A stretch of 32,000 bases of DNA from Ktedonobacterales bacterium (GTDB lineage Bacteria > Chloroflexota > Ktedonobacteria > Ktedonobacterales > JADMIN01): NCBI GenBank assembly GCA_030167145.1, contig CP126532.1, positions 1,440,001-1,472,000 on the forward strand, written 5' to 3'. Positions 1-32,000 of this stretch are shown one piece after another. Below the pieces are notes generated by a model. The model saw only the letters and a program-made list of their open reading frames with translations. It was not told where the DNA came from and made no database searches. The stretch's first letter is position 1, and each line of letters starts with the position of its first letter. A program made the position numbers and the translations under genes.

Positions 1-1064
1 GGGTCGGCTACCATATAGGGACTCCAGTTCTTGAAGCCCTGGATGCGGCCAACTTTCACCGTCGGGTCATGGATGTAGATCCAGTTGTCGGGGAAGACCG
101 ACTCGCGGTTGACCACCACCGCCACCGTCAGGAAGTCCCGGTATTTCAGGCTGTTCGCCGCCTGGCGCACCGGCTCCGGCAGCGCGGGGTCCATTTTATT
201 GATGAGTTCGCGCACCGGCAACGTAGAGATGAAATGCGTTCCGGTCACATCGCGCCGCTCGCCGCTCGCGTCCACCGCTGTCACGCGCGTCACGCGCCCA
301 TCCACATGATGTATCGCTTCAACCGACTGCCCCAGCGCCACCTCGTCGCCGTGCGCCAGCAGCAGATCGCGCACACGCTCCCACATCTGCCCAGGACCAA
401 ACCGCGGATAGCGGAACTCATCTATCAACGTTGTAATCACCGCGCCGCGCTGCTTGCCCTGCTTCTGCGGCAGCAGCGCGTTCTTGATCGCCTCGCTCAG
501 GTTCAGTCCTTTGATGCGCTGCGCCGCCCAGTCCGCCGAGAGCGCGCTGGTGCTCATGCCCCACACCTTCTCGGTGTACGTCTTGAAGAAGATGCTGAAG
601 AGCCGGTGGCCAAACTGATTGCTCACCCACTCCTCTAAGGTCTTCGGATTTTTCACCGGGCGGATGCGCGCCCAGGCGTAGCTGGACATGCAGCGCACCG
701 TCTCCACTGGCCCCAGATTGAGCAGCGCATTCGTGGCTTTGAGCGGGTAATCGAAGTATTTGCCGCGATAGTAGATGCGCGAGAGCCGCCCGCAGGTGAG
801 CAGCTCATCGCCCAGCACCTCGGTCCAGAGATCCTCGACCTCCTGACTCTTGCTGAAGAAGCGATGGCCGCCGATGTCGAAGCGATAGCCGCGATGCTCC
901 ACTGTGCGCGAGATTCCGCCGACGAAGCGCGGATCCTGTTCGAGGACCACCACGGGAACGTCGTGCTTCATCAGCTCATACGCCGCCGTCAGCCCCGCCG
1001 GACCCGCCCCCATCACCACCACCCGCGTCGCCGTATCGGCCTGTGTCCGCGCTCCCGCTGCCAT
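1..1064 (-). CDS. NAD(P)/FAD-dependent oxidoreductase (amine-oxidase/phytoene-desaturase-like fold), C-terminus cut by window edge
   Basis: Absent from the ORF track because it runs off the window. My translation of the reverse strand from ATG (comp. 1062-1064) gives MAAGARTQADTATRVVVMGAGPAGLTAAYELMKHDVPVVVLEQDPRFVGGISRTVEHRGYRFDIGGHRFFSK..., open down to position 3. N-terminal GxGxxG Rossmann motif. AAGGA Shine-Dalgarno (comp. 1071-1075) lies 6 nt upstream. Confidence 0.8.
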   Translation of the reverse strand, partial: MAAGARTQADTATRVVVMGAGPAGLTAAYELMKHDVPVVVLEQDPRFVGGISRTVEHRGYRFDIGGHRFFSKSQEVEDLWTEVLGDELLTCGRLSRIYYRGKYFDYPLKATNALLNLGPVETVRCMSSYAWARIRPVKNPKTLEEWVSNQFGHRLFSIFFKTYTEKVWGMSTSALSADWAAQRIKGLNLSEAIKNALLPQKQGKQRGAVITTLIDEFRYPRFGPGQMWERVRDLLLAHGDEVALGQSVEAIHHVDGRVTRVTAVDASGERRDVTGTHFISTLPVRELINKMDPALPEPVRQAANSLKYRDFLTVAVVVNRESVFPDNWIYIHDPTVKVGRIQGFKNWSPYMVAD

Positions 1065-1231
1065 GTCGTATCCTTGCCTACCGTGACTAGTTGCTCGCCG
1101 CTACAACACCCGATCCAAAGTTGCATGTTCGCTGCGCCAGTATAGCACCTTTGGCAATGATGTACTCATAAATGCGTACCCCATCCACATGGCAGGGTAT
1201 AGTACATGTCGCACATGCCGGGAGAACATAG

Positions 1232-3157
1232 GTGACGAGTGAAGGGCAATGCTTCGTGTCTGAGCCACAACGAATGAGGCATATCGTGTCCGATATGCGG
1301 CAAGGCGTGGCGCGCACTCTCGTGAGTCTGACCCAGGCGGCATTTCGCCATCTACGCGCCATGCGCTGGCATCACTACGTCTTCCTCTGCCTCTTTCTGG
1401 GGGCGGCGTTGCAGCACCTCTACGATCTCGGCCATCTCTATATCGCGCCCTGGGATGAAGCCGTACACGCCGTCGTCTCCGAGCATCTTGCGCTCCATCC
1501 GCTGCAACCCACGCTCTACGAAATCGCCGCGTTGCCGCCCCCATATCCAACAGATTGGACCTCCTTCCACATCTGGCTGCACATCCCACCTTTTGGCATG
1601 TGGGCCTCGGCGCTCAGCATGCGCCTGCTGGGCGACACACCCTTTGCCCTGCGGCTCCCCGGCGTCTTCTTCGTCCTCGGCGGCATGCTCGTCACCTATC
1701 TGCTGGGACGACGCCTGTTCCACCCCATCGTGGGGCTGGTGGGCGCGGCATTCGCTGGTTTCGCGCCGTATCCACTGCTCATCAGCCAGGGCTACGTCTT
1801 CGGCGACAACACCGAAACACCGCTGATGCTGCTGACCCCGCTGGCGATACTGGCGCTGGTCTGGGGCTACCGCAGCGGACGCTATCGCTGGCTGGCGCTC
1901 GCTGGCATATTCCAGGGACTCTGCTATCTCACCAAAGGCGCGCTGGGACTCGCCCCCACCGGCGTCGCGCTGGCGCTCATCGCGGGCGAGTGGCTTTTCC
2001 GCCGCGAACCCGGCTGGCACCGGCTGGGCCTGCGTGGCATCGTGGCCTTCTTCGCGCCTGTGCTCCTCATCATCGGCGCATACAACCTCTACATCATGCG
2101 CGCGTTTCCAGCCAGCGCGAAGCTCGAATCTAGCTTGTGGCGGCAAAACTTCTTCACCAGCGTCGAGTTTTGGGGCCGCCCACCTGATTATCACTTCACA
2201 CGCTATCTCTACATGCTCTATGGTCCAGCGTTGGCGTTACTGCTTGTGGGTAGTTTGTTGGTCGTGACCTACGTCGCCATCCGGCGGCAGTCGCGCGCTG
2301 ACCTCATCCTCGCCGCATGGAACCTCGCGCTCTACATCCCGCTCACGGCAGCGGTGACCAAAACACCACCCTATACCTATGCCGCCGTCCCCGCGTGGGG
2401 CCTGGTGGTCGCGCGTGCGCTCATGCTCGGCTGGTCGTCACGCTCGGCGCTAGCCAGGGCCGCAGGGCTGGGCGCACTCCTCGGCGCGGCGCTCACCGCG
2501 CTGCTCAACGGCACGAGTCTGCTCGCGCGTTACACCGCCAGCTATCGGGTCATCATCGTGGACAGCACCCAGGACTATTCTCTGCGCAGTCGCGTGGTTC
2601 CATACTTGTTGACCGGCGCGATCAGCCTGGCCGCGACGCTGCTATGCTATCTCGGCATCCTCGCCATACGCCGCTGGCGCGCATCTGGCAGCGCCGCGCG
2701 TCCCCTGCCAGCAGTCCTGGCAAAAATCAGCGGCTCGCCGAAAGATGACCCACGCGCTGGCCTGGAGCGACGCGCAGCGGCATTCCTGATGCTGGCATCG
2801 CTGCTCATCCTCTCAGCCTACTGGCTCAACTTCGATTTTCAGGCAGTTTCCGTGCGCCACACCAGCGCCATGCCGCAGACGCTGGGCGTCTATCTCGCCA
2901 GCCACACTCCCGCGAACGCGACCATCCTCATGGATAGCGACGCGCCCCTGGTACGCAATACCCGCCTGATGATCATGTTCTGGGCGCACCGCGATGTCTA
3001 CAGCCTGGATGTCTACCCCAATCCCAGCGTCTGCGCGGCGGAGCAGATGGCGGCGGCCAAGAATTCGCCATTCTATGTGCTCGCCGATCATCCGGTTCCC
3101 GGCAAGACGGTTGGCGGCATCGCCTCGTGGACACTGCTCACCCCGACCTGCCCATGA
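1232..3157 (+). CDS. Polytopic membrane glycosyltransferase, GT-C fold (ArnT/PMT-like, GT39/GT83 type)
   Basis: 641-aa ORF with many hydrophobic helices. 'DTPFALRLPGVFFVLGGMLVTYLLGRRLF' resembles the conserved ArnT/PMT_2 signature. GGGAG lies 7 nt upstream of GTG 1232. Internal ATGs at 1274, 1295 and 1361 are alternative starts. Confidence 0.7.
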   Translation: MTSEGQCFVSEPQRMRHIVSDMRQGVARTLVSLTQAAFRHLRAMRWHHYVFLCLFLGAALQHLYDLGHLYIAPWDEAVHAVVSEHLALHPLQPTLYEIAALPPPYPTDWTSFHIWLHIPPFGMWASALSMRLLGDTPFALRLPGVFFVLGGMLVTYLLGRRLFHPIVGLVGAAFAGFAPYPLLISQGYVFGDNTETPLMLLTPLAILALVWGYRSGRYRWLALAGIFQGLCYLTKGALGLAPTGVALALIAGEWLFRREPGWHRLGLRGIVAFFAPVLLIIGAYNLYIMRAFPASAKLESSLWRQNFFTSVEFWGRPPDYHFTRYLYMLYGPALALLLVGSLLVVTYVAIRRQSRADLILAAWNLALYIPLTAAVTKTPPYTYAAVPAWGLVVARALMLGWSSRSALARAAGLGALLGAALTALLNGTSLLARYTASYRVIIVDSTQDYSLRSRVVPYLLTGAISLAATLLCYLGILAIRRWRASGSAARPLPAVLAKISGSPKDDPRAGLERRAAAFLMLASLLILSAYWLNFDFQAVSVRHTSAMPQTLGVYLASHTPANATILMDSDAPLVRNTRLMIMFWAHRDVYSLDVYPNPSVCAAEQMAAAKNSPFYVLADHPVPGKTVGGIASWTLLTPTCP

Positions 3158-3180
3158 GCATAGCCGTGTGTGGGCGCTTC

Positions 3181-3209
3181 TTGTACGGCTGGGGCGTCAG
3201 GCGTATAAT
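3181..3209 (+). promoter_or_regulatory. sigma70-type promoter for the sdh operon
   Basis: TTGTAC (3181-3186), 17-nt spacer, TATAAT (3204-3209), read directly. It sits in the gap between the GT-C gene and sdhC. Confidence 0.55.
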
Positions 3210-3436
3210 CTGAAGCGCGGCGTGCAGCGCCGCGACCGTGACGATGGGGTCCGGTAGCGCAAGTATCAGTGCGGAGCGCGGCGGGTGCGCTGAGTCGTGA
3301 AAGCGTCGCGCGTGCCTACTTGCGGCGATGTATCGCACTCCTCCTGAGTCAACCCCTCTCCTTCACCGCGCGGTCAACCGGAATCCTCCCCGTTCCTGGG
3401 GCGCATCTCGCCCCCGCTAGTTCAGGAGAAGCGCGC

Positions 3437-3832
3437 ATGTATCGAGGCCAATCCGGCCAGTGGTCGTGGCTGTTTCATCGCATCACCGGGATGGGTGTCT
3501 TGCTGTTCCTCCTGGTTCACATCGTAGACATCACCCTCATCGGTTTCGTCAGTGGCAAGGTCTATGACGACGCACTGCGCGTCTTCAGCACGGGCATCGT
3601 GCGGCTCGTTTCGCTCGCGCTGATCGCCGCCGTGCTGTATCACGCTTTCAACGGTGTGCGCATCATCCTCGTGGACTTCTGGCCCGCCGCGCACAAGTTC
3701 CAGCGCCAAATGTTCATCGGCGTGCTCGTGCTGACCATCGCTGGGTTCATTCCCATGGGCTTCTTCGTCGTCGCGCCGATCTTCGGCCACTGCCCGACAG
3801 GCCCCAACGGCTGCCAGCCGTTCTTGATTTGA
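3437..3832 (+). CDS. sdhC: Succinate dehydrogenase cytochrome b subunit
   Basis: MYRGQSGQWSWLFHRITGMGVLLFLLVHIVD... is a 3-TM SdhC-like protein. CAGGAGAA SD at 3423-3430 precedes ATG 3437. First gene of an sdhCDAB-ordered cluster. The track ORF extends to 3269, but that extension is not SdhC-like. Confidence 0.8.
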   Translation: MYRGQSGQWSWLFHRITGMGVLLFLLVHIVDITLIGFVSGKVYDDALRVFSTGIVRLVSLALIAAVLYHAFNGVRIILVDFWPAAHKFQRQMFIGVLVLTIAGFIPMGFFVVAPIFGHCPTGPNGCQPFLI

Positions 3833-3854
3833 GCCAGAGGAAAGGAACGCTCGC

Positions 3855-4328
3855 ATGGCCACTACTCAACAAGAGGCATCTCCGCAAGTCCGCCGCAAGC
3901 CGCGCCTCGTCGCTGCCTACGGCTCCAGTTCGAAGCCCACCTCCGGCGGCTGGGAAACCTTCTCCTGGTATTTTCTGCGCGTCAGCGGTGTCGCGCTGAT
4001 CTTCCTCGTCATCATCCATCTGCTGCTGATGCATGTCATCAACGATGTTTCAGCCACGACCTATTGCTTTGTCGTCGCGCGCTACCAGAATCCCTTCTGG
4101 CGCGCCTACGATCTGCTGCTGCTGACACTCGCCCTGCCGCACGGCCTCAACGGCCTGCGCATCATCACCGACGACTATCTGCACTCGCGCGGCTGGCGGC
4201 TGGTTGTGCAGTCGGGTCTTTTCCTGTCGCTGCTCTTCTTCTGGCTGATGGGTTCGATGACCATCATCACTTTCCAGCCCACGCCGGGCGTATGTCCCAC
4301 CACGCATACGGCGATGGTGAGCCGCTAA
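3855..4328 (+). CDS. sdhD: Succinate dehydrogenase hydrophobic membrane anchor subunit
   Basis: 157-aa membrane protein (WETFSWYFLRVSGVALIFLVIIHLLLMH...) located between sdhC and sdhA. GAGGAAAGGA lies upstream of the ATG. Confidence 0.7.
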   Translation: MATTQQEASPQVRRKPRLVAAYGSSSKPTSGGWETFSWYFLRVSGVALIFLVIIHLLLMHVINDVSATTYCFVVARYQNPFWRAYDLLLLTLALPHGLNGLRIITDDYLHSRGWRLVVQSGLFLSLLFFWLMGSMTIITFQPTPGVCPTTHTAMVSR

Positions 4329-4362
4329 GCCGCTTCCGCTGGTCAATTCAGGAGAATTTCCT

Positions 4363-6117
4363 ATGAACTATCACAAATACGATGTCGTCATCGTTGGCGC
4401 GGGCGGCGCGGGTCTGATGTCGGCCATGCAGCTTGCCCACAATACCAGCGTCGCCGTCATCAGCAAGCTCTACCCCACGCGCTCGCACACCGGCGCCGCG
4501 CAGGGCGGGGTCGCCGCCGCGCTGGGCAACCAGGAAGAAGACCACTGGAAGTGGCATATGTTCGACACCGTCAAAGGTGGCGACTACCTCGTAGATCAGG
4601 ATGCCGCCGAGGTGCTGACCCGCGAGGCGATTGACGCCGTCTATGACCTCGAACACTGGGGCCTTCCCTTCAACCGCACCGAGGACGGCAAGATTGACCA
4701 GCGCCGCTTCGGCGGCCACACGCGCAACTTCGGCGAGGGGCCAGTGCGCCGCTCATGCTATGCTGCCGACCGCACCGGCCACATGATCTTGCAGACGATG
4801 TACCAGCAGTCGGTGAAGAATCAGGTAAAGTTCTACAATGAATACCTGATGCTTGACCTGCTCATCAACGACGGCCAGGCCTGCGGCGTCGTCGCGCTTT
4901 GCCTGCGTGACGGCACGATCCACACCTTCCACGCCAAAACCATCGTCTTCGCCACCGGCGGCTATGGCCGCGCCTGGCGCATCACCAGCAACGCGCTCGC
5001 CTGCACCGGCGACGGCATGGCGGTCGCCTACCGGCGCGGCATCCCGCTGGAAGACATGGAAATGTACCAGTTCCACCCCACCGGCCTCTACAAGGTGGGC
5101 ATTCTGCTCAGCGAGGCGGCGCGCGGCGAGGGCGCATACCTGCTGAACAAAGATGGTGAGCGCTTCTGCGTGCGCTATGCGCCGACGATGGAGGAGCTTG
5201 CCCCGCGCGATATGGTCTCGCGCTTCATCGTGCAGGAGATCACCGAGGGGCGCGGCATTGACGGCAAAGATTACGTCTATCTCTCAGTCGCGCACCTGGG
5301 CAAAGAGAAGATTGACGCTAAGCTCCCTGACATCACTGACTTCGCCCGCAACTACCTGGGCGTCGAGCCATATTACGAGCCGGTGCCGATCCAGCCGACA
5401 GCGCACTACGCCATGGGCGGCATCCCCACCGACATCGAGGGCCGCGTCATCATGGATGAGAACAACACGACACTCCCCGGCATGTATGCCGCGGGCGAAG
5501 TGGCGTGCGTCTCGGTCCACGGCGCGAACCGCCTGGGCACCAATTCCCTCGTAGACCTGATCGTCTTTGGCCGCCGCGCGGGCAAGCATATCGCCGCGAA
5601 ATGGCTGCCCGAGGCCGATTTCGCGCCGCTGCCGCCCAACCCCGACGCCTGGGCCACCGAGATGGTGGAGAGTTTGCTGGCGCGGGCGAGCGCGGGCGCC
5701 AAGGGCAAGGGCGAGACGCAAGAAGCGATACGTCAGGATCTGCGCGACAGCATGATGGAGAACGCGGGCGTGGTACGTGACGAGCAACACCTCACCGCGC
5801 AAATGGCGAAGGTAGCCGAGCTAAAAGAACGTTGGCAGACCATGCGCCTGATGGATACCAGCCGCACCTTCAACACCGAGCTGATGGAGGTGATCGAGCT
5901 GGGCAACCTGATCGAGTGCGCCGAGGCCACCGTCGCCGGGGCGCTGGCTCGCCAGGAAAGCCGTGGCGCGCACTATCGTAGCGACTTCCCCACCCGCGAC
6001 GACAAGAACTTCCTCCAGCACACGCTAGCCTTCCGAAGCGAGACGGCCGGCGCGCCGGAGCTACGTTACAAGCCGGTGGTCATCACCGAATTCCAGCCCA
6101 AAGAACGCAAATATTAG
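4363..6117 (+). CDS. sdhA: Succinate dehydrogenase flavoprotein subunit
   Basis: 584 aa. YDVVIVGAGGAGL FAD-binding N-terminus, 'SHTGAAQGG' covalent-FAD His motif, 'HPTG', 'RLGTNSL' and 'ESRGAHYR' motifs. AGGAGAA SD upstream. Confidence 0.97.
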   Translation: MNYHKYDVVIVGAGGAGLMSAMQLAHNTSVAVISKLYPTRSHTGAAQGGVAAALGNQEEDHWKWHMFDTVKGGDYLVDQDAAEVLTREAIDAVYDLEHWGLPFNRTEDGKIDQRRFGGHTRNFGEGPVRRSCYAADRTGHMILQTMYQQSVKNQVKFYNEYLMLDLLINDGQACGVVALCLRDGTIHTFHAKTIVFATGGYGRAWRITSNALACTGDGMAVAYRRGIPLEDMEMYQFHPTGLYKVGILLSEAARGEGAYLLNKDGERFCVRYAPTMEELAPRDMVSRFIVQEITEGRGIDGKDYVYLSVAHLGKEKIDAKLPDITDFARNYLGVEPYYEPVPIQPTAHYAMGGIPTDIEGRVIMDENNTTLPGMYAAGEVACVSVHGANRLGTNSLVDLIVFGRRAGKHIAAKWLPEADFAPLPPNPDAWATEMVESLLARASAGAKGKGETQEAIRQDLRDSMMENAGVVRDEQHLTAQMAKVAELKERWQTMRLMDTSRTFNTELMEVIELGNLIECAEATVAGALARQESRGAHYRSDFPTRDDKNFLQHTLAFRSETAGAPELRYKPVVITEFQPKERKY

Positions 6118-6129
6118 CAGCTGGCGATG

Positions 6130-6189
6130 CCCGAACCCGCGCAGGCGGGTTTCGCGGCCGCAGGCCATGTAGGCGCGGTTTCAACCGCC
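6130..6189. repeat. REP/MITE-like intergenic element, short copy (family 1), between sdhA and sdhB
   Basis: cccgaacccgcgcaggcggg...gccatgtaggcgcggtttcaaccgcc. Both termini recur at 21135-21249. Contains hairpins GAACCCGC/GCGGGTT and GCGG-tttcaa-CCGC. Confidence 0.6.
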
Positions 6190-6213
6190 AGCTTATCGAG
6201 AGGATAGAGAACG

Positions 6214-6942
<729 letters not shown>

Positions 6943-6987
6943 TCGGCCATGCGACAAGCAGCCGCAGCGCAAAGCCGATACATCGTA

Positions 6988-7008
6988 GGGGCGAGGCAAG
7001 CCTCGCCC
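6988..7008. repeat. GTAGGGGC-type hairpin element (family 2), possible sdh operon terminator/stabiliser
   Basis: gtaGGGGCGAGGcaagCCTCGCCC is an 8-bp GC stem with a 4-nt loop, 45 nt after the sdhB stop. No U-tract follows. It is related in design to the elements at 30568-30772. Confidence 0.4.
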
Positions 7009-7144
7009 TCACGTCAGGCCAGCGCGCGGCGCAGCAGTACGGGCTGGGAGCGCAGCGGAAACCCGTAGCCTCAGTCTGAGGTATTTTGTTCGGCACTCGT
7101 CGTGCCGAGAACGAACGACGACAACTATCCCCGACGATATGGCC

Positions 7145-7726
7145 TCATGCGTTTTCGGCTGGCTGGTAGGTCGCAACTACCACACCCATCTCAGTTGTCT
7201 TCGCGCTGACAAGCCGCAATGAGCCAAACGGGCCGCCCTCAGGGAAGAGGCGGCGCCCAGAGCCGAGGATCAACGGGTGGATCAGCAGCACATAGGTATC
7301 TACAAGGTGAGCCTGCCGCAGCGAGTGGACCAACTCTCCACTGCCCATGATGACGAGGTCCTTGCCTGGCTGCTCCTTGAGTTTGCCCACCGTCTCCGCA
7401 GCCTCGCCCTTCAGAAGGGTGGAGTTGACCCACGGCAGCGGCTCAGCGAGCGTTTTTGAGACGACGTACTTCTGCAGGTTGTCGAGCATCGCTGACATGG
7501 GATCGCCTTTTCGCTGCGGCCACACCGCGTAGAAGTCCTCAAAGGTCCGTCGGCCCAGCAGCAGCGCGCCGATGTTGGCCATGCTATCCCCGGCGTGCTG
7601 CATCGCCGCATAGGGTACGGCCCAACCGCCATGCTCGAATCCGCCACGGCGGTCTTCATCTGGCCTGCCTGGCGCTTGCATGACGCCATCGAGTGAAAGA
7701 TTGGTGAAGACGATAACCCTGCTCAT
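7145..7726 (-). CDS. Dihydrofolate reductase family protein (RibD C-terminal domain type)
   Basis: MSRVIVFTNLSLDGVMQAPGRPDEDRRGGFEHGGW...LVDTYVLLIHPLILGSGRRLF is typical of the family. AGGAGGGAAAC SD lies upstream of ATG (comp. 7724-7726). The track ORF extends 19 codons further. Confidence 0.8.
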   Translation of the reverse strand: MSRVIVFTNLSLDGVMQAPGRPDEDRRGGFEHGGWAVPYAAMQHAGDSMANIGALLLGRRTFEDFYAVWPQRKGDPMSAMLDNLQKYVVSKTLAEPLPWVNSTLLKGEAAETVGKLKEQPGKDLVIMGSGELVHSLRQAHLVDTYVLLIHPLILGSGRRLFPEGGPFGSLRLVSAKTTEMGVVVATYQPAENA

Positions 7727-7807
7727 GTGTTTCCCTCCTATATCGGCGTTTTTTCGTGTCCTGTCGTAGTATGCGCCGACCATGAGCCTGCGACTTGTAC
7801 AAAGCCG

Positions 7808-8653
7808 TCATCTTTCCAGAGCCGACAATCCCGCTTGAGCTGACTGGAGTTGATCCACGCGTTGCGCGAGACTACTGGGGGTCACGCCAGAGAAGGCTTT
7901 GATCTCCCGGTTGAAGTGAGACTGGTCGGAGTAGTTGAGGGTAGCGGCCACATCAGCCAGGCGAGCGAAACGCCGCGTTCGGATGAGCCTGACGGCTTCA
8001 TTGAAGCGCCGTAGTCGGAGATAAGTTTGAAGCGAGAGTCCCACAGTCTGTGAAAAGCGTCTCTCAAGTTGGCGCTCGGAGATGCTCAAAGCGCGAAGCA
8101 GGTCTCTCACCTGAAGGCCACCAGGGTTGCGGTCGATCAGCCAGAGGCCCTCTTCCACCAGCAGGTCTCTTGGCTTCTCCTGCTCGAGCTTGCTCATCAG
8201 AAAGCTGGTAAGAAGGCGAACCCGCTCCTGATCGCCCCTGGCTTCTGTGAGCAGATCAGTGAGACCTGCCGCCCCAAATTCATCGAGCCGTGCCCATCCG
8301 TTGGCCAGTGCCGAAGCGTTGAGTCCGAAGAGTGTCTTGAGCGCATGTGGTTTGAAGACAACCTGCATCGTCATAAATGGTCCGTGCTTGAAGGTCATGC
8401 TACTTGGTTCTGCCCCCGGACCATAGAGGAACAAGGGAGCCGGGCTAGACGCGCCCCCAGATGGGGTGGTGATCTGCTCAAGCGCGCCGTGCCCATCGCT
8501 CACCCGCAAGTGGAAGAGCAAGCCCGGCACGCCCGCAGGGGTGACACTGATGGCGACGCACTCATCGCCGTTGTAGTGTGTCATCTGGACAGACTCGACC
8601 GCAGTGCTGAGGATGCCTGAGGCAGGAACGTTGACGAGTTGTGTTGAGCTCAC
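7808..8653 (-). CDS. AraC family transcriptional regulator
   Basis: C-terminal double HTH: 'LSISERQLERRFSQTVGLSLQTYLRLRRFNEA...ATLNYSDQSHFNREIKAFSGVTPS'. GTG start. Confidence 0.85.
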   Translation of the reverse strand: MSSTQLVNVPASGILSTAVESVQMTHYNGDECVAISVTPAGVPGLLFHLRVSDGHGALEQITTPSGGASSPAPLFLYGPGAEPSSMTFKHGPFMTMQVVFKPHALKTLFGLNASALANGWARLDEFGAAGLTDLLTEARGDQERVRLLTSFLMSKLEQEKPRDLLVEEGLWLIDRNPGGLQVRDLLRALSISERQLERRFSQTVGLSLQTYLRLRRFNEAVRLIRTRRFARLADVAATLNYSDQSHFNREIKAFSGVTPSSLAQRVDQLQSAQAGLSALER

Positions 8654-8678
8654 AATGAACGCCCCATCATCTCCCGTC

Positions 8679-8710
8679 GAGACTCTCGGCCATTCATGGC
8701 CGAGAGTCTC
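8679..8710 (-). terminator. Perfect 15-bp inverted repeat downstream of the PLP-enzyme gene and upstream of the AraC gene
   Basis: gagactctcggccat-tc-atggccgagagtctc, read directly. It lies 53 nt after the stop at 8763 and 26 nt before the AraC start. There is no U-tract on the minus strand, so the terminator call is tentative. Confidence 0.45.
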
Positions 8711-8762
8711 CTATTTCTTGCGCTGTGGCTGTGCGTCGGTGTGTACGACCGCGAGGGAATGG

Positions 8763-9968
8763 CTAGCGAGCGCCAGTGGCTGCCCCCGCTTTCTCGCGCT
8801 CACTGCTCGCCGCCGCGTGCTTCGCCGCGACGCTCGCCAGCGCCTGATCCAGATCGGCGATCAAGTCGTCCGCGTCCTCGATGCCCACCGACAGCCGCAG
8901 CAGCGTATCCGTCACGCCACGTTTCTCGCGCTCCTCGGCGGGGATGGAGCCGTGCGTCATGCTCGCCGGGTGGCAGCAGAGCGATTCGACGCCGCCCAGG
9001 CTTTCGGCCAGCGCGAAGAGTCGCAGGTGGCGCACGAACGTATCCACATCCTCGCGCGTACCCTCGAAGGCGAACGAGACCATACCGCCGAAGCCCGCCA
9101 TCTGGCGCTGCGCCAGTTCGTGGTCGGGATGCGACGCCAGCCCTGGATAATACACCGTCCGCACCAGCGGATGCCCCGAAAGAAACTCAGCGACGCGCAT
9201 CGCGTTCTCGCAGTGCTGGCGCATCCGTACAGCGAGCGTCTTCACGCCGCGCAGCACCAGCCACGAATCGAAGGGCGAGGGTACGCCACCCGCCGCATTC
9301 TGATAGAACTTCATCTCCTGGTACAGTTGCTCGTCTGAGGTCAACACCGCGCCGCCAATGACATCGCTGTGTCCGTTGAGGTACTTCGTCGTGCTGTGCG
9401 TCACCACGTCTGCGCCCAGATCCAGCGGCTTCTGCAAGTACGGCGACGCGAACGTGTTGTCCACGACGACGGTGATGCCGCGCTTGTGCGCCTCATCGGC
9501 GACCGCGCGTATGTCCACCAGCGAGAGCAGCGGATTCGTCGGCGTCTCCAACCAGATCATGCGCGTCTCCGGGCGCATCGCGGCGGCGTAGGCCGCCACA
9601 TCTCCCGCTGGCACATAGGTGAAGTCCACCCCCATCGGGCGCAGCACCCGCTCGAAGATACGATACGTGCCGCCGTAGAGGTCGTCGCCCGCGATCACAT
9701 GCTGGCCGGGGCGCAGCACGCTCAGCACCGCGCTGGTCGCCGCCATGCCACTCGAAAAGGCAAGGCCGTAGCGCGCGTTCTCCAGCGAGGCCAGGCAGGT
9801 TTCCAGCGCCGTGCGCGTGGGGTTGTGGGTACGAGAGTACTCGAAGCCCTTGTTGTCGCCTAGCCCCTGCTGCGTGTAGGTGGAGGTCTGAAAAATCGGC
9901 GTAATCGTCGCGCCGGTGCTGGGGTCAGCGTCTTGTCCGGCGTGAATCGCCCGCGTTGCGAAATCCAT
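8763..9968 (-). CDS. Cys/Met-metabolism PLP-dependent enzyme (cystathionine gamma-synthase/gamma-lyase family)
   Basis: 401 aa. MDFATRAIHAGQDADPSTGATITPIFQTSTY..., PLP-lysine motif 'STTKYLNGHSDVIGG', and 'SLGGVESL'. Confidence 0.9.
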   Translation of the reverse strand: MDFATRAIHAGQDADPSTGATITPIFQTSTYTQQGLGDNKGFEYSRTHNPTRTALETCLASLENARYGLAFSSGMAATSAVLSVLRPGQHVIAGDDLYGGTYRIFERVLRPMGVDFTYVPAGDVAAYAAAMRPETRMIWLETPTNPLLSLVDIRAVADEAHKRGITVVVDNTFASPYLQKPLDLGADVVTHSTTKYLNGHSDVIGGAVLTSDEQLYQEMKFYQNAAGGVPSPFDSWLVLRGVKTLAVRMRQHCENAMRVAEFLSGHPLVRTVYYPGLASHPDHELAQRQMAGFGGMVSFAFEGTREDVDTFVRHLRLFALAESLGGVESLCCHPASMTHGSIPAEEREKRGVTDTLLRLSVGIEDADDLIADLDQALASVAAKHAAASSEREKAGAATGAR

Positions 9969-10026
9969 CGGGGGGTAGCCTCACTTCATTGTGGTCGTGC
10001 GCTCTCAACATCGCCGTCGTCTGCTT

Positions 10027-10120
10027 CTGGTCGTGCAGTGGCATGTGTTCGCCACACGTCACCGCACGACGCCGCTAGCGGAAGTATACCATGCGCGCTC
10101 GCGCGTCTTGCCCGGCTGCG
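10027..10120 (-). repeat. 94-bp direct repeat, copy 1 (promoter-like -10, palindrome, long hairpin), upstream of the PLP-enzyme gene
   Basis: Aligns without gaps to 12477-12570 at an offset of exactly 2450 bp; I counted 8 mismatches in 94 positions. On the minus strand it reads TGGTATACT (comp. 10083-10091), then CCGCTAGCGG (10072-10081), then a hairpin at 10030-10070. Confidence 0.8.
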
Positions 10121-10147
10121 CTATATCCAGCACGACGCTACGCTGAG

Positions 10148-11257
10148 CTACACCGCAACCCTCGCGACGTTGAGGTGGTGCGCCGCATCCGTGCCCGTCC
10201 AGGCAACAAGCATTTGTTGGTCAGGTGGCGACAGAACAAAGCCGACAACCGTGCCGCCAACCGCTGTCTCTGGAAGCGTTGCCTTCACGAAATTGGTGGT
10301 CCACTGGTTGAGGTCGAGCGTGTACAGCACGTTCACATGATGCGCCGCATCCGTGCCCGTCCAGCCCAGCCAGTACGGTGGGATGTGGGCCAGTTGTTCG
10401 ATCAGCCCCATCATGCTCGGCCCCGCGCCACTCGTCTCGGCGAACGTCGGCTGCTGGGTCCATGTCGTGCCGTTGGATGAGGTGGCCCACGCGATACGGC
10501 GGCTCGTCAGATCGCTCCAGCTCAGGAAGAGCCGCAACTGAGCGGTCATCGAGAGATCCTGGATGACCGCTGGCTGGCCGAGGCTGTGGAAGCCGCTGAG
10601 GATAGTCTTCGTTCCTGCCACCAGCCCATGATCCGTGATGCTGATGGGCAGCACGTTGAGCGAATGGCCCGCATCCGTCCCCGCCCATGACAGCAGCAGT
10701 GTCTTCAAGTCGGTGAGGGTAAACCACTCGAGCGCGGGCGAGGTGAAGCTGGTGTCGCTCCCCAGCGTCAGCTTCATGGGCGTCGCGCCGGGCACAGAGT
10801 AGAGCACGTTCAGGTGATGCGCTGCATCAGTGCCGGTCCATGCCAGGGCAACCGGCGCAACCTGGGCGCCTTCACCCGTCCCTCGCACCACTGCGGGCCG
10901 GACGAACGACGTTTCGTTCAGCGTCTGTTTCCCAAAAAATTTGACCGTATCATTGGTGTACTCGTAATTGAGCCGACCATCCGTCCCGGTCCAGGCCAGC
11001 ACAGCCAGCGGACCAACTGGAGCGCTGGGTCCGCGTTGGGTCCAGAGCGCCGGACCATCCTTGCTCGTCTCGGGGAGCACTACCTTGCTCGCCTCGTGCG
11101 GAACTGTGTATTCCGCCACAGTCGCCGTGGCCCGCGTCGCCGCCGCGGCCTGGGCGGTACGTGCCGCCACTCCACCGCCGACGACGAAACTCCCGCCGAC
11201 CAATGCGACAATCCCTACGATGCCCTCTAACCGCCCGATGATTCTTCGCCAGTACAT
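10148..11257 (-). CDS. Secreted/anchored repeat protein with six 'W(T/A)GTDxxHxLNV'-type repeats (probable beta-propeller)
   Basis: Start MYWRRIIGRLEGIVGIVALVGGSFVVGGGVAA (signal/anchor) with GGGAGG SD. Repeats: LAWTGTDGRLNYEY, LAWTGTDAAHHLNVLYS, LSWAGTDAGHSLNVLPI, a degenerate LSWSDLTSRRIAWATSSNGTTW, LGWTGTDAAHHVNVLYT and VAWTGTDAAHHLNVARV. An identical 24-nt DNA stretch occurs at 10179-10202 and 10341-10364. Confidence 0.75.
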   Translation of the reverse strand: MYWRRIIGRLEGIVGIVALVGGSFVVGGGVAARTAQAAAATRATATVAEYTVPHEASKVVLPETSKDGPALWTQRGPSAPVGPLAVLAWTGTDGRLNYEYTNDTVKFFGKQTLNETSFVRPAVVRGTGEGAQVAPVALAWTGTDAAHHLNVLYSVPGATPMKLTLGSDTSFTSPALEWFTLTDLKTLLLSWAGTDAGHSLNVLPISITDHGLVAGTKTILSGFHSLGQPAVIQDLSMTAQLRLFLSWSDLTSRRIAWATSSNGTTWTQQPTFAETSGAGPSMMGLIEQLAHIPPYWLGWTGTDAAHHVNVLYTLDLNQWTTNFVKATLPETAVGGTVVGFVLSPPDQQMLVAWTGTDAAHHLNVARVAV

Positions 11258-11515
11258 AGAGAAACCTCCCGTGTTCCGCCGCAGTGAGCGGCTTACGTGT
11301 AGCGTCTCCTCGTATGGGGATAGCGCCTCCTGGCGGATAGACATGCGCACAGCGGCAACACTTCCTTGGCAGCGCGCATGCCTCCTCTCCAGCGTGACAT
11401 GTTCTCCTATATGTCAGCCTGCCATCTCCAGCAGACCACGGGCGGGTCTCGAAACCATCTCACTGCATGGCGTGCGTCTCACACCTCATTCACACTTCGC
11501 TGTCAGGCCCAGCTC

Positions 11516-12307
11516 CTAAGACGAGAGAAAGCCCCCATCAACAGGAAGTACCGCGCCCTGTACATAACTGGCGAGGTCGGAAGCGAGGAACAGCGCGGCT
11601 GTTGCGACTTCATCAGGGAAGCCCCATCTGCCCAAGGATAGCCTGGTTCCAAACTGGTATCCCGTTTTCATCAGATCAACGTTGAGATGCTGCACAGCAG
11701 TCTTCATGAGGTACTGTGTTCCTGGTGTCTTGATGGCTCCCGGAAGCAGCGCATTGACCCGGAAGCCCTGCCTGCCAAAAGCGTGCGCGAGCGAGCGGGT
11801 GAGGGCGATGATTCCCGCCTTGCTCACGCCATAGGGGATGAGGTCGTCTCTAAATGGCACGACGGCTTCGACCGAGGAGATATTGATAATCACCCCTCCC
11901 ACCTTCTTGCGTTTAGCGATGAAGGCCTGACACATCCAGAGAACGGATTCAAGGTTCAAGGCGAGCGTTTGGTCCAGGTAGCTCGAATCAGTCTCAAAGA
12001 AGTCCCGCAAGCGATAGGCGCCTGCGTTATTGATGAGTGTATCAGGACCGTTCGGTTCAATGTGGCTCCAGAAAGCCTCGATCTGTGCCTTGTCTGTCAG
12101 GTCCACTACCTGTGTCGTCACCTGTGAAGCTGTTTTGCCCAGGTCTTCCACGGTCCGCGCCAACCCGGCCTCATCAATATCCATGAGCACGAGATCAGCG
12201 CCAGCCTCTGCAAAGCGCAGCGCCATCGCTTTGCCAATGCCTGCCGCTGCACCTGTGATGAGGATGCGCCGTGCCTCCATTGAGAGCAGTTCTGCGGATG
12301 TACGCAT
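11516..12307 (-). CDS. Short-chain dehydrogenase/reductase (classical SDR)
   Basis: 'RRILITGAAAGIGKA' (TGxxxGxG), 'NNAG', and 'YGVSKAGIIALTRSLA' (YxxxK). AGGAGGAAGG lies upstream of ATG (comp. 12305-12307). The track ORF extends to 12361. Confidence 0.85.
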   Translation of the reverse strand: MRTSAELLSMEARRILITGAAAGIGKAMALRFAEAGADLVLMDIDEAGLARTVEDLGKTASQVTTQVVDLTDKAQIEAFWSHIEPNGPDTLINNAGAYRLRDFFETDSSYLDQTLALNLESVLWMCQAFIAKRKKVGGVIINISSVEAVVPFRDDLIPYGVSKAGIIALTRSLAHAFGRQGFRVNALLPGAIKTPGTQYLMKTAVQHLNVDLMKTGYQFGTRLSLGRWGFPDEVATAALFLASDLASYVQGAVLPVDGGFLSS

Positions 12308-12476
12308 AGTGGGAAAGCCTTCCTCCTGCCAATATGCCATCATGGCAGCAGGATACCGCACTCACCTCACAGGATCGTCTCAAGAGACCTTTCAACGTCA
12401 CAGGCTCATCGTTATACTCTGGCGAAACATCTGCGGCTCAGCATTTGCGGCTCAGTAGTAACGAGCGAACACTATG

Positions 12477-12570
12477 CTGGTCGTGCAGTGGCATGCGTTC
12501 GCCACACGCCACCGCACGACTCCGCTAGCGGCAGTATACCATGCGCGCCCGCGTGTTTTGCCCGGCTGTG
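12477..12570 (-). repeat. 94-bp direct repeat, copy 2, upstream of the SDR/repeat-protein gene pair
   Basis: See copy 1. TGGTATACT at comp. 12533-12541, CCGCTAGCGG at 12522-12531, hairpin at 12480-12520. Confidence 0.8.
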
Positions 12571-12740
12571 TCGCGCCGCTGATAGGTAGCGATGACAGCT
12601 ATACTTGAGATACACTGCGCCTACACGTTATCCGACCTGGCTGTACGAGGAAGTTCACAAGTGCTTCCGGAACACAGAGAATTGCCATGGTTAGGTATTC
12701 GTATTGCATTCAACAGACTCGTTGGGCAGGGGACACCGCC

Positions 12741-13010
12741 ATGTCATTCCTCAACTTTCCCGCAGGCACGGTACTGGTCGTGCCAAACCTCTTCCGCGCA
12801 TGGGTGTGCATTGTCCGCGATCATGATGGCTTGGGCGAACTCGTGCCCGCGACGAACGCGGACGACCTCTTGGAAGATGCGGCCAGTTTCTTGAAGTCAT
12901 TCGGGCCCACTGACCTCGACGGGGGCGTTATCCGCGTGTGCCCACCCGAACTTGCGGCCAAAGCGGTCTTCTCCGATATTGATTTCGCCACAAGGGAAAG
13001 GGATACATGA
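12741..13010 (+). CDS. Hypothetical 89-aa protein, translationally coupled to the TIR gene
   Basis: MSFLNFPAGTVLVVPNLFRAWVCIVRDHDGLGELVPATNADDLLEDAASFLKSFGPTDLDGGVIRVCPPELAAKAVFSDIDFATRERDT. GC3-rich codons from 12741 onward. Its TGA stop overlaps the next ATG (ATGA at 13007-13010). No family recognised. An alternative ATG is at 12687. Confidence 0.45.
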   Translation: MSFLNFPAGTVLVVPNLFRAWVCIVRDHDGLGELVPATNADDLLEDAASFLKSFGPTDLDGGVIRVCPPELAAKAVFSDIDFATRERDT

Positions 13011-14317
13011 TGGCGACCTATCGGCCTACATTCGTGAGCCACGCCCACGCCGATAATGACCTCTGCGACCGCTATGTGAATGCCCTCCGTGCGCGTGGGG
13101 CAGATGTCTGGTACGACCGCACCAATGCCCAAGTGGGCCACATGCTCGGCGCACAACTACGCCACGAACTCGTGCAGCGCTCCGCTTTCGTCCTACTCCT
13201 GACCCAGCCTGCACTCGACTCGTTCTGGGTGACGCTCGAAACACAAAGCTATCTCCAATTAATGGCCCAAGACCCCGCCCGTATCCTGGTGCCGGTCCGT
13301 ATTGGCCCGTGCGACGTTCCCGCCATACTCAACGCTTTCCTATGGGTAGATGCCCTCCATATGCCCTTCGAGCAGGCCGTAGATGCCATCGCCTCCGCTC
13401 TCACCATCACCACGGTGGGGACGCGGCCCGCCGCACCCATGCCTGATGTAACGCCACCCACCCCTGCCGCCCCACGCGACGCCCTGCCGCCGCTCGGCCC
13501 CGCCCCTGCCCCGCGCGACAGCACCTCCGCGCTGCATCTCACCCCTACCTCGCTCTACAATCTCGGCTTCCGTGGCTACACCGTGCGCGGCGTCGATGTG
13601 GTGCTGCCGCCGCTCTGCCCGGTCCCTAACGGCGTCTTCATCATGGGCAGCGACACGAGCAAAGACCCCCAAGCCGACGACAACGAGACGCCGCAATACC
13701 TGGTCGAAGTCGGCCCTTTCGCTCTCGGCCAGCATCCCATCACCGTCGCCGAGTATGCCTGCGCCGTCCGCACCAGTGCCGTTCGCATGCCATCCGAGCT
13801 AGCGGGCGTCTCCTGGCAGAAGCAATTGGCACGCATAGACCACCCCGTCGTCTGCGTCTCCTGGCAGGATGCCGTGGCCTACCTGCGCTGGCTGGCGGGC
13901 GTCACCGATCAACCCTGGCGACTGCCCACCGAAGCCGAGTGGGAGGAAGCAGCACGCGGTGCCGATGGGCGCATCTACCCCTGGGGCGACACCTTCGACA
14001 AGAACCGCTGCAACACCAGCGGAAGCGGTATCTGGACGACGACGCCCGTTGGGCGCTATCCCAATAGTGCTAGCCCCTACGGCGCGCAGGATATGGCGGG
14101 CAACGTCTCTGAGTGGACCAGCAGTCTCTTCGAACCTTATCCCTATAATAAGGCGGATGGGCGTGAAGACCAGAAATCTACTGCAACTAGGGTGCTGCGT
14201 GGCGGCTCGTGGTACGATGTTTCCTGGGGCGCGCGCGCAGCCTTCCGCGACGGCAGCGGACCGGACTACTGCAACAACGATTGGGGGTTCCGGCCTGCGT
14301 GGGCAGCTGATTTATAA
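13007..14317 (+). CDS. TIR domain :: Pro-rich linker :: FGE-sulfatase (SUMF1-like) domain fusion protein
   Basis: The N-terminal ~120 aa ('TFVSHAHADNDLCDRYVNALRARGADVWYD...SAFVLLLTQPALDSFWVTLETQ') align to bacterial TIR domains, including the conserved Glu (E78, codon 13238-13240). The C-terminal ~240 aa carry FGE-sulfatase motifs: 'HPVVCVSWQDAVAYLRWL', 'RLPTEAEWEEAARG', 'YPWGD', 'DMAGNVSEWT', 'RVLRGGSW' and 'WGFRPA'. Confidence 0.85.
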   Translation: MMATYRPTFVSHAHADNDLCDRYVNALRARGADVWYDRTNAQVGHMLGAQLRHELVQRSAFVLLLTQPALDSFWVTLETQSYLQLMAQDPARILVPVRIGPCDVPAILNAFLWVDALHMPFEQAVDAIASALTITTVGTRPAAPMPDVTPPTPAAPRDALPPLGPAPAPRDSTSALHLTPTSLYNLGFRGYTVRGVDVVLPPLCPVPNGVFIMGSDTSKDPQADDNETPQYLVEVGPFALGQHPITVAEYACAVRTSAVRMPSELAGVSWQKQLARIDHPVVCVSWQDAVAYLRWLAGVTDQPWRLPTEAEWEEAARGADGRIYPWGDTFDKNRCNTSGSGIWTTTPVGRYPNSASPYGAQDMAGNVSEWTSSLFEPYPYNKADGREDQKSTATRVLRGGSWYDVSWGARAAFRDGSGPDYCNNDWGFRPAWAADL

Positions 14318-14449
14318 CTCCTGCCAGTTGCTAGTTCGCATCGCGGTCTGTGTTCGTCCACTCCGCATACGAAAGGCGGCGTTGTCAATCTATTGCGAGT
14401 CCCCTTCGGCAGAGATACATGGCACGCACCTGCTTCGTATCCCCTACCC

Positions 14450-15175
14450 TCACGCCGACGTGTGCAGTGCGCGAGCGATCATATTCACCGTGGCGCGTGA
14501 GCCGTAGAGCCAGATCGTGTATTCCTCGCCGTCCTCTTCCACCATCGTCTCGCATGCCGTCTGCCCGGCCATGCGCCGCGCGATGGAGAGCAGCCGCTCC
14601 TTCTCAGCCGCACCAGGGTTGCGCGCGGTCAGCGCCACGCGGCCCAGCTTCTCCTCCGGCTCCAACAGCGAATCCACCAGCGCGGTCAGCTCGCTCACCC
14701 CGAAGATCACCTGCATCGGCGGCGCTTCTGGCTCCAGCGTGGCCCGCAGCGCGTCCGCGTCGTCGCTATCGCTCCGTCGCCGTATCGCGGGCTTGGGCGC
14801 TGCATCCACCATCCGCTGCTCTTGCGCGTGGGTGAGCCGTTCGGCCTCCTCCACCGCCTGCACATACGCGCGGCGCAGATGTTCCAGCAAGACCTCGCGG
14901 TCCTCTTGCTCCACATCCGAGCGGTGATACACATACGCCAGCAATCCGCGCCGCATATCGTGGTAGATGAACGGCTGCGTCATCTCCACCTGCCGCCCAC
15001 AATTTGGGCAGGTCGCCACATTGAGCTGCCCCGCCAGCAGCCGGTAGAGCAACCGCGGCTCCAGCGTCACGTTGACCGTATGATAGACCGTCGCGGCAAA
15101 GTGTTCGCCGCACGCGCACGTCAGCGTCACCTCGCTTGAACGGGGCATTCGCGTTGAATTCGTCTTATTCGCCAT
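14450..15175 (-). CDS. Zinc-ribbon (CpXC-like) domain protein with an uncharacterised C-terminal half
   Basis: 241 aa. 'LTCACGEHF...ATCPNCGRQVEMTQPFIYHD' provides two Cys pairs ~45 aa apart, as in CpXC domains. Acidic linker. The C-terminal ~90 aa are unassigned. Confidence 0.65.
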   Translation of the reverse strand: MANKTNSTRMPRSSEVTLTCACGEHFAATVYHTVNVTLEPRLLYRLLAGQLNVATCPNCGRQVEMTQPFIYHDMRRGLLAYVYHRSDVEQEDREVLLEHLRRAYVQAVEEAERLTHAQEQRMVDAAPKPAIRRRSDSDDADALRATLEPEAPPMQVIFGVSELTALVDSLLEPEEKLGRVALTARNPGAAEKERLLSIARRMAGQTACETMVEEDGEEYTIWLYGSRATVNMIARALHTSA

Positions 15176-15461
15176 ATTCCTGATCTCTCCCTTGTTGCCT
15201 GTCGCCCATCTTCCCTGTCCCGCTAAAGCAGTGTATCATACGCCATATTTCGCGCTTGCGCTGGGAGCCTGGCTCGTGTACGCTAAAGAGGCAGCGCGGC
15301 ATAGCCCTGTCCGCGATCATCCGCGCGTCACCATCGTCACCATATCAGCATCTTGGTGTGAGGAAGCGGACGCGCCAGGCGTAGGTACACTATAAGGTGT
15401 GGTATGGGGGCGGATGGTGGAGTAGCCAGACTCCGGCGCCGCTGGTCGAGGAGAAGGAATC

Positions 15462-16859
15462 ATGGAACGCCAGAACCGCGTCCGTAGCGTGCTCTCGCGA
15501 CTTCCAAGCCTCCTGGTGGTGGCGGCGCTGGTGGCGGGCCTCTTCGCCACGATCACCGCGCTGCAACGCCGCGCCGCATCTCCCCAGGCGACAACCTTCC
15601 TCGGCGATACGCTCACCATCTCCACCGCTGAGCGCGGCCATATCCTCTGCCCCACGCAGGCCGCCTTCTCGCCCGATGGCGCGCAGGTCGCTGTCTGGGG
15701 CGCGACGCAATCCTGTCGCGCCGCGAACGCCGCTCCCGCGCTCGTGCCACATACCCTCGCGTTTTATGTCACCCGCAGCGGAGCGCTGCTCAACACCATT
15801 GCGCTGGACCCACTGATTGGCGTGGACGACACACAGCGCGGCCCGGCGCAACCCGTGCGTGCGGTGCGCTATTTCGGGCTGGGCTGGTCGCCGGACGGCG
15901 CGCACCTTGCCTTCGCCTTCGCCACCTTCGACGACAGCCACCACATCACCCAGGATGACCTGCTCGATTCCGGCCTGCTGCTGGTGGATACGCACACCGC
16001 CAGCGCCACCGTCATTCATGGCGATGCCGGTTTCTTCTCTGCCCCCACCAGCAGCTACATGGGCTTTCCAGTATGGAATCTCACCCATCCCTCGGTGACG
16101 CCCGCGTTCACCCCGTCCCCCGCGCTCGCCTACGCCTGGGGCGCGGACGGCCTGCCCGAAGCGATTCTCCCGCTCGGCGCGGCCCCACTGAGTCACCTGC
16201 CGATCAACGCCGGACCGCGCTATCCGGTTGGCGTCCCCGCTGGCGATTCGACCTACACCACCTGGCAGCCCGGCATCCTCTTCGGACCCGACGCGCGCCC
16301 CGGTATGACGGGCGCTGGCCCCAGCACGGGCGCGCTGGTCTCAGTCTTTCCCGCGTGGTCGCCCGATGGCGCGCACCTGACGCTGATGGTCACGGGCAAC
16401 GCCCTCGCCCTGCCCGATAGCGTCGCACGAGCGGGCAGCAACGCCACGCCGGGCGGCGCGGGCAGCCTCGATTTCCCATTCCCCGCCAGCCTGACACAAG
16501 TGCCCGCGCGTGACGCCGCGCTCACCGCCGCGCAGCGGGAGATTGGCCGCGCGGGCTGGGCGCTGGTCGCGTGGAATCCGGGCGGCACGCTGCTGGCGAG
16601 CGTCGCCTGCTCCGACCAGAACGAAACCCTCACGCTGCGCCAGACCGAATCCGGCCAGACCGCCACCCAAACGCCGCTCACGCTGGGGCGCGATGACCAC
16701 GGCTGCGCGGGCGCATTCAGCGGCGAGAACGCTGGCGACTATCCGAGCATGAACCAGTGGCTACGCTGGTCAAGCGACGGCAATTCTTTGCTCCTCACCG
16801 ACGCGACGGCGGCTACGGTCACGCTCTGGAACCTTCGCTCCGCCCCACCGGCGTCATAG
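15462..16859 (+). CDS. Membrane-anchored/secreted beta-propeller repeat protein (PD40/WD40-like)
   Basis: N-terminal anchor 'LPSLLVVAALVAGLFATI'. Recurrent 'FSPDGAQVAV', 'WSPDGAHLAF', 'WSPDGAHLTL', 'WNPGGTLLAS' and 'WSSDGNSLLL'. GGAGAAGGA SD upstream. Confidence 0.75.
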   Translation: MERQNRVRSVLSRLPSLLVVAALVAGLFATITALQRRAASPQATTFLGDTLTISTAERGHILCPTQAAFSPDGAQVAVWGATQSCRAANAAPALVPHTLAFYVTRSGALLNTIALDPLIGVDDTQRGPAQPVRAVRYFGLGWSPDGAHLAFAFATFDDSHHITQDDLLDSGLLLVDTHTASATVIHGDAGFFSAPTSSYMGFPVWNLTHPSVTPAFTPSPALAYAWGADGLPEAILPLGAAPLSHLPINAGPRYPVGVPAGDSTYTTWQPGILFGPDARPGMTGAGPSTGALVSVFPAWSPDGAHLTLMVTGNALALPDSVARAGSNATPGGAGSLDFPFPASLTQVPARDAALTAAQREIGRAGWALVAWNPGGTLLASVACSDQNETLTLRQTESGQTATQTPLTLGRDDHGCAGAFSGENAGDYPSMNQWLRWSSDGNSLLLTDATAATVTLWNLRSAPPAS

Positions 16860-17936
16860 CGCGTTATCGGCGTCTACCCCACCGCGCGATACCCCCGCCA
16901 GCGCATACGGAAATCCGTTCTCGCTCATTGTTTGCGGCAGGAAGCTCGCCCGCTGAGCTGTGGCAATGCTCTCGCGTACATCTTGCTCGCCGAAGATGCC
17001 GTGTTCGAGCAACAGGCGGTACTCCTTGACAACATTGGTTCCCAGCATTTGCGGCCCGTCGGTATTGATCGTCACCGCAACGCCATGCGAGCGCAGCGTG
17101 GTGAGAATATGCCGCAGTTCTTCCAGGTCGCGCACCGCATGGGTGCGTAGATTCGAGGTCGGACAGACCTCCAGCACGATGCCGCGCTCGGCCACCACCG
17201 CCATCAATCGCTCGTCATAGGCGCTGAGAATGCCGTGGCCCACACGGTCTGGCCGCAGGTGCTCCACGACCTCCCACATATCCTCGATGCGCCCCTCCTC
17301 GCCGGTGTGAATCGTCACACCCAGCCCCGCCTCGCGCGCCCGCTCCACCAGCCCCTGATGCTCGCGATACGAGAACACGGGGTTCGGCGGCCCAGCGATG
17401 TCTATGCCGATCACGCCGCGATTACGGAAGCGCAGCGCCTTCTCGACGATGATCGCGTTCAGTTCCAGCGGAAACGTGCGGTCCATCATCAGAATCAGCC
17501 CGGAGCGCACCTGCGGATATTCCAGCAGCGCGCGGTCCTGCCCGCGCAGGGCGGCGGCGATGATATGGTCGAGATCCTGCTCGCCCTCGCGGTTGCGCTT
17601 CATCGGATTGAAGCGCAGTTCCAGCGTGGTGACGTTGCTCTTGCGATACGCCCCGCCGATGATCTCATACACGGAGCGTTCGATAGCCAGCGGGCTGGAT
17701 TGGATCAATTCGGTCCAGCGGAAGATCAGATCATATTCGGCGAGATTATTCACTTTGTCAGGGTGGCTGACGCTGATAAGCTCCACGAACTCCCAGTAAT
17801 CCTTGGTCGGCAGACGGATGCCCTGCTGATGCGCGATGCTCCACATGATCGCCGCATCCACCGCGCCGCCCACATGCGAGTGCAGTTCCGTCAGTTCGGG
17901 CCGCTCATCCAGGATACTCGCTTTCGTCACAAACAC
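16854..17936 (-). CDS. Adenosine deaminase family amidohydrolase
   Basis: 360 aa, GTG start. 'ELHSHVGG' metal-binding HxH, 'GIDIAGPP', 'HTGEEG', 'VGHGI', 'EVCPTSN' and 'INTDGP'. Confidence 0.88.
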   Translation of the reverse strand: MFVTKASILDERPELTELHSHVGGAVDAAIMWSIAHQQGIRLPTKDYWEFVELISVSHPDKVNNLAEYDLIFRWTELIQSSPLAIERSVYEIIGGAYRKSNVTTLELRFNPMKRNREGEQDLDHIIAAALRGQDRALLEYPQVRSGLILMMDRTFPLELNAIIVEKALRFRNRGVIGIDIAGPPNPVFSYREHQGLVERAREAGLGVTIHTGEEGRIEDMWEVVEHLRPDRVGHGILSAYDERLMAVVAERGIVLEVCPTSNLRTHAVRDLEELRHILTTLRSHGVAVTINTDGPQMLGTNVVKEYRLLLEHGIFGEQDVRESIATAQRASFLPQTMSENGFPYALAGVSRGGVDADNAL

Positions 17937-18023
17937 CTCCTCGTGTGGTGGGCAACAACCCCACTTTTCGCATCGGGTAATTTGAAAGATTGTATCACAA
18001 GAACGCCGCCCGCTATCCTCCCG

Positions 18024-18623
18024 CTACTCTACCGTATAGACCCGCACCGTATCGCCCGTGGCGATGCGCCCAACACGCAGCACCCGCGCATACACGCGGC
18101 TCTCGCCCGCATGCAGCTTCTGCGAGATGCGCGTGAAATCGCCGTCGCTGAACGAGTCGGTGATGTTCACGCATGGCGTCGTATACGACACGACCTCGGC
18201 CTCCACCTCATCCCCCAGCGCCAGCCGCGCCCCCGGCGCGAGCAGCGCCTGCGCAATGCCCGCCAGCGTAATGTTCTCGCCCGTCGAGCCAGGCGCAATC
18301 GGATGCCCCTCCGCCTGAAGCGCCGCAATCTGTTCCAGCGTATAGATGCACAGCGCCCCGTTGATGCCGCCGTGGTGCCGTTGGTCGCGGTGATAGTCGC
18401 CCTCGATGCCCAGTGTCGTCACCATCCCCTCCGCTATCGGCAGCTTCGGCACACCGCCCCGCGATACGTTGATCTGCGCAATCCGCCCCTCCGCCGCCAG
18501 CGAATAGCCCTGCCAGTCCCGCTCGTCTTCGCGTGTCACACGTCGCCTCTCGTTCTCTTCACCATGCTCCAACCGGGTTTCCCTATACTCTACCGCACCT
18601 GCCCGCCAGCATACCCACACCAA
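18024..18623 (-). CDS. MOSC domain-containing protein
   Basis: 'GRIAQINVSRGGVPKLPI...LGIEGDYHRDQRHHGG...GENITLAGI...TTPCVNI...RVYARVLRVGRIATGDTV' is typical of MOSC. The N-terminal ~40 aa are uncertain, so the true start may lie downstream. Confidence 0.78.
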   Translation of the reverse strand: MVWVCWRAGAVEYRETRLEHGEENERRRVTREDERDWQGYSLAAEGRIAQINVSRGGVPKLPIAEGMVTTLGIEGDYHRDQRHHGGINGALCIYTLEQIAALQAEGHPIAPGSTGENITLAGIAQALLAPGARLALGDEVEAEVVSYTTPCVNITDSFSDGDFTRISQKLHAGESRVYARVLRVGRIATGDTVRVYTVE

Positions 18624-18761
18624 AGCATCTCCTCGCTCGACGCTCGGCCCCGCTTCTGCGATAGACTACGTACAGGCGAGGCATGGCGCAAGACCGCGCG
18701 CGGCAGCCATCTTGCGGTGTGTTTGGGTTGTGGTATGCAGTGGGCGCAAAGGAGCGGGCCA

Positions 18762-19847
18762 ATGGGCGGCGATGTCTATCTCCTCGAAGAAAACGCCATT
18801 GAAGTCTTGTCTTACTGGGGACTGAACCCTGGCGACTGGCAGGTCGCGGGCGTCATCACCAGCGGGCTGGAGAGCATCGCCCGTCCGCTGCTGGAGATCG
18901 GTGACCAGCGCTACGTCCTGCGCCGCCAGCCACCCGACCTCACCGAGAACGACACACTCTTCCGCCATGCATTCATGCGCCACCTCGCCGCCCGCGACCT
19001 CCCCGTTCCCGCGTTCCTGCCGCGCCCCGAAGGCCACACCTACGCCGTCGTCAACGATGGCATCTACGAGTTGCAAACCTGGCGCGTCGGCAACCGCTAC
19101 GCCACCGGCGACCCCGAAGAAGACGACATGCTCGAAGCTGCGGCGGCCACTCTGGGCCGTCTGCATCAGGCGTCAGCAGACTTCCAGTGGCAGCATCACA
19201 CCCGTTCGGACGACCGCACCGGCGCGGCGCTGGCCCAGGCGTATACCAGCTTGATACGCGAGCAGGCCGAGCGCGGCGCGCTGCCAGAAAGCATCGCGGC
19301 AGGGCTGGCGCGTGTCGCCGATGCGTGCGACGAACGGCTGAGCGCGGCGGTTGAGGCGCTCGAAGCGCCCCCGCGCCCGCCGGAGCTTCACATCCACGGC
19401 GACTATCAGGCCCACAATCTCGCCTTTGGTCCCCAGGGCGTCGCCGCGCTCTACGACTTCGACGCCGCCCGCTGGGAGCGCCGCCTCGACGAGCTAGCCT
19501 ACAGCCTGCTGCTCTTCGCCGGTGTCCGCTGGGATGACCCACCAACCATCACCCCGCCGCTGGTAGATGATGGGCTGGACGTGCTGCGCGCGCACCGCTA
19601 TCTCAGCGCCTACGGCCGCGAGGCCCCGCCCGCCGAGGGCGAGGCGCGACTACTCGCCGATGCGCTGACGCTTACCTTCCCCATCGTCTTCGCCAACGCC
19701 ATCGCCGAAGACCTCGTCTATCCCGACGACTACGACGGCCCACCCGACGAAGAAGACGCCCTGGCGCGGCTGCACTGGGCGGACACCTTCTGGCTCTGGC
19801 TCGACCGCTACCGCGACACCCTCGCCGAAACCTGGGAGCATGCCTGA
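18762..19847 (+). CDS. Phosphotransferase enzyme family protein (APH/choline-kinase-like)
   Basis: Only the last 361 codons of the 870-aa track ORF are used. AAGGAG lies 7 nt upstream of ATG 18762. Motifs: 'YVLRR', 'HIHGDYQAHNLAF' (HGDxxxxN) and 'ALYDFDAARW' (DFD). Confidence 0.8.
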   Translation: MGGDVYLLEENAIEVLSYWGLNPGDWQVAGVITSGLESIARPLLEIGDQRYVLRRQPPDLTENDTLFRHAFMRHLAARDLPVPAFLPRPEGHTYAVVNDGIYELQTWRVGNRYATGDPEEDDMLEAAAATLGRLHQASADFQWQHHTRSDDRTGAALAQAYTSLIREQAERGALPESIAAGLARVADACDERLSAAVEALEAPPRPPELHIHGDYQAHNLAFGPQGVAALYDFDAARWERRLDELAYSLLLFAGVRWDDPPTITPPLVDDGLDVLRAHRYLSAYGREAPPAEGEARLLADALTLTFPIVFANAIAEDLVYPDDYDGPPDEEDALARLHWADTFWLWLDRYRDTLAETWEHA

Positions 19848-19848
19848 A

Positions 19849-21039
19849 TCACGCCAGCAGCGGCGTGATCTCCATCTGCGCGGGGGTGCCCGTCACTTCG
19901 ATGCCGCCCGGCAGCAGCAGCACATCCACCTCTGTCCGCACGCCAATGCCCTCCTGCGGCAAGTAAATCCCTGGCTCCATGCTGGTGCAGGTGTTCGCCA
20001 GCAGTGGGCGCGTATCGTGCGTCTCCAGGTTATCCAGGTGCGCGCCGTTGCCATGCACCCGCGAGCCGATATTGTGCCCCGTGCGATGCACGAACGCCTC
20101 ACCGTAGCCTGCCCCTGTCACCACCGTGCGCACCGCGTCGTCCACCTCCCAGCCCTCGATCCGCTGCCCCGCCTCGAAGCGGCTGCGCAGCAGCGCCACG
20201 CCCGCATCGCGCGCATCGCGAATCACCGCGAAGAGCGCCGCCATCCGCTCCGGCACGCGCTCGCCCAAATACACCATCTGCGTGTAATCCGCAAATATCG
20301 TCCCCTCCCCCGGCATCCGCGCGCTGAAGTCCAGCAGCAGCAGATCCCCCTGGCGCAGCGGCGCGTTGCGCTCAGCCGTCGGACTGTAGTGCGGATTCGC
20401 CGCGTTGCCATTCACCGCCACCAGCGGCAACTCGCCGGGGTCAACTTCTAGCCCTTCGAGTGTCATCATCCGCCCAAATTCACGCTGTGCGTCATACTCC
20501 GTCAGCGGCATCTTCGCCGCCATCTGCGCCCGCAGCCACGGCAGCAGCGCCGCATAGGCCCGCATCAGCGCGTGCCCCGCCTCGCGGTGCGACTCCATCT
20601 GTTCCGCCGTCAGCACCGCCTCGAAGCGTTGCGCGAAGTCCGCCGACGAGACCACCTCCGGCCCCAGCGCGCGCACCAGTTCCACCGTGCCCGCATCCAC
20701 CCACGACACATACGGAATCGCGTTCTCCGGCACGTACTCCATCGCCACGTGCCGCGCGCCCGCCAGCATCTCGCCCAGGTGTACGCGATACTCCTGCCAC
20801 GTGCGATACACGCGCTTCTCGCCCGGCAGCCCCGCCAGCACGTGCGACTCCACCGCGCTCACCAGCGCCACCGGCTCACCCTGCGCGGGCACGTAATAGC
20901 ACCACCTGCGCGAGAAAAACGCATGCTCCGCCAGCCCCAGCACATGATGCGCCACCGGATTCGAGCGCCGAAAATCATACATCAGCCAGCCGTCAACGCC
21001 CGCATCGCGCACGGCTGCCCGCAACGCCTCGATCTCCAT
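19849..21039 (-). CDS. M24 family metallopeptidase (Xaa-Pro aminopeptidase/dipeptidase-like)
   Basis: 'GDLLLLDFSA', 'HRTGHNIGSRVHGNG' and 'GIGVRTEVDVLL' metal-ligand motifs. ATG at comp. 21037-21039 with AAGGCGG SD. A GTG 6 codons upstream (21057) is an alternative start. Confidence 0.88.
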   Translation of the reverse strand: MEIEALRAAVRDAGVDGWLMYDFRRSNPVAHHVLGLAEHAFFSRRWCYYVPAQGEPVALVSAVESHVLAGLPGEKRVYRTWQEYRVHLGEMLAGARHVAMEYVPENAIPYVSWVDAGTVELVRALGPEVVSSADFAQRFEAVLTAEQMESHREAGHALMRAYAALLPWLRAQMAAKMPLTEYDAQREFGRMMTLEGLEVDPGELPLVAVNGNAANPHYSPTAERNAPLRQGDLLLLDFSARMPGEGTIFADYTQMVYLGERVPERMAALFAVIRDARDAGVALLRSRFEAGQRIEGWEVDDAVRTVVTGAGYGEAFVHRTGHNIGSRVHGNGAHLDNLETHDTRPLLANTCTSMEPGIYLPQEGIGVRTEVDVLLLPGGIEVTGTPAQMEITPLLA

Positions 21040-21134
21040 GCTGTTACCGCCTTTCACTTCACGCGACTATCCCCAAGATGATAGCAGACCTGTCCGCATG
21101 ATGCGCCTATACAATGACACCGACACCGCTCTGT

Positions 21135-21249
21135 CCCGAACCCGCGCAGGCGGGGCCAACCTGCGGCGCAGCTAGCGACGTGGAGGAGCGGAGCAGGTTG
21201 TGAGCGCAGCGGAGCGGCTGTAAGCCATTCAGGCGCGGTTTCAACCGCC
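21135..21249. repeat. REP/MITE-like element, long copy (family 1)
   Basis: Shares 'cccgaacccgcgcaggcggg' (left end) and 'gccatt-caggcgcggtttcaaccgcc' (right end) with 6130-6189. Carries ~55 extra internal bp, including the inverted repeat CAACCTGC...GCAGGTTG. Confidence 0.6.
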
Positions 21250-21654
21250 CGCTCCGCTATGCAAGTTTGCGGTCAAGCGATAGGAGTTCACGTGGTCGTG
21301 GTGCTGCTCTGTAAACGTAACGCATCCCCATACGTCTGAAAGAACAACCACGGCGGACACAGCAATGTAAAGCTGGCAGCGATGTTGCTAGCGCATGGCC
21401 CAGCGTCGTGGATATCCGGGACTGCATGAGACATCAAACGCCGAATACGCACGCTCACGCCTCGTGTGTTAGATAATGCAGCGTGAGGCCACGCGCGCCG
21501 GGGAACCACTGTTACCCGATGCGCGTAGTACGTAGTACGATGAGATTTCGTTCGCGCGTGCGTGTGCTGCTGAGAGATGGAGGGCCACCAGCGTAACATC
21601 GTGTGTGGGACTGTGGCGCGCATCATAGCGCTTCGGGCCGTCCTGGCGCGAGAG

Positions 21655-21710
21655 TTGAATCTGCTGCGCGGTTCGCACACATAATACGAGTGTTCTCGCG
21701 AGTGTTCTCA
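21655..21710 (+). promoter_or_regulatory. Weak promoter-like boxes followed by a tandem 12-mer, upstream of moxR
   Basis: TTGAAT (21655-21660), 19-nt spacer, CATAAT (21680-21685). Then cgagtgttctcg / cgagtgttctca in tandem (21687-21698 and 21699-21710). About 120 nt upstream of the MoxR start. Confidence 0.3.
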
Positions 21711-21827
21711 AGCGTTGTGGACGTGCGTGGATATGGGGAGTGGAGCGACTGCCCCGATAGCGTGGAGAAAGGAGCGCGGCCGGTCCGGCGCCGACCCACC
21801 AGCGGAGATGGCTTCGCATGAGGTCGC

Positions 21828-22841
21828 GTGTCGGGGCCGCAACAGCGCGTGAAATTGGAAGATCGTCCTGCTGTATCCATCCGCGAATTCAGCGAAGCTG
21901 CCGAGCGCGTCATCGAAAACATCGAGCGCGTCATCATCGGCAAGCACGAAGCCGTCCGGCTCACGCTGATCGCCGTACTCTGTGGTGGCCACGTCTTGAT
22001 CGAAGACGTGCCCGGCGTCGGCAAAACCGTGCTGGCGAAGTCCATCGCCCGCTCCATCGGCTGCACCTTCAAGCGCATCCAGTTCACCCCAGACCTCCTG
22101 CCCAGCGATGTCACGGGGGTCTCGATGTACAACCAGCGCGCAGGCGAATTCGAGTATCGCCCCGGCCCCATCATGAGCCAGTTCGTCCTCGCCGACGAAA
22201 TCAACCGCGCCACACCGAAAACCCAATCGGCGCTGCTCGAAGCCATGGAAGAACAGCAGGTGACGGTAGACGGCGTCACCCATCTACTGCCCGCACCCTT
22301 CATCGTCATGGCCACGCAAAACCCCATCGAATATGAAGGCACCTTCCCACTCCCCGAAGCGCAACTCGACCGCTTCCTGCTCAACATCAGCATGGGCTAC
22401 CCTTCGCCCGCCGATGAAGTCACCATCATGGACCGCCAGCAGCGCTCGCACCCGATAGATTCGCTGGAACAAATCCTCAGCGAAGAAGACCTGCGCGTCA
22501 TGCAGGCTCAGGTGCGCGAGATGCGCATCGAGAAAGAGATCCGCGAGTACATCGTTTCGATTGTCGCCGCCACCCGCCAGCACCAGCAAGTCTACCTCGG
22601 CGCCAGCCCGCGAGGCTCCCTCGGCCTCTTCCACGCCTCCCAGGCGATGGCCGCGCTGCGCGGCGGCGACTTCGTCAAAGCCGATGACGTGAAGGCGCTG
22701 GTCAAGCCCGTCCTCAGCCATCGCATCATCGTCGCGCCCGCCGCCCGTGTGCGCGGCGTCACCCCCGCGACGATCCTCGATGAAGTGCTGGGGCTAGTGC
22801 CAGTTCCGGGTGGCCCCGGATCGTACAACGGAAGGCATTGA
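21828..22841 (+). CDS. MoxR family AAA+ ATPase
   Basis: '[20 protein letters not shown]' (Walker A), '[24 protein letters not shown]' (Walker B/AAA_3) and '[11 protein letters not shown]'. GTG start; an alternative GTG is at 21849. Confidence 0.93.
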
Positions 22842-22845
22842 GACC

Positions 22846-24045
22846 ATGCGCCCGTGGCAATTGATCGGCATGACCCTGATCCTCTGGGTGCTGGCCCTCA
22901 CCATCGGCTGGCGGCCCTTCTGGGTGCTGTCCTGGGCGCTCACCGTCGCGTTTCTGCTCTCGGTGGTCTGGCTCGCGCTCAGCATGAAGGGTCTCACCTT
23001 CAAGCGCTCCGCGCTGGGTGGCCGCGCGCAGGTTGGCGAGCGCGTCGAAGAACGCCTCGCGCTGGAGAACCACTCCTGGGTGCCCAAGCTCTGGGTGCAG
23101 GTGTCGGACGGCTCAACGTTGCCGGGCCATCATGCCGGCTATGTCTCCAGCGTCGGACCGCATCAGCGCATCGCCTGGCGCGCCCGCACCATCTGCCGTC
23201 GCCGGGGCCGCTACACCCTCGGCCCGGTGATCGCCGCCACCGGCGACCCGCTCGGCCTCTTCAAGCGCGAGCTATCCCTCGCGCCTGAGCACGAGTTGCT
23301 CGTCTTGCCGCCCGTGCTGCCCATCGCCACGTTCGCGCTCTTCCAAGGCTTGACGCCCGGTCGCGGGCGCGGCTCGCAGCGCTCGCTGCAAACCACCACC
23401 AACGCCGTGACCGTCCGCAACTACGTCCCTGGCGACGCGCTCACCCGCATCCACTGGCCCACCACCGCCCGTCTCGGCCAGTTCATGGTCAAAGAATTCG
23501 ACCTCGATCCGACGATTGACGTGGTGGTGCTGCTCGACCTCGACCGCGATATCCAGGTGGGCGAGGGCGATAGCTCCACCGAAGAATACGGCGTCACCAT
23601 CGCCGCAACCCTCACCTCCTACCTGCTCCGCCAGCAAGAGCTAGCCGTCGGCCTCTCCGTCAATGGCGCGAACGAAGCCTTGCTGCCACTGGATCGCGGT
23701 GAACGCCAGATTGACCGCGCCCTGGAGGTGCTGGCCATCGTCCATCCCCAGCGCTGGAGTCCACTCACCGAGGCGCTGGTCGCCGAGGAGATGCGTGTCG
23801 CCCGTAACACGGTGCTGGTCGTCATCACGCCTTCCACCGAGATGGAATGGGTCGAATCGCTGCATCATCTGCAACGGCGTGGCGTGCATCCGATGGTCAT
23901 CTTGCTCGATCCGCACTCCTTCGACGACAAACTTGGCGGCAACGCCGCCGTCGCCGATGCGTTGGTCGCGGCTGGCATTCCCGTCGTGCCCGTGCAGCGC
24001 GGTGATCCCTTGCTGCATGTGCTGGAACAAGGTCCACAATATTAG
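22846..24045 (+). CDS. DUF58 domain-containing protein (MoxR partner, vWA-like)
   Basis: Two N-terminal TM helices. Hallmark 'VRNYVPGDALTRIHWPTTARLGQFMVKEFD'. ATG lies 5 nt after the moxR stop. Confidence 0.88.
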   Translation: MRPWQLIGMTLILWVLALTIGWRPFWVLSWALTVAFLLSVVWLALSMKGLTFKRSALGGRAQVGERVEERLALENHSWVPKLWVQVSDGSTLPGHHAGYVSSVGPHQRIAWRARTICRRRGRYTLGPVIAATGDPLGLFKRELSLAPEHELLVLPPVLPIATFALFQGLTPGRGRGSQRSLQTTTNAVTVRNYVPGDALTRIHWPTTARLGQFMVKEFDLDPTIDVVVLLDLDRDIQVGEGDSSTEEYGVTIAATLTSYLLRQQELAVGLSVNGANEALLPLDRGERQIDRALEVLAIVHPQRWSPLTEALVAEEMRVARNTVLVVITPSTEMEWVESLHHLQRRGVHPMVILLDPHSFDDKLGGNAAVADALVAAGIPVVPVQRGDPLLHVLEQGPQY

Positions 24046-24113
24046 CGTCTTCCTGTGGTGGACGGCAGGCGCCGCCCCATCCCTGGCGGAATAGGATACT
24101 CTAGGATACTCCG

Positions 24114-26534
24114 ATGCAAACGACGACCACGGCGACCAAACCTCGTGCGCCCCACCGCAATTTCCTGGCAGGCGACGGCAGCACTCCCTGGCTGCGCTTG
24201 CTGCCCGAAGACGGCTGGCTCACGCTCGGCCTGCTCGTTGTGCTCGTCTACACCACCATCGCCAGCATCCAGGGCGCATGGCAGGTTTCCGGACTCGATA
24301 CCCTCACGCTGATGGGCTTCATCGGCCTACTCTTCGGCTATCTCGCCGTCCAGCAGGGACGCTTGCCCGGCGTGCTGGTCCACACGGTCCTCATCATTCT
24401 CGGTATCCTGATCGCCTTCAAGCAGACCGCCGATGCCGTCGTCGCCGGAGACCGCGGCCTCCTCTGGAAACACACCCGCGACTGGTTTCAGCAGGCCGTC
24501 ATCCAGCGCGGCGCCAGCAACGACAACACGGTCTTCCTGCTCTTCCTCGCCATCCTCAGCTTCTTGCTCGCCTACATCAGCGTCTGGCTCGTCCTGCATA
24601 CGCGGCGGCCCTGGCTCGCCGCCCTGGCCAACGGCATCGTGCTGATGATCAACCTCAATGCGATGTCCGACGACCGCGCGCTCTTCTTCCTTGTCCTCTT
24701 CGTGCTCACCATGCTCTTGCTGCTCGTCCGTTTCACCCTCGCCGAAAACGTGCGCCACTGGCGCATGCGCGGCCTGCGTTTCTCACCAGACCTCGGCTGG
24801 GACTTCATGCAGGCGGGCGCGATTTTTACTGTCGTTGTGCTGCTGTTGGCCTATCTCTTGCCGATGGGCGCGGCGAACAAGAGCATCCTCGACTACTGGA
24901 ACTCACCGCACAATCCCTGGCAAGCCATAGAATCCACCTGGCAAAATATCTTCAAGGGCGCTGGTGGCAACGGCAATGGCGGCAACGGCTACGGCTTCTT
25001 CGGCGATACCATCAAGCTGCAAGGCAAGGTCACGCTGCCCAAAGATGTCATCCTGCGCTACACCGTGCCTACCACCGGCGACGGTCTGCAATATCTGATG
25101 ACCGAGACCTACGACACCTACGACGGCGCCACCAACACCTGGACCAATAGCCAGACCCAGGCCAACAACTACAAAACGGGCGATGTTGAGCCGCTGTCGC
25201 CGGGTGTGGAAGAAGCCAACTACAAGACCGACACCTACGCCATCGTCTTCTCCTATGTCCAGGGCGGCCATCTCTTCTCCCCCGGCAGCGAGCCAGTCAC
25301 CTTCAGTGTGCCCGCCGTGGCCTCCGTCAGCTCCGCCGCCGGTGTGCCCGTCGCGTGGAACGCCAACGCCCCGATTACCTCCGGCACTACCTACTACTCA
25401 CAGGGCTACATCTCCACCGCCACCGAAGATCAGCTTCGCGCCGTGCCCTATCCCAACAGCCTGAACGGCACGGAGCGCGCGCAACTCTATCAGACGGATC
25501 TGCTCAACGAATACCTGCCCAATACCCCCATCCCGCAGGATGTGGCGCAGAAGGCGCTCGATGCCACCAAAGGCACGACCAATATGTACGACGCGGCGGT
25601 TCACCTGACCGACTATCTTCGCGTCTTCACCTATAGCCTGGATAATCCCAATCCGCCCCAGGGGCAGGATGCGATCTCCTGGTTCCTCAACTACCGCCAG
25701 GGTTTCTGCACCTACTTCGCCTCGGCGATGGCCATCATGGGCCGTTCGCTCGGCATGCCCACGCGCATCGTCGCGGGCTTCGCCCACGGTACTTACGATT
25801 CCGCCAGCCACAAATGGATCGTTCGCGGCACCGACTCACATGTCTGGACGCAGATCTACTTCGGCAAATACGGCTGGATTAACTTCGAGCCAACCTCCAG
25901 CTTCGATTCCTTCGCCCGCGCCATCCCTGGCACTGGCAATGGCACCCCAACGCCCACGGTCAATGGTGGCGGTGGCGGGCAGGCTTCGCCCGTTCCCACG
26001 CACGGCAAACTCCCGGATGACACCGGCCCGACCGGCCCACTGGGCACGACTGGCACTTCCTCGACGCTGGTGAGCGTCGGCCTGTTCATCAGCCTGCTCA
26101 TCATCTTCGCGCTGCTGTGCCTGTTCCTCTTCGCCACCTGGTGGCGGCTGATCTATCGCGGCCTCTCGCCCATCACTGCGGCATTTGCGCGGGTCACGCG
26201 GCTTGGCGCGTGGGCGGGCGCTCCCCCTGGCAGATCGCAGACCCCCGACGAGTACGCCGAACAATTGGGCCGGATTCTACCGGGGCAGCGGCGCACCTTG
26301 CAACGCCTGAGCGACATCTACGCCCGCGAGCGCTGGGGCGGTGGCCTGCGCGACGACGACAACGCCACCGTGTCCACGCTCTACGACGAGGTGCGCACCT
26401 CCGTCACCCCCATCATCTTCCGCCGCGCACGCCACCTGCCCGCCGCCCTGCTCGAACGTCTACGCCGCCTCACCCGTGGGCGCGCCACCAACCACAACGA
26501 CCGCACCAACCGCACCAACCACGACGACTGGTAG
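24114..26534 (+). CDS. Transglutaminase-like membrane protein (TgpA-like; N-terminal polytopic region, TGase core, C-terminal DUF4129-like)
   Basis: 806 aa. Cys-His-Asp core 'GFCTYFASAMAIMGRSLGMPTRIVAGF...GTDSHVWTQIYF...GWINFEPT'. Late TM helix 'LVSVGLFISLLIIFALLCLFLF'. Tail 'TPDEYAEQLGRILP...LSDIYARERWGG'. Confidence 0.88.
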   Translation: MQTTTTATKPRAPHRNFLAGDGSTPWLRLLPEDGWLTLGLLVVLVYTTIASIQGAWQVSGLDTLTLMGFIGLLFGYLAVQQGRLPGVLVHTVLIILGILIAFKQTADAVVAGDRGLLWKHTRDWFQQAVIQRGASNDNTVFLLFLAILSFLLAYISVWLVLHTRRPWLAALANGIVLMINLNAMSDDRALFFLVLFVLTMLLLLVRFTLAENVRHWRMRGLRFSPDLGWDFMQAGAIFTVVVLLLAYLLPMGAANKSILDYWNSPHNPWQAIESTWQNIFKGAGGNGNGGNGYGFFGDTIKLQGKVTLPKDVILRYTVPTTGDGLQYLMTETYDTYDGATNTWTNSQTQANNYKTGDVEPLSPGVEEANYKTDTYAIVFSYVQGGHLFSPGSEPVTFSVPAVASVSSAAGVPVAWNANAPITSGTTYYSQGYISTATEDQLRAVPYPNSLNGTERAQLYQTDLLNEYLPNTPIPQDVAQKALDATKGTTNMYDAAVHLTDYLRVFTYSLDNPNPPQGQDAISWFLNYRQGFCTYFASAMAIMGRSLGMPTRIVAGFAHGTYDSASHKWIVRGTDSHVWTQIYFGKYGWINFEPTSSFDSFARAIPGTGNGTPTPTVNGGGGGQASPVPTHGKLPDDTGPTGPLGTTGTSSTLVSVGLFISLLIIFALLCLFLFATWWRLIYRGLSPITAAFARVTRLGAWAGAPPGRSQTPDEYAEQLGRILPGQRRTLQRLSDIYARERWGGGLRDDDNATVSTLYDEVRTSVTPIIFRRARHLPAALLERLRRLTRGRATNHNDRTNRTNHDDW

Positions 26535-26569
26535 TGCTGTTCATGCCCGCTCGCTGTGATGCATAACAA

Positions 26570-26621
26570 ACGTGGGCGGAGCCGCGCAAAGAGTAGGGGC
26601 ATTGCGCGATTCCGCCCACGT
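26570..26621. terminator. Long compound hairpin between convergent genes (bidirectional terminator candidate)
   Basis: ACGTGGGCGGA (26570-26580) pairs with TCCGCCCACGT (26611-26621). Inner stem CGCGCAA/TTGCGCG. Lies between the TGase stop (26534) and the minus-strand stop (26654). Confidence 0.6.
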
Positions 26622-26653
26622 GAACGCCACGCAGCCGGGGCAGGAGACGCCAT

Positions 26654-26956
26654 CTAGCTGGCGGCCGGAGCGCTACGCGATTCGAGCGCCTCAATCGCGC
26701 GTGGCTGACGCGCGGTTGTGACGATCCAGTCAATGATCACGCCTACGAGGGCCGCTATCAGTGCGGTGATGGGATGGAAGCCGAGAAACGCTGGCCCCAG
26801 GGCGGGGAACAACGCCTCAGCGATCACCATCGCCGCGAACGGGTACGCCGCTACACGCCACGCCTGATGTGGAAGCTTGCCGAGCAGCAGATCGTACCAG
26901 AACACGCCAACGCCATATGCGAAGGCCACCATAAACAAGAATGTCGCAACTTGCAT
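26654..26956 (-). CDS. Small hypothetical membrane protein (about 3 TM)
   Basis: MQVATFLFMVAFAYGVGVFWYDLLLGKLPHQAWRVAAYPFAAMVIAEALFPALGPAFLGFHPITALIAALVGVIIDWIV.... TGGAGG lies 9 nt upstream of ATG (comp. 26954-26956). TTGCAC-18 nt-TATGAT boxes lie upstream on the minus strand (~27045-27074). Confidence 0.55.
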   Translation of the reverse strand: MQVATFLFMVAFAYGVGVFWYDLLLGKLPHQAWRVAAYPFAAMVIAEALFPALGPAFLGFHPITALIAALVGVIIDWIVTTARQPRAIEALESRSAPAAS

Positions 26957-27115
26957 TGAGCCATGCCTCCATGCTCCAAACCGTGAGAAGCCTGGTGTCT
27001 CCTGTCCCCGGCCAGTGGAGGCGCTCATGCCAGATACCGCGTCGTATCCAGTACGACATAATCATATCATATCGCGATGCGAATGTGCAACATACACCCG
27101 CCGCATCTATTCAAT

Positions 27116-28543
27116 TCATCCATCCGCGAAGAGGCGGCGATAGAGCTTGGTGCTGAGCAGGCCGTGGGGATCATACTCGTGCTTGCGGGCGGCGAACCGC
27201 GCCAGTGCGTCGGCATCGTACATGCGGCGGAACTGCGCAGCGGTGAGCGTGCTATCTTTGGCGAGATAGATCCGTCCGCCGTAATCGGCCACGATGTCGT
27301 TGAGGATGCCCAGCAGCGCCAGCAACCGCGTTTCCTGGCCGCGCCGCACGGGATAGTCCAACGCCAGCGAATAGCCGTCGCAGAGATAGGTGAGCAAGAA
27401 ATCATCGGGCCGGTGCTTCTTCAGCACCGCAAGCGAGGGCACAATGCCCGCGTGCTGCGAGCGCGTGAGCAACTCCTTGAACGCCTGCGCCGCCGCTTCG
27501 CGTGGCACAAAGCCCTGATGCTGGATCAACCCTCCCGGTTTATACGTGTCGCGCCAGTTGGGGATCGCATCAAGCACGAAGTTGGCGCGCGCGTAGGTTT
27601 CCAGATGGTATGCTCGTGCGTGCCGACGCTGCCCGCGGCTCCATTGCGCGCGATTCGCCCCCCAAACGCCCATCGGCGTCGTCATCGGGCGCGCTAGGCG
27701 CGGAATCAGGCCAGACGGCACAAGTCGCGCCAGGCTGGGCCGCACCTGCGCCGCAACCGAGAGTGTGCGCGCCGGGTGCGCGTCTTCGCCGGGGTGCAGG
27801 TCGCGTCCCACTTTGAGCAGCCCGCGCCCCAGATGCGCGCCCGTGGCGCTGGTATCCACCCAGGCGACGAGATCGCTCGCCCAGTACGTCGCTTCTTCGA
27901 GTCCCGCCAGCAGCGCGTCGAGCGAGCCATAGGGCCGCTGTGCTTCGGCAACCAGACCCGAAGAGATCCGCCGCGCCTGAAGCGTGAGTGACGTGAAACA
28001 TCCCAACAACCCCAGCCCACCAATCGCGGCGTAGAACAGGTCGGGGTTGCGCTCGCGTGAGCACGAAAGCATCTCGCCGCTGGGCAGCAACAGATCGAAG
28101 GCGCGCACGCAGTCGCCAAAGCTGCCGCTGCGCCAGTTGTTCTTCCCGTGGATGTCGGTGGAGGCCGCGCCGCCGATGGTGACGGCGCTCGCGCCAGGCA
28201 CGACGGCGGGCCACCAGCCATCGGGCAGCAGCTTCTGCCAGAGTTGCGCGATAGTCACGCCCGGCTCAACCGTCACCACGCCGCTCTCAGGATCCCATGC
28301 CAGGATGCGATTGAGCGCCGTCGTGTTGAGCGTCACATCGTCGTTGAGCGCCGTGTCGCCGTAGCTATTGCCGCCGCCGCGCAGGCTGATCGTGCCACCC
28401 GCCGCGCCAACCCCGGCGAAGAGCGCGGCGACCTCGTTCACGTTGCGCGGCGTGGCGACGCGGCTGCGCGTGCGGTGGCGCAGTCCCCAGCCAGTAAGCT
28501 GTTCCTCGGTCAAGCGCGGCGCTGGCGTCATCACATCTGCCAT
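27116..28543 (-). CDS. FAD-binding oxidase, DprE1-like (decaprenylphosphoryl-beta-D-ribose 2'-oxidase family)
   Basis: 'LTGWG', 'LRGGGNSYGD', 'TIGGAASTDIHGKNNWRSGSFG' and 'YGGRIYLAKDS' match the DprE1 pattern. GGGAG lies 8 nt upstream of ATG (comp. 28541-28543). An alternative ATG is at 28558. Confidence 0.85.
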   Translation of the reverse strand: MADVMTPAPRLTEEQLTGWGLRHRTRSRVATPRNVNEVAALFAGVGAAGGTISLRGGGNSYGDTALNDDVTLNTTALNRILAWDPESGVVTVEPGVTIAQLWQKLLPDGWWPAVVPGASAVTIGGAASTDIHGKNNWRSGSFGDCVRAFDLLLPSGEMLSCSRERNPDLFYAAIGGLGLLGCFTSLTLQARRISSGLVAEAQRPYGSLDALLAGLEEATYWASDLVAWVDTSATGAHLGRGLLKVGRDLHPGEDAHPARTLSVAAQVRPSLARLVPSGLIPRLARPMTTPMGVWGANRAQWSRGQRRHARAYHLETYARANFVLDAIPNWRDTYKPGGLIQHQGFVPREAAAQAFKELLTRSQHAGIVPSLAVLKKHRPDDFLLTYLCDGYSLALDYPVRRGQETRLLALLGILNDIVADYGGRIYLAKDSTLTAAQFRRMYDADALARFAARKHEYDPHGLLSTKLYRRLFADG

Positions 28544-28644
28544 CGCGATCACTCCCATCGTCTCGTGTGCTTTATTGGTCTATTGTGGACGATGCGACAG
28601 CGTATGGCAAAGGACTTTTGTCGCAGACGGCGCGTGGGGGCGTT

Positions 28645-29433
28645 CTAGATCGGCAAGCGCGGCATCAGCGCGGCGGGGATCGCTCGAATCACAGCCATAA
28701 TCAGCCGCCAGTAGCCGGGGATGTAGGCCACGGTAGGTCCGCGTTCAGCCAGATCGGCGATGCGCGCGGCGGCCACATCGGCAGAGATGACCAGCGGCTT
28801 CGGCAGCTTCGCGCCCGCCGTCATCGGCGTCGCCACATAGCCCGGCTTGGCCGTCACCACACGCACACCGCTGCCCGCCAGCCGGTAGCGCAGCGACTCC
28901 AGATAGGTGCTCAGCGCCGCCTTCGAGGCCATATAGGCGCTGTTGCCCTTGCGGCCACGGTCCCCCGCAACAGATGAAATGCCGATGATCGTGCCGCGCC
29001 CGATACGCTGGAACGTCGCGGCGGCCATCGCCAGCCAGCGTATCGCGCCGGTGAAGTTGGTTTCGAGCATCGCGCGCTCGTCGTCGAAGCTCCACACGCC
29101 CTGTTCTGGTTCGGGCATCACGCCGGCGGCATAGATGACGAGCCGCAGTTCACTGCCTGCCGCGCCCAGGTCATGCCGTATCTGATCGAAGAGCGCCGGG
29201 GCGGCGGCATAGTCGCGTACATCATGTGGATAGGAGTAGGCGACTGGGCGATCTGCCAGAGCGGCGGTGTTGATGCGCGCGCAGAGCTGTGTCAGCGCAT
29301 CCGCATTGCGCGCGACCAGCGCCAGCGTATAGCCACGCGCGGCCAGGGTGCGGGCCAGCGCGGCGCCCATGCCGCTCGATGCGCCGATAATCAGCGCGCC
29401 TGGCCGTTCAGCGCGAATCTCCGGCGTCTTCAT
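28645..29433 (-). CDS. SDR, DprE2-like (decaprenylphospho-erythro-pentofuranosid-2-ulose 2-reductase family)
   Basis: 'ALIIGASSGMGAALA' and 'YMASKAALSTYLESL' (YxxxK). The C-terminal 'RLIMAVIRAIPAALMPRLPI' tail resembles the DprE2 tail. Adjacent to the DprE1-like gene. Confidence 0.82.
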   Translation of the reverse strand: MKTPEIRAERPGALIIGASSGMGAALARTLAARGYTLALVARNADALTQLCARINTAALADRPVAYSYPHDVRDYAAAPALFDQIRHDLGAAGSELRLVIYAAGVMPEPEQGVWSFDDERAMLETNFTGAIRWLAMAAATFQRIGRGTIIGISSVAGDRGRKGNSAYMASKAALSTYLESLRYRLAGSGVRVVTAKPGYVATPMTAGAKLPKPLVISADVAAARIADLAERGPTVAYIPGYWRLIMAVIRAIPAALMPRLPI

Positions 29434-29436
29434 GTG

Positions 29437-29997
29437 CTAAGCGTAGCGGCGCGCAGCGGGCCGCGCCGATCTTGCCGGTGGCGCGTAGCGCCCCGCATTC
29501 GCGGGTGCGGTGGCGGCTGTGCGCGTGGCAAACTGTTCCGTAAACCAGCGTTCCACAGCCTGCGCGCGGTACTGCGCCTTCTCAGAGCCTTTGATCTCGT
29601 TGCACTTGCGGTGCGCGGGCACGAGATTGTGCGCGGCGTGTTCGCCGCCATCGGCGAGGGCCATCTTATGGTCGAACGAGAGGTCGTTCAGGGTGACCGG
29701 TTCGTGGCAAATGTCGCAGAGCCAGCGGCCCTGCGCGTCGGCGGACCGGTCGAGGATGTGCGCCAGATCCACCGCGCGCACCGAGCCATTGACGCCCCGC
29801 CTGCGTGCGCCGCTATTCAGGCGCAGGGCGCGCCGCTTCACGATGTCAATCATCCAGTCGTCGAAGGTCGCGGGCCAGGCGAGCGGCTCAGCATAGTGTG
29901 CCGGAGCTACCGGACGGGAGCCGCGTTGCGCGGCGCGTCGGGGCGCGGGAGCAGGCTTCGCCGTCGTGCGATGCGCGCCAGTGGTTGGGCGCGCCAT
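29437..29997 (-). CDS. HNH endonuclease domain protein with a Pro/Ala/Arg-rich N-terminus (start uncertain; ORF open to 30402)
   Basis: C-terminal 'CDICHEPVTLNDLSFDHKMALADGGEHAAHNLVPAHRKCNEIKG' gives the CxxC...DH...N...HxxC HNH/zinc pattern. The stop TAG (29437-29439) is 3 nt from the DprE2-like ATG. I used the first in-frame ATG upstream of the conserved part (comp. 29995-29997). Confidence 0.6.
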   Translation of the reverse strand: MARPTTGAHRTTAKPAPAPRRAAQRGSRPVAPAHYAEPLAWPATFDDWMIDIVKRRALRLNSGARRRGVNGSVRAVDLAHILDRSADAQGRWLCDICHEPVTLNDLSFDHKMALADGGEHAAHNLVPAHRKCNEIKGSEKAQYRAQAVERWFTEQFATRTAATAPANAGRYAPPARSARPAARRYA

Positions 29998-30567
29998 GGG
30001 CGACGGTGCGCGCGAGGGAACAGATGTCACACGGGGGGCATGTGCGGCGCGGCGCGGACGCGGCGCAGCCGCAACAGATGCAACAGCCGGAATAGGCGCG
30101 CTGGGCGCGAGGTCGTCGGCCTTAGTGGCACGCGGCAACGGGGAAAGAATCGCTGGATGATCGGGCCATGCGCTCCAGGTTGTCCAGGAATGCGCCGAGG
30201 GAACGCCAGAATCGAAACGAACGATAACACTTCCAGGGGGCTGCTGTGCTAGATACCCACCAGAACCGGGATCGGGCCGCCTGGCCCAATCAGGGGAAAA
30301 CGTACTCAAATTGTCAAACTCTCCGCTTCTCCCACGCGCATCAGGAATCTTCCTGTCAATCGCGCGTGGTTGGAATATACAGGTGCAAACGTGTGGTAGC
30401 AAGGGTGCGCCCGCTCACAGCGGTCTCGCGGCTTCCTCTTCCCAAACCGCGCCGACCGGCGCGCGCGCAACCAACCTTATCTACCCCCTTAGTATGCCCC
30501 AGCCGCGCTATCCTGTCAAGTTACTTCACATAAATAGGCTATGGCCGCCCATCGGGCCGAGCGCCAC

Positions 30568-30772
30568 GCTTCCTCCTCCCCTTCCCGTGTTGGAGTCACA
30601 TGCGACCGCACTCCCCTTCCCTCGTAGGGCAAGCGAAGCGCAGCCCCTCCGAGCCGTTCCGAAGAGGGGCGTCCGGTGGACGCCCGTCCGGTCGAGAGTT
30701 AGGCCTTCTCCTCCTCCCATTCCCACGTAGGGGCGTCCGGTAGGCGCCCGCACAGTCGAGGGTTAGGTCCGC
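30568..30772. repeat. Array of three degenerate units: CT-rich box + GTAGGGGC hairpin + GTCGAGRGTTAGG (family 2 REP-like)
   Basis: CT boxes at ~30570-30590, 30611-30625 and 30706-30727. 'aggggcgtccggtggacgcccgtccggtcgagagttaggcc' (30665-30705) versus 'aggggcgtccggtaggcgcccgcacagtcgagggttaggtcc' (30729-30770). Hairpin GGGCGTCC-ggt-GGACGCCC. Confidence 0.55.
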
Positions 30773-30795
30773 CATTTCCCGCCGTTCGCCGCGCA

Positions 30796-30804
30796 TGCTA
30801 TACT
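30796..30804 (+). promoter_or_regulatory. Extended -10 box (TGCTATACT) immediately upstream of the scpB ORF
   Basis: TG at 30796-30797 and TATACT at 30799-30804. The first ATG of the scpB ORF is at 30811, 6 nt after the hexamer. No clear -35 box. Confidence 0.35.
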
Positions 30805-30810
30805 CGCTGT

Positions 30811-31599
30811 ATGGCACGCACCAGACGCGATGCGCACACCACGCGCGACAACCACGACAACACTCCCAACAATACCACGGCCACGGCCAGCGCTCCGGGG
30901 CAAGTGGCGCTACCGTTGGACGGCGCGGCTACCGCCCTGCCCGCAAGCATGCTCTCGCTGGAGCAACTCCGCTCGGCGCTCGAAAGCGTGCTCTTCATCG
31001 CCGGACGCCCATTGCAGATGAGCGAACTGCGCCGCCTGCTGCCAGTCGAAGACCGGCGGCTACGCGAGGCGCTGGCCTCGCTGGCCGAGGAGTGCGAGCG
31101 CAATGCGCGCGGCATTCGCGTGCAGCGCATGGACGACGCCGTGCAACTGGTCTCCGCGCCGGAGAACGCCCGCTTCGTCGCCGCGCTCCTGGGGCTGCCA
31201 ACGCAAGCCAAGCTCACCACCGCCGCCCTCGAAACGCTGGCCGTCGTCGCCTATCGCCAGCCCATCACCCGTTCGCAGATCGAATTCATTCGCGGCGTCA
31301 ATAGCGATCGCGCGCTCAGCAGCCTGCTGCAATACGGCCTGGTGCAGGAGGTGGGCCGCGCCGCCACCGTTGGCCGTCCGGTGCTCTTCGGCACCACCCT
31401 AGAGTTCTTGCAGCAGTTCGGCCTGCCCAGCCTCGAAGCCCTCCCCAAGCCCGAATCGCCAGAGCTGCAAGCGATAGAACAGCAGCGCGCGGCAGCCGCC
31501 CAGCGCGTCCGCGCCGCGGTCGGCGACGACGAGCGCCCACCCGCGCCACCAGCGCTACCCACGGCATCCCTGGATTCCCCCGAACCAGGTGGAGATTGA
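30811..31599 (+). CDS. scpB: Segregation and condensation protein B
   Basis: 'LESVLFIAGRPLQMSELRRLL' and 'LETLAVVAYRQPITRSQIEFIRGVNSDRALSSLLQYGLVQEVGR...GRPVLFGTT..FLQQFGL' form the ScpB winged-helix pair. The N-terminal 46 aa are low-complexity; an alternative ATG is at 30949. Confidence 0.88.
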   Translation: MARTRRDAHTTRDNHDNTPNNTTATASAPGQVALPLDGAATALPASMLSLEQLRSALESVLFIAGRPLQMSELRRLLPVEDRRLREALASLAEECERNARGIRVQRMDDAVQLVSAPENARFVAALLGLPTQAKLTTAALETLAVVAYRQPITRSQIEFIRGVNSDRALSSLLQYGLVQEVGRAATVGRPVLFGTTLEFLQQFGLPSLEALPKPESPELQAIEQQRAAAAQRVRAAVGDDERPPAPPALPTASLDSPEPGGD

Positions 31600-31608
31600 G
31601 CAACGCCC

Positions 31609-32000
31609 ATGGACGGCATACTCAACATCAACAAACCAGCGGGGATGACCTCGCACGATGTCGTCGCCCGCGTGCGGCGGCTCGCGAAGCAGAAGCGCGT
31701 CGGCCACGCGGGCACGCTCGATCCGCTGGCGACCGGCGTGCTGCTGGTCTGCCTGGGCCAGGCGACGCGCGTAGCCGAATACCTCACCGAGAGCGGCAAG
31801 ACCTATCGCGCCACCGTGCGCTTCGGCATCGAAACCGACACCTATGACGCCGAGGGCGCAGTGGTCGCCGAAGTCCCAGTAGCGTTCGATCTGGCAGACA
31901 TCACCGCCGTGCTGCCAGAGTTTCTTGGCGAGCAGATGCAGCTACCGCCGATCTATTCCGCCATCAAGCGCGACGGCCAGCCACTCTATAAGCTGGCCCG
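31609..32000 (+). CDS. truB: tRNA pseudouridine(55) synthase, N-terminal part (runs off window)
   Basis: Absent from the ORF track because there is no stop in the window. My translation: MDGILNINKPAGMTSHDVVARVRRLAKQKRVGHAGTLDPLATGVLLVCLGQATRVAEYL...YSAIKRDGQPLYKLA, with the catalytic 'GHAGTLDP' motif. Confidence 0.92.
   Translation, partial: MDGILNINKPAGMTSHDVVARVRRLAKQKRVGHAGTLDPLATGVLLVCLGQATRVAEYLTESGKTYRATVRFGIETDTYDAEGAVVAEVPVAFDLADITAVLPEFLGEQMQLPPIYSAIKRDGQPLYKLA

Follow-up and report, generated by a model that had tools for sequence, protein, structure and literature searches.

The locus analysed here raises the question of whether a gene fusing a TIR domain to an FGE-type domain, together with the small ORF overlapping its start, forms a two-gene conflict cassette, or whether the fusion protein functions alone. 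A sequence-only reading had described the 436-aa product as a self-contained sensor (FGE-like) and effector (TIR), with the 89-aa product of the small ORF as its stoichiometric partner; it also envisaged a defence-island setting and regarded the architecture as novel. We re-examined these proposals within the complete 32-kb stretch of DNA (referred to below as the window). The features of the locus are listed in Table 1.

Table 1. Position of the features of the TIR-FGE locus within the window
Feature	Position	Strand	Basis
Low-GC intergenic/promoter patch	12570..12760	.	GC 0.513
Sigma-70-like promoter match before the small ORF	12654..12682	+	2 sites vs 0.7 +/- 0.7 expected; weak
89-aa conserved ORF, not a conserved partner	12741..13010	+	homologues; no co-occurrence with TIR-FGE
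TIR::FGE-fold (CLec/FGS) fusion gene, 436 aa, intact	13007..14317	+	ORF call; Pfam TIR_2 and FGE-sulfatase
TIR domain, aa 7-132	13025..13402	+	Pfam TIR_2, PADLOC TIR models, PDB TIR alignments, AF2
E78 codon (GAA), predicted catalytic Glu of the TIR NADase site	13238..13240	+	alignment, invariance
Pro-rich flexible linker, ~aa 133-160	13403..13486	+	pLDDT 45-68 in blocks 131-160, <50 at residues 137-149
FGE-fold C-type-lectin domain with N-terminal beta extension, ~aa 161-436	13487..14314	+	Pfam, AF2, Foldseek
Predicted DGR-type variable region, aa 403-426 (YDVSWGARAAFRDGSGPDYCNNDW), between RGGSW and GFR	14213..14284	+	hypervariability, NNY bias, L046 homology
Scaffold and 3' end (GFRPAWAADL*), conserved, following the variable region	14285..14317	+	GCTGATTTA in the window instead of GCTGGTTCA

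Domain organization of the 436-aa protein

The 436-aa protein is identical to a protein (P0001) of a Ktedonobacterales MAG, representing a filamentous soil bacterium, and the alignments with its homologues span 99% of its length. Pfam profiles recovered both of the domains proposed earlier, TIR_2 and FGE-sulfatase, and these are the only two of the protein, whose AF2 model has a mean pLDDT of 92.1. The TIR_2 match extends over residues 9-126 (E 4.8e-17; 63 bits, compared with a gathering score of 28 bits), and the same part of the protein matches the PADLOC models SAVED_TIR (4.8e-13) and ThsB (1e-7). In the AF2 model the TIR region is composed of strands alternating with helices (pLDDT >90). 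The domain begins at residue 7, and no signal peptide or TM segment was found before it, which means that any ligand must be sensed inside the cell.

The TIR domain includes the motif S72-x-W74-V75-x-x-E78. In alignments with TIR domains of solved structure, E78 is placed opposite the Glu of the W-x-x-x-E motif of PdTIR (3h16), an AbTir-like TIR (7uxr) and TcpB/BtpA (4c7m, 4lzp), and also opposite the Glu of the sequence 'WCLMEL' of flax L6 (3ozi). The Glu at this position is catalytic in SARM1 and in plant and bacterial TIRs. E78 is unchanged in all 83 aligned homologues. The TIR domain is thus predicted to keep a catalytic-type Glu, as had been supposed at the outset.

The Pro-rich linker is a poorly conserved stretch in the family alignment, and a full FGE fold follows it, in agreement with the initial description. 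The Pfam FGE-sulfatase match covers residues 205-431 (E 4.4e-49), and residues 161-204 are modelled as beta strands (pLDDT 96-98). The best Foldseek matches of the C-terminal domain are ToxD, CalU17, EgtB, SUMF2 and FGE (E ~1e-16 for FGE structures), and PvdO and TvpA were found as well. Among proteins of solved structure the closest sequence relative is the toxoflavin biosynthesis protein ToxD (E 3.3e-32; 34% identity over 251 aligned columns in Foldseek), followed by CalU17 and EgtB, which are also enzymes. The literature on ToxD yielded nothing on its mechanism.

These similarities suggest another interpretation, namely that the C-terminal domain is an enzyme of the SUMF1/EgtB/PvdO/ToxD type or a binder of small molecules, that the TIR domain has a regulatory or oligomerisation role, and that the whole is a metabolic or signalling enzyme and not an immune receptor. 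The ranking of ToxD, CalU17 and EgtB, the names 'nonheme iron enzyme' or 'ToxD' given to the homologues by NCBI and JGI, the presence of metabolic genes nearby, and the family alignment, in which the FGE core is conserved more strongly than the TIR domain, are all compatible with such a role. However, the protein lacks the Cys pair which in true FGEs forms the copper-binding active site. In the alignment, the 'LCHDSYC' cysteines of Streptomyces coelicolor FGE (6muj, 2q17) have only gaps or non-Cys residues of 'RVLRGGSW--YDVSW-GARAAFR' opposite them, which bears out the earlier remark that a Cys-x4-Cys pair is missing after RVLRGGSW; because of this absence the 436-aa protein is not an FGE. The NCBIfam enzyme equivalogs score far under their cutoffs (EgtB, 89 vs 360 bits; PvdO, 77 vs 500 bits), no conserved biosynthetic gene neighbourhood was found, and hypervariability affects the loop corresponding to the active site even in near-identical strains, which does not suit a fixed catalytic pocket. 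An enzymatic role of this domain appears improbable, and the data support its prediction as an FGE-like, non-catalytic binding module.

Hypervariability of the C-terminal loop

The loop in which FGE carries its cysteines corresponds, in the TIR-FGE family, to a segment of 24 codons, where hypervariability is limited to discrete columns located among invariant scaffold residues. Two pairs of near-identical genes were compared: (i) L015 and L016, representing the same gene in two MAGs, differ at 22 of 1338 nt, with 15 of these differences inside a 71-nt stretch, all at codon position 1 or 2, and (ii) L018 and L021, the same gene in two samples, differ at 25 of 2001 nt, with 21 differences inside a 68-nt stretch, none of them at codon position 3. 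In the 18 hypervariable columns of eight loci, 87.5% of the codons are of the NNY type, compared with 57% in the remaining variable columns (p = 1e-11), and diversity at codon position 3 is 0.28, compared with 0.56 and 0.53 at positions 1 and 2, respectively.

The same segment is diversified in the viral contig L046, which contains a canonical cassette of FGE target, TR, bAvd and RT. In this contig 18 of the 19 VR-TR substitutions occur at TR adenines, and the variable region is flanked by RGGSW and GFR, so that residues 403-426 of the 436-aa protein form the homologous segment. The C-terminal domain resembles TvpA (2y3c), a DGR variable protein, both in structure (Foldseek E 3.6e-14) and in sequence (2.6e-4). 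Judged from these sequence patterns, adenine-directed mutagenesis evidently rewrites the variable regions of the family in natural populations, and the loop of the former FGE cysteines in the 436-aa protein is assigned as a predicted DGR-type variable region. A hypervariable region of this type is the hallmark of a ligand-binding surface. The original view of the protein as an FGE-like sensor joined to a TIR effector is strengthened, since the Cys pair is absent and the DGR-type hypervariable region is situated in the same loop.

In the window gene considered alone, 15 of the 18 codons are NNY, a proportion that is not significant by itself. When this gene was compared with its two closest relatives, the ratio of changes at codon positions 1+2 to those at position 3 was 17:6 and 21:6 within the variable region, and 121:154 and 143:190 outside it (p = 0.008 and 0.0005 for the shift). 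The adenine-template signature is therefore direct at the level of the family, with only the weaker shift between paralogues seen for the window gene, which is the single member of its 90% cluster. Scaffold and third positions, too, are among the differences between its variable region and that of the paralogue, and this indicates that no single template serves both genes at present. No second copy or template repeat was detected in the window, either in a repeat search or by short-word blastn of the variable regions, and the latter method revealed no template repeat in the flanks of the other distinct TIR-FGE loci (~0.1 to 10 kb per side). Likewise, no DGR reverse transcriptase was found in the window (no RVT_1, no bAvd) or in the same flanks. 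The window copy shows no direct sign of ongoing diversification.

Differences were also observed at the 3' end of the gene. The sequence GCTGGTTCA, present in seven of the eight other distinct loci, is replaced by GCTGATTTA in the window copy, which is also devoid of the GCGCGCAGCGCG-A/T element that several relatives have conserved downstream. The motif GCTGGTTCA could conceivably be a DGR homing (IMH-like) element, and the window gene may be a frozen copy, given that both sequences are missing. The homology with the nearby paralogue extends from ~24 nt inside the CDS to the stop codon and includes the gene body only; a larger duplicated segment around the gene, which was also considered, is rejected by these limits. 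One might go further and regard the window gene as an evolutionary relic, i.e. a paralogue duplicated next to the small ORF, whose diversification has ended and which may have little or no function. The restriction of the paralogue homology to the gene body fits this idea, as does the lack of the 3' GCTGGTTCA, of the downstream conserved element and of the upstream TGCTACACT-type motif of the relatives. Nevertheless, the ORF is intact and of full length, it retains 21 of 21 invariant family residues, including E78, and a strong purine-rich RBS (AAGGGAAAGGGA) is located ahead of its ATG. Moreover, most substitutions against the two relatives outside the variable region are at third positions (154/275 and 190/333), which points to purifying selection, and we regard it as very improbable that the gene is such a relic.

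The 89-aa ORF and the genomic setting

The 89-aa ORF has nine homologues (60-75% identity over ~85 aa) with 35 invariant columns, and for this reason it is considered a real gene. As previously suggested, it belongs to no recognisable family: no match was found with Pfam, NCBIfam or PADLOC. A profile search of the PDB gave nothing below E 0.35, and an AF2 model built from 10 sequences reached a pLDDT of 53. The overlap noted earlier is present in the sequence, with the ATG of the TIR-FGE gene (13007-13009) and the TGA of the small ORF (13008-13010) sharing the tetranucleotide ATGA. The last 11-12 residues of the window ORF depart from the family consensus exactly at this overlap, which indicates that the overlap is a local accident.

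According to the cassette proposal, the TIR::FGE protein would be gated or assisted by the translationally coupled 89-aa protein, whose role might be that of an antitoxin-like inhibitor or an adaptor. The stop/start overlap is real and the small protein is conserved. In addition, no promoter-like motif was found in the 90 nt before the ATG of the TIR-FGE gene, unlike in the homologues, which makes co-transcription probable; the sigma-70-like match is the probable start of a fortuitous two-gene transcript. However, no gene for a TIR or FGE protein is located downstream of the small-ORF homologues in any of the five informative loci (the P0124 contig, L001, L003, L004 and L006), where the following genes are unrelated, and the small ORF was detected, by gene calls or tblastn, at none of the nine distinct TIR-FGE loci (L002, L009, L011, L012, L013, L015, L016, L017 and L018). 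The latter set includes both other paralogues from the same genome and the closest homologue (68% identity). Most TIR-FGE homologues have an upstream TGCTACACT-type motif of their own, and the C-terminus of the small protein is off-consensus exactly where the overlap is situated. The two genes are not co-conserved, contrary to what the partner hypothesis implies, and the cassette interpretation, largely refuted by this lack of co-occurrence, is in our view extremely unlikely. The 89-aa ORF, although a real gene, is unrelated to the TIR-FGE gene, and both the ATGA overlap and the probable co-transcription are accidents of gene placement.

The AT-rich patch beside a repeat junction, described in the sequence-only reading, was confirmed. 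The mean GC content of the window is 0.639 (sd 0.047), which places the patch in the lowest 0.3% of 191-nt segments, and a copy of a 92-nt repeat (12477-12568) lies directly upstream. A search with Rfam over the window produced no family at the gathering score.

Public databases contain more than 90 full-length homologues of the TIR-FGE protein. The family occurs only in filamentous, multicellular Ktedonobacterales, with multiple copies per genome: at least three dispersed paralogues, counting the window gene, are found on a single 5.07-Mb contig, where the distance from the window gene to one paralogue located downstream is 23.2 kb. The gene contexts are unrelated from locus to locus. The window carries sdhCDAB and genes for an AraC regulator, a cystathionine synthase-like protein, an SDR, an adenosine deaminase, an APH kinase, an M24 peptidase and ScpB, and the near neighbours of the TIR-FGE gene encode an SDR, the 89-aa ORF product, a CpXC protein and a beta-propeller-like protein. 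PADLOC gave no matches for the neighbours tested. Metabolic or housekeeping genes also occupy the homologous loci, and the presumed defence-island setting is not found. Two candidate associations were rejected. The MoxR-DUF58-transglutaminase genes (21828-26534), resembling a VMAP-like ternary system, are 7.5 kb away with unrelated genes between, and no such link is seen at the homologous TIR-FGE loci. Membership in Thoeris, CBASS or retron systems was dismissed, as the TIR part alone matches those models and partner genes are absent.

This distribution is relevant to a further interpretation, in which the architecture is the same and the function is not antiviral: the lectin domain would read self/non-self surface or developmental cues in kin discrimination, allorecognition or programmed death of mycelium or spores, with the TIR domain providing the death or signalling output. 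It is in keeping with the restriction of this multi-copy family to filamentous, multicellular hosts, with the housekeeping character of the loci, which are not defence islands, and with the signal transduction, regulation and cell death discussed for DGR-diversified CLec proteins of multicellular bacteria (PMC7517822, PMC10907252). The protein has no signal peptide or TM segment and its TIR domain starts at residue 7, so that the ligand must be sensed inside the cell, which speaks against this reading, and we judge a non-antiviral role to be rather unlikely.

Related systems and a possible mode of action

Considered together with its relatives, the 436-aa protein is probably a cytoplasmic receptor-effector, composed of a solitary TIR effector and a hypervariable sensor of lectin fold. 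In the proposed mechanism, (i) the variable face would bind a foreign or non-self macromolecule, (ii) a multivalent or oligomeric ligand would bring TIR domains together, (iii) the assembled TIR active site would cleave NAD+, causing its depletion or producing a cADPR-type signal, and (iv) this would result in the arrest or death of the affected filament cell. The template and reverse transcriptase acting on the variable regions of the family, as 'remote' targets, would be located elsewhere. Extending this model to the order, we tentatively propose that Ktedonobacterales might possess a dispersed repertoire of minimal, NTPase-less receptors of the 'TIR + hypervariable lectin' type; each genome would contain many solitary copies, and one or a few DGRs would rewrite these in trans.

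The C-terminal half has its nearest counterparts among DGR variable proteins. TvpA of Treponema denticola (2Y3C) and the L046 target have the same FGE-type C-type-lectin fold as the window protein, the L046 target shares with it the C-terminal variable region between RGGSW and GFR, and the NNY (AAY-template) codon signature is common to DGR variable proteins and the window family. Mtd of Bordetella phage BPP-1 is the prototype of the CLec proteins. None of TvpA, Mtd and the L046 target contains a TIR domain; they are proteins of surfaces or phage tails, and their genes lie beside their own TR-Avd-RT. In contrast, the window protein is cytoplasmic and TIR-fused, and has neither TR nor RT within 32 kb.

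With respect to architecture, the closest parallels are found in multicellular bacteria. CLec/FGS domains are predicted invader sensors, often DGR-diversified, sometimes in trans, and comparative genomics has described their fusion to TIR and other effectors (PMC7159879, PMC8195603, PMC7517822, PMC10907252). These reports, together with the number of homologues, show that the TIR::FGE architecture is not novel, contrary to what the sequence-only reading had supposed; the other statement of that reading, that no such protein has been characterised experimentally, agrees with the literature found, in which the design is known from other multicellular bacteria by computation. Filamentous cyanobacteria encode multidomain DGR variable proteins, including 'remote variable proteins' with kinase-, caspase- or TIR-like domains joined to CLec (Vallota-Eastman et al. 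2020, PMC7517822), TIR-like being one of the less common N-terminal features in that survey, and DGR targets of multicellular bacteria were treated by Dore et al. 2024 (PMC10907252). Like the window protein, these targets carry a signalling or effector domain, which may be TIR, at the N-terminus and a CLec variable region at the C-terminus; copies are diversifiable in trans by a remote DGR, and they are enriched in multicellular bacteria. The window family differs from the cyanobacterial targets in belonging to another phylum (Chloroflexota, Ktedonobacterales), in its minimal two-domain structure with many solitary copies, and in that a DGR was not observed here. Literature on DGRs in Ktedonobacteria consists of incidental mentions only, and Roux et al. 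2021 mention neither TIR nor Chloroflexi.

The STAND/NACHT-FGS and vWA-MoxR (VMAP) ternary conflict systems (Kaur, Burroughs, Iyer, Aravind; PMC7159879, PMC8195603) are also preponderant in multicellular prokaryotes. In these systems FGS invariably occupies the C-terminus, with a predicted role in direct binding of the invader, and TIR is a recurrent N-terminal effector. They contain an NTPase switch (STAND, or MoxR with vWA), effector-associated adaptor domains and conserved multi-gene neighbourhoods, whereas both NTPase and EAD are absent from the window protein, whose gene has no conserved neighbour.

The N-terminal half shares the TIR_2 fold and the Glu of the S-x-W-x-x-x-E motif with AbTir, PdTIR, TcpB/BtpA, Thoeris ThsB and TIR-SAVED (CBASS). 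No ThsA-type effector (SIR2/Macro/TM-SLOG) adjoins the window gene, and unlike in Thoeris and CBASS there is no ThsA, SAVED, cyclase or STING partner nearby, for which reason activation would come from the fused lectin domain. Human SUMF1, the FGEs of S. coelicolor and T. curvata, ToxD, CalU17, EgtB and PvdO represent the same fold and Pfam family as the C-terminal domain. The window protein differs from genuine FGEs in the absence of the Cu-binding Cys pair and in the hypervariability of the active-site-equivalent loop, and from EgtB in having no DinB domain.

If the receptor-effector model holds, the protein would be about the simplest conceivable receptor-to-effector immune protein. It would consist of a TIR NADase and a programmable binding loop connected through a flexible linker, and would involve neither an NTPase switch nor partner genes. 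The proposed repertoire, if it exists, would be an anticipatory, antibody-like set of intracellular receptors wired to a TIR death or signalling enzyme, of which the window gene would be one, possibly frozen, member; this copy itself adds little beyond its family. The model raises the questions of whether ligand-induced clustering alone switches on the TIR domain, of which ligands are bound by DGR-diversified intracellular lectins, and of whether one retroelement can serve a genome-wide set of remote targets. As regards annotation, NCBI and JGI list the homologues as 'nonheme iron enzyme' or 'ToxD', and these names, as well as 'GldJ' and 'formylglycine-generating enzyme', are all misleading for the TIR-FGE family.

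A TIR domain fused to a lectin-fold domain

The TIR-FGE gene encodes a protein of two domains, both of which were found by the Pfam searches that the sequence-only reading of this DNA had called for. Residues 9-126 match TIR_2 (E 4.8e-17; 63 bits, cutoff 28 bits) and residues 205-431 match FGE-sulfatase (FGS; E 4.4e-49), while the PADLOC matches (SAVED_TIR, 4.8e-13; ThsB, 1e-7) are confined to the TIR part. The catalytic-type glutamate claimed for this domain, E78, lies in the setting S72-x-W74-V75-x-x-E78, and HMMER alignments place it opposite the W-x-x-x-E glutamate of PdTIR (3h16), an AbTir-like TIR (7uxr), TcpB/BtpA (4c7m, 4lzp) and flax L6 ('WCLMEL'; 3ozi). The claim is further borne out by the presence of E78 in every sequence of the family alignment (n=83). 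In TIR NADases, the aligned glutamate is the catalytic residue.

The AlphaFold2 model derived from the family alignment is confident (mean pLDDT 92.1) and is disordered only at approximately residues 131-160; residues 161-204 are linker-like by sequence, but were modelled as beta structure that extends the FGE domain. Foldseek matches of the model include ToxD, CalU17, EgtB, SUMF2, FGEs and PvdO, as well as TvpA (2y3c; E 3.6e-14), a variable protein of a diversity-generating retroelement (DGR). The model and the Pfam match thus uphold the proposed linker followed by an FGE-sulfatase fold. The absence of the Cys pair was also confirmed: the active-site cysteines of S. coelicolor FGE ('LCHDSYC') are aligned with gaps or non-Cys residues of the window sequence 'RGGSW--YDVSW-GARAAFR'. 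Because both cysteines lack a counterpart, the protein is not a formylglycine-generating enzyme. An enzymatic role for the FGE-fold domain is a rival explanation, ToxD being the best solved relative. In this lectin-fold domain, a DGR-type variable loop occupies the place of the FGE active site. The TIR domain begins at residue 7, with no signal peptide or TM segment, and the product is a cytoplasmic protein composed of a TIR domain with a catalytic-type Glu, a flexible linker and the lectin-fold domain.

An identical protein (P0001), encoded on a 5.07-Mb contig of a Ktedonobacterales MAG, is annotated as 'GldJ' (NCBI) or 'formylglycine-generating enzyme' (JGI). Among the matches listed, there are >90 full-length TIR_2 + FGE-sulfatase homologues (43-73% identity), and all those bearing an organism name originate from Ktedonobacterales or Ktedonobacteraceae. 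Longer variants (560-670 aa) have an additional helical segment separating the TIR and FGE domains, and conservation is higher in the FGE core than in the TIR domain. The contig of the window gene carries two further paralogues, P0002, which starts 23.2 kb downstream, just past the window end, and P0032 (58% identity), approximately 400 kb away. In locus L011, the TIR-FGE gene is followed after 1.2 kb by a gene for a 781-aa protein (8516-10861), whose N-terminal TIR is 41% identical to that of the window protein over 103 aa and which has no other Pfam match; a DDE transposase pair comes next.

Coordinates of the features described (window positions unless a locus is named)
Feature	Coordinates	Strand	Remarks
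TIR-FGE gene	13007-14317	+	intact ORF, 436 aa
Small ORF	start 12741, TGA 13008-13010		89 aa; upstream of TIR-FGE, overlapping its ATG (13007-13009)
Paralogue P0002	L002 6001-7335 = window 37498-38832	as window gene	73% identity
92-nt direct repeat	10027-10118 and 12477-12568		copies 92% identical, sharp boundaries, both intergenic
400-aa protein	10148-11350	-	N-terminal hydrophobic segment, at least 5 repeats of ~60-70 aa
MoxR (AAA_3)-DUF58-transglutaminase (TgpA) operon	21828-26534	+	weak bpMoxR match
L046 DGR cassette	L046 841-4316		IMG/VR UViG_3300009431_001055, viral contig; 515-aa FGE-sulfatase target
L046 variable region (VR)	L046 2257-2388
L046 template repeat (TR)	L046 ~2570-2697
L046 bAvd	L046 2701-3252
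L046 reverse transcriptase (RT)	L046 3222-4316		RVT_1

The upstream 89-aa ORF

The start of the small ORF was placed where its homologues show it, and the reported overlap of its stop codon with the TIR-FGE start codon is present. Judging from nine homologues of ~85 aa (60-75% identity, 35 invariant columns), the ORF encodes a genuine conserved protein; no family or structure match was obtained for it, and its AlphaFold2 model is unreliable (pLDDT 53).

The small protein had been proposed to be a stoichiometric partner of TIR-FGE, the pair constituting a novel two-gene cassette. In other loci, the small-ORF homologue is followed by a 244-aa gene on the opposite strand (P0124 contig), by genes for a GYD protein and then a recombinase (L001), or by unrelated sequence (L004, L006), and in L003 it is frameshifted, with a transposase beside it; searched by tblastn, none of the loci yielded a TIR-FGE sequence. 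Gene calls or tblastn also revealed no small-ORF homologue in 9 of 9 distinct TIR-FGE loci, including those of both other paralogues of the same genome and of the closest homologue, P0003 (68% identity). These co-occurrence data essentially exclude the two-gene model, and the ATG/TGA overlap is best explained by the chance landing site of the window paralogue. The last 11-12 residues of the window small ORF (SDIDFATRERDT) differ from the family consensus PDAxxRPF.

Most TIR-FGE homologues are preceded, 55-75 nt before the ATG, by a TGCTACACT-like motif, which the window gene lacks. The motif takes the form (GA)TGCTACACTG, similar to an extended -10 box, in L009, L011, L013, L015 and L016, with a variant in L012. 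Near the window pair, promoter-like sites occur only upstream of the small ORF, where a similar sequence, GATACACTG (12606-12617), lies 130 nt before its ATG. Co-transcription of the two genes is likely; the data do not support a partnership in function.

Small-ORF homologues adjoin mobile-element genes, namely that of a serine recombinase in L001 (911-1279) and of a DDE transposase in L003 (region 4292-5401 and 6001-6242). The L003 record is titled Sphingobacteriaceae, yet its small-ORF homologue resembles the others found, which may reflect a binning error.

Hypervariable segment of the FGE-fold domain

The conservation of the FGE core breaks down in the 24-26 residues that connect two invariant motifs of the family alignment, RGGSW and GFR. 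Discrete hypervariable columns are interspersed there with scaffold residues that do not vary (ARAA-x-R...P...GFR). The differences among four proteins forming one 90% cluster (P0026, P0134-P0136) are almost confined to this segment. Loci L015 and L016, which represent one gene from two MAGs, show 22 differences in 1338 nt; 15 of these cluster within 71 nt, always at codon position 1 or 2. For L018 and L021, which represent a 666-aa variant from two samples, there are 25 differences in 2001 nt, 21 of them within 68 nt and none of these at position 3, and the flanks are nearly identical. Across eight loci, 87.5% of the codons in 18 hypervariable columns are NNY (75% NNC), compared with 57% for the remaining variable columns (Fisher p = 1e-11), and third-position diversity is 0.28, half that of positions 1 and 2. 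Normal coding sequence displays the reverse pattern, the third position being the more diverse.

The variation between RGGSW and GFR bears the signature of adenine-directed mutagenesis from AAY codons, i.e. of DGRs. Point-wise positive selection was rejected, since it cannot give 15-21 changes in ~70 nt with only 2-4 substitutions elsewhere, as was gene conversion from paralogues, which would bring third-position and scaffold differences of the kind that paralogues do show between them. In the complete, canonical DGR cassette of L046, which serves as a reference, 18 of 19 VR-TR substitutions affect an adenine of the template and the VR sits exactly between RGGSW and GFR; the homologous segment of the window protein is aa 403-426 (nt 14213-14284). 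TIR-FGE is a solitary gene of a multi-copy family that is under active diversification in nature. The C-terminus of the homologue P0011 is partially duplicated internally ('...TGSRVQRGGTWNNNS-TGSRVLRGGSWNNNARLARAA...'); the duplication resembles an unmutated template in its richness in Asn and may be a footprint of aberrant retrohoming.

In the window VR, 15 of 18 codons are NNY, which is not significant alone. Relative to the two closest relatives, however, VR substitutions are skewed towards the first two codon positions: the counts (codon positions 1+2 : 3) are 17:6 and 21:6 within the VR, against 121:154 and 143:190 outside it (p = 0.008 and 0.0005). No template repeat or RT was found in the 32-kb window or in any fetched flank of related loci. 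The VR also differs at scaffold positions from that of the paralogue 23 kb away; therefore, one template does not now maintain both. The 3' end reads GCTGATTTA in the window copy, as opposed to GCTGGTTCA in 7 of 8 other distinct loci. In four loci, GCGCGCAGCGCG with an A/T tract occurs 78-83 nt after the TIR-FGE stop (L002 7413, L015 11418, L016 1890, L017 5377), and L015, L016 and L017 carry a ATTTCTTGCTTTCT box 8-19 nt past the stop; the window copy has neither after 14317. It may be a frozen copy or, according to a rival explanation, a relic. The downstream element, GCGCGCAGCGCG(R)(R)AAATTTTGG, which forms a GC hairpin followed by the A/T tract and is shared by different paralogue lineages, may act as a terminator or be related to DGR homing.

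Putative function and genomic surroundings

TIR domains require self-association to form the NADase site. We infer that the variable face of TIR-FGE would bind an intracellular foreign or non-self macromolecule, and that a multivalent ligand would cluster the protein, allowing the TIR domains to assemble and then cleave NAD+, which would halt the affected cell of the filament. A rival explanation is a role in self-recognition or development. The inferred mechanism agrees with the model of Kaur et al. (PMC7159879, PMC8195603), in which FGS and C-type lectin (CLec) domains are direct invader sensors coupled to effectors, and with the DGR-diversified 'antigen sensor' proposed by Dore et al. (PMC10907252).

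The window locus lacks ThsA and is thus not a Thoeris system; nor is it a STAND or VMAP ternary system, because it has no NTPase and no conserved operon. At the family level, TIR-FGE agrees with DGR variable proteins in fold, variable-region position and mutational signature. TIR-like domains belong to the less common N-terminal features of cyanobacterial multidomain variable proteins according to Vallota-Eastman et al. (PMC7517822), who also describe remote variable proteins. The architecture is not new in kind: TIR-FGE is a Chloroflexota case of the computationally described effector-CLec DGR targets of multicellular bacteria, distinguished by its minimal two-domain form and its spread as dispersed solitary copies. 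The literature searched contained no experimentally characterised target of this kind, in keeping with the sequence-only reading, and the family lends itself well to experiments on TIR activation and DGR-based anticipatory sensing.

The window encodes a PMT-type glycosyltransferase, SdhCDAB, a RibD_C protein, an AraC regulator, a Cys/Met PLP enzyme, the 400-aa repeat protein, an SDR, the small ORF, TIR-FGE, a CpXC protein, a beta-propeller-like protein, adenosine deaminase, an APH kinase, an M24 peptidase, MoxR-DUF58-transglutaminase, an FAD oxidase, an SDR, an HNH protein and ScpB. Homologous TIR-FGE loci lie in an amidase/MaoC interval, in a MutL/methyltransferase/deacetylase-rhomboid protease interval, between Pth and a WYL regulator, near ALAD or near ATP synthase genes. 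The neighbours are not conserved between these loci and the window, and none of these surroundings is a defence island. The MoxR-DUF58-TgpA operon, 7.5 kb from the TIR-FGE gene, has no evident link with it. The repeats of the 400-aa protein carry the motif 'W(T/A)GTDAxHHLNV' without a Pfam or NCBIfam match, and may represent an undescribed repeat or propeller family.

The AT-rich patch noted beside a repeat was verified: the GC content at 12570-12760 is 0.513 (window mean 0.639), within the lowest 0.3% of 191-nt windows, and the second copy of the 92-nt repeat lies directly upstream. Each copy harbours a long hairpin (minus strand, -44 to -50 kcal/mol; the stem of copy 2 spans 18 bp) and has no Rfam match; a 28-nt piece recurs in reverse orientation immediately before the small-ORF homologue of L005. 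A REP-like palindrome, GGCGCGGTTTCAACCGCC (other strand GGCGGTTGAAACCGCGCC), is a recurrent intergenic element of these Ktedonobacterales genomes (window 6154-6193, 21214-21253; L002 5948-5974, 8961-8988), and is often located directly downstream of TIR-FGE, just past the stop in L009, L011, L013 and L018-L021.
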